IMG/VR virus record: IMGVR_UViG_2737471827_000006
Location: 1-42,725 of that record
Strand: one strand, 5' to 3'
DNA from: a virus
Lineage: Duplodnaviria; Heunggongvirae; Uroviricota; Caudoviricetes
Length of the DNA: 42,725 bases
In this document: one piece after another, positions 1-42,725 of the stretch
How the letters are laid out: the number at the start of each line of letters is the position of its first letter
Position numbering within the stretch: position 1 is the stretch's first letter
Program-made: the position numbers and the translations under genes
The notes under the pieces: generated by a model
What the model was told of the DNA's origin: nothing
What the model saw: the letters and a program-made list of their open reading frames with translations, nothing else
The model's database searches: none

Positions 1-414
1 TTATCCTATGTATTCCTTCGCATTTATTCCATGCTTTAATAAGTGTATAAGGTTTTAGCTAAGTTGATTTTTTTATTGACTTGGCTTTTTTGTGTCTGGT
101 TTGATGGTCTAGTTATGAGTGTAGGTATTTTTCGATTAAAGCGTATATCTTGATTTTTATATTAAGAATCATTCCTGATTTCTACTGAAGCCAAGAGAAA
201 ATTATTAATATATTTCATAGGATGATTTTGAATTAGGATCTAAACAATAAGATATGGTTCACGTAAATTTATTTTGCTGGAGTGATAACTCGATTGGGTG
301 TTTATTGAGGGGGGGCAAAAATATTGGTTTGACATTATTATTACTACCTTTTTTTGTTTCTTTGCTCAGTGTTTACGTTGCTTTTTAGCGTGCAAAAAAT
401 AGAGAACTATTATA

Positions 415-1677
415 CTAATTCATTTTCTTTATTCTCTGGGCGAATTCAAACGGTGTAATGTGTTCTTTTCTGTTGGCATTAAGGTAGTCAGCCCACCATT
501 GTAACATGAGTTTTCTCTCTTCGAGATGTTCCGCTTTGTGGATATATGCTGCCCGAACCGAGTTACGCTCTTGGTGGCTCATTTGACGTTCTACGGCGTC
601 TCTTGACCATAACCCAGATTCGATTAATGCACTACAAGCCATAGTTCGAAAACCGTGACCACAAACTTCAGCTTTCGTGTCGTAACCCATGGTGCGAAGA
701 GCCTTGTTAACAGTGTTTTCGCTGATTGGTTTGTCATCGCGACTAAAACCAATGAACATAAGATCCTTTTCTCCACTTATAGCTTGGAGCCTTTTAAATA
801 ATACTACAGCCTGCTTACTTAGCGGCACAAGATGAGGGGTTTTCATTTTTGAGCCCCTATTTGAATACTTAACCCCCTCCAATTCTCGTCTTTCTGCAGG
901 GATTGTCCATAAGGAGTTTTTGAAATTCACCTCAGACCAACGAGCGAATCTAAGTTCACTTGAACGGATGAAAGTCAGTAGAGTTAATTGAACTGCTATT
1001 TGAGTGATACCTTTCCCTTTATAGGCATCAATCCGTTTGAGAAGCTCAGGAAGTCGTTCGAGGGGAAGGGCAGGGCGGTGATTACTCTTGGCAGTGGTTA
1101 CAGCGCCTGCGAGGTCGTAAGCTGGGTTTTGGTCAATCAAAGCATTGTGAACAGCATACCGCATGATGGCAGTGATTCTTTGTTGTAAACGGGCAGCAAG
1201 TTCAAGATGTCCAGTTTCCTCTGCTTTTTTCAGAGGAACAAGTAAATCACGAGTTTTAAGCTCACTAATGTTCCGCTTACCGATAACAGGAAATACATGA
1301 GTGATCAGGCTGTTTAATACGGTAGTTCTGTGACTGTCTGACCAGGTTCTGTTGCTTGAGTGCCAGTCTCTGGCAACAGTTTCAAAAATGAGTAAGCCTT
1401 TCTCTTCAATCTTTTCTGTTTTTCGCTTTTCGCCAGGGTCAACATTGTTGGCAATGAGTTGCCTTGCTTCTTCTCTTCTACGACGAGCTTCTGCTAAAGA
1501 CACTTCGGGATAAACACCAAGCGCCAACATTTTTTGCTTACCAGAAAAGCGATATTGAAGCCGCCAGTATTTTGAACCCGTAGGGTGAACCAGGAGATGC
1601 ATACCATCCCCATCTGTTAACTTGACGGGCTTTTCAGTAGGTTTCGCATTTCTGACTTTTACCTCAGTTAGTGCCAT
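415..1677 (-). CDS. int: Tyrosine recombinase / phage integrase (P4-like family)
   Basis: 420 aa ORF; N-terminal DUF4102-like arm-binding region and C-terminal catalytic-domain motifs typical of P4-type integrases; AGGAGG RBS 5-6 nt upstream of ATG; sits at the left end co-oriented with the early-left operon. Confidence 0.9.
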   Translation of the reverse strand: MALTEVKVRNAKPTEKPVKLTDGDGMHLLVHPTGSKYWRLQYRFSGKQKMLALGVYPEVSLAEARRRREEARQLIANNVDPGEKRKTEKIEEKGLLIFETVARDWHSSNRTWSDSHRTTVLNSLITHVFPVIGKRNISELKTRDLLVPLKKAEETGHLELAARLQQRITAIMRYAVHNALIDQNPAYDLAGAVTTAKSNHRPALPLERLPELLKRIDAYKGKGITQIAVQLTLLTFIRSSELRFARWSEVNFKNSLWTIPAERRELEGVKYSNRGSKMKTPHLVPLSKQAVVLFKRLQAISGEKDLMFIGFSRDDKPISENTVNKALRTMGYDTKAEVCGHGFRTMACSALIESGLWSRDAVERQMSHQERNSVRAAYIHKAEHLEERKLMLQWWADYLNANRKEHITPFEFAQRIKKMN

Positions 1678-1941
1678 TGTGACCTCCTGATGATGGTATC
1701 TGCATTATCGAACTTACAATACCAACAGTTATACCAACAAAACAAGCTGGATGTCCGTATATCCCAACAGTCCTTGGTAGACCATGGTTAAAGTGTACTT
1801 CATTGAAATGATTGGGAAAAATAGACTTTGATATACTTCGGTAGACAGGGTTCTGGCGTCCCCTGCAGACATCTACTTGAAGCGGCAGGGGATTGATTGG
1901 AATGATATTTTTTAGATGTGAGAAATATTTTACCCGCTATT

Positions 1942-2142
1942 TTACCCATTAGCGCGGCTTAAGAGCTTATTTTTGAATTCACAATGGTCACGATATAACC
2001 ATCTTGCGCGTCCGTGGATAACTTTGGCTTTTGGCAGGTCGCCGGACTTAATCCGGTCATAGATGAAGGTTTTACCAAAGCCAGTATCGGCCATGATGAA
2101 TTTCAAATCAACCAGTGAATCAGGTTGTAGTTCGTGTTGCAT
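1942..2142 (-). CDS. AlpA-family DNA-binding protein, likely excisionase/regulator
   Basis: 66 aa; AlpA-like sequence (FIMADTGFGKTFIYDRIKSGDLPKAKVIHGRARWL); immediately upstream of int on the same strand, the usual xis position. Confidence 0.75.
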   Translation of the reverse strand: MQHELQPDSLVDLKFIMADTGFGKTFIYDRIKSGDLPKAKVIHGRARWLYRDHCEFKNKLLSRANG

Positions 2143-2187
2143 GAGTGCTATCTCCGAATAGGGAATCGAACCTGCAAATCAGGCAAG

Positions 2188-2209
2188 AAAAAACCGCCAT
2201 CAGGCGGCT
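2188..2209 (-). terminator. Putative intrinsic terminator
   Basis: Minus-strand reading GCCGCC-TGAT-GGCGG followed by TTTTTT; short stem, so moderate support. Confidence 0.4.
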
Positions 2210-2370
2210 TGGTGTTCTTTCAGTTCTTCAATTCGAATATTGGTTACGTCTGCATGTGCTATCTGCGCCCATATCATCCAGTGGTCATAGCAGTCGTTGA
2301 TGTTCTCTGCTTCGATAACTCTGTTAAATGGCTCTCCATTCCTCCATTCACCTGTGACTCGGAAGTGCAT
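2200..2370 (-). CDS. Small hypothetical protein (56 aa), not in the supplied ORF track
   Basis: ATG preceded by GGAGATG SD-like motif; stop codon lies in the loop of a short GC hairpin followed by a T-run; translation MHFRVTGEWRNGEPFNRVIEAENINDCYDHWMIWAQIAHADVTNIRIEELKEHQAA. Confidence 0.4.
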   Translation of the reverse strand: MHFRVTGEWRNGEPFNRVIEAENINDCYDHWMIWAQIAHADVTNIRIEELKEHQAA

Positions 2371-2442
2371 TTATCATCTCCATAAAACAAAATCCGCCGT
2401 AGCGAGTTCAGATAAAAGAAATCCCCGCGAGTGCGAGGATTG

Positions 2443-2748
2443 TTATTCAGTGCTGATATTTACCTTTATAGCGAACACCTTTACCGGTTTATCGCCGAAG
2501 TGCGGATGTGTGATTGTTTTCACTTCATATCCTCCATACGGAACATCAATTCTGCGACTGGAGTCGTCGCGCTTCGGATATCCCTTTGTGATAATCAGGC
2601 GGTCATACTCGCGTAACATAATTCGCTTATTCCAGTAGTCATTACACAAGCGATACTCTTCCGTTTTCTCTCCGCGAATCATGGCATCGAAGTATTCACC
2701 TTTGACAGCAAGTTGCAGGTTAGCCATTACCGCACCTCCAGTCTCCAT
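2443..2748 (-). CDS. ASCH-domain protein
   Basis: 101 aa; contains the ASCH signature GxKxxExR (GEKTEEYR); overlaps the next upstream gene by 22 nt. Confidence 0.65.
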   Translation of the reverse strand: METGGAVMANLQLAVKGEYFDAMIRGEKTEEYRLCNDYWNKRIMLREYDRLIITKGYPKRDDSSRRIDVPYGGYEVKTITHPHFGDKPVKVFAIKVNISTE

Positions 2749-2987
2749 ACCGCCTGACCAATCCGGCTGGCATAGGTATCTTTGGATACTGCTCCGTCTT
2801 TAGCCAGCTCCATAAGAATTTTGCGCAAATCTGCCGAACGCCATTCTTCATCAGGAAATTCCTTCTCCATTGCCAACCGCAGATTCCAGGTTGCTATCGT
2901 GAATGGATATTCCCCGCCGAGAGCTTTCTCTTGCAGGGCAGCCCGGGAACGCATCACCTGCAAAACCTTCTCTTTTACATCTATCAT
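2727..2987 (-). CDS. Hypothetical early-left protein
   Basis: 86 aa ORF in operon context with short overlaps (ATGA coupling with upstream gene). Confidence 0.55.
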   Translation of the reverse strand: MIDVKEKVLQVMRSRAALQEKALGGEYPFTIATWNLRLAMEKEFPDEEWRSADLRKILMELAKDGAVSKDTYASRIGQAVWRLEVR

Positions 2988-3442
2988 TTCGCCTCCTGCG
3001 GCGGCTCTGGTAGTGGCATCCAGTGTGACGGCTCACATACCCCCTCAACACCATTCATGTAAAAGAATTGAAATAACCCTTTACCTTTGTGAAACCCTAC
3101 CATCTGCTCTTTTGTGTCTGAACAATAAACCAAAAAGCTACCTTTTTTGTAGGCCACATACGCAGTGCAATCTGACTCAATCAGGCTTTCTGTAGGGATG
3201 TACTGGCAATCAACGTGCCACACTGCCATTGCATCCACGCTATCAGCGCAAACAGGCTGATCGATATCTCGCCCACAATTCCAGGCTTTTTGGGCTTCTT
3301 CCAGCGTGTAAACATGAGCGCGATCGATATCAGAACTGTAACCATTGCCGTTATGGCAATGGAATGAAGCGTTATTGCCCACAGTTTCACGCGAGCACAT
3401 CATGTAAAAACGGTTAGTCACTGGCTGCCTCCTTTGCGCCAC
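2984..3442 (-). CDS. Hypothetical Cys-rich protein
   Basis: 152 aa ORF with many Cys/His; start uncertain (GTG at 3442, or internal ATG pair about 39 nt downstream). Confidence 0.5.
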
Positions 3443-3603
3443 ATCGCATTCAGATATTTGTTTTCATTCACTGATGGAAAAGAATTTCTCTTAAGTAATT
3501 CCTCTCTCGATGGCATTGGCTTTACGCGTTGGCGAATAATCATTTCTGCCGGAAGAATGCCGGGATTGTATGCAAGTCCTCTCATGGTAAATTCCTCAGT
3601 CAT
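3418..3603 (-). CDS. Small hypothetical protein (61 aa)
   Basis: Internal ATG of track ORF 3418..3735; ATG overlaps the stop of the upstream gene in an ATGACTGA arrangement. Confidence 0.35.
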
Positions 3604-3889
3604 TACTGATAGCGCCATAACGTGAGCGGTAATTACGCAGGCGCGGGTCAATTTCAGGGAAGTGGGTATATGTGGCTTTGCGGAATGGTCGGATTGATGT
3701 CTGGTAAATTCGCTCGCGTTCTTCTTTCTCTGCAAGCCATATACAGTGGCGAAATTCCTTTTCCTCTTTCGTTTCCTGCGGTAGAGACATTATCCGGTCG
3801 TAGTTTTTTCTGAATTTATCCAGCACCTCCGATACGGAATTGCCGGAACAGCGGCGCGCGTCATCCGCACCATACAGAGGCGCTGGCAT
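3596..3889 (-). CDS. Hypothetical early-left protein
   Basis: 97 aa ORF with ordinary composition in operon context. Confidence 0.5.
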
Positions 3890-3912
3890 AATGGGAGCCT
3901 TATTTTCAGTAA

Positions 3913-4500
3913 TCAGAAAGGAGGGTAATCGTTCTGGCTGTAACCATAATCATCTGCATGATTCTGGCTTACGTTTTTAGAGCGATTGTCTTTATCTTTG
4001 AGATTGGCAACCATGTTGGCGATAGTTTCTGGTTGCTTGCCTTCTGCCTTTTCTTTAAGGGTTTGACCTGTTTGTGCAATAAACGGGATGCGTATTTCCA
4101 TCTGGTAGCTGTCTGCGCCAGTCTTTTTGTTTGTGGTTAATACTTTCTGGAGCACTAACCCGATTTTCTTTCCATGAAATTCAGGTGCAACAAATTTACT
4201 GGCGGAAACCATATGTTGCGTTAATTGTCCAATCCCGGCACACCCCATCATGGCGTGGACGACATTTGCGCCAAATTTATTTTCCGTTCCGTCATTTTTC
4301 TGAACACAGACGCTAAGATATTGGATTTTACGTCCGTCGTCGGATTCGCCAGAAAACTCAATAAATTTGGCTCCTTTTTCTGATTGCTTTAGTTCTGCTT
4401 CAGTAATGGTAATGATATGAGCGCCAGTTTCGTTAATAAAACCACCTTGCCCTGCGGTCAGTGCTGCTTCTTCGTTATAAGTAAAAATCACGTTGCTCAT
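3913..4500 (-). CDS. Phage SSB-like protein (DUF669-like) partnered with Sak4
   Basis: 195 aa; acidic aromatic C-terminal tip (DDYGYSQNDYPPF) reminiscent of SSB tails; sits immediately downstream of a Sak4-type ATPase, a known pairing. Confidence 0.65.
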   Translation of the reverse strand: MSNVIFTYNEEAALTAGQGGFINETGAHIITITEAELKQSEKGAKFIEFSGESDDGRKIQYLSVCVQKNDGTENKFGANVVHAMMGCAGIGQLTQHMVSASKFVAPEFHGKKIGLVLQKVLTTNKKTGADSYQMEIRIPFIAQTGQTLKEKAEGKQPETIANMVANLKDKDNRSKNVSQNHADDYGYSQNDYPPF

Positions 4501-5177
4501 GCGGCGTTTTCCTTAATTTGATGAACATTATTGATGCCGTAGTAATCACAAACAGTGGCATCGACGAAAGAGAGATCGTTATCAATCTCATTGGAGTCAA
4601 ACATTCCCATTGGGGATTTAACAGTGTCTGCACCGTTGTTTTTTGTGGTGAAAAAGAACTGGTCATCACGGGTAAGGGTGCGAAGAACTATAGTAAACAT
4701 GCCTTCGACAGTGATTTTCTCGTCCAGCATTTTGCCGATAGTTTTCATTTTCACGCGCCCCATAGGGGTTTCTTCGGTGTGTGCAAGAAAATAGACTCTC
4801 AGGTCATCAGGTGCATCCTGTGCAGCCTTAATCACCTCCCATGCGTGGCGGCCTATCTCAGTAAATTTATCAAACGATTTTTCTTCTGAGCGGCGCATAA
4901 ACTCATTGCTCATCACATACTGGAAGTCATCAACAATAACGATTCTTTTCCCGTATTCGTGAGCACGCTTAATTACGGCAACTATTACGTCCCATTTGTC
5001 AGTGGTAACTACGGTTCCTTTTTTTGCTCTGGCATCCCATGCAAGCCAGTCTTTTGATTTAAATGGTAGCGGCTTGCCTATTGGTTTTATAAGTATTGCT
5101 TCCTCTGGATTGATATTTCTCATGCTGGTTGATTTTCCGGTGCCAGATTCACCGAGTATTAATGTCGCAGTTCCCAT
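4497..5177 (-). CDS. Sak4-like recombination ATPase (RecA-fold)
   Basis: 226 aa; Walker A GESGTGKST near the N-terminus and Walker B-like IVIVDDF; occupies the exo/bet position. Confidence 0.8.
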   Translation of the reverse strand: MGTATLILGESGTGKSTSMRNINPEEAILIKPIGKPLPFKSKDWLAWDARAKKGTVVTTDKWDVIVAVIKRAHEYGKRIVIVDDFQYVMSNEFMRRSEEKSFDKFTEIGRHAWEVIKAAQDAPDDLRVYFLAHTEETPMGRVKMKTIGKMLDEKITVEGMFTIVLRTLTRDDQFFFTTKNNGADTVKSPMGMFDSNEIDNDLSFVDATVCDYYGINNVHQIKENAA

Positions 5178-5185
5178 AATTTGCC

Positions 5186-5386
5186 TCAGAATGGTAATTC
5201 GGATGGGACGGAAAGAAATTCGCGCTCATTCATGCGCTCTCTTTGAGCCTGCCATAAACAAAGTTGTTTCTTTGATTTATCTCCCGCTTTACGCCAGTAA
5301 CGAGCCTCAGCAATGTGATATTCTCTTTTTAATCGACTTAATTCTGGAGTTTTCGCCAGTTCTACCGGAATCATTTTGACCTCCAT
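5186..5386 (-). CDS. Small hypothetical protein
   Basis: 66 aa ORF between kil and the Sak4 gene. Confidence 0.45.
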   Translation of the reverse strand: MEVKMIPVELAKTPELSRLKREYHIAEARYWRKAGDKSKKQLCLWQAQRERMNEREFLSVPSELPF

Positions 5387-5484
5387 TTTCTGTAGGCTTC
5401 GATGGCCTCACGAAACATCTTTTCATCGCCAATAAAAGTGGCGATAGTGAATTTAGTCTGGATAGCCATAAGTGTTTGATCCAT
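5371..5484 (-). CDS. kil: Kil-like protein
   Basis: 37 aa from internal ATG of track ORF 5371..5610; MDQTLMAIQTKFTIATFIGDEKMFREA matches my recollection of the lambda Kil N-terminus; AGGAG RBS 9-10 nt upstream. Confidence 0.6.
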   Translation of the reverse strand: MDQTLMAIQTKFTIATFIGDEKMFREAIEAYRKWRSK

Positions 5485-5617
5485 TTTTTGGGACTCCTGG
5501 CTGATTAAGTATGTCGATAAGGCGTTTCCATCCGTCACGTAATTTACGGGTGATTCGTTCAAGTAAAGATTCGGAAGGGCAGCCAGCAACAGGCCACCCT
5601 GCAATGGCATATTGCAT
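5453..5617 (-). CDS. cIII: CIII (FtsH inhibitor that stabilises CII)
   Basis: 54 aa from internal ATG; MQYAIAGWPVAGCPSESLLERITRKLRDGWKRLIDILNQPGVPKNGSNTYGYPD matches lambda CIII as I recall it; AAGGAG RBS 5 nt upstream. Confidence 0.85.
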   Translation of the reverse strand: MQYAIAGWPVAGCPSESLLERITRKLRDGWKRLIDILNQPGVPKNGSNTYGYPD

Positions 5618-5645
5618 GGTGTGCTCCTTATTTATACATAACGAA

Positions 5646-5670
5646 AAACGCCTCGAGTGAAGCGTTATTG
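5646..5670 (-). terminator. Putative intrinsic terminator (tL-like)
   Basis: Minus-strand hairpin AACGCTTC-ACTC-GAGGCGTT running into a T-tract; between the accessory gene and cIII. Confidence 0.45.
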
Positions 5671-5680
5671 GTATGCATAT

Positions 5681-5704
5681 AAAAAGGCCCTCACACTGGA
5701 GGGC
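5681..5704 (-). terminator. Putative intrinsic terminator (tL-like)
   Basis: Perfect 6-bp stem GCCCTC/GAGGGC with 6-nt loop, followed by TTTTT on the minus strand. Confidence 0.55.
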
Positions 5705-5808
5705 AAAGAAGATTTCCAATAATCAGAACAAGTCGGCTCCTGTTTAGTTACGAGCGACATTGCTCCGTGTATTCACTCGTTGGAATGAATACACAGTGCT
5801 TATTTGTA

Positions 5809-6279
5809 CTAATAAAATACCCAATTTTCTGTTTCTTGGTTGTGTCCAAAGTTATATTCAATATCTGGTGTTGATGTATCAATATTCTTCATCCCATCAA
5901 CAAGAGTTGATGCAACAGCCAAATCTTGTTTGATTCTCATTAAATGGTATTTCTTCCGGCGCAATAAACTTTCAATGGCAAGTGTCTTCGTTGGGAATGC
6001 AAAAGATCTTTCTGCATTTTTTGCTACTTTCTTAATTGCATATCTATTTCTCTTTTGTTTCCATTCCTGTAACCACTGATTTGGTGCTGGTTTAAAATTA
6101 ACAATCCAATGCGCAGGAACCAACCATGCATAATGCTCTGTCTGATGAAAAGCTATATATTGAAGTGCGAATATTTTGATTCCATCTTCTTCAACTGTCG
6201 CCTGGAATCTCCAGAAAACAGGCATTCCATCATGTTCAGTTTCTGATTCAGGAAAAGGTACACTCCATGATTTTGTCAT
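5809..6279 (-). CDS. Hypothetical accessory protein at the sieB/ral/ea10 position
   Basis: 156 aa ORF directly downstream of N; visibly AT-richer than flanking lambda-like genes; no recognisable family. Confidence 0.65.
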   Translation of the reverse strand: MTKSWSVPFPESETEHDGMPVFWRFQATVEEDGIKIFALQYIAFHQTEHYAWLVPAHWIVNFKPAPNQWLQEWKQKRNRYAIKKVAKNAERSFAFPTKTLAIESLLRRKKYHLMRIKQDLAVASTLVDGMKNIDTSTPDIEYNFGHNQETENWVFY

Positions 6280-6287
6280 ATCTCACC

Positions 6288-6614
6288 TCAAATAAGTGGT
6301 TTGCTGCCTAATTTCATTTTCTGGCGACCAACACAAGTCACACCCATTTCACTGCGTGGCTTGCTGTACCATGTGCGCTGATTCTTGCGCTCAATACGTT
6401 GCAGGTTGCTTTCAATCTGTTCGTGGTATTCAGCCAGCACCGTAAGGTCTATCGGATTCAGTGCGCTTTCTACTCGTGATTTCGGTTTGCGATTCAGCGA
6501 GAGAATAGGGCGGTTAACTGGCTTTGCGCTTACCCCAACCAACAGGGGATTTGCTGCTTTCCATTGAGCCTGTTTCTCTGCGCGACGTTCGCGGCGGCGT
6601 GTTTGTGCATCCAT
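6288..6614 (-). CDS. N: Antitermination protein N
   Basis: 108 aa; arginine-rich N-terminus MDAQTRRRERRAEKQAQWKAANPLLVGVSAKPVNRPILSLNRKPKSRVESALNPIDLTVLAEYH closely matches lambda N as I recall it; AGGAGA RBS. Confidence 0.95.
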   Translation of the reverse strand: MDAQTRRRERRAEKQAQWKAANPLLVGVSAKPVNRPILSLNRKPKSRVESALNPIDLTVLAEYHEQIESNLQRIERKNQRTWYSKPRSEMGVTCVGRQKMKLGSKPLI

Positions 6615-6812
6615 CTGGATTCTCCTGTCAGTTAGCTTTGGTGATTGGATGGCCGGCGCTGAACCCCGGCTTACTGGTTAGAGCGCCCGCACTACCAGTG
6701 ACGCTGTCTTGAGGCGCAGATTGGTTACTGCTTGCCATGAGCGCTGTTTATACATTGGTCGAGCATCAGCCTGCTCATTCATCCAATCCCAAAGCCTTCT
6801 GCTTTGAATGCT

Positions 6813-6842
6813 GCCCTTCTTCAGGGCTTAATTTTTAAGAGC
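6813..6842 (-). promoter_or_regulatory. nutL (boxA plus boxB hairpin)
   Basis: Minus-strand reading GGCTCTTAA-AAATTAA-GCCCTGAAGAAGGGC; boxB is a perfect GCCCT/AGGGC hairpin as in lambda nutL; boxA differs from lambda CGCTCTTAA at one position. Confidence 0.85.
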
Positions 6843-6875
6843 CTCACCTTCATGGTGGTCAGTGCGTCCTGCTGA

Positions 6876-6911
6876 TGGGTAAACTTTATCGAAATGATAA
6901 ATTAATGGCAA
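6876..6911 (-). promoter_or_regulatory. pL-like promoter
   Basis: Minus strand: -35 TTGCCA, 17-nt spacer, -10 TAAAGT, then a leader beginning ATCAGCAGGACGCACTGACCACCATGAAGGTGA that matches the lambda pL transcript start as I recall it. Confidence 0.6.
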
Positions 6912-6960
6912 TAGCAAAATGATAAATTTCTTTGATTTTAAAATATCATATTGATTTTCA
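6885..6960. promoter_or_regulatory. oL operator cluster
   Basis: 17-bp palindrome TTTATCGAAATGATAAA overlapping the -10, plus further ATGATAAAT half-site repeats; the same half-site recurs in oR. Confidence 0.6.
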
Positions 6961-7113
6961 TGGTGTTTTATTTTTGTTGCAGGAATTCGACAGGAGAAAT
7001 GAAGAGGCTTGAGGGAGATCTGGATTGCGTGGTTTAGCAAGTTGTATTTATCAATTTTTCACTAAATACAATTGGTTATGTGTTTTTAGGTGGGGCGATC
7101 GTGAGGCAAAGAA

Positions 7114-7135
7114 AACCCGGCGCTGAGGCCGGGTT
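7114..7135 (-). terminator. Intrinsic terminator downstream of the protease gene
   Basis: Perfect 8-bp stem AACCCGGC/GCCGGGTT with 6-nt loop; followed by TTCTTTG on the minus strand. Confidence 0.6.
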
Positions 7136-7147
7136 GTGAGGAATTAA

Positions 7148-7333
7148 TTACAGAGCAAAGAGATCATGCATTAGGTTGCTGTTCATCTGGTGGTTGAATT
7201 GATACGGCTCCAATTCCTTCTTGATCTCGTTCAGGTGTTGTTCCGCTTTTTTTGCCAGATCGTGACCTTCTTGGATCTGGCTTTCCAACATCTTGTTGAG
7301 AATTTCCATCTCCGGTTGCAGATTCTTCGGCAT
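7148..7333 (-). CDS. Possible small overlapping ORF (61 aa) in an alternative frame of the protease gene 3' end
   Basis: Internal ATG of track ORF 7148..7423 preceded by GAGGA about 9 nt upstream; non-low-complexity helical-looking sequence, whereas the protease-frame tail here is low complexity. Confidence 0.3.
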   Translation of the reverse strand: MPKNLQPEMEILNKMLESQIQEGHDLAKKAEQHLNEIKKELEPYQFNHQMNSNLMHDLFAL

Positions 7334-8165
7334 TAGCTTTTTCCTCTTTTTGTAGATACGTTGTACAATCAATAACCCTCGGCTTTCCAAATGTTGGAAT
7401 GTCACCATTATGAATTTTGTCACAGAAAAGATTATAGAGTATTTCTGTTATACCTTTAGGATGCTCAACACACTTGAAAAGTTCCTTGGCTTCTTTTCTG
7501 TCGATAACAAATCCATGTGAAGGATATGAGGCTATTAGTTTGCCTAACGCCCCTTCTTTTAGGCTGCTTGGTTTGTCTGCTAATCGTTGGCCATAAGTGA
7601 TAGCTATACTCATTGCGCGCTGATGTTCACCAAGCTTTATTGGATCTATCTGTGCGGCCATAGGTGCTATCAACGCTTCTGTAAGTCTGGTCGCGATATC
7701 AGCAGACATTTTGGTACTTATCTGATTTTCGTATCTTATCTTAACAAGGTGTGAGTTAAACGCTGAAATAGAGCGTTCCTTTAGAGCATCAAGAGCTGTC
7801 ATGATAGCTAAACCAGAACTCATCTCACCTATTTCATCGTTTTTTTTCAGTTGGATATCTAATGGCCCAAGCTCCCCCATGTCACCAATAACAAGTTTAT
7901 TGGCTGCTATAGCTATTAGTGTACCAGCACTTTTGCATGGTCCAACAACTAAAAGTGTTACCGTTTCATAATGGTGCTGTAGAGCTCTACCTATACGATA
8001 ACCTGCATTTGGATCACCGCCATAAGTAGCAACACAGAAGATAACATTCTCTTTTAATCCATGTTGTGACTTACGTTTCTTGATTTCATTGGTGAGATCA
8101 AGATAACCATCACGATGAATATCGCCTGTATACACATAAACATCATGATTTTCAATAGAATTCAT
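7164..8165 (-). CDS. ClpP-fold / SDH-family-like serine protease at the rexAB position
   Basis: 333 aa; region VIFCVATYGGDPNAGYRIGRALQHHYETVTLLVVGPCKSAGTLIAIAANKLVIGDMGELGPLD resembles ClpP/SppA/SDH peptidases with a G-x-x-x-S-x-G nucleophile elbow (Ser79); charged low-complexity C-terminal tail; AGGGAG RBS; AT-rich. Confidence 0.7.
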   Translation of the reverse strand: MNSIENHDVYVYTGDIHRDGYLDLTNEIKKRKSQHGLKENVIFCVATYGGDPNAGYRIGRALQHHYETVTLLVVGPCKSAGTLIAIAANKLVIGDMGELGPLDIQLKKNDEIGEMSSGLAIMTALDALKERSISAFNSHLVKIRYENQISTKMSADIATRLTEALIAPMAAQIDPIKLGEHQRAMSIAITYGQRLADKPSSLKEGALGKLIASYPSHGFVIDRKEAKELFKCVEHPKGITEILYNLFCDKIHNGDIPTFGKPRVIDCTTYLQKEEKANAEESATGDGNSQQDVGKPDPRRSRSGKKSGTTPERDQEGIGAVSIQPPDEQQPNA

Positions 8166-8331
8166 TCGTTAAACTCCCTGCTGTGGTTACGATGAATGTA
8201 TTCATGTTGAAGCTAAGCCATAGCGGCTTGTCATCATCACCAATCTGGCGGAATTGACTGTTCATAAATCACAATTGGAATTACCCAAACGTCTCTTCAG
8301 GCCACTGGCTACCAGCTATGTGACGATGAAG

Positions 8332-9036
8332 TCACGAATTTTTCAGCCACTCCCTTGCCTCGATGTCATCCAGATGGCGAGATTGCTTCAGAATACCAGC
8401 CACATACTCCACCTTTGCTACTTGATGATAAGGCAACGTTATTGGCCTGTGGTCCTGGTTAATGCTTGTAAATTGGTATTCTCCATCTCTGTCATAGCCA
8501 AGAACCTTAATCATGTTGTGTCCTTCAACGGTTCTGACAAACACCTCATCACCCGGGAATACTTTGGTGTTAGGCTCAATGAGTACATATTCTCCTGATT
8601 TTATTCTGGGCCACATGCTGTCTCCTTTCACACGAAGACCAAAGGCATCTGGATCATCGCTATAAATTTTGAGCCACCCATCGCGCTCTTCGGTCATCTC
8701 GATGGCACCATCAACACCAAGAATTGCCTCACCAACCACGCGCACTAACCCTTTTCTTACCTGACCTACAAAAGTTAAAGAATCTGAGCATGATGCAATT
8801 GGTGTTACATCATGTACCAAATCAAGCCACCCATTAGGTAACCCAAGTGCAGCTTCAAATTTTCTTGCTAGTTTATCCCCTATGTTTCGAGTGCTTTTTT
8901 CACCGGAGACTTGCGTGAGTTGAGAAGGGCTAACCCCAAGCTTATCGGCAAAGCTTGCATTAGTGTTACCCGCGATTTTTTTATGCTCATCTAGCAAAAA
9001 CGCCAGATTCGATTTGCGAATATCTTTGTTTTCCAT
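8332..9036 (-). CDS. cI: CI-type prophage repressor (HTH plus S24 LexA-like autopeptidase)
   Basis: 234 aa; N-terminal HTH (NASFADKLGVSPSQLTQV); C-terminal S24 domain with GDSM serine motif; divergent from cro across an operator-rich intergenic region. Confidence 0.9.
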   Translation of the reverse strand: MENKDIRKSNLAFLLDEHKKIAGNTNASFADKLGVSPSQLTQVSGEKSTRNIGDKLARKFEAALGLPNGWLDLVHDVTPIASCSDSLTFVGQVRKGLVRVVGEAILGVDGAIEMTEERDGWLKIYSDDPDAFGLRVKGDSMWPRIKSGEYVLIEPNTKVFPGDEVFVRTVEGHNMIKVLGYDRDGEYQFTSINQDHRPITLPYHQVAKVEYVAGILKQSRHLDDIEAREWLKNS

Positions 9037-9053
9037 CTCACAATTCTCCCTCT

Positions 9054-9139
9054 ATTTAGCAAATGGATAAATACGCAATATGATAAATTTACATTGCAGT
9101 TGATTTATCAAAATGGTAAAGTTATTCTGTATGATAAAC
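9054..9139. promoter_or_regulatory. oR operator cluster with pRM/pR
   Basis: Three 17-bp imperfect palindromes (TTTAGCAAATGGATAAA, TTTATCAAAATGGTAAA, TTATTCTGTATGATAAA) plus a TGATAAATT half-site between divergent cI and cro. Confidence 0.6.
9094..9122 (+). promoter_or_regulatory. pR-like promoter
   Basis: -35 TTGCAG, 17-nt spacer, -10 TAAAGT (the same -10 as pL), overlapped by an operator palindrome; GGAGG RBS for cro about 20 nt downstream. Confidence 0.45.
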
Positions 9140-9149
9140 GGAGGCACTA

Positions 9150-9383
9150 ATGAGTAATGAACTACTACGCTGGCGAAAAGAGGCTTCTAGTGAGGAATGG
9201 AAGCGACTCGCCGCATTAGCGAAAACTTCAGTTGGCTATCTTGACCAGATTGCATATGGATTTCGAAGAGCTTCCCCTGATAAAGCGAATGCAATCGAAG
9301 AAGCTACTCGTAATTTCACGGCTTATAAACCCGTGAAAAAGGAAAACCTGGTGTTCGTATCGCGTAGAGCATCAGCAGCATAA
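9150..9383 (+). CDS. cro: Cro-like HTH repressor
   Basis: 77 aa; HTH segment KRLAALAKTSVGYLDQIAYG; first gene of the rightward operon, divergent from cI. Confidence 0.7.
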   Translation: MSNELLRWRKEASSEEWKRLAALAKTSVGYLDQIAYGFRRASPDKANAIEEATRNFTAYKPVKKENLVFVSRRASAA

Positions 9384-9390
9384 ATAACCC

Positions 9391-9422
9391 CGCTCTTACA
9401 CATTCCAGCCCTGAAAAAGGGC
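9391..9422 (+). promoter_or_regulatory. nutR (boxA CGCTCTTAC plus boxB GCCCTGAAAAAGGGC)
   Basis: CGCTCTTACACATTCCAGCCCTGAAAAAGGGC matches lambda nutR as I recall it; located between cro and cII. Confidence 0.9.
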
Positions 9423-9498
9423 ATTACCAGAAACAAATCTCTATGGTTTTGCGTTTCTTTGCGAAGCCAACTCTATCTAATCATTAAGGAAATTATCT

Positions 9499-9780
9499 AT
9501 GGGTACTATTGCAACTAAAAGCAAGAAAGCGGCTCGCATCGAGTCAGCCTTGCTGAACAAACTGGCACTGATGGGGCAGAAGACATTCGCTCGAGCGATG
9601 GGGGTTCCTGAATATCAGGTAAGCCGATGGAAGAATGGTTTCTTCTCGCAGGTAAGCATGATGCTGGCTGTTCTGGAATACGGAATCGAAGACGATGAAA
9701 TGGCTGAGCTGACTAAGCGGCTTGCCGATTACCTGACAAAAGAAAAAGCCCCGAAGAACGGCGAATTCTTCGAGGCCTGA
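9499..9780 (+). CDS. cII: CII transcriptional activator
   Basis: 93 aa; RIESALLNKLALMGQKTFARAMGV and SRWK...MLAVLEYG closely resemble lambda CII. Confidence 0.9.
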   Translation: MGTIATKSKKAARIESALLNKLALMGQKTFARAMGVPEYQVSRWKNGFFSQVSMMLAVLEYGIEDDEMAELTKRLADYLTKEKAPKNGEFFEA

Positions 9781-9814
9781 TGTAGAAAGACTGGATCAAT
9801 CCACAGGAGTAATT

Positions 9815-9976
9815 ATGACAAAACGTCGTAAGAAATACCAGGAAAAAGAAGAGATTCGACACCCTGATTCACCTGAGGGATTAGTGGTAGCCGCAGCAAA
9901 TAACAGGGCGTTCGCAGAGCGCCTTGTTGGTGTTTACAGACTAGCCAAAGCAGGAGTGAAACATGGGCGTCGTTAA
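9815..9976 (+). CDS. Small basic hypothetical protein (53 aa), not in the ORF track
   Basis: ATG with AGGAG 6 nt upstream; MTKRRKKYQEKEEIRHPDSPEGLVVAAANNRAFAERLVGVYRLAKAGVKHGRR; overlaps the replication-initiator start. Confidence 0.35.
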   Translation: MTKRRKKYQEKEEIRHPDSPEGLVVAAANNRAFAERLVGVYRLAKAGVKHGRR

Positions 9977-10853
9977 GTTAGCTGATTACAGGCATAACCC
10001 TGTACAACATCAGGAGGCATCCAGTATGGGGTATGTCTCTATACACCGCCAGTTTATGGACAGCAGGCTCTATAAGGACTCTCAGGCAGTACATCTTTGG
10101 CTTCACTTAATCCTCAAGGCTAATCACGAATCTACTGTCGTCAATACGGATATCGGTCCGATAACTGTTGATCGCGGTCAGATGATAACTGGACGCCCGT
10201 CGCTGGTCAGAGAAACATTCATCCCCGACAACAAAGTTCGGAGCTTATTGCGGACTTTTGAGTCGAAAGGAATGCTTAATATTTGCTCGATGGGGAAGAA
10301 ATTTAGCCTGTTTACAATCGTTAAATATGACGATTTTCAGGCAAAAAATTGTCCAACGGTTGTCCAACGGTTGTCCAACGCAAACAGCAGTAATGGCGCG
10401 GCTCTCAGCGGAGATTATCCAACGGTTGTCCAACGGTTGTCCATAAACAATAATATAAATAATATCTCTAATACTGACGTATTAGAGAGTGCCACAGCAG
10501 ACAAAAAGTCTGACAAGAAAAAACCTTCCGTTAGCTGTCAGGATGTTGTCGATGCTTACCACGAAATCCTTCCTGAAGCGCCAAGAATCCGCGCACTGAA
10601 TGACAAGCGTAAAAACCAGATCCGAACGTTCTGGCGCAAAGCCGGAGTGATAACCCGCCAGCTTGACGGGCATGGGTTCACGATGCAGGACTGGAGAAAT
10701 TATTTGAGCTACGTAGGCGAAAATTGCCGATGGATGTTCGAAGAGCGCCCAAACCATCAGCGCGGAACCGTCTGGCACAAAAAGGGATTTGATTTCCTGC
10801 TTAACGATAATACCTACCTGAAAGTTCGTGAGGGTGAACACGATGACCGATAA
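9963..10853 (+). CDS. Replication initiator (O-like / P22 gene 18-like) with internal origin
   Basis: 296 aa; the gene contains an iteron array whose translation gives repeated PTVVQRLSN; followed by a DnaB-like helicase as in P22-type replication modules. Confidence 0.8.
   Translation: MGVVKLADYRHNPVQHQEASSMGYVSIHRQFMDSRLYKDSQAVHLWLHLILKANHESTVVNTDIGPITVDRGQMITGRPSLVRETFIPDNKVRSLLRTFESKGMLNICSMGKKFSLFTIVKYDDFQAKNCPTVVQRLSNANSSNGAALSGDYPTVVQRLSINNNINNISNTDVLESATADKKSDKKKPSVSCQDVVDAYHEILPEAPRIRALNDKRKNQIRTFWRKAGVITRQLDGHGFTMQDWRNYLSYVGENCRWMFEERPNHQRGTVWHKKGFDFLLNDNTYLKVREGEHDDR
10349..10475. repeat. Origin of replication: iterons (TTGTCCAACGG, about six copies in two blocks) plus AT-rich stretch
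   Basis: Three tandem 11-bp repeats at 10349-10381, a second block at 10416-10447, then AACAATAATATAAATAATATCTCTAATA; lambda-ori-like placement inside the initiator gene. Confidence 0.8.
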
Positions 10854-12279
10854 TTTTTATGCGCCGCCCCATAGCATCGAGGCAGAGCAGGCGGTGATTG
10901 GTGGATTGCTTCTGGATGATGACAGCAGTGAGCGCGTCCAGAAAGTTCTGGCGATGCTGAAGCCTGATTCATTTTACAGCCGACCACACAAAATCATTTT
11001 CGAAGAAATAACCAGAATGCACCGGGAGCAAAAGCCAGTAGATGGCCTGACGCTTTTCGATGAACTGGAGCGTAAATCGTTAACGGCGTCTGTTGGCGGT
11101 TTTGCTTATATCGCTGAGATCGCAAAGAACACGCCAAGCGCCGCAAACATCGTTGCCTATGCAATGCAGGTTCGCGAAACCGCAATGGAACGCTACGCCA
11201 TCAACCGCATGACTGAAGCGACGGAATTGCTATATTCCCGCAACGGAATGACTGCAACGCAGAAGTACGAAGCTATTCAGGCGATTTTCACGCAACTGAC
11301 AGACCATGCAAAAACCGGATCGCGTCGCGGCCTTCGCTCATTTGGTGAGGTCATGGAAGACTGGGTTAGCGACCTTGAGAAGCGATTTGACCCGTCAGGC
11401 GAACAACGAGGAATGAGCACAGGGATCCCATCGCTGGACAGGATGCTGTCACCGAAAGGTCTGGTGAAAGGCTCTCTGTTTGTCATTGGCGCTCGCCCTA
11501 AGATGGGGAAAACGACGCTATACAGCCAGATGGCAATCAACTGCGCAGTGCATGAGAAAAAGCCCGCTCTGATGTTCAGCCTTGAAATGCCAGGTGACCA
11601 GATACTGGAAAAACTGGTGGGACAGAAGTCAGGTGTTAACCCGAATATTTTTTACCTTCCGGCGACAAATGACGCTGATGACGGCTATCAGGGTGATTAC
11701 GATGGTGACTTCAACAGGGCGATCGAAACAGCTAATCGTTTGAGTGAAATCGACCTGCTATACATCGACGACACGCCGGGATTATCTCTGGCTCAAATCG
11801 TTAGCGAAAGCCGTCGAATCAAGCGAGAAAAAGGATGTGTTGGCATGATTCTGGTCGATTACCTGACACTAATGACTGCTGAGAAGGCCGATCGCAACGA
11901 CCTTGCTTACGGCATGATCACCAAAGGACTGAAGAACCTTGCCAAAGAGCTTGATTGCGTTGTTGTGCTTCTGACACAGCTTAACCGCGCACTGGAAAGC
12001 CGAACCAATAAACGCCCATTACCAAGTGACTCGCGAGATACAGGGCAGATTGAACAGGATTGCGATTATTGGGTGGGGATCCATCGTGAAGGCGCTTTTG
12101 ATGACAGTGTTCCACCTGGTGAAACTGAACTAATCCTTCGTCTCAATCGTCATGGCAATACCGGCACGGTGTATTGCATTCAGGCAAATGGCGCTATTTA
12201 TGACACAGACCAACAGTCTGCTGAAATGCGCCGCCGTGAACGCGAGGAACCGCAGTCCAAGAAGAAAGGAGGATTCTGA
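10843..12279 (+). CDS. DnaB-family replicative helicase
   Basis: 478 aa from ATG at 10843 (track ORF starts at an upstream GTG); DnaB N-terminal motifs (SIEAEQAVIGGLLLD) and Walker A GARPKMGKT. Confidence 0.9.
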   Translation: MTDNFYAPPHSIEAEQAVIGGLLLDDDSSERVQKVLAMLKPDSFYSRPHKIIFEEITRMHREQKPVDGLTLFDELERKSLTASVGGFAYIAEIAKNTPSAANIVAYAMQVRETAMERYAINRMTEATELLYSRNGMTATQKYEAIQAIFTQLTDHAKTGSRRGLRSFGEVMEDWVSDLEKRFDPSGEQRGMSTGIPSLDRMLSPKGLVKGSLFVIGARPKMGKTTLYSQMAINCAVHEKKPALMFSLEMPGDQILEKLVGQKSGVNPNIFYLPATNDADDGYQGDYDGDFNRAIETANRLSEIDLLYIDDTPGLSLAQIVSESRRIKREKGCVGMILVDYLTLMTAEKADRNDLAYGMITKGLKNLAKELDCVVVLLTQLNRALESRTNKRPLPSDSRDTGQIEQDCDYWVGIHREGAFDDSVPPGETELILRLNRHGNTGTVYCIQANGAIYDTDQQSAEMRRREREEPQSKKKGGF

Positions 12280-12308
12280 TGACCATCTACATCACTGAGC
12301 TAATAACA

Positions 12309-12337
12309 GGGGCTATTTACACAGTAGCCCTTTTTTA
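12309..12337 (+). terminator. Intrinsic terminator (tR2-like, after the replication genes)
   Basis: Stem GGGCTA/TAGCCC with 9-nt loop followed by TTTTTTATT. Confidence 0.6.
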
Positions 12338-12363
12338 TTGGATTAAGAACGAGGGGGATCCTG

Positions 12364-12576
12364 ATGGACACCGTTAACGGAATGTGTTCAGACGCACCGC
12401 GTGCCAAAAAATGTAAATGCGGAAAATCACCGACAATATTCGACATGGAGAACGGGTGCCAAATCTACTGCGCTAACCACGCTGCTGTGGCGGCCGCGAA
12501 TTATCGCAGTGCGGTAACGGAGTGGAATAACCTGAAATCTGTTAGAGAGGGAAGTCATGAAAAAACTAACCTTTGA
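12364..12576 (+). CDS. Small Cys-rich hypothetical protein
   Basis: 70 aa; CKCGKSPTIFDMENGCQIYCANH suggests a metal-binding fold; GAGGGGGA RBS. Confidence 0.55.
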   Translation: MDTVNGMCSDAPRAKKCKCGKSPTIFDMENGCQIYCANHAAVAAANYRSAVTEWNNLKSVREGSHEKTNL

Positions 12577-13144
12577 AATTCGATCTCCAGCACATCAGCA
12601 AAACGCTATTCACGCAGTACAGCAAATCCTTCCAGACCCAACCAAACCAATCAATCAAATAACTCAGCAGAGACTTAAAGAAGTCCTTCTCTACGATGAG
12701 TTAACAGGGAAATTCACATGGAAAGTAAAGAAATGCCAGAGAATGAATGCTGGGGATATCGCAGGGCATAAGAGTAGCGAAGGCTACTGGGTAATAAAAG
12801 TCGATGGAAAACTTTATAAGGCACACAGGCTGGCGTGGCTCTATATGAATGGCAGTCTACCAAAAAGTGATATCGACCACATAAATCTCGTTAGGGATGA
12901 CAATCGTATAGCAAATCTTAGATTGGCAACTCGATCTCAAAACATCCAAAACGTAAACAAAAAGGCAAATAACAAATCAGGATATAAAGGCGTTTCATGG
13001 GATAAGAAATCAAGAAAATGGAGGGCGCAAATCGTAATCAACAAGAGGAAAGTTAATCTTGGGTTTTACGATGACCCAAAGGAAGCTCATAAAGTATATG
13101 CAAATAAAGCGGATGAATGTTTCGGCGAATTTGCGAGGTATTAA
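12557..13144 (+). CDS. HNH endonuclease with AP2 DNA-binding domain, fused in frame to the first 32 codons of ninB
   Basis: 195 aa; residues 1-32 MKKLTFEIRSPAHQQNAIHAVQQILPDPTKPI match the lambda NinB N-terminus as I recall it; then HNH motif (DIDHINLVRDDNRIANLRLATRSQN) and AP2-like segment (YKGVSWDKKSRKWRAQI...LGFYDDPKEAHKVYA). Confidence 0.8.
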   Translation: MKKLTFEIRSPAHQQNAIHAVQQILPDPTKPINQITQQRLKEVLLYDELTGKFTWKVKKCQRMNAGDIAGHKSSEGYWVIKVDGKLYKAHRLAWLYMNGSLPKSDIDHINLVRDDNRIANLRLATRSQNIQNVNKKANNKSGYKGVSWDKKSRKWRAQIVINKRKVNLGFYDDPKEAHKVYANKADECFGEFARY

Positions 13145-13145
13145 A

Positions 13146-13574
13146 ATGAAATGTGTCAAATATCACCTTACTAATGAATCTATAAGATATAACGCCATTC
13201 AGTATCTTAGGACATGCGATTTAGACATCATTGTCGAGTTTAAGCAGCGCAACCGCAGCTTAGACCAAAACAGGAAGCTTTGGGCTTGCCTTGGTGACGT
13301 CTCTCGTCAGGTTGAATGGCATGGGCGCTGGCTGGATGCAGAAAGCTGGAAGTGTGTGTTTACCGCAGCATTAAAGCAGCAGGACGTTGTTCCTAACCTT
13401 GCCGGGAATGGCTTTGTGGTAATAGGCCAGTCAACCAGCAGGATGCGTGTAGGCGAATTTGCGGAGCTATTAGAGCTTATACAGGCATTCGGTACAGAGC
13501 GTGGCGTTAAGTGGTCAGACGAAGCGCGACTGGCTCTCGAATGGAAAGCGCGATGGGGAGATCGGGCTGCATGA
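13146..13574 (+). CDS. ninB: NinB (Orf-family recombination mediator), downstream portion with replaced N-terminus
   Basis: 142 aa from ATG at 13146 (GAGG 9 nt upstream); from IVEFKQRNRSLDQNRKLWACLGD onward it matches lambda NinB residues about 33-146; the first 27 residues are unrelated. Confidence 0.8.
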   Translation: MKCVKYHLTNESIRYNAIQYLRTCDLDIIVEFKQRNRSLDQNRKLWACLGDVSRQVEWHGRWLDAESWKCVFTAALKQQDVVPNLAGNGFVVIGQSTSRMRVGEFAELLELIQAFGTERGVKWSDEARLALEWKARWGDRAA

Positions 13575-14098
13575 CTATCAAATCAAATACGCCGGCACAC
13601 GACAAGGACTGCTGGCAAACGCCGCTTTGGCTTTTTGATGCACTGGATATTGAGTTTGGATTCTGGCTGGATTCGGCTGCGAGCGACAAAAATGCTCTGT
13701 GCGCTCACTGGCTAACTGAGGCCGACGACGCGCTCAATTCTGAGTGGGTAAGTCACGGTGCAATCTGGAATAACCCACCGTACAGCAATATCAGGCCGTG
13801 GGTGGAAAAAGCCGCTGAGCAGTGCATACAACAGCGACAGACGGTAGTGATGCTTGTGCCAGAGGATATGTCTGTCGGATGGTTCAGCAAGGCTCTGGAG
13901 AGTGTTGACGAAGTTCGCATCATCACTGATGGACGGATTAATTTTATCGAACCATCGACAGGGCTGGAGAAGAAGGGAAACAGCAAAGGCTCAATGCTAC
14001 TGATTTGGCGACCGTTCATCAGTCCTCGACGGATGTTTACTACCGTATCCAAATCGGCATTGATGGCGATCGGGCAGGGCGTCAGGAGGGCTGCATGA
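13571..14098 (+). CDS. Phage DNA N6-adenine methyltransferase (Dam-like)
   Basis: 175 aa from ATG at 13571 (ATGA overlap with ninB stop); NPPY catalytic motif in IWNNPPYS. Confidence 0.85.
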
Positions 14099-14271
14099 GG
14101 CGACAGCGACGAAGCATCACCGACATCATCTGCGAAAACTGCAAATACCTTCCAACGAAACGATCCAGAAATAAACGCAAGCCAATCCCAAAAGAATCTG
14201 ACGTAAAAACCTTCAACTACACGGCTCACCTGTGGGATATCCGGTGGCTAAGACATCGTGCGAGGAAATGA
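14095..14271 (+). CDS. ninE: NinE
   Basis: 58 aa from internal ATG (AGGAGG 5 nt upstream, ATGA overlap with the MTase stop); [51 protein letters not shown] resembles lambda NinE. Confidence 0.7.
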
Positions 14272-14618
14272 CAATGGATTATTCACAGTTAAGTGATTTT
14301 GAAATTAACGTGGCGGTATTCGAAGCCATTCATAACGGATCACCGGATTACAAAGAAGGTGAGAATGGCGCGATGGTGTTTATCTCATTTGAGGGAGACA
14401 TTGTAAACGGAGACGCAGTTGAAGTAGAGGTTGAGCGCGGATCCTTTAACCCATGCGCAAACCCAGCAGACGCATGGCCGATTATCACTGAAAACAACAT
14501 CAGCATAATTTTAGACAATCCCTCAATGCCGTGCGCCACAGACAACGCAAGGGACTTGTTTGATGATGCCGGACCGAATGTTTGTGTCGCATATGACAAT
14601 CCCTCCGTGCCGCCATGA
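14268..14618 (+). CDS. Hypothetical nin-region protein
   Basis: 116 aa from ATG at 14268 (GAGGAA RBS, ATGA overlap with ninE stop). Confidence 0.55.
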
Positions 14619-14648
14619 TTGTCTTTCTCATGATGCAGGACGCCAATA

Positions 14649-14825
14649 ATGCTTAGCCCATCCCAATCCATTCAATACCAGAAAGAAAGCGTCGAGCGGG
14701 CTTTAACGTGCGCTAACTGCAGTCAGAAGCTGCATGTGCTGGAAGTTCATGTGTGTGAGCACTGCTGCGCAGAACTGATGAGCGATCCGAATAGCTCAAT
14801 GTACGAGGAAGAAGACGATGGCTAA
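14649..14825 (+). CDS. ninF: NinF (58 aa), not in the ORF track
   Basis: [58 protein letters not shown] resembles lambda NinF; stop overlaps the ninG start. Confidence 0.6.
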
Positions 14826-15429
14826 ACCAGCGCGAAGACGATGTAAAAACGATGAATGTCGGGAATGGTTTCACCCTGCATTCGCTAATCAGTGGTGGTG
14901 CTCTCCAGAGTGTGGAACCAAGATAGCACTCGAACGACGAAGTAAAGAACGCGAAAAAGCGGAAAAAGCAGCAGAGAAGAAACGACGACGAGAGGAGCAG
15001 AAACAGAAAGATAAACTTAAGATTCGAAAACTCGCCTTAAAGCCACGCAGTTACTGGATTAAACAAGCCCAACAAGCCGTAAACGTCTTCATCAGAGAAA
15101 GAGACCGCGACTTACCATGTATCTCGTGCGGAACGCTCACGTCTGCTCAGTGGGATGCCGGACATTACCGGACAACTGCTGCGGCACCTCAACTCCGATT
15201 TGATGAACGCAATATTCACAAGCAATGCGTGGTGTGTAACCAGCATAAAAGCGGAAATCTCGTTCCGTATCGCGTCGAACTGATTAACCGAATCGGGCAG
15301 GAAGCAGTAGACGAAATCGAATCAAACCATAACCGCCATCGCTGGACTGTCGAAGAGTGCAAGGCGATCAAGGCAGAGTACCAACAGAAACTCAAAGACC
15401 TGCGAAATAGCAGAAGTGAGGCCGCATGA
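14818..15429 (+). CDS. ninG: NinG / Rap recombination endonuclease
   Basis: 203 aa; [43 protein letters not shown]... near-identical to lambda NinG as I recall it. Confidence 0.9.
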
Positions 15430-15632
15430 CGTTCTCAGTAAAAACCATTCCAGACATGCTCGTTGAAGCATACGGAAACCAGACAGAAGTGGCACGCAGA
15501 CTGAAATGTAGTCGCGGTACGGTCAGAAAATACGTTGATGATAAAGACGGGAAAATGCACGCCATCGTCAACGACGTTCTCATGGTTCATCGCGGATGGA
15601 GTGAAAGAGATGCGCTATTACGAAAGAATTGA
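15426..15632 (+). CDS. ninH: NinH
   Basis: 68 aa; [37 protein letters not shown] (HTH) resembles lambda NinH. Confidence 0.8.
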
Positions 15633-16281
15633 TGGCAGCAAATACCGAAATATTTGGGTAGTTGGCGACCTGCACGGATGCTACACGAACCTGATGAACA
15701 AACTGGATGCGATTGGATTCGACACCCAAAAAGACCTGCTTATCTCGGTTGGCGATTTGGTCGATCGCGGTGCAGAGAACGTCGAATGCCTGGAATTAAT
15801 CACATTCCCCTGGTTCAGAGCTGTACGTGGAAACCATGAGCAAATGATGATTGATGGCTTATCAGAGCGTGGAAACGTCAATCACTGGCTACTTAATGGC
15901 GGTGGCTGGTTCTTTAATCTCGATTACGACAAAGAAATTCTGGCTAAAGCTCTTGCCCATAAAGCAGATGAACTTCCGTTAATCATCGAACTGGTGAGCA
16001 AAGATAAAAAATATGTCATCTGCCACGCCGATTATCCTTGTGACGAATACGAGTTTGGAAAGCCTGTTGATCATCAGCAGTTAATTTGGAACCGCGAACG
16101 AATCAGCAACTCACAAGACGGGATCGTGAAAGAAATAAAAGGCGCGGACACGTTCATCTTTGGTCATACGCCAGCAGTGAAACCACTCAAGTTTGCCAAC
16201 CAGATGTATATCGATACCGGCGCAGTGTTCTGCGGAAACCTCACATTGATTCAAGTACAGGGAGAAGGCGCGTGGGCATAA
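15610..16281 (+). CDS. ninI: NinI Ser/Thr protein phosphatase (lambda PPase)
   Basis: 223 aa from internal ATG ([25 protein letters not shown]...); metallophosphatase motifs GDLHG, GDLVDRG, GNHE. Confidence 0.9.
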
Positions 16282-16760
16282 GAGAACTAAACCTCACCAA
16301 AGAACAGCATGAGTGGCTGAATGGCTGGCTTGAACTGTGGGGCGCATGGGTTTATTCAGGTCGCCTGGAAAAGCGCATGAGCAGCGTAATAGCGAAGTTT
16401 ATGGAGAGCGTAGAGCCGGGAAGAGTTATGACAAGGCCAATGTGTAATGATGATGATGGAATGTTGATTTCTCAGGTCGTCGATTCCGTCATGTACATTG
16501 ACAAGAAAGCCTTTGGCATCCTCCTCAGCTACTACGCTCATGGATCTTCCAAGCATGCCATTGCATCTTACTATCATCGTGTCGCAAGACCTCGCAAGAT
16601 GTTATGCCGGGGCGGCGGGCGTATTCAAAAACCATCGCTCGCAACCTGTCGCCGGGAAGTTGACGAAATCCTCAATGCTTCGTTGTTTATGATTTACCCG
16701 GTTCTGGATAGTGCGTTTAAAACCCGGAAACGTGTAGAGAAAATTAAACATGTAGCATAG
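16272..16760 (+). CDS. Q: Late-gene antiterminator Q (933W/21-type, not lambda Q)
   Basis: About 162 aa from GTG at 16272 (GGAG 7 nt upstream; track ORF starts inside ninI); WLELWGAW and [11 protein letters not shown] motifs resemble the 933W-type Q family. Confidence 0.7.
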
Positions 16761-16766
16761 AACGTG

Positions 16767-16800
16767 TTGACATCATTGAGCAAATGAGCAACACTATTCG
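16767..16800 (+). promoter_or_regulatory. Candidate pR' late promoter / qut region
   Basis: TTGACA hexamer 7 nt after the Q stop; no convincing -10 identified, so weak. Confidence 0.3.
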
Positions 16801-16808
16801 CATAAGCT

Positions 16809-16848
16809 GCCGTTAGTGACTCTTAAGTTGCAACGGTGGCTTTTTTTG
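16809..16848 (+). terminator. Candidate tR' terminator
   Basis: Imperfect hairpin ending in GGTGGC followed by TTTTTTTGTTTG; sequence immediately after it becomes lambda-like (TGCACAACAGGTAAGAGC...). Confidence 0.45.
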
Positions 16849-17120
16849 TTTGCACAACAGGTAAGAGCATTGAGTCGATAATCGTGAAGAGTCGGCGAGC
16901 CTGGTTAGCCAGTGCTCTTTCCGTTGTGGTGAATGCACAGGCTGATGTGTAAGGGCAAGAATCTTTCGCTGGATTCGGTGTGGCCACGTAGCCCGCTGTA
17001 GGCAGTTGCAGCAAACCGGAGATCAGCACCGGTCGCCACAATCCAAACTGAGCCGTAGCCACTGGCTATCCTGAACTCATCAGTGATAGTTATGCTGCGG
17101 CCTTCTACATATGACCTTCG

Positions 17121-17156
17121 TGAAAGCGGTGGCAGGAGGCTGCGCTAACAACCTCC
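17121..17156 (+). terminator. Intrinsic terminator in the late leader upstream of S
   Basis: Perfect 9-bp stem GGCAGGAGG/CCTCCTGCC with 12-nt loop, then GTTTT. Confidence 0.6.
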
Positions 17157-17285
17157 TGCCGTTTTGCCCGTGCATATCGGTCACGAACAAATCTGATTAC
17201 TAAACACAGTAGCCTGGATTTGTTCTATCAGTAATCGACCTTATTCCTAATTAAATAGAGCAAATCCCCTTATTGGGGGTAAGAC

Positions 17286-17609
17286 ATGAAGATGCCAGAA
17301 AAACATGACCTGTTAGCCGCCATTCTCGCGGCAAAGGAACAAGGCATCGGGGCAATCCTTGCGTTTGCAATGGCGTACCTTCGCGGCAGATATAATGGCG
17401 GTGCGTTTACAAAAACAGTAATCGACGCAACGATGTGCGCCATTATCGCCTGGTTCATTCGTGACCTTCTCGACTTCGCCGGACTAAGTAGCAATCTCGC
17501 TTATATAACGAGCGTGTTCATCGGCTACATCGGTACTGACTCGATTGGTTCGCTTATCAAACGCTTCGCTGCTAAAAAAGCCGGAGTAGAAGATGGTGGA
17601 AATCAATAA
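17286..17609 (+). CDS. S: Holin S (dual-start S107/S105)
   Basis: 107 aa; [62 protein letters not shown]... near-identical to lambda S as I recall it, including the Met-Lys-Met dual start. Confidence 0.95.
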
Positions 17610-18069
17610 TCAACGTAAGGCGTTCCTCGATATGCTGGCGTGGTCAGAGGGAACTGATAACGGACGTCAAAAAACCAGAAATCATGGTTATGACGTCATT
17701 GTTGGCGGAGAGCTATTCACTGATTACTCCGATCACCCTCGCAAACTTGTCACGCTAAACCCAAAACTCAAATCAACAGCAGCCGGTCGCTATCAGCTTC
17801 TTTCCCGTTGGTGGGATGCTTACCGTAAACAGCTTGGACTGAAAGATTTCTCTCCGAAAAGTCAGGACGCTGTGGCACTGCAACAGATTAAAGAGCGTGG
17901 CGCTTTACCGATGATTGATCGCGGTGATATTCGTCAGGCTATCGACCGTTGCAGCAATATCTGGGCTTCACTGCCTGGCGCTGGTTATGGTCAGTTCGAG
18001 CATAAGGCTGACAGCCTGATTGCAAAATTCAAAGAGGCTGGCGGAACGGTCAGAGAGATTGATGTATGA
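17593..18069 (+). CDS. R: Endolysin R (lytic transglycosylase)
   Basis: 158 aa; [49 protein letters not shown]... matches lambda R. Confidence 0.95.
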
Positions 18070-18533
18070 GCAGAGTCACCGCGATTATCTCCGCTCTGGT
18101 TATCTGCATCATCGTCTGCCTGTCATGGGCGGTTAATCATTACCGTGATAACGCCATGACCTACAAAGAGCAGCGCGATAAAAAAGTCAGTGAACTGAAG
18201 CAGGCGACCGCCACCATTACTGACATGCAGCAGCGCCAGCGTACTGCTGATGCACTTGATGCTAAATACACGAAGGAGTTAGCTGATGCGAAAGCTGAAA
18301 ATGATGCTCTTCTGCGGAAGCTTGATAATGGTGGCAGGGTGCTCGTCAAAGGAAAATGCCCTGTGCCATCCTCAGACGAAACCTCCAGCGCCTCCGGCAT
18401 GGGCAATGATGCCACCGTCGAACTCTCTCCAGTTGCTGGACGAAACGTTCTCGATATCCGGGACGGAATTATCCGCGACCAAACAGCACTGAGAACGCTT
18501 CAGGAATACATCAGGACGCAATGCCTTCGATGA
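18066..18533 (+). CDS. Rz: Spanin inner-membrane subunit Rz
   Basis: 155 aa; N-terminal TM segment ([18 protein letters not shown]) and coiled-coil region resembling lambda Rz. Confidence 0.9.
18286..18492 (+). CDS. Rz1: Spanin outer-membrane lipoprotein Rz1 (embedded in Rz, +1 frame)
   Basis: Lipoprotein signal with lipobox (LIMVAGCSS) and proline-rich segment KPPAPPAW; entirely inside Rz. Start may be 18301. Confidence 0.8.
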
Positions 18534-18708
18534 TAGCGATAATTTTACTCATCATCCTTCACATCTGGCTCTGTAGACAGGGTGGTGATCACTTCTGGAG
18601 TAAATCCAGATTAAACATCTCATTGCTGATGCTTGATATTGAGCATCTGGCGCGCAGTAAGGGGCTGCGTTGAGATAAGAGCCAGTTCATTACAAATACC
18701 AGGATTTA

Positions 18709-18731
18709 GCCTCGCATTCGCGGGGCTTTTT
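18709..18731 (+). terminator. Intrinsic terminator downstream of the lysis genes
   Basis: 7-bp stem GCCTCGC/GCGGGGC (one G-U pair) with ATTC loop, followed by TTTTT. Confidence 0.55.
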
Positions 18732-18875
18732 ATATCTGAATTTCACAGCGCATCTCACGCGCATATTAACGAGAGCCTTTCAGTAAGCGAGCCTGAGAAA
18801 TGCCGTTATAGGTGGCGACCTCTCTCGGGCGGCTTTTCTGTGAGACAGGCTCACTTTCTAAAAGGTAAAGACGCT

Positions 18876-19394
18876 ATGAATCATCAATTGGCTAATCTCG
18901 ATTTCCGGGACATGGTGGTTGTTTCTGGTGATCGCGTGATCACAACCTCCCGCAAGGTAGCAGCTTACTTCGACAAGCAGCATCACCACATCATTCAGAA
19001 AATCGAAAAGCTAGACTGTTCGGATTAATTTCTAACCAGCAACTTTTCGCGGGTTACCTATGAACACAAGGGTAATCAGTATGTTGAATATGAAATTTCC
19101 AAAGACGGCGCGATGTACATCATCATGTCGTTTACCGGCAAAAAAGCTGCCGCCATCAAAGAGGCGTTTATCAAAGCATTTAATTGGATGCGTGACAGGC
19201 TGATGGAGATGGCTCACTCATACCAAAGAGAGCACAACGAGTTAATGCTGGAGTTCATGAAGGAAAAGGATGTTGCCAGTATGTCAGGACGCTTGCTGAA
19301 CCGCTGGGGCAGGATCAAAAAACCGCAACTCATAGCAAGAATCGAAAGGCTTGAGCAGCAGGCGCAAATATCGATCCCCGGACTGCCAAAGTGA
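18876..19394 (+). pseudogene. Rha-family phage regulatory protein interrupted by an in-frame TAA
   Basis: N-terminal Rha-like segment (MNHQLANLDFRDMVVVSGDRVITTSRKVAAYFDKQHHHIIQKIEKL) ends at TAA 19026-19028; the same frame continues with FSRVTYEHKGNQYVEYEISKDGAMYIIMSFTGKKAAAIKEAFIKAFNWM, the conserved Rha core. Confidence 0.6.
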
Positions 19395-19813
19395 CCATTC
19401 CAAAGCCCATCTACGGGTGGGCTTGATAATGAAACCGTGATTTACATCCCCACAATCCGGGTATGTAAAAGATAGTTCAGGCGAGAACAGATTTAACTAA
19501 ATCTGTGCACCACCAGTTGCGGCAGTACAGCGAAACAACCCAAGCCAGTAAGTGGGGAAATAACACTGGCAGCCACTGAAAGATGAACCTCCAGCCTTAT
19601 GGCAAAAAAGATTCTTTGTGGTGGCGGACTGATGGAAAGACATCGGTTATTGCAGAGACCATTCAATGAGTGGTCTCGACAATGGCTTATACCCTACACG
19701 GGATAACTTAACTGATATCCCCACAAGCGGATAAAGAGATTCTCAATGTCAGGAATCTACTTTTAGTCCTAGTAATGATGAACTAGATATCAGTTGAGTC
19801 GCTTGGGTGGTGA

Positions 19814-20050
19814 TTACGATTCTGCTTCAAACTCAGAAATTAGTTGATGAACACGTTCAGTATATGATGGGTTAGAACCTAGAAACTCTTCCACTGTCTG
19901 AATGGTTTCATCACCCTCCCATTCAAAATGGCTCACAGGCGACGAATGACCAGCCCTGACTTGGTAGGAGCCATTGTCCAATTTGTCCAGGAATATATAA
20001 GTTTCATTATCATGACCTGTATTTCGGTAAAAAATTTGCTTTGAGTTCAT
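19814..20050 (-). CDS. Hypothetical small protein between lysis and terminase modules
   Basis: 78 aa; GAGGA RBS 8 nt upstream; antisense to the late operon; AT-rich. Confidence 0.55.
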   Translation of the reverse strand: MNSKQIFYRNTGHDNETYIFLDKLDNGSYQVRAGHSSPVSHFEWEGDETIQTVEEFLGSNPSYTERVHQLISEFEAES

Positions 20051-20074
20051 TAAAGAAATCCTCTAGAGAAAACT

Positions 20075-20626
20075 ATGGCACTCACCGACAAGCAAGAAAT
20101 GTTCTGTCGCGAGTACCTCATCGATTTAAACGCCACACAAGCGGCTATTCGGGCGGGGTACAGCGCAAAGACAGCTAACCGTACCGCATCCGAAAACCTG
20201 TCAAAACCTGACATCAAGTTAAGAATCGCCGAACTGAAAGCGCAACGCAATGATCTTATTGGTATTAATGCAGAATATGTACTTAATCGCCTTATTGAAA
20301 TCGACCAGATGGATGTGCTCGACATTCTCCTGCAAAACGGTGAGCTAAAGCCCATTAAAGACTGGCCTAAGGTATGGCGCACAACGCTATCAGGAATGGA
20401 TGTCGTGGAGATGGCATCCGCAGATAGCGCCGCACTTCTGAAGAAAATCAAATGGCCTGATAAGGTTAAAAACCTTGAATTGCTCGGGCGTCATGTTTCT
20501 GTTCAGGCGTTTAAAGACAATGTCAAAAATGAAGTGACTGGTGCTGACGGAGGACCAGTCAGAACAGAAATTACCAACTTAACGCCGGAGCAGGCTGCAG
20601 AGGCGTATAGAAAAATGATGGGCTAA
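20075..20626 (+). CDS. Terminase small subunit (Terminase_2-like)
   Basis: 183 aa; N-terminus [30 protein letters not shown] is the characteristic TerS HTH start. Confidence 0.85.
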
Positions 20627-20628
20627 GT

Positions 20629-22251
20629 ATGCCGTTACCATTCCCCTTCGATTTTAAACATCCTGATTACCAGATGGTTTTTGAATGGCGGATGGAACGC
20701 CTACAGCGCATTCGCCAGAATCCTGAAATATTGCCTGCACTAAAACAGTTTTACCGAACCAATCCGGCTCAGTTCATCATCGACTGGGGCATGACAACGG
20801 ACCCGCGTAATATTGATTATGGCCTGCCGGTGACCATTCCGTTTTTACTCTTCCCTAAGCAGGAGGAGTGGATCCACTGGATTATGGAACGCTGGGGTAA
20901 TCGGGAGAATGGTATTACCGAAAAATCCCGTGAAATGGGGCTCAGTTGGACCGCGATCGGACTGGCCTGCTCGCTTTGTCTCTTCAACAAAGAAATGGTT
21001 ATCGGTTTCGGCTCCCGTAAAGAGGAATACGTCGACAGCACCGGTGACCCGAAAGCATTGTTCTGGAAGGCGCGCAAGTTCGTGGAAACACTACCTGTAG
21101 AGTTTCGAGGTTCGTGGGACGAAAAGAAGCACGCACCATACATGCGCGTTGAGTTTCCTGAAACTGGTGCCGTTATCAAAGGTGAGGCTGGCGATAATAT
21201 TGGCCGTGGTGACCGTACCACGCTTTATCTGGTTGATGAGGCTGCATTCCTTCAGCGTCCTCTGCTGATTGATGCGGCGTTGTCACAAACGACGCGTTGC
21301 CGTATTGACCTGAGTTCAGTTAACGGCATGGCGAACCCGTTCGCTCAGAAGCGTCATGGCGGGAAGATACCGGTATTCACATTCCACTGGCGGGATGATC
21401 CTCGCAAGGATGAAGAGTGGTATCGCAGGGAATGCGAGAAAATCGACAATCCGGTGGTGGTGGCACAGGAACTTGACCTGAACTACAGCGCATCAGCGGA
21501 AGGCGTCCTGATTCCATCCGAATGGGTACAGGCTGCCGTTGATGCACATATCAAACTGGGGATCCAGCCAACAGGCAAACGACTTGGCGCGATGGATGTC
21601 GCCGACGAAGGCAGGGACAAAAATGCCTTTTCCACCCGTCATGGCTTCCTCCTGGAGAATGTGCGGGAATGGTCCGGTGTGGGCAGCGACATTTATCAGT
21701 CCGTCGAGAAGGTCTTCGGTTTTTGCGAACAGGACAACCTCGAAGAGTTTCGCTTTGATGAGGACGGGCTGGGCGCTGGCGTTCGCGGCGATGCACGCGC
21801 TATCAACGAACAGCGTAACGCTGCGCGTCTACCGTCAATACTCGCTACACCGTTTCGCGGTAGCGGCGCGGTGTTTGATCCGGACGACGAAGCGGTGCGC
21901 GGTGACAACGGGCAAGCCGCACGTCTGAACAAGGACTTCTTCGCTAACGCCAAAGCCCAGAGCTGGTGGCGGTTACGTAAACTTTTTCAGAATACCTGGC
22001 GCGCCGTGGTTGAAGGTATGGCTTACAACCCGGACGAAATCATCTCAATCAGCAGTAGCATGGCACTCAAAGATAAACTCATCATCGAGCTTTCGCAGCC
22101 GACCTATTCCATTAATGGTGTGGGAAAAATCGTTATTGATAAACAGCCTGATGGAACCCGATCGCCAAACCTTGCCGACTCGGTGATGATCAACTATGCC
22201 CCAATGAATTCAGCCCTGAACATCTGGGAGCTGCTAGGGAGACAGGCCTGA
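20629..22251 (+). CDS. Terminase large subunit
   Basis: 540 aa immediately after TerS; Walker B-like [11 protein letters not shown]; size and position typical. Confidence 0.8.
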
Positions 22252-23717
22252 TGGCACGAAACAAACAAGCCCTGCGGCGAACTGCGCAGGCCACCGCTGA
22301 TGGCTATGAGAACTTTATTGCCCGCGTAGGGATGCAGACGCCTAACCAGCACTCAGCATCGACCTACCGGGCTAACTTCACCAGCCGCAACCGCATGCTG
22401 GTGGAATGGTCCTATCGTTCGTCCTGGATCATCGGCGAAGCGGTCGACGCTATCCCGGACGATATGACCCGGAAAGGCATTCGCATCACTTCGGAGATTG
22501 ACGCCAAAGACCGTGGCACCCTGGAAGCGCAGCTGGATGAGTTGCAGATCTGGGATGCGCTGAACGACGTGCTGAAATGGTCGCGCCTCTACGGCGGCGC
22601 GGTCGGCTTCATCATGATCGAGGGGCAGGCACCAATGACCCCGCTGCGGCTCGAAACCATTGGAGAAGGCAAGTTTAAGGGCATTCTCCCGCTCGACCGC
22701 TGGATGATTAACCCGGTGCTGACCCGCCGCATTAAAGATATGGGGCCGGACCTGGGTAAACCTGAGTTTTACGACGTGGTGACCACTGCAACGGGCATCC
22801 CGGCCTGGCGCATCCATCACAGCCGCCTGATTCGCTTCGATGGCGTCACGCTGCCATTCCAGCAGAAGATGACCGAAAACGAATGGGGAATGTCGGTTGT
22901 AGAGCGTATCTGGGATCGGCTTACTGCGTTCGACAGCGCTACTGTCGGCGCGGCGCAGCTGGTCTACAAGGCGCATTTGCGTACCTACAGCGTGGAGAAG
23001 CTACGCGAGCTTATCGCACTTGGTGGTCCTGCGTATGAAGCGTTGCTGAAGAATATCGACCTGATTCGACAGTTCCAGAGCAATGAAGGCATGACGCTCA
23101 TGGACTCGCGGGATAAGTTTGAAACGCATCAGTACAGCTTCAGTGGTCTGGATGACATCCTTTCGCAGTTTGCAGAACAGATTAGTGGCGCTGTTGGTAT
23201 TCCGCTGGTGCGCCTTTTCGGGCAGTCCCCGAAGGGATTTTCTACCGGCGATGCAGACCTTGCCAACTATTACGACCGGGTGAGCTCGTTGCAGGAACGC
23301 CGCTTACGGATGCCGATGCGTCGGATACTGGACATTATGCACCGCTCGGAACTCGGTAAGCCGCTGCCGGACGATTTCACGTTTGAGTTTAACCCGCTAT
23401 GGCAAATGTCTGACGTTGACCGCTCAACGGTGGCCGTAAACACCACCAACGCGATCAGCACCGCGCTGGGCGACGGATTGATGACGCGTAAGGCGGCAAT
23501 GACCGACCTGCGCGAAAACTCTGACGTCACCGGCATCGGGGCATCCATTACCGACGAGGACATAGAGAATGCCGAAGACGAAGCGCCGCCAGGCATCGGC
23601 GAACTTGGCGACAAACCGCCAGAGTCGCCAGGCGGAAATCCGATATCGAACGAGCCTACGGCAGATAGCGCGGGCGGTCGGGGATATCGTAAATGGGCGC
23701 TACGATGGTTCAAATGA
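22251..23717 (+). CDS. Portal protein
   Basis: 488 aa following TerL; acidic disordered C-terminus; position and size typical. Confidence 0.75.
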   Translation: MARNKQALRRTAQATADGYENFIARVGMQTPNQHSASTYRANFTSRNRMLVEWSYRSSWIIGEAVDAIPDDMTRKGIRITSEIDAKDRGTLEAQLDELQIWDALNDVLKWSRLYGGAVGFIMIEGQAPMTPLRLETIGEGKFKGILPLDRWMINPVLTRRIKDMGPDLGKPEFYDVVTTATGIPAWRIHHSRLIRFDGVTLPFQQKMTENEWGMSVVERIWDRLTAFDSATVGAAQLVYKAHLRTYSVEKLRELIALGGPAYEALLKNIDLIRQFQSNEGMTLMDSRDKFETHQYSFSGLDDILSQFAEQISGAVGIPLVRLFGQSPKGFSTGDADLANYYDRVSSLQERRLRMPMRRILDIMHRSELGKPLPDDFTFEFNPLWQMSDVDRSTVAVNTTNAISTALGDGLMTRKAAMTDLRENSDVTGIGASITDEDIENAEDEAPPGIGELGDKPPESPGGNPISNEPTADSAGGRGYRKWALRWFK

Positions 23718-24342
23718 TAGCGTTACCGAAATAATGGATGCGCTGGAGCGCTACAGCGAAATCATCACCCCCTGGGCGACGAAGGTTGCTGAGAACTTTA
23801 CCGCCGACATTGCACGCCAGAATGAAAAGCAGTGGCGTCAGCACAGCAGGAACATCAGCGCAGAGCTGCGCAACATGGTCGACCGCGCCCCGGTAGGCCA
23901 GGTGATGAAATCCATCGTCGCCGAGCAAATTAAGTACATCAAGTCACTGCCTCTTGAGGCCGCCGATCGGGTGTATGACATTCAGAACAAGGCCATCGAG
24001 GCCGTTGTGTCTGGTGGCCGCGCTGAACCATTCGCGAAAGAGATAGCAGCGTCCGGTGACGTGTCACGCTCACGAGCGAACCTTATCGCCCGTACCGAGC
24101 TTGGACGTGCAACCGGCGCGCTGGATCAGGCGCGTGCGCTGTCAATCGGCTCGAATGGTTATATCTGGCGTACAGCCGAAGATGGCGACGTCCGGCATTC
24201 TCATCGGGAGATGGAAGGTAAGTTTGTCGAATGGGGCAAACCTCCAACGCTTGATGGCATGACCGGTCACGCTGGCGAGCTCCCGAATTGTCGCTGTTAT
24301 AAAGAAATCGTTTTTCCCAACCCTCATTCTTATCTCGCCTGA
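23569..24342 (+). CDS. Head morphogenesis protein (Mu gpF / SPP1 gp7-like)
   Basis: 257 aa; GAGGA RBS before ATG at 23569; overlaps the portal 3' end by about 149 nt in another frame (alternative start ATG 23734). Confidence 0.65.
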   Translation: MPKTKRRQASANLATNRQSRQAEIRYRTSLRQIARAVGDIVNGRYDGSNDSVTEIMDALERYSEIITPWATKVAENFTADIARQNEKQWRQHSRNISAELRNMVDRAPVGQVMKSIVAEQIKYIKSLPLEAADRVYDIQNKAIEAVVSGGRAEPFAKEIAASGDVSRSRANLIARTELGRATGALDQARALSIGSNGYIWRTAEDGDVRHSHREMEGKFVEWGKPPTLDGMTGHAGELPNCRCYKEIVFPNPHSYLA

Positions 24343-24356
24343 ATCGCAGGTAAACC

Positions 24357-25577
24357 ATGAAATATTTTTTCAATACCCGGCTGGGGGAAACCCGCTATCA
24401 GCTGGCTGACGGCTCGCTGCTGTGCAAAGACGTGCCGATAGGTCGAACGGGTAAGCAGCTCTACGGCGCTGCCGATCTGCCAAACCTCAAACCCGACAAG
24501 CTCGGTGAGATAGTCGTAACGCGTTCTCCTGAGCAGGTATTCCATCCGGCCACGCTCGCCTCATTCGAAGGGATGAGCATCACGATCCTGCATCCTGAAG
24601 ATGAAAACGGGAATGTGCGGCTGGTAAATCCCGAGAACTGGAAAGAGCTTGCGGTCGGGCACCTCCAGAATGTCCGGCGCGGGACGGGTGAGCAGTCTGA
24701 TTTGATGCTGGCTGACCTTATCGTCAAAGACGAAAACGCCATTCAGCTTATCGAAGATGGCCTGCGTGAAGTGTCGTGCGGCTATGACGCGGAGTACGAG
24801 CAGACCGAGCCAGGTAAAGCCGAGCAGGTCGATATTACCGGAAACCATGTGGCTCTTGTCCCCAAAGGCAGAGCCGGAAATCGTTGTGCAATTGGAGACA
24901 GAGACACAATGGCAAATCAAAAGAAAAACTGGTGGAACCGCATGCGTGCAGCCATCAAGACAGGAGATGCCGACACCATGAACGAACTGGTGGAGTCGGC
25001 TCCCGCATCGGTTACAGGAGATGAGGGGGATTTGCCGCAGGGCGTTAATCTCAACATCAACCTGTCCCCGCAGCAACCACTACCGGACAAAGCACCAGAG
25101 ATGGGTGGAGGTCCAACCGGCGACAGTGATGATGACCTCAAAACATTACTGAAAGCCCTGCTGGCTAAGCTGGAAGGAAATGCGACGGGCGATAACGACA
25201 ATAAGCCTGACGATAATCCGACCGGTGACGGCGAGGACGATGAAGAGGAAACCACGATTACTGGTGACTCAGCCTGGCGTGCCGAAGTTATCGTTCCGGG
25301 TATCGATCTGAGCCGTAAGATGAAACCGACCGCGTTCAAACGCGAGGTTCTGGCTTCCGCAGATAAAACGCTGGTTCGCCAGATCGTCGGTGATGCGGAT
25401 ATCCGCAAATTGCCGAAACAATCGGTCGACATGGCGTTTAATGCCGTGTCTGAGATTGCCAAAGGGCGAAACACCCGCGCCACCACCGGCGATGCACAGC
25501 GCCAAAATATGGGCATGACCAGCATCGCTTCCCTGAACAAACAAAACGCCGAATTCTGGTCTAACCGCAAAGGATAA
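24357..25577 (+). CDS. Putative prohead protease / scaffolding protein
   Basis: 406 aa; long acidic low-complexity linker (GDSDDDLK...GDGEDDEEETT) typical of scaffolds; located between MuF-like and capsid genes. Confidence 0.5.
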   Translation: MKYFFNTRLGETRYQLADGSLLCKDVPIGRTGKQLYGAADLPNLKPDKLGEIVVTRSPEQVFHPATLASFEGMSITILHPEDENGNVRLVNPENWKELAVGHLQNVRRGTGEQSDLMLADLIVKDENAIQLIEDGLREVSCGYDAEYEQTEPGKAEQVDITGNHVALVPKGRAGNRCAIGDRDTMANQKKNWWNRMRAAIKTGDADTMNELVESAPASVTGDEGDLPQGVNLNINLSPQQPLPDKAPEMGGGPTGDSDDDLKTLLKALLAKLEGNATGDNDNKPDDNPTGDGEDDEEETTITGDSAWRAEVIVPGIDLSRKMKPTAFKREVLASADKTLVRQIVGDADIRKLPKQSVDMAFNAVSEIAKGRNTRATTGDAQRQNMGMTSIASLNKQNAEFWSNRKG

Positions 25578-25581
25578 TCCA

Positions 25582-26085
25582 ATGACTGCATATCTGTACC
25601 GGATGCCTGTTGGCATTGCCGGGGCTATCTCTCGCCCGCAGGACTTAACCGTCGAACCGGTGGTCCTTAAATCCGATAACGCCTTCGCTGCCTATGGGCT
25701 GGCTGGTAAATACGATGATGACGGTTTTTTCGTGCCGCTGGCAGATGGTGATACCGCAGACAAGGTGAAGGGGATCTATGTGCGCCCTTATCCGACCACT
25801 TCGCAGCCGGACATGGTTCGCCAGGTGGGGAGTGGCAAGAACTTCCCGGGCGACGCAATGAAGCGTGGCTACGTGACCGTTAATCTCGGTTCTGATTTTG
25901 ATGCCAGCACCATCAAAAAAGGCGACCCGGTATACGTTGTCGTCTCCACTGATGAATCCATCAAAGTGCCGCTGGGTGGATTCATGGCCACGTCAGTCAG
26001 TGGCAAAAACGTGGTGCTGACCAACGCTGAATTCACAGGTGCCGGTGATGCTAACGGCAATGCAGAAATTTCCTGGAAGATTTAA
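25582..26085 (+). CDS. Putative head structural / decoration protein
   Basis: 167 aa, Gly/Val-rich, immediately before the major capsid gene; assignment by position only. Confidence 0.4.
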   Translation: MTAYLYRMPVGIAGAISRPQDLTVEPVVLKSDNAFAAYGLAGKYDDDGFFVPLADGDTADKVKGIYVRPYPTTSQPDMVRQVGSGKNFPGDAMKRGYVTVNLGSDFDASTIKKGDPVYVVVSTDESIKVPLGGFMATSVSGKNVVLTNAEFTGAGDANGNAEISWKI

Positions 26086-26096
26086 GGAACAGACGA

Positions 26097-27038
26097 ATGA
26101 TTACTTTTGATCAGGCAACCGTTGACAGCTCTGGTGCCTTTCTCATCGGGGAGCTGGAACGACTCGACCAGACGCTGAACCTGCCACTGGTGGGGTACAC
26201 CTGGACCCGCGATATCCAACTGCGTGAAGATGTCTCCATCGCAGATGACATTTCCAGCTGGACGAATACCAGCTTCGCCGCTGCGGGTACTGGCGCAAAT
26301 CCGAATGGCAAAAACTGGGTAGGCAAAGACTCAACCGCTATTGCTGGCGTGAACGTGGATATCGGCAAATCCGGTAACCCGCTGAACCTGTGGGGGATGG
26401 AACTTGGCTGGACGGTCATAGAATTGCAGGCTGCTCAGCAGGTCGGACGCCCGATTGATACGCAGAAGTATGACGGGATGCAACTGAAATGGCAGATGGA
26501 TAACGATGAACAGGTGTATGTTGGCGATTCCGCATTAAACCTGAAAGGCCTTGTTACCCTGAACGGTGTTCCTGTCAACAACGCTGCCAAAACGTGGGCA
26601 ACCTCAACACCGGACGAAATCCGCGCAAGCATTAACCAGGTGCTGTCTGATGCGTGGGCCGCTTCTGGTTACTCTGTGGTTCCGCGTGATTTGCTGATCC
26701 CACCTGAGCAGTTTGCTCTGTTGTCCAGCATCATCGTTTCATCTGCGGGTAACCAGTCCCTGTTGACGTACCTTCAGACCAACACCATCAGCTATCACCA
26801 GAACGGTGTTCCGCTGAATATCCGCGCGGTTAAATGGCTGAAAGGCCGTGGTGTGGGGAATAAGGATCGCATGGTTGCGTACACCAACGATAAAAAATAC
26901 GTCCGCTACCCGCTGGTTCCGCTTCAGAGCGTGCCGGTGCAGTATCGCGGTCTGTATCAGATCGTCACTTACTACGGCAAGCTGGGTGCAGTCGAGCCAG
27001 TGTACAAAGAAACCATTTCGTACGTTGATGGCATTTAA
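26097..27038 (+). CDS. Major capsid protein
   Basis: 313 aa; position after scaffold; size and composition consistent with a major capsid protein. Confidence 0.65.
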   Translation: MITFDQATVDSSGAFLIGELERLDQTLNLPLVGYTWTRDIQLREDVSIADDISSWTNTSFAAAGTGANPNGKNWVGKDSTAIAGVNVDIGKSGNPLNLWGMELGWTVIELQAAQQVGRPIDTQKYDGMQLKWQMDNDEQVYVGDSALNLKGLVTLNGVPVNNAAKTWATSTPDEIRASINQVLSDAWAASGYSVVPRDLLIPPEQFALLSSIIVSSAGNQSLLTYLQTNTISYHQNGVPLNIRAVKWLKGRGVGNKDRMVAYTNDKKYVRYPLVPLQSVPVQYRGLYQIVTYYGKLGAVEPVYKETISYVDGI

Positions 27039-27078
27039 CAGCCACATGGCCCCTGGCGGGGCCATTAAGGATGACCTG

Positions 27079-27300
27079 ATGGCAAAAAATAATGCAGTAA
27101 TACACGTACATACCCCGTTTGTGCTCACGCTTCCCGACGGTTCACGGCGCGAGTTTCTTAAAGGCCGTCATGCTGTGGAGGAAGACGTTGCCACGCACTG
27201 GTTCACTCGTGCGCACGCGGAGGTATCCGTTGGCAAAGCCACAGACGCGCGTAACGAGGTAAAAAATGCCAAAGAATCAAAGTCTGCCAGCGGTAAGTGA
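27079..27300 (+). CDS. Hypothetical head-associated protein
   Basis: 73 aa from internal ATG (AAGGA 7 nt upstream); track ORF start overlaps the capsid gene. Confidence 0.4.
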
Positions 27301-27673
27301 TTTTCGCCGCGACTTCCCGCAGTTTGCTGACCCTGCCAAATATCCCGAAGCGCAAATCCAGTTTCGTCTGAATCTGGCCGATGAACTGCTGAGCGAAAAC
27401 GTCACCGGCAAAAAGTTGTTTCCGTACTTTGCCGGATTGTTCGTTGCACACTACATGACACTCTGGGCGGCAGACAGCCGGGCGATGCTGGCTGGCGGTC
27501 CGGGCGGTTCAACCAATGGTGTTCAGTCCTCAAAGTCCGTGGATAAGGTAAGCGTCAGCTATGACACCAGCGCGACGCTAAACCATGACGCAGGCTTCTG
27601 GAATAACACCCGATATGGCGCTGAATTTTATCAGCTGATCACGATGTTCGGTGCGGGCGGTCGCCAGCTATGA
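27266..27673 (+). CDS. Hypothetical head-tail joining protein
   Basis: 135 aa ORF in the structural operon with short overlaps. Confidence 0.45.
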
Positions 27674-28224
27674 GCTTCAAAAGCGGTGTAACAACGAGGG
27701 TGGATAACGCTCAGGCCATTCTGGATGCGCTCAAATCCATCAGTAAAAAAGAAGTGCTGGTGGGTATCCCGGAAGCAGACAGCGAGCGTGAGGATGTTCC
27801 GTTTGGTAATGCCGGGATCGGTTACCTCAACGAATACGGCTCGCCAGCGCAAAACATCCCCCCACGCCCGCACCTGATCCCCGGCGTTAAATCGGTAGAG
27901 GAACAGACGTTGCCGCAGCTCAAAACAGCGGCGCAGGCTGCGCTTGATGGAAATGCGGCGGGGGCGGAAAGAGCGCTCAACCGCGCCGGAACGCTGGCCG
28001 CTAATGGCGTCAGGCGTTACATGACTATTACCGGCTTTACACCGCTTGCTGATAGCACCGTTGAAGCCCGCGCGCGTCGAGGGCGTAAAGGGGCGAAAGC
28101 GGAGCTTGCCCGACGCGCTGCTGGCGAGTCCCCCGGAACCGATCTGGTGAAACCGCTAATCGACACCGGGCAATATCGCAGAGCGATTACCCATGTTGTG
28201 AGGGATAAAGATGCCGACTCTTGA
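27670..28224 (+). CDS. Hypothetical structural protein
   Basis: 184 aa; ATGA-type coupling with neighbours. Confidence 0.45.
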
Positions 28225-28600
28225 TGTAACAGACGTGCTTTTTGACCCCGATTTTTGCGACTTCAACCTGTGGGTAACGCGTCGCGTGCAAACGGTGGAC
28301 GATGACGGGATCGGCAGTGACAGCGAAGTTAAAACGCAGTTTGCCGGAGTTGTTACCGTTGACCGCTCCCTGGAGAACCGCCGTATGCAGTCCGGGCAAG
28401 TTATCAGTGGCGCGATTCTTATCGTGACAACTGAGCGGCTGACACAGGGGCAGACTGGCCGTGATGCCGATATCGTGACGTATCAGGGCCGTGATTATCG
28501 TGTGACTTTCGTCGACCCGTATACAGCTTATGGGTCCGGATTCGTTCAGGCGCATTGTGAGTTGCTGCCGTTTGATGGGGGAATTCCGGTTGAGCAATAA
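28211..28600 (+). CDS. Hypothetical head-tail adaptor-like protein
   Basis: 129 aa ORF in structural operon. Confidence 0.45.
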   Translation: MPTLDVTDVLFDPDFCDFNLWVTRRVQTVDDDGIGSDSEVKTQFAGVVTVDRSLENRRMQSGQVISGAILIVTTERLTQGQTGRDADIVTYQGRDYRVTFVDPYTAYGSGFVQAHCELLPFDGGIPVEQ

Positions 28601-29138
28601 CACCAGCACAGAGCGCGGATGGCTGATACCAACCAGTGGCGATCCGGATTATGACGAAGCGCTCGACAGGCTGTTAAGCCAGTGGATGCGTAACGTTTCC
28701 GGTCTGTCTGCCGGGATGGTTCGCCCGCGCTGGCAGAAAGAGCAGCCGCCACTGCTACCGGTTGAAACGAACTGGTGTGCGTTTGGGGTTATCGGATGGT
28801 CAGGTGATGACAGTCCGGCATTCACCAGACAGACCGATGATGGCTCTCAGCTCTGTCGGCATGAAACGATTGAGTGTATGGCTTCGTTTTATGGTCCGGC
28901 GGGGATGGTGTATGCGTCCCGGTTTCGTGACGGTATATCTGTACCGCAGAACAACGCAGCACTGAATGCGCTGGGGCTGTCTCTTGGCGATTACACAGGT
29001 CTGACTCCCTTCCCTGAACTTATTAATCAGCAATGGGTCCGCCGCTACGATATGAAGGTGCGTCTGCGCCGGAAGGTTGTGCGCGAGTACGGTATTAAAT
29101 CGCTGGTGGAAGCACCAGTCATCTTTTTCGGAGATTAA
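28575..29138 (+). CDS. Hypothetical structural protein
   Basis: About 187 aa; start uncertain (ATG 28575 or TTG 28590). Confidence 0.4.
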   Translation: MGEFRLSNNTSTERGWLIPTSGDPDYDEALDRLLSQWMRNVSGLSAGMVRPRWQKEQPPLLPVETNWCAFGVIGWSGDDSPAFTRQTDDGSQLCRHETIECMASFYGPAGMVYASRFRDGISVPQNNAALNALGLSLGDYTGLTPFPELINQQWVRRYDMKVRLRRKVVREYGIKSLVEAPVIFFGD

Positions 29139-29141
29139 GCT

Positions 29142-30287
29142 ATGGCACAGGGCTTGCCTGTATCAAACGTTGTTAATGTTGATGTGATCATGTCGCCGCG
29201 TGCAGCATCAGGGCGAAATTTTGGTGCATTACTCATTCTCGGCCCGTCCACAATCATTCCGGTAAGTGAGCGCATTCGCCGTTATTCTGCCGCGGAAGAT
29301 ATTGGAAAAGATTTTGGCGTGGAATCACCAGAATATAAAGCTGCGCAGGTGTTTTTCTCACAATCACCGAAACCTCAGGAGGTTTTTGTTGGTCGTTGGG
29401 TGAAAACGAAGGGAGACAGCGAACAGGCCACGCCTGAGACGCTGGAGCAGGCTGTGAATGCCATGCTTGATTATACTTCATGGTATGGGCTGGGGATTGC
29501 AGACGATGCAGATATTCCGGATGCAGACTGGCTGAAAGTGGCTGCGGCGATCGAATCCTCTTCTGTAAGCCGTATTCTGGCGATTACGACAAGCGATGAA
29601 AAATGCCTGCAGACTGCATCCAGCGATGATTTGGCATCAAAACTGAAAACCGCCGGATATTCACGCAGTTTTATTCAGTATTCATCTGGTAATAAATACG
29701 CTGCGTTATCTGCATTTGGCCGGGCATTCACGGTTAATTTCAATGGCAGTAATACCGCGATTACGCTCAAGTTTAAGCAGGAGCCTGGTGTCGGGTATGA
29801 AACACTGACAGTCAGCCAGGCATCGGCACTTGATGCAAAAAACTGCAATGTGTTCGTGTACTACCAGAATGATACGGCTATCCTCCAGCAGGGAGTGATG
29901 GCTAACGGCGATTTCTTTGATGAACGCCACGGCCTGGACTGGTTACAGAATTATGTGCAGACCAACCTCTATAACCTGCTTTATACCAGCACCACGAAGG
30001 TTCCCCAGACTGAAGCCGGTATTACCCGACTGTTATCAAATGTTGAAAAATCACTGGATCAGGCCGTTCAGAATGGACTGATTGCTCCGGGCGTATGGAA
30101 CGGGGGCGACCTTGGTCAGTTGTCATCAGGTGACACACTGCCCAAAGGTTATTACGTATACGCCCAGCCGCTGGATGAACAGGCACAATCAGAACGTGAA
30201 GCCCGTAAGGCTCCGGTGATTCAGGCTGCAATAAAACTTGCAGGCGCGGTTCATTACGCTGACGTACAGATTAACGTTGTTCGCTAA
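29142..30287 (+). CDS. Putative tail sheath protein
   Basis: 381 aa directly upstream of a 146-aa tube-like gene, a frameshifted chaperone and the tape measure gene; assignment by synteny. Confidence 0.5.
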
Positions 30288-30297
30288 GGGGAAGTGA

Positions 30298-30738
30298 ATG
30301 TCTACCTATTCTTTTATGGATGTCACTGCGACGCTGACCGGGCCGACCGGTTCGATTGACCTCGGGTACGGTTCTGCAAGTTCTGAAGAGGGGATTGTGG
30401 TTGCGATGGGCGGTCCTAAAAACACCATGACCATCGGTTCTGATGGCGAAGTGATGCACAGTCTCCATGCAGATAAAAGCGGGACGATTACCGTTAACCT
30501 TCTGAAGACATCACCGACAAATAAAAAATTGTCGCTGGCGTATAACGCACAGAGCCAGTCTTCTGCCACATGGGGGAATAACGTTATTGTGATCCGAAAC
30601 AAGGTCAGCGGCGACATCATCACGGCACGTAGTGTTGCGTTCCAGAAACAACCGGATAATGCCAACGCTAAAACCGGTAATACGATGCCGTGGGTGTTTG
30701 ACTGCGGCAAGATTGACCAGGTTCTCGGGGAGTTTTAA
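30298..30738 (+). CDS. Putative tail tube protein
   Basis: 146 aa following the sheath-like gene. Confidence 0.5.
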   Translation: MSTYSFMDVTATLTGPTGSIDLGYGSASSEEGIVVAMGGPKNTMTIGSDGEVMHSLHADKSGTITVNLLKTSPTNKKLSLAYNAQSQSSATWGNNVIVIRNKVSGDIITARSVAFQKQPDNANAKTGNTMPWVFDCGKIDQVLGEF

Positions 30739-30741
30739 TAC

Positions 30742-31194
30742 ATGGAATTCGAAATCAAAGGCGTGAAATATCGCGCGGCAAAACTCAGCGTTTTTGATCA
30801 GCTGAAAGTGACCCGCAAACTTCTGCCGGTGCTGGCAGGAATGATGTCAGATTTCGGGAGCATTCGCTCCCGTTTGCCTGCTGATGGCAAAATCGACACC
30901 GTGAAATTCGAGCAGTTAAAACCGGTGTTTGAAACCATGCTCCCGCGTATCGCTGAGGAACTGTCTTCCCTGACCGAAGATGACACCAGTGCGATTATTC
31001 ATCCCTGTCTTGCGGTGGTATCGCGGCGTCATATGGACGGATGGGTTCCGGTATTTACCCAGGGCGAACTGATGTTTGATGATATTGACTTGCTGGTCAT
31101 GCTGCATCTGGTGGCGCGGGTGGTCGCCGATTCGCTGGGAAATTTTTTGCCTACACCCCTTACCAGCACGACGCAGAGCCTGCAACAGGGCTGA
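30742..31194 (+). CDS. Tail assembly chaperone (short form)
   Basis: 150 aa directly upstream of the tape measure gene; T-TTT-TTG slippery heptamer at 31143-31149. Confidence 0.6.
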   Translation: MEFEIKGVKYRAAKLSVFDQLKVTRKLLPVLAGMMSDFGSIRSRLPADGKIDTVKFEQLKPVFETMLPRIAEELSSLTEDDTSAIIHPCLAVVSRRHMDGWVPVFTQGELMFDDIDLLVMLHLVARVVADSLGNFLPTPLTSTTQSLQQG

Positions 31195-31382
31195 CGTTTA
31201 ACAGCCTGCCGGACGGGCTGTCTTACCTTCTCAATCCGGTTGACGCCGGGTTAATTCCTTATACAGCACTTAAAGATGGCTCTGTCGATTTGTACGACAT
31301 TGCTCTCTTGAATGACCATCTGGCGGTAAAAGCGGATAACCAGCGGCGCATTGAGAAATGGAGAGAGGATAATGAACGCTGA
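31146..31382 (+). CDS. -1 frameshift extension of the tail assembly chaperone
   Basis: Stop-free -1 frame for 78 codons from the slippery site to a TGA overlapping the tape-measure ATG; no start codon of its own. Confidence 0.5.
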   Translation, partial: FAYTPYQHDAEPATGLTFNSLPDGLSYLLNPVDAGLIPYTALKDGSVDLYDIALLNDHLAVKADNQRRIEKWREDNER

Positions 31383-33360
31383 AACTATTAAAGATTTCCT
31401 CGTCTCGCTTGGCTTCAGTGTGGATGAGGCAGGAGCGAAAAAGTTCGGTTCTGTCCTCTCCGGTACAACTGCAAATGTCATCAAAATGGGGCTGTCTGTT
31501 GAAGGAGCTGCACTGTCCGTGGTGGCCTTCACGGCTAAGATCGCCTCCGGCCTGGATAATCTTTACTGGGCGTCACAGCGCACCGGCGCGACAGTCCAGG
31601 GAATTCAGTCTATTGGCTATGCGGTTTCGCAGGTTGGCGGCAGCGTGGACGCGGCGCGAACCTCTCTGGAAAGCCTCTCCCGGTTTATTCGTAACAATCC
31701 CGGTGCAGAAGGCTTTCTGAATCGCCTGGGCGTACAGACCCGTGACGCCAGCGGCAACATGCGCGACATGGCCGCTATCTTTACGGGTGTCGGACAGAAG
31801 CTCAGCAGCATGCCGTATTACCGGGCTAACCAGTATGCGCAGATGCTTGGCATTGACGAAAATACCCTCATGGCGATGCGCCGGGGTGTGGGTGATTTCT
31901 CCGGGCAGTACAGCGCAATGGCGAAAGCTATCGGCTTCAATGCTGACGAGGCGGCCAGAAGCTCCAACAAATTTATGACCTCCCTGCGTGAGTTTGGCGC
32001 GATGGCAGGCATGGCCCGTGACAAAATCGGCTCTAATCTTGCGGGTGGGCTTGCGGGTTCGCTGGACACTCTGCGCCGCCATATCCTGGACAACTTCCCG
32101 CGCATCGAGCAGACCCTGACGAAAGCCATAAAAGGCATTCTGGCGCTCGGGGATATTATCGGGCGGCTGTTCTTCAGACTGATTGAAGGAACATCAGGCC
32201 TCATCACCTGGTGGCAATCGCTGGATAAGCAAACGCGGGAGCTCATCTCGCTGTTTGGCGCGCTGACGATTGCGCTGCGCATTCTGAACAGTACGTTCTG
32301 GATGTCGCCGATTGGCCTCATTAGCGCGCTGGCGGCGGGGATTGCCCTTCTGTGGGAGGACTATCAGACCTGGAAGGAAGGCGGCGACAGCCTGATTGAC
32401 TGGGGCAAGTGGAAGCCGGAGGTCGATGCCGCGCTGAAGATGGTTCGTGACCTGAAATGGTCTGTTAATGAACTGGCGAAAGCGCTGGCGAAACTGCTCA
32501 ATATTGACCCCAAATCATGGTCCCTGAAGTGGGATTTCAGCAACTTCATCGACCAGATGGGCGAATTCAGCAAAATGCTGAACATGATCGCCGACCTGCT
32601 CAACGCTATCAAAGATGGCCGCTGGGCTGATGCCGTCAGCATCGGCAAACAGATACTTAATCAGGGCAGCGAAAATCCGTCAGCGATGCCGATGGTTACA
32701 GACAGCGCTAACAGTACTGCCGACTGGATTAAAGAGCACTGGGGATTTGATCCCCGCAGTGTGGGCCGGACGGTACGCGGCTGGTTTGGTGATGATGAGC
32801 CGGAACAACATGCACAGGCTACGAAACGAGGAGAACGGAATAACAATCCGGGAAACCTTAATTTTGCTGGTCAGGCAGGGGCTTCTCTTGAACGCCCGGG
32901 CGGGCGATTTGCCAGATTTGAAACTGCCTTTGATGGATTACGGGCTCTTGCTCGTCAGTTAATGCTGTACGCCGGACGGGGAATAAACAGTGTGGAGAAA
33001 ATTATCTCTACCTGGGCACCTGCGTCTGATAATAACAACACAACTGCGTATATCAGGGCTGTATCGCAACGACTGGGAGTGGATCCCCGGGCTGCCCTGA
33101 ATATGAGCGATCCGCAAACCATGTCAGCATTGATGAGCAGCATTATCCAGCATGAGAATGGAAGAAATATCTATTCTCGAGAGCTGATTAATAAGGCTGC
33201 CGTGGCGGGAATTAGTGGCAAAATGACAGAGGTTAACCAGCAAAATACTTACCACATTTACGGTGGCGGAGATCCGCACGCTGTCGGTAATGAGGTTGCA
33301 CGTCGGCAACAGTCTGCAAATGCTCAGGTCATGCGAAGTAATCAGGTGAGGGTGGGTTAG
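31372..33360 (+). CDS. Tail tape measure protein
   Basis: 662 aa from ATG at 31372 (GAGAGAGG RBS); Ala/Gly-rich helical repeats and predicted TM-like segment. Confidence 0.85.
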   Translation: MNAETIKDFLVSLGFSVDEAGAKKFGSVLSGTTANVIKMGLSVEGAALSVVAFTAKIASGLDNLYWASQRTGATVQGIQSIGYAVSQVGGSVDAARTSLESLSRFIRNNPGAEGFLNRLGVQTRDASGNMRDMAAIFTGVGQKLSSMPYYRANQYAQMLGIDENTLMAMRRGVGDFSGQYSAMAKAIGFNADEAARSSNKFMTSLREFGAMAGMARDKIGSNLAGGLAGSLDTLRRHILDNFPRIEQTLTKAIKGILALGDIIGRLFFRLIEGTSGLITWWQSLDKQTRELISLFGALTIALRILNSTFWMSPIGLISALAAGIALLWEDYQTWKEGGDSLIDWGKWKPEVDAALKMVRDLKWSVNELAKALAKLLNIDPKSWSLKWDFSNFIDQMGEFSKMLNMIADLLNAIKDGRWADAVSIGKQILNQGSENPSAMPMVTDSANSTADWIKEHWGFDPRSVGRTVRGWFGDDEPEQHAQATKRGERNNNPGNLNFAGQAGASLERPGGRFARFETAFDGLRALARQLMLYAGRGINSVEKIISTWAPASDNNNTTAYIRAVSQRLGVDPRAALNMSDPQTMSALMSSIIQHENGRNIYSRELINKAAVAGISGKMTEVNQQNTYHIYGGGDPHAVGNEVARRQQSANAQVMRSNQVRVG

Positions 33361-33947
33361 TGGATATTCTCTCTACACTTTTTCATCAGCAGAGCAGAAA
33401 AATAGGAATGATTGTTCCCAGTGTTGTTATTTCAGAGAAGCATACAGATATGCTTGAAATAACAGAGCATCCGGTAGAGGTTGGGGCCGCTGTCGCTGAT
33501 CATGCCTATAAAAAACCGTCAGAAGTGGTGATGGAGGTTGGTTTCGCCGGTGGCGGCGCATTGCTGGATTTTGCCAGTAATCTGACGGCTACCAGCCTGC
33601 TCGGCCTGAGTCCTCAGCAGACGTATCAGGAGCTACTGGATCTGCAGGAAAGCCGTATCCCCTTCGATGTGGTAACCGGTAAACGGCTGTACAGCAACAT
33701 GTTGATCCGGGCGCTGGAAGTGACGACGGACAAGACAACCGAAAACGTCCTGTCCGCCGTCCTCACCCTGAGGGAGGTCATTATCTCCCGGACACAGCAG
33801 ATTACCGTCGCGGATAAAACCAACATGAAGGAAGGGGCCAGCACGTCGGCGGTACAGAACAGCGGCAACAAAACCACAAAGCCTCCAGATACTTCACTGC
33901 TGAAAAGCATCACTGGTAACGTGGCGTCATTACTGGGAGGCGGCTAA
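33360..33947 (+). CDS. Hypothetical tail/baseplate protein
   Basis: 195 aa; GTG start overlapping the TMP stop. Confidence 0.45.
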   Translation: MDILSTLFHQQSRKIGMIVPSVVISEKHTDMLEITEHPVEVGAAVADHAYKKPSEVVMEVGFAGGGALLDFASNLTATSLLGLSPQQTYQELLDLQESRIPFDVVTGKRLYSNMLIRALEVTTDKTTENVLSAVLTLREVIISRTQQITVADKTNMKEGASTSAVQNSGNKTTKPPDTSLLKSITGNVASLLGGG

Positions 33948-34249
33948 TGATAATTCAGGAAATTCCGCTGACAGCGGACAACCAGCAGTTCAGCATCGTC
34001 CTGGGTGGTGTCACTTGGCAGATTAGCATCATATGGCGCGATCTTTACTGGATTATGGACCTGCAGAACGACAGAGGGGAGCCGGTAATCTCCGGTATTC
34101 CTCTCGTCACTGGCGCTGATCTGCTGGCGCAGTACGCCTGTATGGGGCTTGGTTTTAAGCTGGTGGTGGTCTGCGATGACAACACACAGGATTATCCCTC
34201 GAAAACTGATCTGGGTGGCCGCAGTCATTTACTGGTATCAACGGAGTAA
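33947..34249 (+). CDS. Hypothetical tail/baseplate protein
   Basis: 100 aa; ATGA coupling. Confidence 0.45.
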   Translation: MIIQEIPLTADNQQFSIVLGGVTWQISIIWRDLYWIMDLQNDRGEPVISGIPLVTGADLLAQYACMGLGFKLVVVCDDNTQDYPSKTDLGGRSHLLVSTE

Positions 34250-34251
34250 GC

Positions 34252-35316
34252 ATGTCACAGAACTGGATGAGACATTTCGAGCTGCAGCTTGTGGACGGGA
34301 ACGGTCAGGGAATTGAGCTAAGTGATTTCAAAGTCACCTTTACGATCGACTGGTTCAACATCAGCAGCGCGTCCCGGGTAGGGACTATCAAAATTTATAA
34401 CCTTTCGGCAGATACTGTGAACCGAATTACCGGGCAGGAGTTTTCGAAAGTGCGGCTGATTGCCGGTTACGACGGTATCGCGCCGGAGGTGGCGGCAAGC
34501 GACGTCGGGACCGTGCGCGAAGTCGACGCGGCAGATGTGGGCCAGAGTGATGGCCGCAATTACGGGCTGATTTTCAGCGGAGAAATTCGCTACTCGGTCA
34601 CAGGAAAAGACAGCCCTATTGATTCCTATGTCCTGATTCAGGCAGCAGATACGGATCTGGCATTTGCCACCAGTATAACCTCACAGACGCTGGCTGCCGG
34701 TTACACGGTCGCAGATGTGAACCGTGCGCTGATGAAAGACTTTGAGGCCAAAGGCGCGGCCGAAGGACTGACGCCTGAAATGCCTGCTACCGTATACCCT
34801 CGAGGGCGGGTGCTGTTCGGCATGACACGGCATCTTATGGATAACGTGGCCGGACAATGTGGCGCAACATGGCAATTTGTGGACGGTCAGCGACAGATGG
34901 TGGCGAATAACGAGTATGTTCACGACGCGATTGTGCTCAACAGCGCCACCGGGCTTATCGGCATGCCGCAGCAGACTATCGGTAACGGCGTAAACGTCCG
35001 CGCTCTTATTAATCCGAACATCCGGGTTAACGGGCTTATTCAGCTGGATCAGGCTTCCGTGTACCGCACCGCGCTGTCGAACAATGATATCGCGAAGGCT
35101 GGTGGGAAGATCACCGACCAGAACACGGACGGAAATATCACGCTAAGCGGCACCACAGCACAACCTGCCAGCATCGCAACGGATGGCGTTTATATTGTGC
35201 GCGGGATTATGTACACTGGCGATACAAGGGGCCAGGCGTGGTACATGGATATGATGTGCGAAGCGCGTGGCGCGCAGGATATGCCATCGAGTACAGCATT
35301 GCAGAGGGGGTTATAG
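34252..35316 (+). CDS. Putative baseplate hub-like protein
   Basis: 354 aa between TMP-proximal genes and baseplate V; assignment by position. Confidence 0.45.
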   Translation: MSQNWMRHFELQLVDGNGQGIELSDFKVTFTIDWFNISSASRVGTIKIYNLSADTVNRITGQEFSKVRLIAGYDGIAPEVAASDVGTVREVDAADVGQSDGRNYGLIFSGEIRYSVTGKDSPIDSYVLIQAADTDLAFATSITSQTLAAGYTVADVNRALMKDFEAKGAAEGLTPEMPATVYPRGRVLFGMTRHLMDNVAGQCGATWQFVDGQRQMVANNEYVHDAIVLNSATGLIGMPQQTIGNGVNVRALINPNIRVNGLIQLDQASVYRTALSNNDIAKAGGKITDQNTDGNITLSGTTAQPASIATDGVYIVRGIMYTGDTRGQAWYMDMMCEARGAQDMPSSTALQRGL

Positions 35317-35318
35317 AA

Positions 35319-35666
35319 ATGAAACGATGGATTTTTTCATTGCTGGCGTTAGCGTCTGTTGGCGCAAGTGCAAACACCATAACGATGCAATGTGGTAACT
35401 TTCGTATGGACGCAATCCCTGACTCATTGTTTAAAATCAATGGCGAAACCGTAACATCCCAAAAAGTTAAGATGCTGGGCAAAGACGGTACAGGCATGCA
35501 GATCAAAATGGGACTGATGCCTGCTAAAGATGGCAACAACTATGGGTTTGAGTATATCCATCGTCCGGGTACCGAAACGCGTTTCCTGAACGTCCAGCTT
35601 CTGCAGAACAGCATGGATGCACCGAAAATCATCGGATCTTTCCCGTGTAAAAAGGTTGATGGTTAA
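35319..35666 (+). CDS. Small secreted protein with signal peptide (accessory gene)
   Basis: 115 aa from ATG at 35319 (GAGGGGG RBS); N-terminus MKRWIFSLLALASVGASA is a classic Sec signal with AxA cleavage site; two Cys in the mature part. Confidence 0.6.
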   Translation: MKRWIFSLLALASVGASANTITMQCGNFRMDAIPDSLFKINGETVTSQKVKMLGKDGTGMQIKMGLMPAKDGNNYGFEYIHRPGTETRFLNVQLLQNSMDAPKIIGSFPCKKVDG

Positions 35667-35779
35667 CCCAAAGTTACATTTCTGCATAGTGTTGAGTTTG
35701 TTCACATTCACTAAATAATGATTTTTTATCGCTTGCTAGGTGGTTGCATGATCACTAAACTTTGCGAACTTTTAGCGCT

Positions 35780-35808
35780 CAGCTAACTTTGAATAAGTGG
35801 TGTATAGT
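35780..35808 (+). promoter_or_regulatory. Candidate promoter for the two-gene accessory operon
   Basis: TG-adjacent -10 TATAGT in an AT-rich 160-bp intergenic region; weak -35; about 25 nt upstream of the RBS. Confidence 0.3.
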
Positions 35809-35834
35809 CGTTTAAAACGACAGAGGGATTGGGT

Positions 35835-36407
35835 ATGGCGATTAGCTACGCATTTGCGCTGGCAACAATTACACAACAAATGAATCAGGTTCAGGAAGCT
35901 GTTAACGGTGCTTTCAAACCCCTGATCTCTAATGCTTGTGAACTGCCACAACGATTAGATGCTGAAGAGGTATTTCGTCGTTGTACCGCGATTGCTGCAC
36001 GCGCTCAAGAAATCGAAAATACCGCGAAGGAAGGCATGTCTCATCTCGAAGCTTTTCGAAATGGGAGAATCATTGTTGATGAGCTTCCGGAAGAGTTTTT
36101 ATCCCATCTCGAAGGTCTTGCCAAGGCATGCCGAAATGCTAAAGGACATTTAGTGGATATGTTCTCTGAAGCGGAAAGGTCCCCTATGTGGCAAGGCCAT
36201 CTGCAAATGTTGCGCCCATTAAAACGCAAATATGTTCGTGCGTTGACCGCCGTCGAGAACACTGCAACTCAGTTGGCCGCTGAAGTTAGGCAATCGCAGC
36301 CTTTCCAGGCTGAACTCTTGTCAGATAATGTTACCCGTGAAGAGGCTATTGAACTGATCTCAACATCGCATAAGATGCTGGGAGCCAACGCCCATAAATG
36401 GATGTGA
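35835..36407 (+). CDS. Hypothetical protein A of accessory two-gene operon
   Basis: 190 aa from ATG at 35835 (GAGGG 7 nt upstream); predicted largely helical; no recognisable family; lower GC than flanking tail genes. Confidence 0.6.
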   Translation: MAISYAFALATITQQMNQVQEAVNGAFKPLISNACELPQRLDAEEVFRRCTAIAARAQEIENTAKEGMSHLEAFRNGRIIVDELPEEFLSHLEGLAKACRNAKGHLVDMFSEAERSPMWQGHLQMLRPLKRKYVRALTAVENTATQLAAEVRQSQPFQAELLSDNVTREEAIELISTSHKMLGANAHKWM

Positions 36408-36408
36408 C

Positions 36409-36825
36409 ATGGCAAAAGTCAGTATCACGGGAGAATTGCGTCATTTAGCTGCAGCACATAAGTATGCTCAAATGCTTGCCGATTATATTTCAAAGGGTTC
36501 CCAGTTCTGGTGTTTTGGTTCGTTAGGCGGTTTTGAACGTAACTATGATGCGATGGCTGCCAACATCAGGAAAATTCACTTAAAGCTACCTGGCGATAAA
36601 CCCTGGCCTCCAGAAGCATCTCTGAGTGAACGGACATGTGATAATTTTTTGGTATATGCTCAGCATCTTTATATCGATGAACACTATCAGATATTGGCAA
36701 TCATCAGCCCAAACGCTCATCAGCAAGCTGATTCGATGCTTCCCCGGCTGATAAAATTAGCAGAGGAAACCTTCATAGAACTTCCTCCTGATGAACTCGA
36801 AAAATTGAAAACCTACGATTCATAA
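36409..36825 (+). CDS. Hypothetical protein B of accessory two-gene operon
   Basis: 138 aa; start 1 nt after the stop of gene A; followed directly by a strong terminator. Confidence 0.6.
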   Translation: MAKVSITGELRHLAAAHKYAQMLADYISKGSQFWCFGSLGGFERNYDAMAANIRKIHLKLPGDKPWPPEASLSERTCDNFLVYAQHLYIDEHYQILAIISPNAHQQADSMLPRLIKLAEETFIELPPDELEKLKTYDS

Positions 36826-36826
36826 A

Positions 36827-36848
36827 CCCGCCACCCGGCGGGTTTTTT
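36827..36848 (+). terminator. Intrinsic terminator closing the accessory operon
   Basis: Perfect 6-bp GC stem CCCGCC/GGCGGG, 4-nt loop, six T. Confidence 0.8.
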
Positions 36849-36867
36849 GCTTTCTGGAGCCTACTAA

Positions 36868-37620
36868 ATGGCAGTATCTGACCAGACCCGCAGCGGCGAC
36901 CTTGCCGAAACATTCAAATCTGAACGGGAAACAACAAAGAATCAGATCCGTGTCGCCTTGCCTGGCATTATTCAGTCATTCGATCCTGATGCGGTGACGG
37001 CGGTTGTGCAGCCTGCTATCCGTTCGGTTGAAAAGGATAATGACGGCAACCGCATTACCAAAAATTACCCATTGTTGGTGGATGTTCCAGTGGTATTCCC
37101 ACGTGGCGGAGGATGTACGCTAACGTTTCCGATTAAAGCCGGGGATGAGTGTCTTGTCGTTTTTGCCGATCGTTGTATTGATTTCTGGTGGCAGAGCGGC
37201 GGAATACAGGAACCGGTCGATGACAGAATGCATGATTTATCGGATGCGTTTTGTATTGTAGGCCCCCAGTCGCAGGCGAGGAAGATTAGCGGCATTAATA
37301 CCAGTGCCACACAGTTGCGTAGTGACGATGGCAGCACCTATTTTGAGCTTAATCCTGATACCAGGAAAATTAAAATTGTCGCTCCGGGTGGTCTTGATGT
37401 GGTTGCCCCTCTGGCTGATTTTTCTGAGAAAGTAACCATTCATGGCCTGTTAACCTGGATGGGGGGCATGGTGGGGTCTGTTGTTTCTGGTGTGGCTTCA
37501 AAAATCACTGGTGTTGTTGAGTTTTTGGGTAGCGTGAAGGCTAACGGCAAGCCAATCGATGATACGCACACTCATGGCGGTGTTCAGCGCGGTGGAAGCA
37601 ATACCGATGGGGTAAACTGA
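36868..37620 (+). CDS. Baseplate assembly protein V (spike)
   Basis: 250 aa; resembles P2 gpV / Mu gp45-type baseplate spike proteins. Confidence 0.65.
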   Translation: MAVSDQTRSGDLAETFKSERETTKNQIRVALPGIIQSFDPDAVTAVVQPAIRSVEKDNDGNRITKNYPLLVDVPVVFPRGGGCTLTFPIKAGDECLVVFADRCIDFWWQSGGIQEPVDDRMHDLSDAFCIVGPQSQARKISGINTSATQLRSDDGSTYFELNPDTRKIKIVAPGGLDVVAPLADFSEKVTIHGLLTWMGGMVGSVVSGVASKITGVVEFLGSVKANGKPIDDTHTHGGVQRGGSNTDGVN

Positions 37621-37973
37621 TGCGATACAGACGTGAAGACGCCGATGGCGATTACACCTTTGGCAGCGGTGATGACACCTGGCTGATTAACTCACCGGAG
37701 GCCGTGGCGCAGGCGGTAAAAACGCGATTCGAATTGTGGTATGGGCAATGGTTTCTCGATACCACCGAAGGGACTCCGTGGATCCAGTCCGTACTCGGTA
37801 AGCAGAAGCCGGAAACCTACAACCTGGCGATCCGTAAGCGCATCCTCGAAACGCGGGGCGTTAAATCAATCCTCTCTTTCAATACGACGGTGGATACCAC
37901 GACCCGACGTGTCATGTTTTCCGCTGAAATCGACACTCTTTATGGAATAACGACTGTTACATCGGAGGCGTAA
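37620..37973 (+). CDS. Baseplate protein (gpW-like)
   Basis: 117 aa between V-like and J-like genes; assignment by synteny. Confidence 0.45.
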   Translation: MRYRREDADGDYTFGSGDDTWLINSPEAVAQAVKTRFELWYGQWFLDTTEGTPWIQSVLGKQKPETYNLAIRKRILETRGVKSILSFNTTVDTTTRRVMFSAEIDTLYGITTVTSEA

Positions 37974-39172
37974 TGGCTCTGAACCTTGATTCTCTTGGTT
38001 TATCTGCAAAGGTAACCGCAGAGGGGATCAGTGCGCCTGATTATCAGACGATACTCAGCACCCTGATTAGCTATTTTCAGCAGATTTATGGCAGTGATGC
38101 CTACCTCGAACCGGACAGCAAAGACGGCCAGATGGTGGCTCTGATGGCGCTGGCGATTCATGATGCCAATAATATGGCGATAACTGTCTACAACTGTTTT
38201 TCACCGGCAACCGGCTATGGGGCTGCACTGACCAGCAACGTGAAAATAAATGGTATTTCACGTAAAGGCGCGACGAACTCTACGGTTGATTTGCTTCTTA
38301 CAGGAACTGCAGGAACAACCATCATTAATGGCAGCGTGAAAGACAGTAATAATGTGATATGGCGTTTGCCTGCTTCAGTGGTGGTCGGCGTGGATGGTAC
38401 AGTGATGGCGACCGCAACATGTTCCGTCAGTGGTGCAGTGGCGGCGCTGGCTGGAACTATCACTGAAATTAATACGCCAACCCGTGGCTGGGTTTCGGTA
38501 ACTAATCCTGCTGCGGCTACTGTTGGCTCTCCGGCAGAAACTGATGCTGAGTTACGTATCCGCCAGTCGCAAAGTGTTGCGTTGCCATCGATAACCCCAT
38601 TTGAAGCACTGGATGGTGCTGTTTCTAATGTTACCGGTGTAACCCGCCACAAACTCTATGAAAACGATACTGGTTCGGAGGACGGTAACGGGTTACCGCC
38701 ACACTCTGTTGCTGTAATTGTGGATGGCGGTGATGTGACGGATATTGCTCAGGCTATCAGAGGAAATAAAGGCCAGGGGACAGCCACTCACGGTACAACA
38801 TCCGTTACGGTTCCGGATAAATACGGCAATCCCCATGTAATCAAATTCTCGCGTTCCAGTGATGTGCCTGTTTATGCCCGGATTAAATTAAAAGTTTTTA
38901 CGGGTTATACCTCACAGATAGGGCAGCAGATCCAGCAGGCTATTTCCGACTATATCAATAGTCTGACGATTGGTGATTCAGTCCTTTTAAGTCGCATTTA
39001 CTCACCGGCGAATCTTGGCGTGGTGAGTGGCGGGAATGCACGCTATTACGATATTCAGGAACTGACGATTGGGAAATCCTCGGGGGCTTTGTCGTCATCA
39101 AACATTGATATCAGATACAACGAATCTGCGTCCTGTACCCCAGAAAATATCGTTATAACGGTGGAGTCATGA
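37973..39172 (+). CDS. Baseplate J-like protein
   Basis: 399 aa; position and size match baseplate J / Mu gp47 family. Confidence 0.65.
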   Translation: MALNLDSLGLSAKVTAEGISAPDYQTILSTLISYFQQIYGSDAYLEPDSKDGQMVALMALAIHDANNMAITVYNCFSPATGYGAALTSNVKINGISRKGATNSTVDLLLTGTAGTTIINGSVKDSNNVIWRLPASVVVGVDGTVMATATCSVSGAVAALAGTITEINTPTRGWVSVTNPAAATVGSPAETDAELRIRQSQSVALPSITPFEALDGAVSNVTGVTRHKLYENDTGSEDGNGLPPHSVAVIVDGGDVTDIAQAIRGNKGQGTATHGTTSVTVPDKYGNPHVIKFSRSSDVPVYARIKLKVFTGYTSQIGQQIQQAISDYINSLTIGDSVLLSRIYSPANLGVVSGGNARYYDIQELTIGKSSGALSSSNIDIRYNESASCTPENIVITVES

Positions 39173-39849
39173 GCAAATACACCGAACTAATCACGAACTA
39201 CCACGCCACCAAACCTAAATTTCTTGCGCATGTTGATCTGATGACCCGGCCACTTATTGATGTTGCGGCTGCCACCAGAGGGCTGATTACTGCATTTGAT
39301 ATTGACTCTGCGGTTGGTGTGCAACTTGACATTCTTGGATTGTGGATCGGACGCAGCCGTGTTGTCAGCCAGCCTATCTCAGGTGTCTATTTCAGCTGGG
39401 ATACCGACGGGCTTGGATATGATCAGGGTGTATGGCAGGGGCCATACGATCCTGATTCCGGATGCATGTACCTCAGCGATGAAACTTATCGTGTCATCCT
39501 TAAAGCGAAGATTGCGATTAATAACTGGGACGGACGGAATGATTCGCTTCCGGCAATTCTTGACGCGGCGACAGCAGGATCCGGACTGCGAATGCAGATA
39601 GTCGATAACCAGGACATGACGATATCGGTCTGGCTCTTTCCTGATACTGATATTTCAGATGTATCGCGTGAGTTAATTGCGGCAATTAAACAGGGATATC
39701 TCACAGTAAAAGCCGCCGGGGTTTGGGCGGGTGGCATTGAAACACCTTCGGTGGAAACTCCATCGGAAGGTTCAAAATTTTTTGGTTTTGATATGGATAA
39801 CGAATTCATCAGTGGTTTTGATGTAGGGGCATGGGGAGTATTACTCTGA
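39169..39849 (+). CDS. Tail protein (P2 gpI / Mu gp48-like)
   Basis: 226 aa following the J-like gene. Confidence 0.5.
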   Translation: MSKYTELITNYHATKPKFLAHVDLMTRPLIDVAAATRGLITAFDIDSAVGVQLDILGLWIGRSRVVSQPISGVYFSWDTDGLGYDQGVWQGPYDPDSGCMYLSDETYRVILKAKIAINNWDGRNDSLPAILDAATAGSGLRMQIVDNQDMTISVWLFPDTDISDVSRELIAAIKQGYLTVKAAGVWAGGIETPSVETPSEGSKFFGFDMDNEFISGFDVGAWGVLL

Positions 39850-40565
39850 TGGCGAAAAATGACTTTAAAGCGTTTGCAACTGATCGGAATGCCAATGTTA
39901 TGTCGCAGGAGGAATGGGAAGCGTTGCCTGCGCTTTTATCCGGATTTACAGCAGGGAAAGCATCCAGTGCGCAAGTCAATAAGGTTATTCGGCAGGCCAG
40001 CTTTATTGCTGCAGCTCTGGCCCAGTTTGTAAGTGACAAAACGCAACGGGATGTGCTTGATAATGGTGATCTGCCCGGTTTTGTTGAATTGCTGGGATCG
40101 GGGTTTGCTGTTGAATACCTGAGCCGCAAGAATCCGTTTGGCGATATCAAATCGGATGGCACGGTGAAAACGGCTCTCGAAAACCTTGGTTTAGGAGATA
40201 TCAGTGCTACAGGTGTTGCGACAGGTAGTATGGGCGAAACCGGATATGCCATATTTCCGATGATGATTGGCGGTACGCGTAAGACGCTTATTATGCAATG
40301 GGGAGTAATGACATCTCTGAGATCAGGCGGCACTATGGATATTAATCTGCCGATTGCTTTTCCTACTATGGTTATGCAGGCATATGCAACACATGATAAT
40401 GTGATACAAACCGCACGACCGACAGTATATGCAATTGCCCCAACAAGCCGAACCACTATCACTGCGACGGCGATGAGCTTACGTGCTGACTCAGTGGGTG
40501 CTGCAGTGACGCGCAGTAGTGACAGTGATTTGTGTTACGGCCGTTATCTTGCAATAGGGTACTGA
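39849..40565 (+). CDS. Tail fibre protein
   Basis: 238 aa from ATG at 39849; N-terminus MAKNDFKAFATDRNANVMSQEEWEAL is typical of tail-fibre N-termini; followed by a tail fibre assembly gene. Confidence 0.65.
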   Translation: MAKNDFKAFATDRNANVMSQEEWEALPALLSGFTAGKASSAQVNKVIRQASFIAAALAQFVSDKTQRDVLDNGDLPGFVELLGSGFAVEYLSRKNPFGDIKSDGTVKTALENLGLGDISATGVATGSMGETGYAIFPMMIGGTRKTLIMQWGVMTSLRSGGTMDINLPIAFPTMVMQAYATHDNVIQTARPTVYAIAPTSRTTITATAMSLRADSVGAAVTRSSDSDLCYGRYLAIGY

Positions 40566-40566
40566 A

Positions 40567-40972
40567 ATGAATCTGAAATATTTTTCTCCATCAGAAAATG
40601 CGTTTTATGCCGGGGAGCTTAAGGAAAGCTATATTGCTGCAGACTCATGGCCTTCTGATGCCTTGGAGGTTGACGAAAGTCTTTATCTTGAGTTTATCGA
40701 TGAGCCGCCAGCAGGTAAGTATCGTGGAGTGGATGATGCAGGTATGCCCTGCTGGCTTGAAATTCCTCCACCCACCGCAGAGGAAATGGCATCGAATGCA
40801 GAGAATATGAGACAGCAGCTCATTGATGAGGCAAATGTTTATATAAACAAACGTCAGTGGCCGGGAAAAGCAGCGATAGGCCGTTTAAAGGCGGATGAAC
40901 TGGAACGATATAACCTTTGGCTGGATTACCTGGATGCGCTGGAAGTAGTAGACACCTCCAGCGCGCCAAACA

Positions 40973-41001
<29 letters not shown>
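40567..41001 (+). CDS. Tail fibre assembly protein (Tfa)
   Basis: 144 aa; C-terminal ...[31 protein letters not shown] is the hallmark Tfa ending. Confidence 0.85.
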
Positions 41002-41376
<375 letters not shown>

Positions 41377-41567
41377 CCACTTCACACGTCGTATGCAAGA
41401 ACGTGCTGCGGCTGGCTGGCGAACTTTCGATAGTGCGAGTATTGAATGATTTCCAACTGTTGCCGATTTTACTATGTTTTCAGTAGAACACTTAGACAAA
41501 ACTGAGGCACACAAATCTTTGCACTGGATTGCAAGGCTTTGTGCTCTTCGATAGTGGTTAAGGAGGA

Positions 41568-42725
41568 TTACTCCACCTTTCCATCAAGCCAATCCGCCCA
41601 CCACTGCATCATTTCTCTGCGCTTATCGAGATACTGAGCATGGTTGTAAATTCCACGCACAGAACCGCCGTTGGCATGTGCCAGTTGCACTTCAATAGCG
41701 TCAGCAGGCCATTCGTGCTCGTTCATAATCGTGCTGAATTCATGCCTGAATCCGTGACCGCTTTCCAGACCTTCATAGCCGATTTGTTTGATCACAAGCA
41801 ATACCGCGTTCTCGCAGATTGGCTTCTTCTTATCGTTGCGCCCGGCAAAAACAAACTCTGAGACTGGTTTGGTGATTGAGCTTAGCGTAGTGAGAAGTTC
41901 AACCACCTGGTCTGACATCGGGACCACATGAATTTTGCGTCCCTTCATCACACTGGCGTCGATGGTGATAATCCTGTTTTCAAAATCGACGTTCTTCCAT
42001 AGCATGGAACGAAGCTCTTTCGTTCTTAGGGCTGTATAACGTAAAACTTTTGTCGCAATGAGCGATACGATACTTCCTGAAAATGTTGCCAGTGCTTTGT
42101 TGAATGCAGGCATCTGGTCTGCTGGAAGGAACGGGAAGTTCTTCTTGCGGTATCCTTTCATGGCGTCTGCAAGGTCAGGTGCTGGGTTATATTTAGCCCT
42201 TCCGGTGACAATAGCGTAACGAAAAACCTCGCCGCATCTTCTGCGGGCTTTGTTGGCTCGCTCCATTGCACCGCGATCTTCAAATCTGCGGATTACTTCC
42301 AGCAGTTGCATCGGCTCAATATCCTGAATCTCAAGACCGCCGATGATGGGTAAAATGTCGTCATCAAACATTTTGGCAAGTTCAGTTGCATAGCCTACTG
42401 ACCAGACTTGCTTCTTGTGCTCGTACCATTCCTTGTAAATCGCACTAAATGAATTGTTGTTAGACGAAGCCTTTTTCGCCTTTACCGGATCGATGCCAAC
42501 CGAGATGTCTTTCCTCGCAGTCCATGCCTTATCCCTTGCTTCCTGCAAAGTCATAAGCGGATATTTTCCGACAGTCAGGATTTTCTCCTTACCGTCAATC
42601 TTGTAGCGAAGCTGCCATACCTTTTTCCCGGATACAGGGACATAAAGGTACAGGCCATTACCATCGAGAAGGCGGTATGGTTTTTCTTTCGGCTTTGCTG
42701 CTTCAATCTGCTTAACGGTGAGCAT
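41568..42725 (-). CDS. Second tyrosine recombinase / integrase (P4-like family)
   Basis: 385 aa; same family as the left integrase but clearly a different sequence; start codon sits at the window edge, so upstream context is missing. Confidence 0.9.
   Translation of the reverse strand: MLTVKQIEAAKPKEKPYRLLDGNGLYLYVPVSGKKVWQLRYKIDGKEKILTVGKYPLMTLQEARDKAWTARKDISVGIDPVKAKKASSNNNSFSAIYKEWYEHKKQVWSVGYATELAKMFDDDILPIIGGLEIQDIEPMQLLEVIRRFEDRGAMERANKARRRCGEVFRYAIVTGRAKYNPAPDLADAMKGYRKKNFPFLPADQMPAFNKALATFSGSIVSLIATKVLRYTALRTKELRSMLWKNVDFENRIITIDASVMKGRKIHVVPMSDQVVELLTTLSSITKPVSEFVFAGRNDKKKPICENAVLLVIKQIGYEGLESGHGFRHEFSTIMNEHEWPADAIEVQLAHANGGSVRGIYNHAQYLDKRREMMQWWADWLDGKVE

Follow-up and report, generated by a model that had tools for sequence, protein, structure and literature searches.

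A two-gene cassette occupies the site between the cI-type repressor gene and the PL/OL region of a Caudoviricetes virus and is probably an uncharacterized anti-phage module. Its larger gene encodes a predicted serine protease. The smaller is an alternative-frame ORF of 61 codons that the earlier note had flagged, and what is new here is that this ORF is, judged by how the DNA has diverged, a real and conserved protein-coding gene that is almost never annotated. The window referred to below is the whole stretch of 42,725 nucleotides that was analyzed (IMG/VR record IMGVR_UViG_2737471827_000006, positions 1 to 42,725). In phage lambda, rexAB occupy the slot downstream of cI. The features of the corresponding region in the window are as follows.

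8332..9036, minus strand: cI-type repressor gene (234 aa, HTH plus S24 autopeptidase, H-19B/BP-4795 immunity type; Peptidase_S24, E = 3.8e-16)
8166..8331, minus strand: spacer or leader from cI to the protease gene (166 nt), containing the protease Shine-Dalgarno sequence AGGGAG
7016..8310, minus strand: exchangeable cassette of leader, protease gene, small gene, and terminator (approximate, from match limits)
7164..8165 (stop included), minus strand: gene for a ClpP-fold, SDH-type serine protease (333 aa, ATG start)
7380-8165, minus strand: folded part of the protease, residues 1 to 262
7929..7931, minus strand: codon of Ser79, the predicted nucleophile, in the motif C77-K78-S79-x-G81
7167-7379, minus strand: charged disordered tail of the protease, residues 263 to 333
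7342..7346, minus strand: Shine-Dalgarno-like GAGGA, read from the sequence, 8 nt upstream of the small-ORF ATG
7148..7333, minus strand: small overlapping gene, +1 frame (MPKNLQPEMEILNKMLESQIQEGHDLAKKAEQHLNEIKKELEPYQFNHQMNSNLMHDLFAL; start codon ATG at 7333..7331, then a stop at 7148 after 61 codons)
7104..7135, minus strand: intrinsic terminator from the terminator scan that closes the module (AACCCGGCCTCAGCGCCGGGTT plus TTCTTTGCCT; hairpin at 7135..7114, followed by TTTTCTTT)
6889..7057, no strand assigned: OL-type operator repeats AAATGATAAAT, with copies at 6889-6953 and 7044-7057, just beyond the cassette
6288..6614, minus strand: N antiterminator gene, bounding the slot on its other side (an ORF that matching records name N)

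The 333-aa ORF that the earlier note had placed downstream of cI in the rexAB slot does lie there, 166 nt downstream of the S24 repressor gene and upstream of N. The cI-type gene, the upstream member of the presumed operon, had ∼96% nucleotide identity to the cI genes of H-19B, BP-4795, and Stx1 phages. The OL-type repeats mark the PL/OL region. The same operator-like repeats were found at 9061-9123 (OR) and are thus common to OL and OR; in the repeat search they corresponded to families D1, D2, and D4 and I1, I2, I5, and I10. The terminator scan found no minus-strand terminator in the spacer between cI and the protease gene, and a terminator-like hairpin starts 13 nt past the small-ORF stop, in agreement with the earlier note's view that the gene ends at a terminator of its own. 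The protease gene was also described there as AT-richer than its neighbors, which is modestly so: its GC content was 39.8%, compared with 44.3% for cI, 50.2% for N, and 45.4% for the early region. No RNA family was found by Rfam in positions 6600 to 8400. The leader aligned only within E. coli, with no conservation outside that species. A small ORF farther upstream, which the annotation of Klebsiella phage ST13-OXA48phi12.4 includes, was considered as a candidate conserved gene and rejected because it was not conserved.

The protease ORF is, by comparison with its relatives, more than a chance reading frame, because it has >1,500 homologs and because variation across its core is dominated by third codon positions. 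Its start codon is preceded, 8 nt upstream, by the AGGGAG read from the sequence. The protein was found to have the ClpP/crotonase fold, and this fold-level match, together with the nucleophile elbow, shows that the earlier designation of the core as ClpP/SppA/SDH-like holds at the level of the fold; we treat the protein as a predicted ClpP/crotonase-fold serine protease. The profile search that the earlier note had proposed gave a more divided answer. Matches were found, but the cutoffs were missed for PF01972 (SDH_protease; 29.6 bits, cutoff 31.3, E = 4.4e-7), NF047768 (36.7 bits, cutoff 250, E = 3.2e-9), PF00574 (ClpP, S14; 19.0 bits, cutoff 20.2), and NF045542 (ClpP-related head-maturation protease; 34.4 bits, cutoff 120), and there was a weak match to phrog_1684 (head-maturation protease; E = 3.9e-7). 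The PF01972 and NF047768 matches cover the nucleophile region, where only about 65 residues align. Thus, the earlier note's own grounds for giving up its reading, a lack of any significant profile match among them, do not apply, with both profile and fold matches at hand. Because the SDH, ClpP, and head-protease matches all fall below curated cutoffs, the family is, on these profile scores, a distinct subfamily. Many homologs carry a precomputed PF01972 match, mostly a weak one, and PGAP names the gene an SDH-type Clp-fold serine proteinase. The protein belongs to phrog_21683, whose function is listed as unknown in PHROG. A full-text search found no literature on the family.

The elbow GPCKSAG was present as described, with the serine at residue 79, and in the family profile it aligns to AASAG of 1510-N and AASMG of ClpP. 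The C77-K78-S79-x-G81 motif was invariant in 45 homologs, as were Asp103, Lys108, His181, and His217. S79, D103, H181, and H217 run in the order Ser, Asp, His, and the catalytic residues of the SDH family occur in this order according to the Pfam description. Since K108 is invariant as well, a Ser-Lys dyad with K108 may be an alternative to a Ser-Asp-His triad. Beyond the folded part, a hydrophilic stretch of 71 aa (GRAVY −1.45) begins at about residue 263, and disorder was modeled from residue 275 (pLDDT below 50). The low-complexity tail of the earlier note is therefore present and charged, although its length of 80 codons was a slight overstatement. Every homolog of the protease carries such a disordered, charged C-terminal tail. 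Neither the protease nor the small protein has a signal peptide or transmembrane segment that could be read from its sequence.

The small gene lies in the DNA that encodes this tail. The two genes have 167 nt in common when protease-tail codons are counted and 170 nt with the protease stop included (7164-7333), and the small gene ends 16 nt past that stop. The 61-codon ORF and its GAGGA were thus correctly read by the earlier note. (A)GAGGA is retained at the same spacing in clades A and B, and an SD-like 4-mer precedes the start in 54 of the 66 homologs, against a background of 14%, a frequency that is biased upward because the choice of start was partly SD guided. RNA around the start was not more stable than shuffled sequence (z = +0.88), so there is no sign of a sequestered ribosome-binding site. 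The protein was modeled by AF2 as a single long helix (pLDDT 86) and is heptad patterned. Its tryptic peptides include NLQPEMEILNK and AEQHLNEIK; a further peptide is ELEPYQFNHQMNSNLMHDLFAL. Searches of Pfam, NCBIfam, PHROG, and PADLOC with the window copy and ten divergent versions returned nothing for the small protein; in PADLOC-DB v2.0.0 the small ORF gave a single chance-level match (E = 0.023), and no defense model matched the protease. An iterated profile search that was to bring the small proteins of every clade into one family stalled at 17 of 66 members, and because homology between clades was not demonstrated in this way, the overlap may have arisen repeatedly.

A +1 ORF with an ATG was found in 66 of 66 distinct protease homologs. 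Upstream of this ATG, variability peaks at codon position 3 of the protease, and downstream of it, at position 3 of the small ORF. This switch in codon phase falls exactly at the small-ORF ATG in clades A, B, and C (chi-square P = 7e-5, 3e-4, and 0.02, respectively) and recurs in 5 of 6 distant comparisons, which include one nested trio. Within the overlap, third positions of the protease frame are as constrained as second positions, and the identity of the small protein exceeds that of the tail over the same DNA (for example, 0.54 versus 0.29). When the small peptide was held fixed and its codons were resampled synonymously, the protease frame was open by chance in 0.05 to 6% of resamplings, at most loci with a long overlap (at least ∼140 nt). 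These patterns of substitution show purifying selection that is stronger on the small protein than on the tail. With the stronger selection on the small protein and the protease frame maintained as well, the 167 nt appear to be truly dual coding, and the small gene, embedded in the +1 frame of the DNA for the tail, appears to be translated from an SD and an ATG of its own.

Two other origins of this ORF were weighed against independent initiation. The first holds that the ORF is a compositional artifact, since a hydrophilic tail without T at codon position 2 would leave the +1 frame stop-free automatically. With the tail peptide alone held fixed, synonymous resampling does leave the +1 frame open about half of the time (range, 0.09 to 1.0), and for this reason we rejected openness as stand-alone evidence. 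The switch of periodicity at the ATG in three clades and five distant comparisons, however, already contradicts an artifact, as do the constrained third positions of the protease and the higher conservation of the small peptide, and we give this explanation hardly any credence. A programmed +1 frameshift, by which the protease core would be fused to the helical C terminus, is slightly less far-fetched and still highly improbable. Two features of the window would suit a frameshift: its +1 frame is free of stops over 99 codons, starting well before the ATG, and the overlap contains an A7 run. Yet the upstream open stretch is not conserved (74 to 76 codons in close relatives), the ATG and SD are, and the A7 run, which we rejected as a slippery site on these grounds, is missing in close relatives that read LARKAEQ. 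The earlier note had raised a frameshift as a source of the second product, but the +1 selection signal begins exactly at the internal ATG and not before it.

The module is portable cargo. The complete cassette, defined as a match to at least 80% of positions 7000 to 8331, was found in 28 of 5,426 complete E. coli genomes, some of them with a different cI. In E. coli prophages with a different repressor, the match limits were positions 16 and 1311 of this query, the latter placing the upstream boundary near 8310. Among 54 nonredundant loci, the upstream neighbor was an S24 or HTH repressor in about half, with an S24 domain in 24. The protease gene follows unrelated repressors in Serratia, Klebsiella, and Bartonella prophages and adjoins an integrase elsewhere. 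An identical gene occurs in a P22-like prophage with a scaffold-type head module, a homolog occurs in an inovirus (a filamentous phage), and one setting is a chromosome with no phage genes nearby. Conversely, the same cI and N flanks enclose PD-Lambda-2 in BP-4795 (PADLOC, E = 2.5e-42 and 3.8e-50). It is the unrelated upstream repressors, the integrase neighbors, the inovirus copy, and this exchange in BP-4795 that identify the module as cargo. Hosts of the family include Enterobacterales, Bartonella, Burkholderia, Methylovorus, and Neisseria; it is present in E. coli (including STEC), Klebsiella, Serratia, Salmonella, Yersinia, Bartonella, and others.

The reading we favor, at slightly better than even odds in our judgment, is that of a portable two-gene moron in the immunity region whose protease and small partner form an anti-phage module expressed in the lysogen. 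Both its position and its cargo-like distribution suggest a role in exclusion or defense. The region between cI and N is a recognized site of abortive-infection genes expressed in lysogens, such as rexAB and bstA (10.1101/2020.07.13.199331). As an argument for defense, position is statistical and not specific. A broader claim, that the whole prophage family of >1,500 members is really a two-gene one with an overprinted coiled-coil partner of ∼60 residues, and that these genes, expressed as part of the repressor operon, make up a new anti-phage system built on a protease, is more tentative and falls somewhat short of an even chance.

Under the favored reading, the two-gene moron would have been inserted between cI and OL/PL, in the place that rexAB hold in lambda. 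The cassette would be co-transcribed with cI in the lysogen, because no terminator is predicted between them, the cassette has its own terminator after the small gene, and the order of repressor then protease recurs with unrelated repressors. The pair would most likely act as an exclusion or abortive-infection module in the lysogen, with the protease as the effector. The small coiled-coil protein might be its obligatory partner and could, speculatively, be an inhibitor, bait, adaptor, substrate, or sensor; by overlapping, the two genes would be bound to stay together and to be expressed together. On superinfection, the incoming phage would set free or switch on the protease, and cleavage of a target from either the phage or the host would follow. 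In the broader claim, the pair might be an exapted one, similar to a head protease and its scaffold, that disturbs the assembly of the invader.

Four other functions were weighed against an anti-phage module. The tight coupling of two genes, one of them small and its product probably labile, would also suit a toxin-antitoxin-like addiction module that stabilizes the prophage or element, with the protease toxic unless checked by the small helix and with no dedicated anti-phage role. The slot in BP-4795 carries a HigB-like system of toxin-antitoxin type, and mobile elements of many kinds, the inovirus among them, carry the module. However, no known toxin or antitoxin domain was found in Pfam, NCBIfam, PHROG, or PADLOC, and many toxin-antitoxin-like cassettes in the slot are defense systems, for example, PD-Lambda-2, so that the two readings overlap; addiction as such is unlikely. 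Regulation of the phage's own lysis-lysogeny switch, with the protease cleaving the adjacent repressor or, for example, CII, in the way that ImmA acts on ImmR, would explain why the same-strand order of repressor then protease is kept across unrelated repressors, including short ones without S24. We consider it improbable nonetheless: the same cI allele functions in BP-4795 and H-19B without the protease gene, 24 of the 54 upstream repressors have their own S24 autopeptidase, and other copies adjoin integrases, sit in an inovirus, or lie in a chromosome without a repressor.

No more probable is a role in lysogenic conversion, in which host proteins would be the targets, with changes in physiology, envelope, or virulence, and phages would be unaffected. 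Such a role would fit a moron with its own terminator, a lower GC content, and presumed expression in the lysogen, and the gene is found in pathogens as well as commensals; against it, neither protein has a signal peptide or membrane segment, and the distribution tracks phages of many hosts rather than one niche. Last, a pair of head-maturation protease and scaffold serving the phage's own capsid is very unlikely, the least credible of all the explanations. It draws on the sub-threshold matches to NF045542 and phrog_1684 and on a layout that recalls C/Nu3 of lambda and I/Z of Mu, but the scores are far below the cutoffs, and the gene, which is read leftward, belongs to the immunity region and is terminated before PL. 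The phage has its own head module elsewhere (DUF2213 and DUF2184), as does the P22-like prophage with the identical gene, and the filamentous phage with a homolog has no icosahedral head. The earlier note's reservation that the gene might encode a head-maturation protease is thus answered by its location and its company.

If the favored reading holds, a protease-based module is added to the defense cargo of the repressor-adjacent hotspot in temperate phages. Whatever the function, the 167 nt of dual-coding DNA provide a clear, testable example of an out-of-frame overlap that is conserved in bacteria and their phages. They also lend themselves to the question of why one natural stretch of DNA should encode both a disordered tail and a helical partner. 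Because the small protein has only 4 representatives among 1.84 billion protein clusters, compared with >1,500 homologs of the protease, half of the system goes unseen by annotation pipelines. Anyone who clones or knocks out what is taken to be the protease alone would carry along or alter the small gene without knowing it.

Like rexA and rexB of lambda, the cassette comprises two genes in the slot between cI and OL/PL, on the cI strand, with their own terminator and presumed expression in the lysogen. The two systems differ in that there is no relation in sequence or fold and no PADLOC match to Rex; RexB is a membrane protein, whereas the module here pairs a soluble ClpP-fold protease with a 61-aa helix. 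BstA of Salmonella phage BTP1 and PD-Lambda-2 of BP-4795 are defense cargo in the same place, and BstA homologs are "strikingly" often found downstream of prophage repressors (10.1101/2020.07.13.199331). Their proteins are unrelated to those described here, and their anti-phage activity has been shown by experiment, whereas such activity of the present module is a prediction. Tai (tail assembly inhibition) was considered as a related system and rejected, being of an unrelated protein family.

Among proteases, the SDH-type proteinases (PF01972 and NF047768) gave the best profile matches, and the invariant Ser, Asp, and His of the protease here follow the order described for their putative catalytic counterparts, but the family here adds a helical middle region, the disordered tail, and the overlapping gene. 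In ClpP (S14), an invariant His lies ∼25 residues after the Ser, whereas the corresponding part of the protease here has D103, Q105, and K108, and no invariant His was found between residues 80 and 180 in the 45 homologs. SppA (S49) and NfeD 1510-N have a membrane anchor, which the protease here does not, and no gene for a partner ATPase lies near it. FS_HP_SDH_sah, a DefenseFinder entry, is reportedly a two-gene anti-phage system of PICIs or phage satellites described by Fillol-Salom et al. (Cell, 2022) and is said to consist of a hypothetical protein and a protein with a PF01972 ("SDH_sah") domain. It had no corresponding model in PADLOC-DB v2, and its name was not found in the full-text literature search.

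The overlap itself has precedents. C/Nu3 of lambda and I/Z of Mu are head protease genes with a nested scaffold gene, in frame and within the late head operon, and C/Nu3 is a lambdoid precedent for a second protein encoded by the 3' part of a ClpP/S49-like protease gene. Rz/Rz1 of lambda is the lambdoid precedent for an embedded gene that is out of frame (+1). The overlap described here differs from C/Nu3 and I/Z in being out of frame, in lying in the immunity region, and in being conserved across a family of >1,500 members.

The protease ORF lies downstream of the cI-type repressor gene, at a spacing of 166 nt, and upstream of the N antiterminator gene. Operator-like repeats on both sides (6889-7057 and 9061-9123) give the order N, PL/OL, cassette, cI, OR, cro, where the cassette comprises a leader, the protease gene, an overlapping small gene, and a terminator. 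In lambda this position is occupied by rexAB, and the placement of the ORF in that slot by the earlier note agrees with our gene order.

6288..6614: N antiterminator gene
6889-6953 and 7044-7057: operator-like repeats, AAATGATAAAT
7135..7104: canonical hairpin and T-run (predicted terminator), just past the coding region
7333..7148, minus strand: small ORF, 61 codons, +1 relative to the protease frame, with GAGGA 8 nt 5' of its ATG
8165..7164, minus strand: protease ORF, 333 codons, ATG start
9036..8332: cI-type repressor gene, 234 aa (Peptidase_S24, E=3.8e-16)
9061-9123: operator-like repeats again, between cI and cro

A terminator scan predicted no minus-strand terminator between cI and the protease ORF. 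The cassette has its own predicted terminator, as had been claimed, and sits at the position of a repressor operon. The protease gene is also AT-richer than its neighbors (its GC content is 39.8%, whereas cI has 44.3%, N has 50.2%, and the early region has 45.4%). The sole Rfam family match in the window was Lambda_thermo, the cIII thermoregulator element (5572-5630, minus strand; 88.5 bits, E=2e-20), which marks the cIII 5' region in the PL operon. That operon also encodes a 226-aa P-loop protein (4497-5177, minus strand) with a weak partial match to the PADLOC model mad8 (E=2.3e-5, 23 residues) that probably reflects just the Walker A motif.

The late region (20000-42725) is not lambda-like. 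Based on comparison with a related prophage of E. coli GZ2408P (∼96% nucleotide identity in aligned segments), on which the late-region calls rest, it encodes a portal (DUF1073), a DUF2213 protein, and a capsid protein (DUF2184), together with baseplate genes. The phage genome is mosaic, joining a lambdoid early region to a virion module of another type. The GZ2408P prophage has a YafO-family toxin gene among its tail genes, probably corresponding to window positions 36409-36825, and tRNA-Asn and tRNA-Thr downstream of Q; ARAGORN found no tRNA genes in the window (1-42725).

In profile searches, the protease scored 29.6 bits against PF01972 SDH_protease (curated cutoff, 31.3), 19.0 against PF00574 Clp_protease (20.2), 36.7 against NF047768 Clp_like_SDH (250), and 34.4 against the head-maturation model NF045542 (120). 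The proposed ClpP/SDH likeness was thus borne out in part: these matches all center on the nucleophile region, but all fall below the curated cutoffs. Because the protein is under the threshold of every named family, we class it as an SDH-related subfamily of its own, ClpP/S49/SDH-like at the level of the fold. It belongs to phrog_21683 (E=8e-185; PHROG function entry, "unknown"), is named "SDH family Clp fold serine proteinase" by PGAP in E. coli genomes, and had zero matches to PADLOC models. In the family profile alignment, CK-S79-AG corresponds to AASAG of 1510-N and AASMG of ClpP, which hold their catalytic serines, and homologues down to 41% identity share a set of invariant residues that includes K78, S79, D103, K108, H181, and H217. 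On these grounds, the protease is very probably enzymatically active; its predicted catalytic set may be Ser-Asp-His or Ser-Lys, either being a candidate. The charged tail is present, with a disordered length of ∼60 to 70 residues rather than the 80 codons first suggested; this is the one point at which the description in the earlier note is off.

The alternative-frame ORF and its GAGGA motif were found as described. We collected copies of the gene from E. coli variants, one Klebsiella phage, and Serratia, Klebsiella, Bartonella, Neisseria, Malonomonas, and Burkholderia loci and enlarged the homologue set by 80 IMG/VR loci. All 66 of 66 distinct full-length homologues (35 to 100% identity) contained a +1-frame ORF of 46 to 90 codons, with its ATG inside or near the tail-coding DNA and its stop usually 4 to 60 nt past the protease stop. 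A Shine-Dalgarno-like 4-mer preceded the chosen ATG in 54 of the 66, versus a 14% background, a count biased upward in that start choice was partly guided by this motif. In five distant loci (L057, L069, L077, L078, and L102), the overlap is merely 23 to 65 nt and the small ORF extends 73 to 169 nt past the protease stop, behaving as a nearly separate downstream gene.

A few annotations did call the small ORF: NCBI "gene" ranges in two extracted loci (L006, 6001-7018; L019, 5001-6039) span from the protease start to the small-ORF stop, and a 61-aa product, P0124, exists on the L006 contig. The small protein is nonetheless very rare in databases, with 8 clusters among 5.8 billion proteins and 4 representatives among 1.84 billion, and searches of Pfam, PHROG, NCBIfam, and PADLOC yielded no family for it. 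Sequence homology between small proteins of different clades was sought and could not be shown. A single continuous helix is predicted (pLDDT, 86), with hydrophobic residues at a spacing of 3 to 4.

Since codons of the hydrophilic tail have no T in position 2, about half of synonymous resamplings leave the +1 frame open, and its openness taken alone is weak evidence for a small gene. The evidence we consider decisive at the sequence level is substitution periodicity, examined in 30-nt windows of frame-neutral nucleotide alignments from three independent clades. In every 30-nt segment 5' of the small-ORF ATG, variability was maximal at protease codon position 3 (0.46 to 0.67); from the ATG on, the maximum lay at position 3 of the small ORF (position 1 of the protease frame), and variability of protease third positions dropped to the second-position level. 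This codon-phase switch was significant in the three clades (chi-square P = 7e-5, 3e-4, and 0.02), and the same pattern appeared in 5 of 6 more distant comparisons. For instance, the window shares LEPYQ with a Klebsiella homologue of 59% identity where the protease frame reads GAVS versus GTLP, and 3/3 changes at this site are synonymous in the +1 frame. Over the same DNA, the small peptide was always better conserved than the tail (e.g., 0.54 versus 0.29 and 0.79 versus 0.64). With the small peptide fixed, the protease frame was open by chance in only 0.05 to 6% of resamplings (most loci with an overlap of at least ∼140 nt), so selection keeps the tail frame as well and the region is truly dual-coding. 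To our knowledge, this dual-coding architecture, conserved across the protease family and unannotated, is undescribed. An A7 run on the coding strand (T7 on the plus strand, 7248-7254; LAKKAE/SGKKSG) lies within this region and might be a hotspot for slippage or mutation. Close relatives do not share it, which makes a programmed site unlikely.

The complete cassette (at least 80% of window positions 7000-8331) was present in 28 of 5,426 complete E. coli genomes, including a 100% identical match in strain STEC346, where the prophage is P22-like. In E. coli prophages with a different cI, the match is restricted to 7016-8310, which defines the extent of the cassette. H-19B, BP-4795, and many Stx phages have the same cI and N without it. 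In BP-4795 the position is taken by a PD-Lambda-2 system (PMC9519451), with PADLOC E values of 2.5e-42 and 3.8e-50; its cI and N flanks being those of the window, this is direct evidence that the cI-N site exchanges defense cargo. That locus (L003, 1994-3335) holds PD-Lambda-2 A and B homologues and a third gene matching PD-T4-9_C (E=3.2e-11).

Prophages of Serratia, Klebsiella, and Bartonella have unrelated repressors, and here too the protease gene comes after the repressor and on its strand. Among 54 nonredundant upstream neighbors, 24 had Peptidase_S24 and 21 had HTH_3. An integrase adjoins the gene in one E. coli prophage and one Burkholderia P2-like phage, a filamentous phage of Methylovorus, recorded as a plasmid, has a homologue between zot and int, also with a +1 ORF, and the Neisseria copy is chromosomal with no phage genes nearby. 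Given these varied repressors and sites, the cassette behaves as portable accessory cargo. The Methylovorus glucosotrophus element, pMsip02 (NC_012972.1; homologue at 3711-4676, its small ORF after GAGGA), is a 9.8-kb filamentous-phage replicative form with zot, DUF2523, major coat protein, and integrase genes. In the Klebsiella prophages L009-L012, the repressor that precedes the protease is short, is not of the S24 type, and is divergent from YdaS/YdaT-like genes; AIPR, Eco57I, or DNA methylase genes occupy other cargo sites of these prophages.

The cassette thus combines an apparently active ClpP-fold enzyme, with a disordered and conserved tail, and a conserved overlapping helical partner. 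Because rexAB, bstA, and PD-Lambda-2 occupy the same site, we consider an anti-phage exclusion or abortive-infection function somewhat probable by analogy. The cassette would be cotranscribed with cI in lysogens, the protease would act as effector, and the small coiled-coil protein could serve it as regulator, bait, or sensor; by overlapping, the two genes would be made inseparable and their expression coupled. A toxin-antitoxin-like addiction module and a conversion factor directed at the host are rival readings. We disfavor an ImmA-like switch protease: the same cI functions without the cassette, many neighboring repressors self-cleave, and many protease copies have no adjacent repressor.

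The small ORF might instead be expressed as a frameshift fusion to the protease, but the +1 selection signal begins exactly at its ATG; this onset and the short overlaps (23 to 65 nt) of the nearly separate ORFs in distant homologues favor a two-gene operon. A head protease/scaffold pair is likewise disfavored by the position of the cassette, by the DUF2213/DUF2184 head module that the phage itself encodes, and by hosts of the cassette or its homologues that include a P22-like prophage and an inovirus.

Compared with known systems, the cassette fell into no testable one, and at the system level it would work like the rexAB/bstA class, as repressor-linked cargo. The DefenseFinder system FS_HP_SDH_sah is said to have been reported by Fillol-Salom et al. 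in 2022 as a PICI-derived pair of genes, the second with a PF01972-type domain. If that system belongs to the same family, relatives already have an established defense role, and what remains new is the overlapping gene together with the prophage setting next to a repressor.

Follow-up and report, generated by a model that had tools for sequence, protein, structure and literature searches.

A probable homing-endonuclease cassette in ninB of lambda-type phages that takes its start codon from the target and brings a substitute for the gene head it displaces

The window, a 42,725-nucleotide stretch of DNA from a virus of the Caudoviricetes (IMG/VR record IMGVR_UViG_2737471827_000006), contains a ninB gene whose native head is fused in frame to an HNH-AP2 endonuclease, followed at once by a full-length ninB ORF. 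The 595-nt segment responsible is referred to here as cassette A. The anatomy of the locus can be read directly from the window and comprises the following features.

12557 to 13144, + strand: fusion ORF NinB(1-32)-HNH-AP2, 195 aa, unbroken in 20/20 loci.
12557 to 12652, + strand: displaced native ninB head, codons 1-32, now the start and leader of the endonuclease ORF.
12629 to 12652, + strand: left half of the putative homing site, invariant in cassette-bearing and cassette-free alleles.
12653 to 13247, + strand: mobile cassette A, 595 nt, with boundaries taken from alignment to HK97 and P27.
12653 to 13144, + strand: coding part of the HNH-AP2 endonuclease, fusion residues 33-195 plus the TAA stop, without a start codon of its own.
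13135 to 13148, + strand: NinB restart signal, with GAGG at 13135-13138, a 7-nt spacer that includes the TAA stop, and ATG at 13146.
13146 to 13574, + strand: re-headed NinB ORF, 142 aa, full length.
13146 to 13247, + strand: replacement NinB head carried by the cassette, 34 codons of foreign, AT-rich sequence (35% GC).
13248 to 13574, + strand: remainder of the resident lambda-type ninB, beginning at codon 39 (RNRS...) and including the stop, which together with 13146-13247 gives the 142-aa NinB.
13248 to 13259, + strand: CGCAACCGCAGC (RNRS), right edge of the putative homing site and the sole 12 nt between cassette A and a second cassette, B, described below.

Translation of the upstream ORF is served by the signals of ninB itself. 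The ninB ribosome-binding site lies directly 5' of position 12557, and residues 1-32 of the fusion are 100% identical to residues 1-32 of lambda NinB (PDB 1PC6), in agreement with the sequence-only reading, which had matched these codons to the lambda NinB N-terminus. The underlying DNA (12557-12652) matches the 5' end of HK97 ninB with 96.9% identity over 96 nt. The continuation in frame into an HNH-AP2 enzyme was likewise confirmed: Pfam matched HNH_3 at fusion residues 87-129 (E 9e-17) and AP2 at residues 141-181 (E 1e-6; 29.4 bits, under the 33.3-bit gathering cut-off), and the endonuclease part was also matched by phrog_99 (PHROG). Codons 2-62 of the fusion ORF contain no in-frame ATG, GTG or TTG, leaving no alternative start before codon 63, and the position occupied by Met in the HNH family reads ATA in the window. 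The GC content of the HNH-AP2 coding part is 39% versus 54% in the ninB body. RefSeq shows a pseudogene fragment here, next to an HNH gene given an ATA start, an annotation that hides the fusion.

The separate ribosome-binding site previously proposed for the downstream part was found as GAGG with the ATG at 13146; the GAGG lies within the last HNH codons, and the TAA stop of the fusion ORF occupies 13142-13144. The ORF beginning at this ATG was matched by the Pfam NinB profile over positions 4-131 of 131 (E 4e-46) and by phrog_72 (PHROG) across residues 1-141, and its product aligns end to end with HK97 NinB. From residue 36 on it is identical to lambda NinB 40-146, the first 35 codons being the foreign, diverged head, and the resident body is 98.7% identical to that of HK97 over 300 nt. 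A structure model of moderate quality (pLDDT 80) matched 1PC6_A over 141 columns with a TM score of 0.55. The gene had been described as split; it is instead re-headed, with a complete 142-aa NinB encoded downstream.

The sequence-only reading had also taken the start of this ORF for 27 unrelated codons, but the replacement head aligns with the heads of distant natural NinB lineages. An exhaustive search returned a relative of the head that is 50% identical (P0244, E 2e-4), a helix was predicted at residues 11-23, and a Pfam search with the head by itself gave no match. On the basis of the alignment, the one 50%-identical relative and the model, the segment appears to be a foreign, diverged NinB head. 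The NinB that carries it may be active. A frameshift in the head breaks NinB in 2 of the 20 loci while the HNH ORF is intact in all 20; NinB function is therefore dispensable.

Comparison with the uninterrupted ninB of HK97 showed that the 595 nt of cassette A substitute for 18 nt, GTAGTAACCATTCAGGAA, corresponding to ninB codons 33-38. An interruption of about 577 nt had been estimated earlier, which is correct as the net gain but does not describe the event itself, a replacement of 18 nt by 595 nt. The putative target site of the endonuclease, deduced from the junctions, is a 36-nt patch, CCAATCGTAGTAACCATTCAGGAACGCAACCGCAGC (codons 31-42), which is exact in 75/82 cassette-free loci and disrupted in carriers. 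The last 24 nt of the ninB 5' remnant showed a diversity of ~0 in both cassette-bearing and cassette-free sets. No gradient was readable in a check for co-conversion, the 24 nt adjoining cassette A being invariant in empty alleles too and the 3' diversity figures of this comparison resting on few sequences. A search for an internal promoter or terminator in cassette A found nothing exceeding the shuffled expectation.

Cassette A was present at 20 loci, where its copies are 98-100% identical (98.2-100%) and stand in 12 upstream and 8 downstream contexts. The ninB 5' remnants at these loci represent 14 different 96-nt alleles (79-100% identity), and the ninB bodies behind the cassette are of at least three kinds, either 89-97% identical or wholly different. 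A Salmonella P22-like ninB body (P0126) also carries the same replacement head. Because the arrangement recurs in 20 independent loci, it is not due to chance. Two pairs of empty and filled sites were compared. The flanks of HK97 and the window are 98.7% identical up to the junctions (the 300-nt left flank also being 98.7% identical), and those of P27 and a filled locus, L014, are 99.3% identical. The HK97 and P27 flanks are just 35-40% identical to one another, so the backgrounds of the two pairs are otherwise unrelated.

The cassette is rare. It was found in 8 of 5,426 E. coli genomes, compared with 1,369 carrying a lambda-type ninB, and in 0 of 50,697 phage records; the counts in IMG/VR were 11 against at least 582. 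Overall it is missing from about 99% of lambda-type ninB genes, with ~0.5% of sites occupied. The locus thus displays two hallmarks of a homing gene, namely presence or absence at one defined site with near-identical empty sites, and an element far less diverged than the alleles it occupies. A search for an HNH-AP2 gene directly upstream of native ninB, the arrangement expected to be ancestral, found none; a single relative linked to ninB is on record (L062 type), and it stands free, with ninB on one side and ninG on the other. The arrangement in the window is a derived, rare presence/absence polymorphism and not an ancestral state.

Two explanations had been offered from the sequence alone for this locus. 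A fixed gene split does not agree with such a polymorphism, whereas a mobile HNH element at codon 32/33 is borne out by ninB backgrounds that are unrelated yet share one insert at one site, and by the absence of this insert from about 99% of lambda-type ninB genes. The two points on which that claim depended, the NinB origin of the 32 residues and the derived nature of the arrangement, both came out in its favour.

The HNH motif columns D107, H108, N116, N120 and N129 are invariant across 37 relatives, and the catalytic motif is intact. With pN at 0.209 versus pS at 0.755 across the HNH coding region (pN/pS ~0.28), the endonuclease is under long-term purifying selection. Its intact HNH motif and C-terminal AP2 domain place it among the HNH-AP2 proteins, a recognised homing-endonuclease family (PMC10448857). 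The predicted structure has an HNH core folded like I-HmuI (Foldseek E 1e-3) and a C-terminal AP2 domain that fits those of plant TEM1 and ERF1 with an rmsd of 1.3-1.5 Å; the 32-residue NinB leader is modelled with low pLDDT and detached from the rest. Leaders from other NinB alleles occur on the same or a diverged HNH (P0001, P0002), and free-standing HNH relatives of 160-170 aa carry no NinB leader. A search of species-representative genomes found no close relative encoded there.

A sibling cassette with 66% amino acid identity to cassette A, and with synonymous sites saturated, has the same architecture of NinB leader fusion, restart and alternative head in two different contexts. Its restart, GAGG-TTTTGA-ATG, has the same layout as in cassette A. 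The replacement head of this sibling (L003 type) is known for 12 codons only, and exact-pattern scans of viral and metagenome contigs for its downstream part returned nothing new.

We consider it likely, with a probability of roughly 0.75, that cassette A is a homing-endonuclease element that resides inside ninB without an intron or intein, disrupts its own target, borrows the ninB start codon and replaces the head that it displaces. Cleavage, its target site, immunity and the activity of the re-headed NinB are the inferred parts of this scheme. The cassette consists of an HNH-AP2 gene that has lost its own start, the stop of that gene, a Shine-Dalgarno sequence with ATG, and a foreign 34-codon NinB head. 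The native head (codons 1-32) would give the endonuclease its ribosome-binding site, its ATG and a 32-residue leader, and since the native head supplies the translation start, any condition that leads to ninB expression from the early rightward transcript would also yield the enzyme. A complete NinB with the substitute head would be translated from the restart site, so that the recombination mediator would be kept. Insertion breaks the conserved 36-nt patch, whose left half then abuts HNH codons, and the counterpart in the new head differs at 13/24 positions; with the patch broken and so mismatched, a carrier should be immune. Should a carrier encounter a lambdoid phage or prophage with an empty site, the intact patch there would presumably be nicked or cut by the enzyme, and recombinational repair could then copy cassette A with the ninB 5' and 3' sequences as homology arms.

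A less eventful history, in which a lambdoid ninB and a foreign phage segment with an HNH gene in front of a diverged ninB were brought together by one illegitimate recombination, ordinary homologous recombination alone spread the chimera, and the nuclease is inactive or unrelated to ninB, is unlikely. The founding event was probably illegitimate, and such a passive relic would suit a foreign, AT-rich insert with a head like those of distant NinB lineages, the rarity of cassette A and the lack of an extractable co-conversion signal; a natural NinB head mosaic without any nuclease (P0139) is also on record. Yet the cassette is less than 2% diverged while lying behind 14 different 5' remnants and in front of unrelated bodies, and the exchange points lie no more than 24 nt and 12 nt from its edges, where passive spread would be expected to drag longer flanks along. 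The HNH ORF is unbroken in 20/20 loci against two failures of NinB, its catalytic motif is invariant, and a pN/pS of ~0.28 over saturated synonymous divergence accompanies a conserved architecture. Adaptive fusion is more doubtful again. Here the leader would be kept for a NinB-related property such as pairing with NinB or SSB at a break. In favour of this, neither the 20 copies nor the diverged sibling have lost the frame of the leader fusion, and the host gene product loads the recombinases required for homing (the role of Orf, PMC4118853). The missing alternative start codon suffices to explain the frame, however, and the leader is whichever ninB allele received the cassette (14 variants, 79-100% identity), is detached and of low confidence in the model, and is dispensed with in the free-standing relatives of 160-170 aa.

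Self-splicing, whether as a group I intron at 12653-13229 or as an intein, so that removal would yield a single 146-aa NinB, is very improbable. In its favour, with 12653-13229 excised codon 32 would be followed directly by the downstream ORF from its codon 29, in a hybrid of exactly the lambda NinB length, and ORFs in frame with the upstream exon are common in organellar group I introns. A search of Rfam, including group I and II introns, nevertheless gave no match at E<=10 in 12000-14200 and none at gathering score in the whole window; only ~85 nt lie outside the HNH ORF; and the downstream Shine-Dalgarno sequence, ATG and complete head, a layout kept in the sibling, would be pointless if excised. 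The group I intron suggested by the sequence-only reading was accordingly set aside, and its dismissal of an intein was upheld by the TAA stop at 13142-13144, the change of frame and a Pfam result limited to HNH_3 and AP2 with no Hint domain. Several observations do count against the homing-cassette explanation. Lambdoid phages recombine freely, and ordinary recombination could spread a 595-nt segment between ninB flanks; L014 has 12 nt of shared sequence at one junction, which is short for homologous repair; and an element that homes efficiently would not be expected at only ~0.5% of sites, except if young, costly or frequently lost. The lack of a Pfam match to the new head by itself, the moderate quality of the NinB model and the frameshift in the head at two loci weigh on the same side.

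The closest precedents for cassette A are the T4 MobA element and the mitochondrial mORFs. MobA is an HNH homing gene located within an ORF of the T4-like topoisomerase genes 39/60, with no intron or intein (bioRxiv 10.1101/2022.08.31.505936). Both elements delete a short piece of the target (55-75 nt for MobA, 18 nt for cassette A), carry a homologous replacement region, disrupt their own recognition site on insertion (for cassette A, putatively) and occupy the same site in several clades beside near-identical empty-site relatives. MobA differs in that its host protein becomes two reassembling polypeptides with added C- and N-terminal tails and requires a 50-nt ribosomal bypass, whereas with cassette A the upstream fragment would be functionally discarded and a whole replacement head would restore one full-length protein; the two required host polypeptides that mark the ORF-splitting Mob elements (MobA, MobE) are not found. 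In addition, MobA has its own start codon, while the nuclease of cassette A continues in frame from the displaced head and takes its start from the host gene.

Mitochondrial mORFs carry a foreign gene end, as in atp6 of Allomyces and atp6, atp9, cox2 and nad3 of Glomus (PMC3630166). In them, as in cassette A, an endonuclease ORF is coupled to a foreign version of a target-gene terminus, while the native terminus is displaced but kept next to it; cassette A has this full mORF-type constitution. In both, the endonuclease ORF may share the phase of the native gene, with hybrid genes as the outcome. The mORFs belong to fungal mitochondria, encode LAGLIDADG or GIY-YIG enzymes and replace the C-terminus. 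In cassette A, by contrast, the enzyme is of the HNH-AP2 type, the host is a temperate phage and the N-terminus is the part replaced, with the consequence that the displaced piece becomes the leader of the nuclease.

More distant parallels are found among other phage endonucleases. The free-standing HNH (Mob) and GIY-YIG (Seg) enzymes of T-even phages move by 'intronless homing' (PMC2988022), likewise without intron or intein and through break repair over flanking homology (as proposed for cassette A), and T-even Mob enzymes also join an HNH domain to a separate DNA-binding domain; their genes are intergenic and they cut hundreds to thousands of bp away, whereas cassette A lies inside its target gene at the putative site. 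MobE, according to the summary in bioRxiv 10.1101/2022.08.31.505936, is an HNH gene within a conserved gene of Aeromonas phage Aeh1, nrdA, whose function is kept, as may hold for cassette A; there, NrdA consists of two associating pieces and nothing is duplicated or replaced. The out-of-frame HNH in the methylase of actinophage ShiLan (PMC11855218) resembles cassette A as an HNH in a phage ORF with no splicing machinery and a homing-like presence/absence pattern; in ShiLan, translation of the host ORF continues in frame through the insertion, which becomes a tolerated loop, and the nuclease is in another frame, while with cassette A the host ORF stops and starts anew. I-HmuI (PDB 1U3E) has the HNH catalytic core fold predicted for the cassette A enzyme but is intron-encoded, has NUMOD-type DNA-binding modules and shows marginal sequence similarity (E 0.31). 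The Orf-HNH fusions described in PMC4118853 are unrelated, being DUF968 proteins of Gram-positive phages.

In Stx phages the 3' part of ninB holds a second HNH cassette, cassette B (P27 NUMOD4-HNH), which has a mirror-image layout and is a closer topological match to the mORFs than cassette A. Two loci (L014 and L088) carry both cassettes with their edges 12 nt apart, and only the 12 nt of CGCAACCGCAGC are left of the original ORF within the expressed NinB. We tentatively suggest, at somewhat less than even odds, that ninB of lambdoid phages is a hotspot for an undescribed phage strategy, 'gene-end replacement homing', in which two unrelated HNH cassettes each bring a substitute for the target piece and take over a translation signal of the piece displaced, cassette A the ninB start codon and cassette B the ninB stop codon with its overlap with the dam start. 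If this is true, homing endonucleases would themselves directly create mosaic joints inside genes of temperate phages.

Homing genes in coding sequence are usually tolerated by way of introns, inteins, split subunits, ribosomal bypass or a tolerated loop. Cassette A would add another route, in which a spare copy of the gene end is carried along and the displaced end becomes the translation start of the nuclease. Its host setting, the lambda-type phages of E. coli, is the most tractable system in phage genetics. Together with the mirror-image cassette in Shiga-toxin phages, cassette A may offer a concrete mechanism for sharp mosaic joints within genes, and ninB would be an example of a gene rewritten piecewise by selfish elements.

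The ninB locus comprises a fusion ORF, a downstream NinB ORF and a translational restart:

12557-13144, + strand: NinB-HNH-AP2 fusion ORF, 195 aa, called on the window.
13146-13574, + strand: downstream NinB ORF, 142 aa, starting one base past the TAA stop of the fusion ORF.
13135-13138 and 13146, + strand: NinB restart read from the sequence, with GAGG (13135-13138) within the last HNH codons, a 7-nt spacer and the ATG (13146).

The fusion ORF and lambda NinB/Orf (PDB 1PC6, E 5e-15) share residues 1-32 without a difference, and the 5' end of HK97 ninB is nearly identical in DNA to the stretch encoding this leader. The reading frame is unbroken from the leader into an HNH endonuclease starting at residue 33, with Pfam HNH_3 at residues 87-129 (E 9e-17) and AP2 at 141-181; in PHROGs, the NinB family phrog_72 spans residues 1-33 and phrog_99 residues 26-194. 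The downstream ORF is identical to lambda NinB 40-146 from residue 36 on. Together, these results confirm what the sequence-only reading had observed at 12557-13574, namely 32 lambda NinB residues, an in-frame HNH endonuclease and lambda NinB resuming in a downstream ORF.

The gene had also been described as split, which is incorrect: ninB is re-headed, and the downstream ORF is a full-length NinB. It covers positions 4-131 of the 131 positions of Pfam NinB, phrog_72 covers its residues 1-141, and one 4-residue gap is all that interrupts its end-to-end alignment to HK97 NinB. Its AlphaFold model (pLDDT 80) contains a helix at residues 11-23, and its match to 1PC6 chain A spans 141 columns (E 1.6e-15, TM 0.55). 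Its first 35 residues are MKCVKYHLTNESIRYNAIQYLRTCDLDIIVEFKQR. By itself this replacement head gave no NinB call by Pfam (the lambda head by itself scores E 3e-7), and it can be aligned to the heads of remoter natural NinB lineages, e.g. M-KQQYLLRNTNIRANAINAI...VVIEIKE. Besides copies of the same arrangement, the sole head match in an exhaustive search of 1.84 billion representatives was P0244, a NinB-type fragment 50% identical to the replacement head (MKQQFHLINESVKQNAINFIRTL..., E 2e-4). The codons preceding the NinB body, previously taken to be unrelated, align with distant NinB heads. The GC content of the head (35%) and HNH part (39%) versus the remainder of ninB (54%) indicates that both are foreign to the resident gene. 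A natural NinB mosaic was also observed (P0139), in which a different head of ~50 residues gives way at DVSRQVEWHGRW to a lambda-type body.

In-frame ATG, GTG and TTG are all absent from codons 2 to 62 of the fusion ORF, and ATA occupies the position at which free-standing relatives have their initiator Met; the N-terminal part of the nuclease is thus translatable only from the ninB start codon. In the structure model the NinB-derived leader is of low confidence (block means 57, 79 and 60), and the conserved, confidently modelled N-terminal nuclease part begins at residue 37. RefSeq annotation of the E. coli AVS0578 copy (NZ_CP124374.1; locus L002, 2918-3505) calls the leader a partial 'HNH endonuclease' pseudogene and takes ATA as the first codon of the HNH protein (WP_223202053.1), which conceals the in-frame fusion to ninB codons 1-32.

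The catalytic part of the nuclease model (pLDDT 87) resembles I-HmuI, a solved HNH homing endonuclease, and its C-terminal domain superposes on plant AP2 domains at 1.3-1.5 A. An alignment of 37 relatives shows no variation in the HNH motif columns. Proteins combining HNH with a C-terminal AP2 domain are a recognised homing-endonuclease family of phages, cyanobacteria and protists (PMC10448857). Beyond a sibling cassette described below, the next relatives are at most 59% identical, and those inspected are free-standing proteins of 160-170 aa whose first residue corresponds to residue 35. In four loci (L062 2359-3483; also L063, L065 and L071), an HNH-AP2 gene of 42% identity that has an ATG of its own stands free between a distant ninB homolog and ninG, so the family recurs in nin regions in ordinary intergenic form.

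Compared with uninterrupted ninB, 18 nt (GTAGTAACCATTCAGGAA, codons 33-38, VVTIQE) are exchanged for 595 nt at 12653-13247, a net gain of 577 nt. This insert, the nuclease part plus a spare NinB head, is henceforth referred to as cassette A. Across the site runs a 36-nt sequence that 75 of 82 cassette-free loci, phage P27 among them, share without a mismatch; it is the most conserved part of the ninB 5' region. By our count, the homologous stretch in the spare head is mismatched at 13 of 24 positions left of CGCAACCGCAGC (12 nt, RNRS).

Cassette A was found in 8 of 5,426 complete E. coli genomes, lambda-type ninB occupying 1,584 places in 1,369 genomes, and in 11 IMG/VR contigs versus at least 582 with uninterrupted lambda-type ninB. 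It was found in 0 of 50,697 phage records. Among 20 copies compared (the window, one E. coli chromosome, 11 viral contigs and 7 metagenome contigs), cassette identity was 98.2-100%. On its left, the 96-nt ninB remnant occurs in 14 versions (79-100% identity); on its right, the ninB body either shows 89-97% identity or belongs to a wholly different lineage. Flanks outside ninB form 12 groups upstream and 8 downstream. A Salmonella protein (P0126) joins the cassette A head to a P22-like NinB body. Flank identity, measured over 300 nt per side and reaching the junction, was 98.7% on each side for the window versus HK97 and 99.3% on each side for L014, a filled locus, versus Stx phage P27, whereas HK97 and P27, both empty, share only 40% (left) and 35% (right). 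Two unrelated backgrounds have thus received the same 595 nt at one 18-nt site. All 20 copies keep the fusion ORF intact. NinB is frameshifted in two (L089 and L090) by a common 1-nt deletion (TATCACC to TACACC) that falls ~30 nt inside the replacement head (~13172 in window coordinates) and leaves the 195-aa nuclease ORF unaffected; L090 carries an additional frameshift in the ninB body.

This presence/absence polymorphism rules out a fixed ancestral split, offered earlier as an alternative, since cassette A is rare and polymorphic among ninB loci. The group I intron also considered possible fared no better: a covariance search returned no Rfam family at E<=10 around the locus, and the HNH ORF takes up all but ~85 nt of the insert. 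At gathering score, the whole window gave no Rfam match besides the lambda cIII thermoregulator RNA element (RF01804, 88.5 bits; 5572-5630, - strand). An intein, already dismissed from sequence, is ruled out because a stop codon intervenes, the frame changes and Hint domains are absent.

We propose that cassette A is a homing-endonuclease element dwelling within ninB. The displaced native head would serve as its translation start, and translation of a complete NinB would be restarted with the spare head that it carries; the re-headed NinB is probably active. Empty ninB would be cleaved or nicked and then repaired by recombination, and carriers would be immune, the insertion disrupting the probable recognition site. 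Cassette A would be transcribed from the early rightward operon, because no promoter or terminator signal above chance was present within it. A terminator-like hairpin (12308-12332, + strand; 10-bp stem and T-run) separates the DnaB-like helicase gene from the small ORFs that precede ninB; such hairpins in the scanned region equalled the shuffled expectation in number. The window is a complete lambdoid prophage, with E. coli EC16 as its closest wider context.

A second HNH cassette, cassette B, occupies the 3' part of ninB in Stx phages:

L084 (Stx phage P27, KU238067.1) 1728-2586: cassette B.
L014 ~3720-4562: cassette B.

In P27 and relatives, ninB nt 127-414 give way to a foreign NinB body whose own stop overlaps the ATG of a NUMOD4-HNH_3 ORF (Pfam). 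That ORF continues in frame into the final 27 nt of lambda-type ninB, stop codon included (AAAGCGCGATGGGGAGATCGGGCTGCATGA, as in HK97); this stop overlaps the start of dam. The two cassettes are mirror images, A taking its start and B its stop from the piece of ninB that each displaces. At >=99% identity, cassette B matches 63 phage records, and 77 of 5,426 E. coli genomes contain it. Only CGCAACCGCAGC separates the edges of the two cassettes. Both occur in L014 (3001-4589) and L088, so that of the original lambda-type ORF the expressed NinB retains these 12 nt only.

Neither ninB cassette was found described within the incomplete coverage of the literature searched. The closest phage precedent of cassette A is the MobA element of T4-like phages, which deletes 55-75 nt of a topoisomerase gene, brings a homologous replacement region with it and breaks up the site that it recognises (bioRxiv 10.1101/2022.08.31.505936). 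MobA leaves the protein in two pieces and needs ribosomal bypass; cassette A instead restores full-length NinB. Fungal mitochondrial mORFs push aside the native C-terminal end of a gene and supply a foreign one (PMC3630166); cassette B is topologically alike, with cassette A as the counterpart at the N-terminus. Free-standing T4 endonucleases differ in lying between genes and cutting at a distance (PMC2988022), and in ShiLan the insertion is read through as a loop (PMC11855218).

The sibling cassette, found in L003 and L015 with two different upstream flanks, is 66% identical to cassette A in protein. Its leader is another NinB-type sequence, MRKQTFEIRTPLVQQNAIRTIQQLYPDLGKE, its replacement head starts MKTIRYHLIDES versus MKCVKYHLTNES in the window, and it shares the stop/Shine-Dalgarno/ATG layout and has ATA at the family Met position. 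The L003 contig also encodes (1-582) a T5orf172/MUG113 protein, of another homing-associated nuclease family, upstream of the O/P replication genes. For the HNH part, pS was 0.755 (saturated) and pN 0.209, indicating that the nuclease has long been under purifying selection and that the architecture is old.

Follow-up and report, generated by a model that had tools for sequence, protein, structure and literature searches.

A very probable programmed −1 ribosomal frameshift in the tail assembly chaperone gene of a temperate Escherichia coli myovirus

The E gene of phage P2 is extended by a −1 frameshift with an efficiency of about 10%. The shift takes place on T_TTT_TTG and uses no downstream hairpin (Christie et al. 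2002, as cited in PMC3091744). In phage lambda, the tail assembly chaperone G and its −1-extended form GT are made in a ratio of about 30:1 (Levin et al. 1993; Xu et al. 2004, 2013, 2014, in PMC5009743). A −1 frameshift on a conserved poly-T motif (GTTTTT) has also been described in the tail assembly chaperone locus of the Vandenendeviridae (Pakpunavirus) and the Andersonviridae (PMC12846349).

The window analyzed here, which is the whole stretch of 42,725 nucleotides of IMG/VR record IMGVR_UViG_2737471827_000006, belongs to a temperate E. coli myovirus. Two overlapping ORFs lie between its tail tube and tape measure genes, and the order along the plus strand is tube, chaperone, T frame, and tape measure (Table 1). 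The chaperone ORF matched Pfam Phage_TAC_15 (PF21822, E = 2.4e-30, 106.1 bits against a cut-off of 22) and PHROG 1688 "tail assembly chaperone" (E = 1.7e-64), and its top Foldseek matches were myovirus tail assembly chaperones (E = 5e-9). The −1 frame extension matched Pfam DUF6889 (PF21829, E = 1.2e-20, 73.4 bits against a cut-off of 23.9) and PHROG 4364 (E = 1.8e-23). In the AF2 model of the fusion, a helix (residues 184–211) follows a low-confidence linker (residues 134–182). Since the confidence of this model was only moderate (pLDDT 59.8), it was used only for the domain layout and the match to the chaperone fold. A PDB search gave no sequence relative at E ≤ 1, NCBIfam had no model for G or T, and DUF6889 was not mentioned in the literature searched. 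The tape-measure ORF had weak matches to PhageMin_Tail (E = 3e-5) and TIGR01760 (E = 1e-3), both below cut-off, and the corresponding genes of the relatives are labelled tape measure or lytic transglycosylase protein. Its ATG is preceded by a Shine-Dalgarno (SD) sequence, GGAGAGAGGA, at 31360–31369.

Table 1. Features of the tail assembly chaperone locus and its neighbors (positions in the window)
Feature	Position	Strand	Basis or remark
Tail sheath gene	29142..30287	+	Pfam DUF3383, E = 5e-101; SEN34 equivalent annotated tail sheath
Tail tube gene, directly 5' of the chaperone gene	30298..30738	+	Pfam KPP10_Orf10, E = 7e-60
Tail assembly chaperone gene (G equivalent), 150 aa, zero-frame product	30742..31194	+	ORF, profiles, fold
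GGTGG, possible internal SD-like stimulator (candidate)	31119..31123	+	GGNGG class of Sharma et al.
Extended 13-nt run G_GGA_AAT_TTT_TTG	31137..31149	+	Three consecutive in-register heptamers
Core slippery heptamer T_TTT_TTG (P site TTT, A site TTG)	31143..31149	+	
−1 frame extension (T part), 77 codons and TGA	31149..31382	+	Translation
DUF6889 domain, residues 37–75 of the extension; predicted C-terminal helix	31257..31373	+	Pfam PF21829
Tape measure protein gene, 662 aa	31372..33360	+	ATG overlaps end of T frame

The first T of T_TTT_TTG is at codon position 3, which places the heptamer in the X_XXY_YYZ register over codons 134–136 of the chaperone gene. TTG is codon 136 and the chaperone stop is codon 151, exactly the 15 codons that had been read in an earlier note on this DNA. 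The −1 frame is open from 31089 (the preceding −1 stop is TGA at 31086–31088) to TGA at 31380–31382, which sits 8–10 nt inside the tape-measure ORF and thus overlaps its start at 31372, as the earlier note had also stated. The 78 open codons that it counted after the slip are 77 sense codons and the stop, and its estimate of a fusion of about 213 aa agrees with the predicted length (136 + 77 = 213 aa). The note overlooked that T_TTT_TTG is only the 3' end of a 13-nt run with three in-register heptamers, the upstream ones being G_GGA_AAT at 31137 and A_AAT_TTT at 31140. Bare TTTTTTG is not rare in the window (24 copies against 13.5 expected). In-register XXXYYYZ heptamers are scarce, occurring at 7 of 1974 codon positions in seven tail ORFs, and three of these seven come from the slippery run itself; at this rate, about 0.1 in-register heptamers would be expected in the 34-codon overlap.

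The P2 site has an identical heptamer, T_TTT_TTG, and an identical register. In both phages the heptamer lies only a few codons short of the stop of a small gene, which is flanked by those for the tube and the tape measure. Both phages are contractile-tailed temperate coliphages, GGTGG is found 5' of the run in both, neither has a hairpin, and in both the −1 extension overlaps the tape-measure start (by 8 nt in P2 record NC_001895 and 11 nt here). However, E and E+E' are 91 and 142 aa long whereas the products here are 150 and 213 aa, P2 has a single heptamer (GGT TTT TTG) instead of a 13-nt triple run, and the P2 shift has been verified experimentally while that of the window is predicted. 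No homology to the P2 E/E+E' proteins was detected (BLASTP E = 16; hhalign probability 0.6% over 15 columns). The window proteins match other Pfam families, PF21822 and PF21829. With both comparisons negative, the locus was not assigned to the P2 gpE family, although the two share the heptamer and, very probably, the mechanism.

The likeness to lambda is in the layout: both products are read from one start, the gene lies between those for the major tail protein and the tape measure, and neither product is expected in the virion. However, lambda is a siphovirus with distinct protein families and slips on G_GGA_AAG, which differs only in its last base from the first heptamer here, G_GGA_AAT. The Vandenendeviridae and Andersonviridae share contractile tails and the same structural lineage (KPP10-type tube), but they are virulent phages of Pseudomonas and other hosts, are distant in sequence, and have the motif GTTTTT and not NNT_TTT_TTG. 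The closest annotated case is an ortholog in Klebsiella phage Mulock (MN098327, CPT_Mulock_014/015), with 63% amino acid identity in G and the same 13-nt run and architecture. Its record already joins the CDS as a "tape measure chaperone frameshift product." The shift is not discussed in the Mulock genome announcement and is a matter of annotation only, while most other records, including those of RefSeq E. coli, keep the two parts separate.

The earlier note had proposed a check on the conservation of the extension frame in related phages. We compared 52 non-redundant loci that range from 81% to 29% identity and from Enterobacterales to Sphingomonas and Pseudochelatococcus, and the two-frame layout and the slip site are kept in all 52, with NNT_TTT_TTN in register in each. 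The Phe codon of the heptamer is TTT in 52/52 (47% TTT elsewhere) and the Leu codon is TTG in 47/47 (9% elsewhere). By single-codon dominance, codons 134–136 rank first among 104 conserved columns, and synonymous identity peaks at 0.69–0.74, centered on the slippery run, against 0.50 gene-wide. At the nucleotide level, no other feature of the chaperone gene is conserved as strongly as the slippery heptamer across relatives down to 29% identity. The whole 13-nt run is identical in 12/12 phage and prophage loci (about 70% nucleotide identity) and in 79 of the 80 IMG/VR loci. The leading G of the run is lost through synonymous Leu changes in four loci (L024, L035, L046, and L065). In four other lineages (L038, L053, L056, and L059) a −1-frame stop lies directly 5' of TTT_TTT, and in four phages such a stop is found 3 nt before G_GGA_AAT; thus no other shift position is left in them. 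The homopolymer of the run is T6, or T7 in some lineages, and in Bryobacterales it is T4 within C_CCT_TTT.

A downstream stimulatory structure, which the earlier note had suggested looking for by RNA folding, was not found. Folded singly, the regions +1..+61 and +1..+121 had z-scores of −0.6 and −1.2, neither of them significant. The alifold consensus of 10 relatives had 10 pairs and no compensatory changes, and its only stable conserved hairpin is about 90 nt downstream, within a conserved P-V-D-A-G coding stretch. We also re-implemented the hairpin criteria of Sharma et al. 2014 (start 4–10 nt past the motif, at least 7.6 kcal/mol, in at least 50% of the family) on the 52 loci; no hairpin in the window qualifies, and those of the relatives vary widely in size and spacing. 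Rfam gave no match at E ≤ 1. On the basis of the folds, the alifold consensus, the 52-locus hairpin scan, and Rfam, a structured 3' stimulator was rejected. Since P2 uses T_TTT_TTG without such a structure (PMC3091744), its lack does not weaken the case for a frameshift.

The spacing of the candidate stimulator GGTGG is 14 and 17 nt to the two upstream heptamers and 20 nt to T_TTT_TTG, and the tested range is 6–17 nt. An SD-like element suitably placed for T_TTT_TTN was found in 17/52 loci, against a background of 10.8%. The element overlaps a conserved R-V-V protein motif, in which the V127 codon is GTG in 45/51, and GGTGG is absent from the Photorhabdus loci, L025, and L063. Lineages with T_TTT_TTG alone mostly have GGAG or GGAGG at 12–15 nt. 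In dnaX of E. coli, a strong 3' hairpin and a well-placed SD accompany an efficiency of about 50%, and the frameshift gives a shorter product. The −1 slip proposed here resembles that of dnaX in that the heptamer is homopolymeric up to a final G and may have an SD-like element upstream, but the window has no hairpin, and the spacing of its GGTGG is borderline or falls beyond the effective range.

Judged by the definition of Xu, Hendrix, and Duda (2004), the gene order, the −1 frame without a start or ribosome-binding site of its own, the in-register heptamer, and its conservation all agree with the G/GT-type reading proposed in the earlier note, and the frameshift also confirms the chaperone and tape-measure assignments it was said to support. 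The tail assembly chaperone gene is very probably expressed with a programmed −1 ribosomal frameshift, as lambda G/GT and P2 E/E+E' are. We infer that most ribosomes would read the zero frame to its end and make the 150-aa chaperone, with a predicted mass of about 16.5 kDa. A minority would slip back one base on U_UUU_UUG, with tRNA-Phe (UUU) in the P site and tRNA-Leu (UUG) in the A site, and would read on from GCC at 31149 through 77 codons to the TGA at 31380. The resulting 213-aa protein, of about 23.5 kDa, is predicted to consist of the chaperone body, a flexible linker, and the small helical DUF6889 domain. A 3' RNA structure would play no part, and GGUGG upstream of the run may help. 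If the division of labor in lambda holds here as well, the G part common to both products would coat the tape measure protein and the T part would bring in the tube protein; how often ribosomes slip would set the ratio of G to G-T.

In this clade, G_GGA_AAU and A_AAU_UUU would offer up to two earlier chances for the same shift, and the second of these heptamers seems to be under selection too. It is possible, though rather doubtful, that the 13-nt run is a selected tandem slippery site whose three heptamers add up to a usable rate without a 3' structure. The upstream GGUGG, which is spaced for the first two heptamers, might assist such a site. The lineages without upstream heptamers appear to have the stronger GGAGG at 13–15 nt from the remaining heptamer, which hints that the number of heptamers and the SD-like stimulator trade off. 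Against the main reading, a systematic E. coli assay did not have U_UUU_UUG among the 18 motifs that were selected as both efficient without a stimulator and under-represented in genes (PMC4066793). UUG is also a heterogeneous A-site codon, and the searches for a conserved stimulator gave none.

In a refinement of the main reading, the dominant slip of this clade would fall on the preceding heptamer, A_AAU_UUU (P site AAU, A site UUU), one codon 5' of U_UUU_UUG, which would be the ancestral back-up. R_RR.U_UU.Y motifs are notably shift-prone, and UUU and UUC outrank UUG as A-site codons (Sharma et al., PMC4066793). The Gly133 codon is GGA in 43/51 against 13% elsewhere; GGA is needed only to preserve A_AAT_TTT. 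[quoted passage not shown] However, A_AAT_TTT is missing in nine lineages that have the frameshift layout (L038, L047, L053, L055–L057, L059, L063, and L066), and in four of them the −1 stop bars any upstream slip. It therefore cannot be the ancestral or essential site, and we regard its dominance in this clade as unlikely. The predicted junctions differ: ...LGNFLAY... (...SLGNFLAYTPYQHDAEPATGLTFNSLPDGLSYLLNPVDAGLIPYTALK) for a slip on U_UUU_UUG and ...LGNFFAY... (...SLGNFFAYTPYQ...) for one on A_AAU_UUU. The junction ...SLGNFFAYTPYQ... is also predicted for a slip on G_GGA_AAU or for a U7 transcript.

Such a U7 transcript would arise if RNA polymerase added an extra U on the T6 run, giving a minority mRNA with G and T in frame. 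The conserved element is homopolymeric, with T7 in some lineages, and DNA-level T7 variants that fuse the frames occur in assemblies, E. coli ISC7 among them, indicating that the run is indel-prone. However, where bacteria use transcriptional realignment in a programmed way, the runs typically have about nine or more bases, and six is short. A longer run would favor polymerase slippage, but the run is followed by G and not by a seventh T in 47/52 loci, and the T4 of Bryobacterales still fits a ribosomal heptamer. The identical P2 site has also been described as translational (PMC3091744). Transcriptional slippage is thus quite improbable as the source of the fusion, and a ribosomal −1 shift is preferred. 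A +1 (or −2) shift was rejected, since the +1 frame stops at 31199, 17 codons past the run, and does not contain DUF6889.

A CDS of 50–59 aa in the −1 frame is listed separately by PGAP and in several GenBank records, and both PHROGs and Pfam model the extension as a family of its own, as would be expected if the DUF6889 ORF were translated alone from a non-canonical start (the PGAP call is CTG at 31218). However, the extension frame in the window has no ATG or GTG; its only TTG codons, 48 and 54, have no SD, and neither has the PGAP CTG. The annotated starts differ among records, no start position is conserved across the 52 relatives, and in L053 the frame has no start codon at all. All intact relatives keep the −1 frame open, and it is conserved as protein from its first codons, with synonymous Arg swaps (CGA/AGG/CGC) while the zero-frame residues vary. 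This codon pattern shows purifying selection on the −1 frame from the first codon after the slippery run, and the 23 codons 5' of the PGAP start are conserved in the same way back to the run. Independent initiation of the T ORF was therefore rejected, and two separate genes are a very improbable explanation. A chance heptamer beside a fortuitously open frame, or a frameshifted pseudogene of a single gene, is almost certainly not the explanation: despite the commonness of TTTTTTG in the window and the rare single-ORF versions (seen in about 10 assemblies, whereas the cluster of G alone has more than 1000 members), the two-frame layout is the rule in 52 diverse lineages, 80/80 IMG/VR loci, and 315 complete E. 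coli genomes, and both the G-only and the G-T coding signals are under selection.

The programmed −1 frameshift described here is an ordinary but genuine tail-chaperone frameshift of a well-known kind in the expected place, and it changes little scientifically. Its practical value is in correcting orphan "DUF6889" gene calls. DUF6889, PHROG 4364, the RefSeq "DUF6889 family protein" CDS with its CTG start, and the occasional "NTP pyrophosphohydrolase" label all refer to the C-terminal portion of a frameshifted tail assembly chaperone. Among 5426 complete E. coli genomes, about 315 carry the mis-annotation, as do many prophages of Klebsiella, Salmonella, Photorhabdus, Erwinia, and Pantoea. With one, two, or three heptamers, and with or without an SD-like element, the chaperone family is a natural series for studying the efficiency of stimulator-free −1 frameshifting.

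The earlier note had placed a T-TTT-TTG slippery heptamer 15 codons ahead of the stop of the tail assembly chaperone gene (G), followed by a -1 frame (T) that is open for 78 codons and ends in a TGA overlapping the tape-measure start, with a fusion product of about 213 aa, and every number in it was right. The window reads G GGA AAT TTT TTG at 31137-31149; the TTG is codon 136 of G and the G stop is codon 151. A ribosome that slipped on T_TTT_TTG would read GCC next, then 76 further sense codons and the TGA, and the predicted fusion has 136 + 77 = 213 aa. The tape-measure ATG is preceded by GGAGAGAGGA, and its position means that the T-frame stop falls within the tape-measure ORF. Since the +1 frame stops 17 codons past the run, only a -1 shift would be productive.

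Features of the chaperone locus and its surroundings in the window
Feature	Positions	Length	Description
Tail sheath, upstream			DUF3383, E=5e-101
Tail tube, upstream			KPP10_Orf10, E=7e-60
G	30742-31194	150 aa	Pfam Phage_TAC_15, E=2.4e-30; PHROG 1688 "tail assembly chaperone", E=1.7e-64; ends in ADSLGNFLPTPLTSTTQSLQQG
Last -1-frame stop upstream of the site	31086		TGA
GGTGG	31119-31123		upstream of the run
G_GGA_AAT	from 31137		in register
A_AAT_TTT	from 31140		in register
T_TTT_TTG	31143-31149		first T is codon position 3 of G; X_XXY_YYZ register
T extension	from 31149	77 aa	Pfam DUF6889, 73.4 bits (cut-off 23.9), E=1.2e-20; PHROG 4364 (54 aa, "unknown function")
Tape-measure start	31372		ATG
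Next -1-frame stop	31380-31382		TGA
Downstream protein		662 aa	weak, sub-threshold tape-measure matches
Genes after the tape-measure gene			Dit-like, Pam3 gp18-like and hub gp41-like baseplate genes
Small ORF of cargo block	35295-35666		signal-peptide-like N-terminus; no Pfam match
ORF of cargo block	35829-36407	192 aa	weak EAD5 match, under cut-off
YafO-family type II toxin of cargo block	36409-36825		PF13957, E=4e-17

The matches to DUF6889 and PHROG 4364 indicate that the T extension is coding, and relatives label the 662-aa downstream protein tape measure or lytic transglycosylase. No sequence relative was found in the PDB at E<=1. The fold was modelled with AlphaFold2, with moderate confidence only (pLDDT 59.8), on P0001, a natural protein from SRR23924998 that carries G and T in a single ORF. 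In the model the G domain closes with a helix at 117-136, residues 134-182 form a linker of low confidence, and the C terminus is helical (184-211), a layout that would put the slip site at a domain boundary. Its top Foldseek matches in BFVD were myovirus tail assembly chaperones (E=5e-9), and the tape measure chaperone of Citrobacter phage Moogle was among the weaker ones. The tail/baseplate module also holds a cargo block (35295-36825), which probably came in as a moron or a toxin-antitoxin element. The window has no detected tRNA genes. A 1.6-kb query from the window is 97% identical to Escherichia phage vB_EcoM-606R2, and the window may represent the whole genome of a temperate myovirus from that group.

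The two strands of the window together carry 24 copies of TTTTTTG, compared with 13.5 expected, a count reached by 0/100 shuffles; AT-rich intergenic regions, terminators and codon bias are candidate causes of this excess. In-register XXXYYYZ heptamers, by contrast, are rare in the seven tail ORFs: 1974 codon positions hold seven, three of them this motif, and the expectation for the 34-codon G/T overlap is about 0.1. In the case for more than chance, it is the comparison of related sequences that is decisive.

The locus is present in 315 of 5426 complete E. coli genomes (80-99.6% identity) and in 28 phage records (65-97%), including Escherichia vB_EcoM-606R2, Yersinia YP3, Salmonella SEN34, Klebsiella Mulock and GZ7, and Hafnia yong1. 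The 13-nt run GGGAAATTTTTTG is unchanged in 12/12 phage and prophage loci, although the sequence around it agrees at only about 70%. A further 55 loci, with 81% to 29% protein identity, came from a scan of species-representative genomes and include Photorhabdus, Erwinia, Pantoea, Arsenophonus, Sphingomonas, Pseudochelatococcus and Bryobacterales, and redundancy reduction at 97% left 52 sequences for the codon and conservation counts. Two loci attributed to Bacteroidota have the enterobacterial-type tail module: 'Elizabethkingia phage EKP1' (OM284015) matches the 13-mer exactly and is about 70% identical in nucleotides, and the 'Chryseobacterium sp. 18061' contig has the 13-mer minus its leading G and a 67% identical protein. 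Their host labels look doubtful, possibly through contamination or mislabelling.

NNT_TTT_TTN was in register at the homologous position in all 52 sequences, ending in G (47), T (4) or C (1). The codons are fixed as well: Phe135 is TTT in 52/52 (47% in the rest of the gene), Leu136 is TTG in 47/47 (9%) and Asn134 is AAT in 44/44 (47%), and codons 134-136 rank top for single-codon dominance among 104 conserved-residue columns. Sliding synonymous identity peaks at 0.69-0.74 over codons 132-138, compared with 0.50 gene-wide. The -1 frame is also kept in relatives, with F-(L/F)-A-R-T-P-(R/Y)-Q-R-D family-wide right after the run. Its Arg codon varies among CGA, AGG and CGC while the overlapping zero-frame residue switches among E, G and A: the -1 frame is under purifying selection, beginning with the first post-slip codon. 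In four relatives (L006, L008, L010 and L012) this frame opens 3 nt ahead of G_GGA_AAT, and therefore no shift is possible further upstream. The last T-frame codons are strongly fixed (R208 AGA 38/41, N211 AAT 39/42; 31360-31374), because the same bases form the tape-measure Shine-Dalgarno (SD) sequence and start (GGAGAGAGGATAATG). D144 (GAC) in the G/T overlap is fixed by a similar dual-coding effect. Bryobacterales have C_CCT_TTT or only a U_UUU tetramer at the homologous position. Apirhabdus apintestini and Enterobacter sp. R1 have an extra frame break within G and within the T extension, respectively, and keep the T6 run; both look like decaying prophages or assembly errors. These exceptions fit the overall pattern.

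Transcriptional slippage on the T6 run could also make the fusion, but it is unlikely, since the run is short, G is preferred to a seventh T after it, and the C_CCT_TTT variant exists. Independent translation of the DUF6889 part is contradicted by its lack of starts: past the run, the window's -1 frame contains neither ATG nor GTG, its only possible starts are TTGs without SD at codons 48 and 54 within the DUF6889 domain, no start position common to the relatives was found, and the T frame of one of them (L053) has no start codon whatever. A pseudogene or chance might be suggested by single-ORF versions with T7 for T6, as in P0001 (Logan SRR23924998 locus, 1894-1911; a 213-aa ORF with ...GNFFAYT...) and E. 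coli ISC7 (CDL28562.1), but this reading is contradicted by the in-register conservation, the synonymous peak and the -1-frame selection, and the single-ORF form is rare (about 10 assemblies, compared with over 1000 members in the cluster of G alone). IMG/VR loci had T6 in 80/80 and the T7 form in 0/80, and the T7 versions may reflect either sequencing error in the homopolymer or genuine indel variation.

The frameshift site contains three consecutive in-register heptamers, G_GGA_AAT, A_AAT_TTT and T_TTT_TTG, of which the earlier note had one. T_TTT_TTG alone is universal across the wider family. The leading G of G_GGA_AAT was lost through synonymous Leu changes in four lineages, and thus this heptamer is probably incidental. 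Gly133 is GGA in 43/51 sequences (Asn134 lineages), compared with 13% of Gly codons elsewhere, and its third base A is needed only for A_AAT_TTT. In a systematic E. coli assay (Sharma et al., PMC4066793), UUN and AAN were the most shift-prone A-site codons, with UUU and UUC above UUG, and R_RR.U_UU.Y motifs were notably efficient; U_UUU_UUG was outside the 18 motifs chosen because they shift efficiently with no stimulator and are also under-represented in genes. Given these rankings, A_AAU_UUU may contribute materially in the window's clade. Slippage on the first or second heptamer would give ...GNFFAY... and on the last ...GNFLAY..., with equal product length.

The downstream stimulatory structure for which the earlier note proposed RNA folding did not emerge: downstream of the run, single-sequence folds were no better than shuffles and the consensus fold of relatives had no covariation; no hairpin in the window qualified by the criteria of Sharma et al. 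(other loci gave a heterogeneous mix), and Rfam gave no match. Upstream, GGTGG belongs to an experimentally validated SD-like class (PMC4066793). An SD-like element lies 6-17 nt upstream of T_TTT_TTN in 17/52 loci (background 10.8%), and most lineages in which T_TTT_TTG is the sole remaining heptamer carry GGAG or GGAGG 12-15 nt ahead of it, which is suggestive. However, GGTGG, a candidate stimulator, overlaps a conserved R-V-V protein motif and is missing in Photorhabdus. What is left as new is a tandem run that may be under selection, together with a possible trade-off between heptamer number and the upstream SD-like element.

In the account of lambda G/GT in PMC5009743, two products arise from one start at a ratio of about 30:1, with G coating the tape measure protein and T bringing in the tube protein; the virion contains neither product. 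By analogy, the window locus would follow the same logic, and the G/GT-type reading holds up on the chaperone identity, the coding T extension without its own start and the conserved site. The closest mechanistic precedent is P2 E/E+E', described in PMC3091744 as a -1 shift at TTTTTTG with no downstream hairpin. The P2 record reads AAG GTG GTC GGT TTT TTG TCG, and its E' extension stops 8 nt inside gene T. Homology of P2 gpE to the window chaperone was not detectable (BLASTP E=16; hhalign 0.6% probability, the only, non-significant match being the helix just before the slip site). Therefore, the locus would work like P2, and membership of the P2 protein family is unsupported. The gpE C-terminus K-V-V-G-F-L (AAGGTGGTCGGTTTTTTG; 670-706 of the P2 locus) resembles R-V-V-ADSLG-N-F-L (CGGGTGGTC...TTTTTTG; 31117-31152) in the window, and this likeness could be convergence or very remote homology.

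The earlier note was right in observation and interpretation, for a frameshift predicted from sequence. The site is a newly predicted case of a very well-known recoding type. One GenBank record, that of Klebsiella phage Mulock, already annotates its ortholog, joining the two parts into a "tape measure chaperone frameshift product"; the frameshift goes unmentioned in the genome announcement of that phage. Mulock is the exception. RefSeq PGAP calls a separate "DUF6889 family protein" from a CTG at 31218 (31218-31382; 1221-1385 of the relative L002), and other GenBank records give the T part differing starts and the names 'hypothetical' or "NTP pyrophosphohydrolase". For KPP10-type Pakpunavirus and Andersonviridae phages, a December 2025 study (PMC12846349) described a conserved poly-T (GTTTTT) -1 site at the chaperone locus, likewise mis-annotated as a hypothetical gene. 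The stand-alone T calls (PGAP, GenBank, PHROG 4364) are artefacts of an unmodelled frameshift, and the practical value of the finding is that DUF6889 and PHROG 4364 can be re-annotated as the T portion of a chaperone extended by frameshifting.

Follow-up and report, generated by a model that had tools for sequence, protein, structure and literature searches.

Are the three small genes that lie between the baseplate hub and the baseplate spike of this caudovirus, a prophage of E. coli, a single piece of acquired DNA, and what might they do? The initial annotation of the window (the whole 42,725-nucleotide stretch of record IMGVR_UViG_2737471827_000006) took them for one independently transcribed moron made up of a secreted protein and a gene pair. 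We favor a different reading, to which we give a probability of roughly 0.75, in which the region at 35319-36848 holds two unrelated things, namely a backbone gene (35319-35666) and a mobile moron (35667-36823). The designation as a moron would then apply to the pair, which is missing from close relatives, and not to the gene for the secreted protein, which belongs to the backbone. The features discussed below are as follows.

34252-35316, + strand: baseplate hub gene, left backbone flank (PHROG 196 baseplate hub, 8e-89; Pfam E217_GP41, 4e-5)
35319-35666, + strand: A115, secreted protein of 115 aa encoded by a backbone gene whose alleles are hypervariable (aa 1-18, nt 35319-35372, form the signal peptide)
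35667-35834, + strand: regulatory spacer travelling with the B190/C138 module (168 bp, 37.5% GC)
35733-35761, + strand: putative sigma-70 promoter (-35 TTGCTA at 35733-35738, 17-nt spacer, -10 TAAACT at 35756-35761)
35807-35821, + strand: perfect palindrome GTCGTTT-A-AAACGAC, located in the leader directly ahead of the SD sequence GAGG (35823-35826)
35835-36407, + strand: B190, 190 aa, all-helical, presumed antitoxin or neutralizer of a new family
36409-36825, + strand: C138, 138 aa, predicted BECR-fold mRNA endoribonuclease toxin of the YafO family (PF13957; Pfam 4e-17)
36824-36848, + strand: intrinsic terminator belonging to the backbone, at the right edge of the cargo slot (perfect stem of 9 bp, 4-nt loop, T6)
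36868-37620, + strand: gpV-like baseplate spike gene, right backbone flank (Pfam N-terminal spike domain, 1.4e-44, and Apex motif)

The basic layout was found as first described. The three open reading frames, the tight coupling of the 190- and 138-aa genes, and the perfect hairpin with its T6 run are all in place, the flanking genes are indeed a baseplate hub and a baseplate V-like spike, and the PGAP annotation of E. coli 4588 has the same three genes. B190 begins with the ATG at 35835, whose SD sequence GAGG lies 8 nt upstream, while the program-made list of reading frames starts it from a TTG at 35829. Its stop codon (TGA, 36405-36407) is separated by one base from the ATG of C138 at 36409, and C138 is translationally coupled to B190 across this 1-nt gap. 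The lower GC content noted for the cassette relative to the surrounding tail genes is real (44.6%, compared with 54.9% for the hub gene, 52.5% for the upstream tail genes and 48.7% for the whole window), but the dip is modest since the cassette only reaches the 19th percentile among equal-sized windows.

Comparison with related phages shows where the inserted DNA begins and ends. The hub gene is 94-98% identical among E. coli relatives, and several E. coli relatives with other cargo have a spike gene of 97-99.6% identity. Identity to phage 606R2 falls from about 95% to about 55% in the last codons of the hub gene, homology to the backbone relatives stops at 35656-35666, and nucleotide homology to 606R2 and SEN34 picks up again at 36824. 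The pair is missing from both of these phages; close relatives whose flanking tail genes are 95-98% identical lack it and carry other cargo in its place. At least eight alternative cargos occupy the same slot; they are mostly uncharacterized and consist of one or two genes, most of them pairs. When 5,426 E. coli genomes were considered, the backbone was present in 353 and the pair in 38, with 35 of the copies at least 99% identical.

The right end of the slot is marked by the terminator. Its arms, AAACCCGCC and GGCGGGTTT, form nine perfect pairs around a 4-nt loop (36824-36845), with the T residues running on to 36848. All 11 relatives examined keep it ahead of the spike gene with any cargo, and two of its base pairs show compensatory double changes. 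Being common to all relatives whatever they carry, the terminator belongs to the slot rather than to the cargo. The cassette had been described as closed by a terminator; a strong one does follow the pair, but the element is conserved before the spike in every relative. Three loci (L008, L010, and L012) have a near-identical terminator and tail after the pair. With PADLOC, the other cargos of the slot gave only faint HEPN_IX hints (E~0.009) and no meaningful match to a defence model. From these comparisons, we read 35667-36823 as a true moron in a cargo hotspot, located between the A115 gene and the conserved terminator before the spike.

The secreted protein has a different history. In relatives from Salmonella, Klebsiella, Pantoea, and Photorhabdus, a homologue of A115 comes directly after the hub gene no matter which cargo is present, and the position after the hub is taken by an A115 homologue in every relative having one, whatever comes next. 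Conservation as a core gene across related phages is therefore found for A115 alone and not for the pair. One relative has an unrelated secreted protein in this position, and a 115-aa protein adjoining the pair in E. coli TUM9812 was compared with A115 and is not homologous to it. The A115 start lies 2 nt past the hub stop, with no spacer for a promoter, and A115 is translationally coupled to the hub gene. In AR_452, the same pair and spacer (98-100% identity in amino acids, 99.4% in nucleotides) stand next to an A115 allele of 70% identity, while FP4 combines a 96% identical A115 allele with a different cargo. These two combinations indicate that A115 assorts independently of the B190/C138 pair. 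Its alleles, which fall into 388 clusters, show much more rapid divergence than the tail genes on either side.

By our own reading under the von Heijne rule, the N-terminus of A115 (MKRWIFSLLALASVGASA, with N as the next residue) reads as a Sec signal peptide, in which a positive n-region is followed by a hydrophobic core and then an AxA site. The AlphaFold prediction has a folded domain from residue 21 onward, and the mature protein is predicted to form a small beta-barrel of the up-and-down type, in which two Cys are invariant. The nearest known systems, for A115 only, are the periplasmic lysozyme inhibitors PliC, MliC, and PhiA; A115 gave neither a family HMM match nor a specific fold match to MliC/PliC. 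We take A115 to be a Sec-exported periplasmic beta-barrel. Its gene belongs to the lineage of SEN34/Brunovirus-like myovirus prophages and, as part of the late tail operon, is translated together with the hub gene.

Of the two genes of the moron, the downstream one is the more readily classified. C138 matches the Pfam YafO_toxin profile over positions 12-98 of 101 with 62.6 bits (gathering cut-off 25), and PGAP names it a "type II toxin-antitoxin system YafO family toxin". Its identity to K-12 YafO is 25% (E 5e-7), and residues H57, R75, H104, and E119, together with G37 and P101, do not vary among 12 sequences, one of which is K-12 YafO; for the first four, we infer a catalytic role. The family PF13957 belongs to the BECR-fold RelE/ParE toxins with the gene order antitoxin then toxin (PMC11980606), and yafNO is an experimentally proven toxin-antitoxin system whose toxin cleaves translated mRNA (PMC2814082). 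C138 scores 31.4 bits with the NCBIfam YafO equivalog PRK09885, far below its cut-off of 153, so that it should be considered a member of the YafO family rather than an orthologue, and its activity could differ. Searches of the PDB by sequence and by profile gave no match for A115, B190, or C138, and searching PDB sequences with the family profile including K-12 YafO found no solved structure. Judged by family membership and conserved residues, C138 is a YafO-family RNase-type toxin.

The upstream gene encodes a protein of a very different kind. B190 corresponds to PHROG 35514, to which PHROG assigns no function, and nothing in Pfam, NCBIfam, or PADLOC passed the curated thresholds. Its AF2 model has five helices (pLDDT 77), a fold search returned generic bundles only, and homologues amount to just 14 representatives among 1.84 billion proteins. 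Comparison with YafN gave a BLASTP E value of 0.42 over 23 residues and no Pfam PhdYeFM match, and neither Pfam nor the fold revealed an HTH, RHH, AbrB, or Phd domain. B190 is therefore atypical as a type II antitoxin, being without a recognizable DNA-binding domain and unusually large at 190 aa. A HEPN-like Rx4H motif (R100-H105) was considered and rejected, since several members have K in place of R100 and the motif falls in the middle of a helix. B190 had not been described before; it is a helical partner of C138 and probably neutralizes it.

The connection between the two proteins comes from their inseparability. A PF13957 gene begins 0-3 nt after every B190 homologue examined (from Pantoea, Serratia, the Flyfo siphovirus, three metagenomic lineages, E. 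coli TUM9812, and the two most distant at E~1e-4), with tight spacing or overlap at all homologous loci. The two genes occur together in 13 of the 13 lineages examined, and the families are equally small, with 34 and 30 clusters. Pairwise identities of partner and toxin are correlated with r=0.97 over 13 pairs, a co-divergence that could arise from linkage alone, and the partner evolves faster. The B190 family is restricted to Enterobacterales. Six prophage backbones that are unrelated to one another carry the pair in their tail or baseplate modules, including siphovirus tail regions where it holds different positions, and a P22-like phage has it in the immI region. One distant copy adjoins a transposase, outside any phage tail region.

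The module also appears to bring its own regulatory sequence. An AT-rich intergenic region had been noted before the pair, and it is present, although its length is 168 bp and not 160. In AR_452, this spacer has 99.4% identity, against just 70% for A115. The -10 element TAAACT of the putative promoter sits 79 nt before the B190 ATG, and in TUM9812 TTGCCA-17-TAAACT is found within a different spacer sequence, which serves as a phylogenetic footprint. A TTGNNN-16/18-TACACT site lies 61-129 nt upstream in six of the eight module loci scanned, where it is the sole such site per 6-10 kb locus; overall, TTGnnn-17-TA[A/C]ACT precedes the module in seven of nine loci. In a generic promoter scan at a threshold of 9/12, the footprinted promoter falls below the threshold, and the scan as a whole is at chance (7 found, 7.5 expected). 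The -10 element originally pointed out, TATAGT at 35803-35808, is indeed preceded by GTG, but it has no usable -35 and lies inside a conserved leader block away from the better-supported promoter. Another candidate, TTGAGT-16-AATAAT (35692-35719), was set aside because that stretch of the spacer shows no conservation in either TUM9812 or Flyfo. The leader block, GTGGTrtATAGTCGTTnAnAACGACAGAGG, is conserved between the window, TUM9812, and the Flyfo siphovirus, whose modules themselves are only 65-72% identical, and the palindrome within it may serve as an operator or form an RNA hairpin. No LexA-box-like CTG-N10-CAG was found in the spacer, and Rfam over 35000-37100 gave nothing beyond a sub-threshold match on the terminator. 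B190 may thus be driven by a conserved, sigma-70-like promoter and leader of its own.

Several known systems resemble parts of this locus. The closest is yafNO of K-12, with a toxin of the same Pfam family, the same invariant H/R/H/E residues, and the antitoxin gene first with the toxin tightly adjacent; yafNO is read from an upstream operon as well as from a proximal promoter (PMC2814082), and the same may hold here. In contrast to this locus, yafNO is chromosomal, its toxin shares only 25% identity with C138, which stays below the NCBIfam equivalog cut-off, and YafN has 97 aa compared with the 190 aa of the all-helical B190, which has no detectable YafN similarity or known DNA-binding fold. 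The pair ECRS218_0007/0008 of the P22-like phage CUS-3, both annotated as hypothetical, shares the architecture, with a 199-aa protein followed by a YafO-like toxin (PF13957, 3e-11). Its upstream protein has the two most conserved motifs of B190, AExSxxW..H and a C-terminal SHKxxGxxxPKW (hhalign E 8e-5). However, it lies in the immI (ant/mnt) region and is diverged, with only about 20% identity for the upstream protein and 36% for the toxin. Like the morons of lambda and HK97-type phages, the pair is a putative extra transcription unit of different composition within a late structural operon, bounded by a terminator and present in some near-identical phages while missing from others; here, though, the terminator is a property of the slot. 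The hotspots of P2-like phages and P4 (PMC9122126) likewise are fixed intergenic sites with conserved core flanks and many alternative cargos, but they belong to other phage lineages and another position than the interval from the hub and secreted-protein gene to the spike gene. Tab/anti-Tab of Pseudomonas phage JBD26 is also a two-protein system of effector and neutralizer; unlike the co-oriented pair with its RNase-family toxin, Tab is encoded on the opposite strand between the terminase genes and blocks tail assembly (PMC10884400).

Because C138 is a YafO-family toxin, the best reading of the moron is a toxin-antitoxin system, and B190/C138 is most likely a type II module with a new antitoxin family. 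In such a module, the helical bundle of B190 would replace the canonical YafN (Phd/YefM) antitoxin, binding and silencing C138, probably through the conserved C-terminal SHKxxGxxxPKW end. If B190 were lost or displaced, free C138 would cleave translated mRNA and protein synthesis would arrest. During the phage's own lytic cycle, read-through of the tail operon would yield B190 and C138 together, and this co-production would leave the phage unharmed. In the lysogen, the most probable role of the pair, which we put at slightly less than even, would be abortive infection or the exclusion of superinfecting phages, ahead of retention (addiction) of the prophage. Of the earlier suggestions for the pair (toxin-antitoxin, abortive infection, or other defence), it is thus the toxin-antitoxin one that fits best, while a search of PADLOC-DB 2.0 with the three cassette proteins gave no defence-system match and a single chance hit to Cas7 (E 0.018). 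A more ambitious version, which we find unlikely as a whole, would make B190 a new antitoxin class, a large helical-bundle neutralizer without a DNA-binding domain that doubles as a sensor of incoming-phage proteins. It would turn a YafO RNase into a prophage-borne abortive-infection system whose cassette moves among tail modules of phages that are not related. As an independent part of this version, A115 may be a periplasmic superinfection-exclusion factor under diversifying selection, possibly aimed at the tail lytic transglycosylase or tip complex; an SLT domain is present in the tape-measure-like protein encoded at 31351-33360.

How do other explanations compare? That all three genes form one independently transcribed moron would agree with the mosaic break to 606R2 at the hub/A115 junction, which places all of them within the low-identity, lower-GC stretch. 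This reading is nevertheless very improbable, given that A115 follows the hub with any cargo, starts 2 nt from its stop, and assorts independently, and that the pair enters other phages without A115. The position between hub and spike might also suggest that B190 and C138 are unrecognized baseplate or assembly components. We regard this as barely credible, as the pair is missing from phages with 95-99% identical hub and spike genes and sits at different positions in siphovirus tail regions; the initial judgement that neither protein resembles a virion component is borne out by the lack of matches to structural-protein families.

The remaining explanations concern what the pair is for. As a true toxin-antitoxin module, it could have been selected for prophage retention or addiction, or for its own selfish persistence, instead of anti-phage defence. 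Such behaviour is classic for these modules on mobile elements, and the lack of a PADLOC match, the near-identical copies (at least 99%) in 35 E. coli genomes, and the distant copy beside a transposase would all be in keeping with it. The slot, however, is a typical prophage cargo hotspot of the type that holds defence genes elsewhere (PMC9122126; Tab, PMC10884400), and phage-triggered activity is documented for RelE-superfamily modules (PMC11980606), so that we consider retention unlikely but far from negligible as the main function. The pair might instead not be a toxin-antitoxin system, with C138 as a YafO-fold RNase used in lytic growth, for example in host mRNA shut-off, and B190 as a regulator or separate effector. 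B190 is without antitoxin hallmarks, the co-orientation of the pair with the late tail operon means that it is certainly transcribed late, and all six informative backbones carry it in tail or baseplate modules, with the distant CUS-3 pair in immI. Yet 606R2 and SEN34 are isolated phages that are fully functional without the pair, and the strict antitoxin-then-toxin bicistron with a faster-evolving upstream partner is typical of toxin-antitoxin modules. A purely lytic RNase is for these reasons improbable, and the type II module with a new antitoxin family stays our preferred reading.

YafO is among the least understood toxins of the RelE superfamily, and only about 8% of the partner clusters of E. 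coli YafO-family toxins are known antitoxins (PMC10790755). This locus defines one YafO partner family, a tiny one of helical proteins that is confined to Enterobacterales, never occurs unpaired, and moves between prophage tail modules as a ready-made cassette. For annotation, the 190-aa "hypothetical protein" may be called a putative YafO-associated antitoxin. The cargo hotspot itself, from the hub and secreted-protein gene to the terminator and spike, is previously undescribed and belongs to a lineage found in about 6.5% of complete E. coli genomes. If C138 proves toxic and can be rescued by B190, the pair would enlarge the type II repertoire by an antitoxin of new fold and would offer a tractable candidate for prophage-encoded abortive infection.

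The prophage in the window is complete, at about 42.7 kb, and its nearest relatives are E. coli prophages together with the isolated phages vB_EcoM-606R2 (606R2; 96% nucleotide identity) and Salmonella phage SEN34 (a Brunovirus; 81%). The features discussed here are as follows.

415-1677: integrase ORF
From about 29 kb on: tail genes
34252-35316: baseplate hub gene (PHROG 196, 8e-89)
35319-35666 (+): A115, a secreted 115-aa protein
35733-35738 and 35756-35761: TTGCTA and TAAACT, 17 nt apart; -35 and -10 of a putative promoter, aligned with TUM9812 and Flyfo
35807-35821: perfect palindrome GTCGTTT-A-AAACGAC, abutting the Shine-Dalgarno sequence
35835-36407 (+): B190, a 190-aa helical protein
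36409-36825 (+): C138, a 138-aa YafO-family protein
36824-36848: perfect GC hairpin (9-bp stem, 4-nt loop) followed by T6
36868-37620: gpV-like spike gene (Pfam 1.4e-44 and Apex motif)

All features that the initial annotation had described in this interval are present: three ORFs, which are also the PGAP gene calls in E. coli 4588, an AT-rich spacer (168 bp, 37.5% GC), tight coupling of B190 and C138 with one base between them, the hairpin with its T-run, and a dip in GC. GC content is 44.6% in the interval, 54.9% in the hub gene and 52.5% in the upstream tail genes; relative to the whole prophage (48.7%, SD 4.3%) the interval lies only at the 19th percentile. The proposal that the three genes form a single insert closed by its own terminator held in part. 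At the nucleotide level 606R2 and SEN34 match the window across the hub gene; the match weakens sharply where A115 joins it (from ~95% to ~55%), stops at 35656-35666 and sets in again at 36824, precisely where the hairpin begins. Homologues of A115 directly follow the hub in 606R2 (60% amino acid identity) and SEN34 (64%), the family comprises 388 clusters across Enterobacterales, and the synteny is the same in Pantoea, Photorhabdus and four of five additional E. coli prophages that were looked at; the fifth, OkiPb01713, has an unrelated 154-aa secreted protein in this position (L021 1268-1732). In AR_452 the same pair (98.4 and 100% amino acid identity) and spacer (99.4% nucleotide identity) stand behind a 70% A115 allele, and FP4 combines a 95.6% A115 allele with different cargo, so A115 and the pair assort independently. 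By these comparisons the interval is two things rather than one. Since A115 is a backbone gene and the terminator part of the site, the mobile unit is 35667-36823, made up of the spacer with B190 and C138. In 606R2 (L001) the deposited annotation splits the hub gene into two CDS (1453-2091 and 2098-2517), whereas by tblastn it aligns as a single 354-aa protein (95%).

The content between A115 and the spike gene, here called the slot, differs among the relatives.

Cargo of the slot in the window and its relatives
Window: 190+138-aa pair
606R2: 170-aa ORF
SEN34: unrelated 138-aa ORF
E2348/69: 256+131-aa pair
OkiPb01713: 243+142-aa pair
Other E. coli prophages: DUF2335 protein; DUF4282 protein; 121-aa ORF
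Pantoea: 204+124 aa, or a reverse-strand gene
Photorhabdus: three small genes

A hairpin with a T-run precedes the spike gene in 11 of 11 relatives whatever the cargo, and its stem carries compensatory double changes at two base pairs. The terminator, judging from this conservation, is a property of the slot and not of the cargo. Together with its tail, GG(C/T)GG(G)TTTTTTGCTTTCT (window 36824-36860; L008 5988-6020; L010 and L012 ~4417-4446), it bounds the slot on the right in every Brunovirus-like relative, and in unrelated siphovirus prophages (Flyfo, Serratia) it likewise stands 3' of the B190/YafO pair; this common sequence could act as a homology patch for cargo swaps between phages. Another two-gene cargo that recurs (E2348/69, L019 1727-2879; OkiPb01713, L021 1939-3098) encodes proteins of 243-256 aa (PHROG 17809/22649) and 131-142 aa (PHROG 5176) with function-less annotations. 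The smaller one gives faint PADLOC HEPN_IX hints (E~0.009), and this cargo could be another toxin-type pair.

C138 matches Pfam YafO_toxin (PF13957) with 62.6 bits (E 4e-17; gathering score 25), and PGAP names it a YafO-family toxin. Across 12 sequences, among them K-12 YafO and the most distant relatives, residues H57, R75, H104 and E119 are invariant. Orthology to K-12 YafO itself was rejected, with 25% identity and an NCBIfam equivalog score of 31 against a cut-off of 153. PDB sequences gave no match to a family profile built with K-12 YafO included. The BECR-fold RelE/ParE monodomain toxins comprise 13 families, PF13957 among them, with the antitoxin gene preceding the toxin gene (PMC11980606). 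The yafNO locus is a proven toxin-antitoxin (TA) system whose toxin cuts translated mRNA, and it is transcribed from an upstream operon promoter and a proximal autoregulated one (PMC2814082).

B190 has no credible match in Pfam, NCBIfam or PADLOC, no relative among PDB sequences and no detected similarity to YafN, and it belongs to the function-less group PHROG 35514. AlphaFold2, given a 27-sequence alignment, predicts five helices, at residues 3-31, 43-75, 86-115, 123-154 and 168-181 (mean pLDDT 77, pTM 0.66). It is a very small family: clustering at 90% identity gives 34 clusters, and an exhaustive HMM search through 1.84 billion proteins recovered only 14 representatives (E<=0.001).

In every context examined, a PF13957 gene (137-142 aa) lies 0-3 nt after, or overlaps, the B190 homologue. 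The pair occurs between the tail chaperone and tape measure genes of a Pantoea siphovirus prophage, in a second siphovirus lineage, 3' of the tape measure gene in the Flyfo siphovirus Tbat2_3, in Serratia prophages (partner 35% identical) and in a different myovirus-type baseplate region of E. coli TUM9812, where no A115 homologue was found; the two weakest HMM hits are paired as well, and one of them adjoins a transposase on a non-phage-looking contig. The TUM9812 region (L025 5461-6207) also has a reverse-strand antirepressor gene and a gene for a 248-aa protein (PGAP 'lysozyme inhibitor LprI family'; Pfam LprI only E 0.003), so this baseplate module holds several extra cargo genes. In the immI region of the P22-like phage CUS-3, a 199-aa protein accompanies a YafO-like one. 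By hhalign (E 8e-5) the 199-aa protein matches the C-terminal half of the B190 profile, and it has the motifs AExSxxW..H and, at the C-terminus, SHKxxGxxxPKW in common with B190; as the probability is only 61%, we regard it as a tentative remote homologue. The two genes of this well-known K1 phage overlap by 16 nt and lack annotation (L024 1860-2863, equal to CP000711.1 7577-8580). Across 13 pairs, partner and toxin identity matrices correlate with r=0.97, which is supportive rather than decisive because linkage alone could give such a correlation. The partner diverges faster (mean identity 39% vs 53%), as is usual for antitoxins. The pair is present in 38 of 5,426 complete E. coli genomes, with 35 copies at least 99% identical, and the backbone in 353; among 50,697 deposited phage genomes, B190 was found only in the Flyfo siphovirus.

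Upstream of the B190 homologue by 61-129 nt, six of eight module loci scanned carry TTGNNN-N16-18-TACACT, the only one of its kind within each locus (6.5-10.5 kb). The exact string is absent from the window, whose homologous element has its -10 at 79 nt before the B190 ATG, the same distance as for the -10 in Flyfo; in TUM9812 the element reads TTGCCA-17-TAAACT, and the sequence of its spacer differs. TTGCTA-17-TAAACT can reasonably be read as the phylogenetic footprint of a putative sigma-70 promoter. A generic promoter scan did no better than chance, with 7 sites found and 7.5 expected. The TG-adjacent -10 element TATAGT proposed initially does exist, but it falls within the conserved leader block downstream of this element that also holds the palindrome, a possible operator or RNA hairpin; an Rfam search of the spacer region gave no match. 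In four homologous modules (L004 ~4935-4975; L005 ~4930-4975; L010 and L012 ~3365-3405) an intrinsic-terminator-like hairpin with a U-run, for example GCCGAAGC-ctaac-GCTTCGGC-CTTTTTG, separates the conserved promoter from the ribosome binding site of the B190 homologue, possibly as a leader attenuator. At that point the window, TUM9812 and Flyfo instead have a short palindrome that lacks a U-run.

A115 starts 2 nt past the hub stop with a strong Shine-Dalgarno sequence and would therefore be made with the late tail proteins. Its N-terminus reads, by our own judgement, as a canonical Sec signal with cleavage at ASA|N, in a region that varies between homologues. What follows is a conserved mature domain with two invariant cysteines, which AlphaFold2 confidently models as a small up-and-down beta-barrel (pLDDT >90 in the barrel). 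Its alleles are 60-100% identical among E. coli prophages with hub and spike 94-99% identical; most of the divergence falls in the signal peptide and the first third of the mature sequence (window and L001, L002, L019-L023, L026). Such rapid divergence in a periplasmic protein of a tail module may point to an envelope role against related phages. The 669-aa protein in tape-measure position (31351-33360) is annotated as a lytic transglycosylase in relatives, with an SLT domain in its Pantoea homologue, so that the tail would bring its own peptidoglycan hydrolase, which bears on the speculative role of the A115 barrel. The deposited start of SEN34_20 (L002 2511-2852, NC_028699.1; annotated from 2619, 77 aa) removes the signal peptide, as family homology reaches the ATG at 2511.

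We consider it probable (about 0.75) that B190 and C138 form a type II-style TA module. B190 would bind and silence the YafO-like RNase, and freed toxin would cut translated mRNA and stop growth. In the lysogen the module's own promoter would drive its expression, and in the lytic cycle read-through would. The comparisons show to which family C138 belongs, how the pair is built, that its genes occur together, that it is mobile and lies in a hotspot, and that B190 is not related to YafN; binding, toxicity, the activity of the promoter and the biological role are inferred. If the pair is such a module, we favour abortive-infection or exclusion defence, at overall odds a little short of even, over prophage addiction, which seems rather unlikely.

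C138 is already annotated automatically as a toxin, and YafO-like genes of prophages have received passing mention, for example in the Salmonella prophage mTmII (PMC9836087) and in tailocin clusters (PMC4684702). In an E. coli census, only ~8% of YafO_toxin partner clusters were known antitoxins (PMC10790755). The searchable literature yielded no description of the B190 partner family or of the cargo hotspot between hub/A115 and spike.

Follow-up and report, generated by a model that had tools for sequence, protein, structure and literature searches.

Introduction

The organization of the IntS-TorI recombination module, found in KplE1 (CPS-53) of Escherichia coli K-12 and in phages HK620 and Sf6, has been described previously (PMC2951348, PMC3509656). 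TorI is a recombination directionality factor and the partner of IntS (PMC3509656). KplE1 and HK620 substrates have been shown to undergo excision that depends on IntS, TorI and IHF; the promoter of intS overlaps with attL, and its transcription is uncoupled from that of torI (PMC2951348). A third phage, CUS-3, has been grouped with HK620 and Sf6 by its recombination module (PMC2951348). In K-12, the order is argW, intS, approximately 10 kb of further sequence, torI and pawZ, a 15 nt copy of the 3' end of argW. The annotated order in HK620 and Sf6 is tailspike gene (followed in Sf6 by an O-antigen acetylase gene), int on the minus strand, attP core, hkaC/TorI on the minus strand and then the early-left genes. 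This system is already known and well characterized, and no new biology is implied by the locus described here.

That locus is in a 42,725 nt stretch of Caudoviricetes DNA (positions 1 to 42,725 of IMG/VR record IMGVR_UViG_2737471827_000006), the whole of which is referred to here as the window. A P4-type integrase gene lies at each end of it. A first-pass annotation, made from the letters of the window alone, paired the left-hand integrase with the prophage between them and judged that the right-hand one was probably from a neighbouring element. Comparison with related phages, prophages and chromosomes leads to the opposite assignment.

The right-hand integrase gene

The ORF at 41568-42725 on the minus strand is intact and encodes a 385 aa protein, and its ATG is the exact end of the window. 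In this protein, Pfam domains Arm-DNA-bind_3 (2e-25), Phage_int_M (6e-28) and Phage_integrase (7e-39) were found, which is the architecture of P4-type (DUF4102) tyrosine recombinases. The same three domains, all above threshold, are present in the 420 aa product of the left-hand ORF, at 415-1677 on the same strand. An alignment of the two proteins over about 400 aa gave 32% identity (E=1e-64), so that the window does contain two different P4-type integrases on one strand, as the first-pass annotation reported.

The right-hand protein is 99% identical (383/385 aa) to the CPS-53/KplE1 IntS of K-12 and is an IntS-type integrase of the module seen in KplE1, HK620 and Sf6. Its gene shares 95-99% DNA identity with the int genes of HK620, Sf6, CUS-3 and other phages. 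R234, H324-x-x-R327, H350 and Y360 can be read in the alignment with K-12 IntS, and we take these residues to be the R..HxxR..H..Y catalytic motif of tyrosine recombinases. It is very probable that 41568-42725 is intS, that it is the own integrase of a prophage that occupies 1869-42725 and is inserted at argW, and that this prophage belongs to the KplE1/HK620/Sf6 recombination-module group. A neighbouring element is not needed to account for the gene, as the TorI gene and an attR core lie at the opposite end of the same prophage (see below).

The earlier assignment had started from the expectation that a lambda-like prophage would not have an integrase gene after its tail genes. This expectation fails for HK620, Sf6 and KplE1, where attP is located between int and xis (PMC2951348), and it is because of this location that IntS is encoded beside the tail genes. 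None of 5,426 complete E. coli genomes matched 40900-42725 over at least 80% of its length, and a promoter and terminator scan of 41000-42725 revealed nothing decisive.

torI, attR and the left boundary of the prophage

At the other end of the window, torI is found at 1942-2142 on the minus strand. The predicted protein is identical (66/66 aa) to TorI of K-12 and belongs to PHROG 66 (excisionase); it is the TorI component of the module, a recombination directionality factor that would work with IntS. Thus, the gene, labelled as that of an AlpA-like excisionase in the first-pass annotation, had been paired with the wrong integrase, since the partner of TorI is IntS.

The stop codon of torI is separated by a 73 nt phage arm (1869-1941, minus strand) from an att core at 1854-1868, the same spacing as in the attR of K-12. 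On the minus strand, the core is the 15 nt 3' end of the tRNA-Arg(CCU) gene argW, CTGCAGGGGACGCCA, which on the strand given reads tggcgtcccctgcag, and it is equivalent to pawZ in K-12. When 1780-2200 was compared with the K-12 torI-attR region, the phage side was nearly identical through torI, the arm, which aligned without gaps, and the core, and the sequences diverged right after it. An attR that consists of the torI end, a phage arm and an argW 3'-end core is therefore present. The core matches the sequence CTGCAGGGGACACCAT given in PMC2951348 except for a G variant at position 12, position 16 being flank, and its general form in argW is CTGCAGGGGAC(A/G)CCA. It is also identical to the argW 3' end in relative L002 (9854-9868), with the sequences differing from 1869 on.

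A search of the whole window that allowed up to two mismatches found a single copy of the core, at 1854-1868, and hence no boundary falls in 1-414 or 41002-41567. From these comparisons, we take 1854-1868 to be both the attR core of the prophage and the tRNA-proximal end of a genomic island, and the element boundary to be at 1868/1869, not near 41.4 kb. An ARAGORN scan of the window returned no tRNA gene, argW being represented inside it only by the 15 nt 3' fragment. The first-pass annotation, which had seen neither a tRNA gene nor an att core, was thus correct about the former and had missed the latter. A window-wide search for direct repeats detected iterons and chance 14-17-mers and no terminal repeats, which is expected because attL falls outside the window.

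Two GGGTAAAA motifs were found in a motif search, at 1928-1935 and 1940-1947, the second of which overlaps the end of torI. IntS arm sites include a conserved TAAA (PMC2951348), and the two motifs, which together span 1928-1947, may serve as arm-type sites for IntS.

A further 16 nt stretch (GGAATCGAACCTGCAA), at 2162-2177 just upstream of the torI start, is the same as part of the argW T-arm, outside the 15 nt core. Chance alone would give approximately 0.03 such matches. Both K-12 and HK620 have conserved this stretch, and their annotation labels the region as the cII-activated 'phage integration' promoter. It could be the relic of an older att site, or the match could be a coincidence with a regulatory site.

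The left-hand integrase and the genomic island

The DNA of 1-1868 is 100% identical to the corresponding stretch of strain CUVET21-37, in which the prophage is absent. There, the integrase gene (RefSeq WP_023277626.1, same coordinates) is 176 nt from an intact argW, beyond which are yfdC and mlaA, and the match with the window breaks off at 1868, 15 nt into argW. Because 1-1868 matches an island that is joined to argW without the prophage and identity stops at 1868, we assign the 420 aa integrase (415-1677, minus strand) to a genomic island that extends leftwards out of the window, and not to the prophage. Two elements do lie side by side, one of them with an integrase that is foreign to the prophage, as had been supposed, but the foreign integrase is the left-hand one and the boundary is at 1868/1869.

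Positions 1-414 are non-coding island DNA that separates the island integrase gene from an RloB-family gene located immediately beyond the window; L001, L002 and L020 are collinear with this stretch, with 99.5-100% identity. In relatives, the island includes genes for an AAA-ATPase, RloB, ParB, a relaxase and a recombinase, together with hxs genes, and ends approximately 45 kb away at a further copy of the core. The junction between the island and torI was found in 44/5,426 complete E. coli genomes. The genomes with only the island, on an intact argW, show that it is able to occupy this site without the phage. Arrival of the island before the phage fits with these genomes, which are no proof of it.

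The island genes nearest the integrase gene, which encode an AAA-family ATPase and an RloB-family protein (17983-20000 in L001 and 5983-8000 in L002), are to the left of window position 1, and the window start directly follows the annotated end of the RloB gene. By annotation, the pair resembles an anti-phage defence system. A PICI-like or P4-like satellite was considered as the source of each integrase and rejected, as the left-hand one heads an island of approximately 45 kb that in relatives has relaxase, ParB and defence-like genes, and the right-hand one is IntS and is bounded by argW.

The right flank and attP

As the window stops at the intS ATG, attL, the intS promoter and argW had to be taken from close, non-identical relatives. 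Contigs that share the right end, among them L018 and L016, were recovered by searching for proteins exactly identical to the tail-fibre assembly protein. In L018, the closest relative, which is 99.2% identical to 37615-42725 without gaps, a tRNA-Arg(CCT) gene is 161 nt upstream of the intS start and is followed by yfdC, mlaA, yfdF and fadL. The order intS-argW-yfdC was also found in PEC389, GPEC349-628, LR-72 and NCTC9967, and the 161 nt arm and argW of L018 are nearly identical to attL of K-12. In the relatives, argW, yfdC and mlaA are found beyond intS with no mobile genes there, and 41002-41567 contains no core or repeat; an att boundary and further element genes of the kind that would mark a separate element were thus not seen on either side of intS. 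Judging from these relatives, intS appears to face the core chromosome rather than another element. The attL and argW of the genome from which the window derives would be approximately 161 nt beyond the window end, and the limits of the prophage would be 1869 and argW, reached about 176 nt past that end.

When the attL arm of L018 was joined to the attR arm of the window, the resulting virtual attP aligned without gaps to 1148-1715 of HK620 (547/568 identical). In FXCREC035 it likewise matched, again with no gaps, the intS-torI junction where two copies of a prophage lie in tandem. This strain carries the same island, a prophage with structural genes 97.5% identical to those of the window, and then a second tandem copy. 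In FXCREC035, HK620 and Sf6, int is followed by 161 nt, the core, 73 nt and torI, so that attP lies between the integrase and excisionase genes, and in the window intS and torI bracket the phage genes. The two apparent IntS-type prophage copies beside the island in FXCREC035 (L020, NZ_CM135826.1, 45451-47058) have an intact intS-attP-torI junction, in which 249 nt separate intS from torI. This suggests that FXCREC035 is a tandem double lysogen, though an assembly artefact is also possible.

In the circular phage, the order would be early-left genes, torI, 73 nt, a core of 15-16 nt, 161 nt, intS and, on the opposite strand, the tail genes. If the KplE1 literature applies, IntS with IHF would integrate this circle at the 3' end of argW and so split the pair. 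intS would come to lie next to argW, at attL, after the tail-fibre genes, and torI would end up at the far side, next to attR; the two genes are at opposite prophage ends because attP lies between them. In the window, attR abuts the island, presumably the earlier occupant of argW, and the outcome is the tandem array island, core, prophage, argW. By the same literature, TorI would bind the arms and direct excision, and by analogy with KplE1 excision at attL and attR would need IntS together with TorI and IHF. The intS promoter, again as in KplE1, would overlap with attL, just outside the window, and both IntS and TorI would repress it. On this reading, the prophage would be competent for excision, with intS regulated in this way.

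The core ends in ...GACGCCA in the argW of island-only genomes and in the attR of the window, and in ...GACACCA in the attP of HK620 and in the intS-side argW of L018, GPEC349-628 and K-12. This pattern fits a simple reciprocal exchange between attP and attB on the 5' side of core position 12, in support of the integration proposed here. GPEC349-628, which has the same tandem layout but a P22-like phage body, contains three cores, with A at the distal island end (beside the dsdCXA/csc region), G in the middle and A at argW. By itself, the pattern does not fix the order of the two insertions. Comparison of 1854-1868 with L018 (8321-8335), L005 (20641-20655) and L002 (9854-9868) revealed that argW receives a different 3' end from each of the two elements. 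Position 73, the discriminator base, is G where the tRNA gene adjoins the island and A where it adjoins the IntS phage, and each insertion therefore changes this base of the tRNA.

The prophage body and the region near 41.4 kb

From the attR phage arm to the intS start (1869-42725), the prophage is lambdoid with a contractile-tail structural module. Its genes include those for an S24 repressor, Cro, CII, an O-like protein, DnaB, lysis, terminase, portal and head proteins, and its tail genes include those for a DUF3383 sheath, tape measure, baseplate J and DUF2612 proteins. The same layout is found in FXCREC035, and from its gene content the prophage may be inducible. Inside the O-like replication initiator gene, at 10337-10443, at least five copies of an 11 bp unit (TTGTCCAACGG) are probably the origin iterons of a lambdoid replication module. 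At 35829-36825, within the baseplate cluster, an ORF for 192 aa lies upstream of a gene for a YafO-family toxin (36409-36825; Pfam 4e-17). The same pair was found in LR-72, FXCREC035 and L018; it is likely a moron, and its members may act together in defence or as toxin and antitoxin.

The last intact late gene of the prophage is a tail-fibre assembly gene at 40567-41001 on the plus strand (Pfam Caudo_TAP, 3e-31). A second, opposing tail-fibre assembly gene is represented by a C-terminal remnant at 40973-41141 on the minus strand (Caudo_TAP positions 74-131 of 131, E=1.5e-16) that has been cut off by an IS fragment; K-12 has a matching tfaS/yfdK-type arrangement. The fragment, at 41142-41387 on the plus strand, is the 3' remnant of an ISEc52-like IS3-family element, 94% identical to ISEc52 in NCTC9967. 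It includes a 68 aa ORF (41170-41376) for the C-terminal end of the transposase (Pfam rve_3/rve_2; NCBIfam transpos_IS3 positions 317-368 of 369), which confirms the IS remnant noticed on first inspection. The conserved 3' flank of intS (41388-41567, minus strand) includes a hairpin at 41517-41536 and a mosaic joint at approximately 41450-41495.

Homology on the intS side starts at 41388 in L003, at 41494 in K-12 and at 41520 in HK620. Prophages located at other sites (L012, L014 and L019) match leftwards only up to 41449-41472. The segment 40122-41472, with the IS remnant, recurs at 99.4% identity in L012 and L014 (5556-6906 in both), which are at other sites and have other integrases, a 365 aa integrase adjoining a Dus-family gene. 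L019, near rsmF, shares 39000-41449 at 98.0% identity (4434-6882). Because the tail block recurs at other sites and intS-side homology begins at 41388-41520, the discontinuity at approximately 41.45-41.5 kb is best read as an ordinary mosaic joint between the tail end and the integration module inside the phage, and not as an att boundary. The IS3 fragment and this joint, near 41.4 kb, fall within the prophage and do not mark the boundary of an element.

A single block is made up of the tail-fibre tip, the intact and the truncated second assembly gene and the IS3 remnant, and an IS scar is thus circulating as a component of a phage module. At this position, relatives have O-antigen-modifying genes, gtrABS in K-12 and acyltransferase genes in Sf6, GPEC349-628 and LR-72, which are absent here.

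Alternative readings

If the left-hand integrase and the excisionase were those of the prophage, the right-hand integrase would belong to a separate prophage or satellite that starts near 41.4 kb and extends to the right. The arrangement of lambda-type phages, with int and xis adjoining at one end, favours this, as do the distance of only 264 nt between the left-hand integrase and excisionase genes, which are on the same strand, and the IS fragment between the tail genes and the right-hand integrase. However, the argW core at 1854-1868 separates the left-hand integrase gene from torI, window 1-1868 is 100% identical to an island found on an intact argW without the phage, and just 161 nt, argW, yfdC and mlaA are to the right of intS in relatives. 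Furthermore, 1-414 and 41002-41567 have no repeat in common, and TorI is known to work with IntS (PMC3509656). Such a right-hand element is already contradicted by these results and is scarcely credible. A different possibility is that intS and attL are the stub of an older CPS-53-like argW prophage that an IS-mediated deletion or recombination fused to the tail end of another phage. The truncated IS3-family element (41142-41387) and truncated assembly gene (40973-41141) could mark such a fusion, segments 40122-41472 and 39000-41449 are shared at 99.4% and 98% with L012/L014 and L019, at other sites and with other integrases, and tandem IntS-type prophages, which could yield such deletions, exist. 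Yet the same structural module meets intS without an IS in L015 and in FXCREC035 (tfa, 93 nt, intS), and the tail module of LR-72 (L007) also ends at intS-argW, with an acyltransferase gene and IS1 between. As the IS remnant travels with the tail-fibre block at other sites, it is older than the junction in the window; the same element has, on its other side, the torI-attR end that matches intS, and such mosaic joints are ordinary features of lambdoid phages. We consider a fusion to an older stub very unlikely, and give as little credence to its corollary, that intS bounds the element now and was not the ancestral integrase of this phage body. Given the IS3 remnant and mosaic joint, the linkage of the phage body to this copy of intS could nonetheless be secondary.

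Returning to intS as the own integrase of the prophage, IntS and the island integrase share the 15 nt argW core, of which the array contains three. A joint reading in which island and prophage interact is highly improbable. In it, occasional recombination at non-cognate cores by IntS/TorI or by the island integrase might excise or mobilize the island with the phage, and TorI might affect expression of the island integrase gene, the start of which is 264 nt from the torI stop with the attR core in between. IntS requires arm-type sites, which the distal island end presumably lacks.

Comparison with known systems

For annotation, the value of this locus is that in the IntS/TorI group (KplE1, HK620 and Sf6) the integrase follows the tail genes with the excisionase at the opposite end, and that a P4-type integrase beside an excisionase can be from a different, tandemly inserted island. 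With the boundary at 1868/1869, the prophage limits and the assignment of genes to elements become correct.

The 420 aa integrase resembles what is known of the variable argW-dsdCXA region and PAI-CFT073-argW, in that its island occupies argW on the dsdC side, a listed island hot spot. The window differs in containing only the integrase gene and 414 nt of the island, and identity to any named PAI is not implied.

The structural module is closest to that of the E. coli prophage-derived vB_EcoM-606R2 group (95.6%) and to that of Salmonella phage SEN34 (82.5%). The closest structural matches in phage collections, vB_EcoM-611R5 and relatives, were set aside as uninformative on att sites, as the record inspected (ON470588) is without IntS. 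It has a different early region and ends in host genes, with a yfhH-like regulator gene, pgpC and tadA at 40486-42739 of ON470588.1 (L006). The vB_EcoM-611R5 record has the appearance of a prophage interval delimited by prediction, and not of a genome that was packaged.

KplE1 (CPS-53) shares with the window an IntS that is 99% identical, a TorI that is 100% identical, a core that is the same except for one base and the 73 nt between torI and core, and in both intS is at the argW end and torI at the opposite end. However, K-12 retains only approximately 10 kb, without repressor or structural genes, whereas the prophage in the window is approximately 41 kb with regulatory, replication, lysis, head and tail genes. 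After intS, K-12 has gtrABS (yfdGHI) where the window has the IS remnant, and the attR of K-12 abuts dsdC while that of the window abuts the island.

HK620, Sf6 and CUS-3, P22-like phages (Lederbergvirus) that integrate at argW, have int genes that are 95.7-96.6% identical to intS of the window. The torI/attP arm is 96.7-97.3% identical in HK620 and Sf6, CUS-3 not being among the arm matches, and in these two phages attP is between int and the excisionase gene, with int after the tail gene cluster. All three differ in being podoviruses with tailspikes, whereas the module in the window is, from its genes, of the contractile-tail type.

Lambda also combines a tyrosine integrase with a small winged-helix excisionase that is transcribed from the early-left operon (PMC2951348). 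In lambda, attP is beyond int, and int and xis are together at one end and co-transcribed from pL (PMC2951348). In contrast, an attP of the type seen here splits int and the excisionase gene, transcription of the one is not coupled to that of the other, and int has a promoter that overlaps with attL (PMC2951348).
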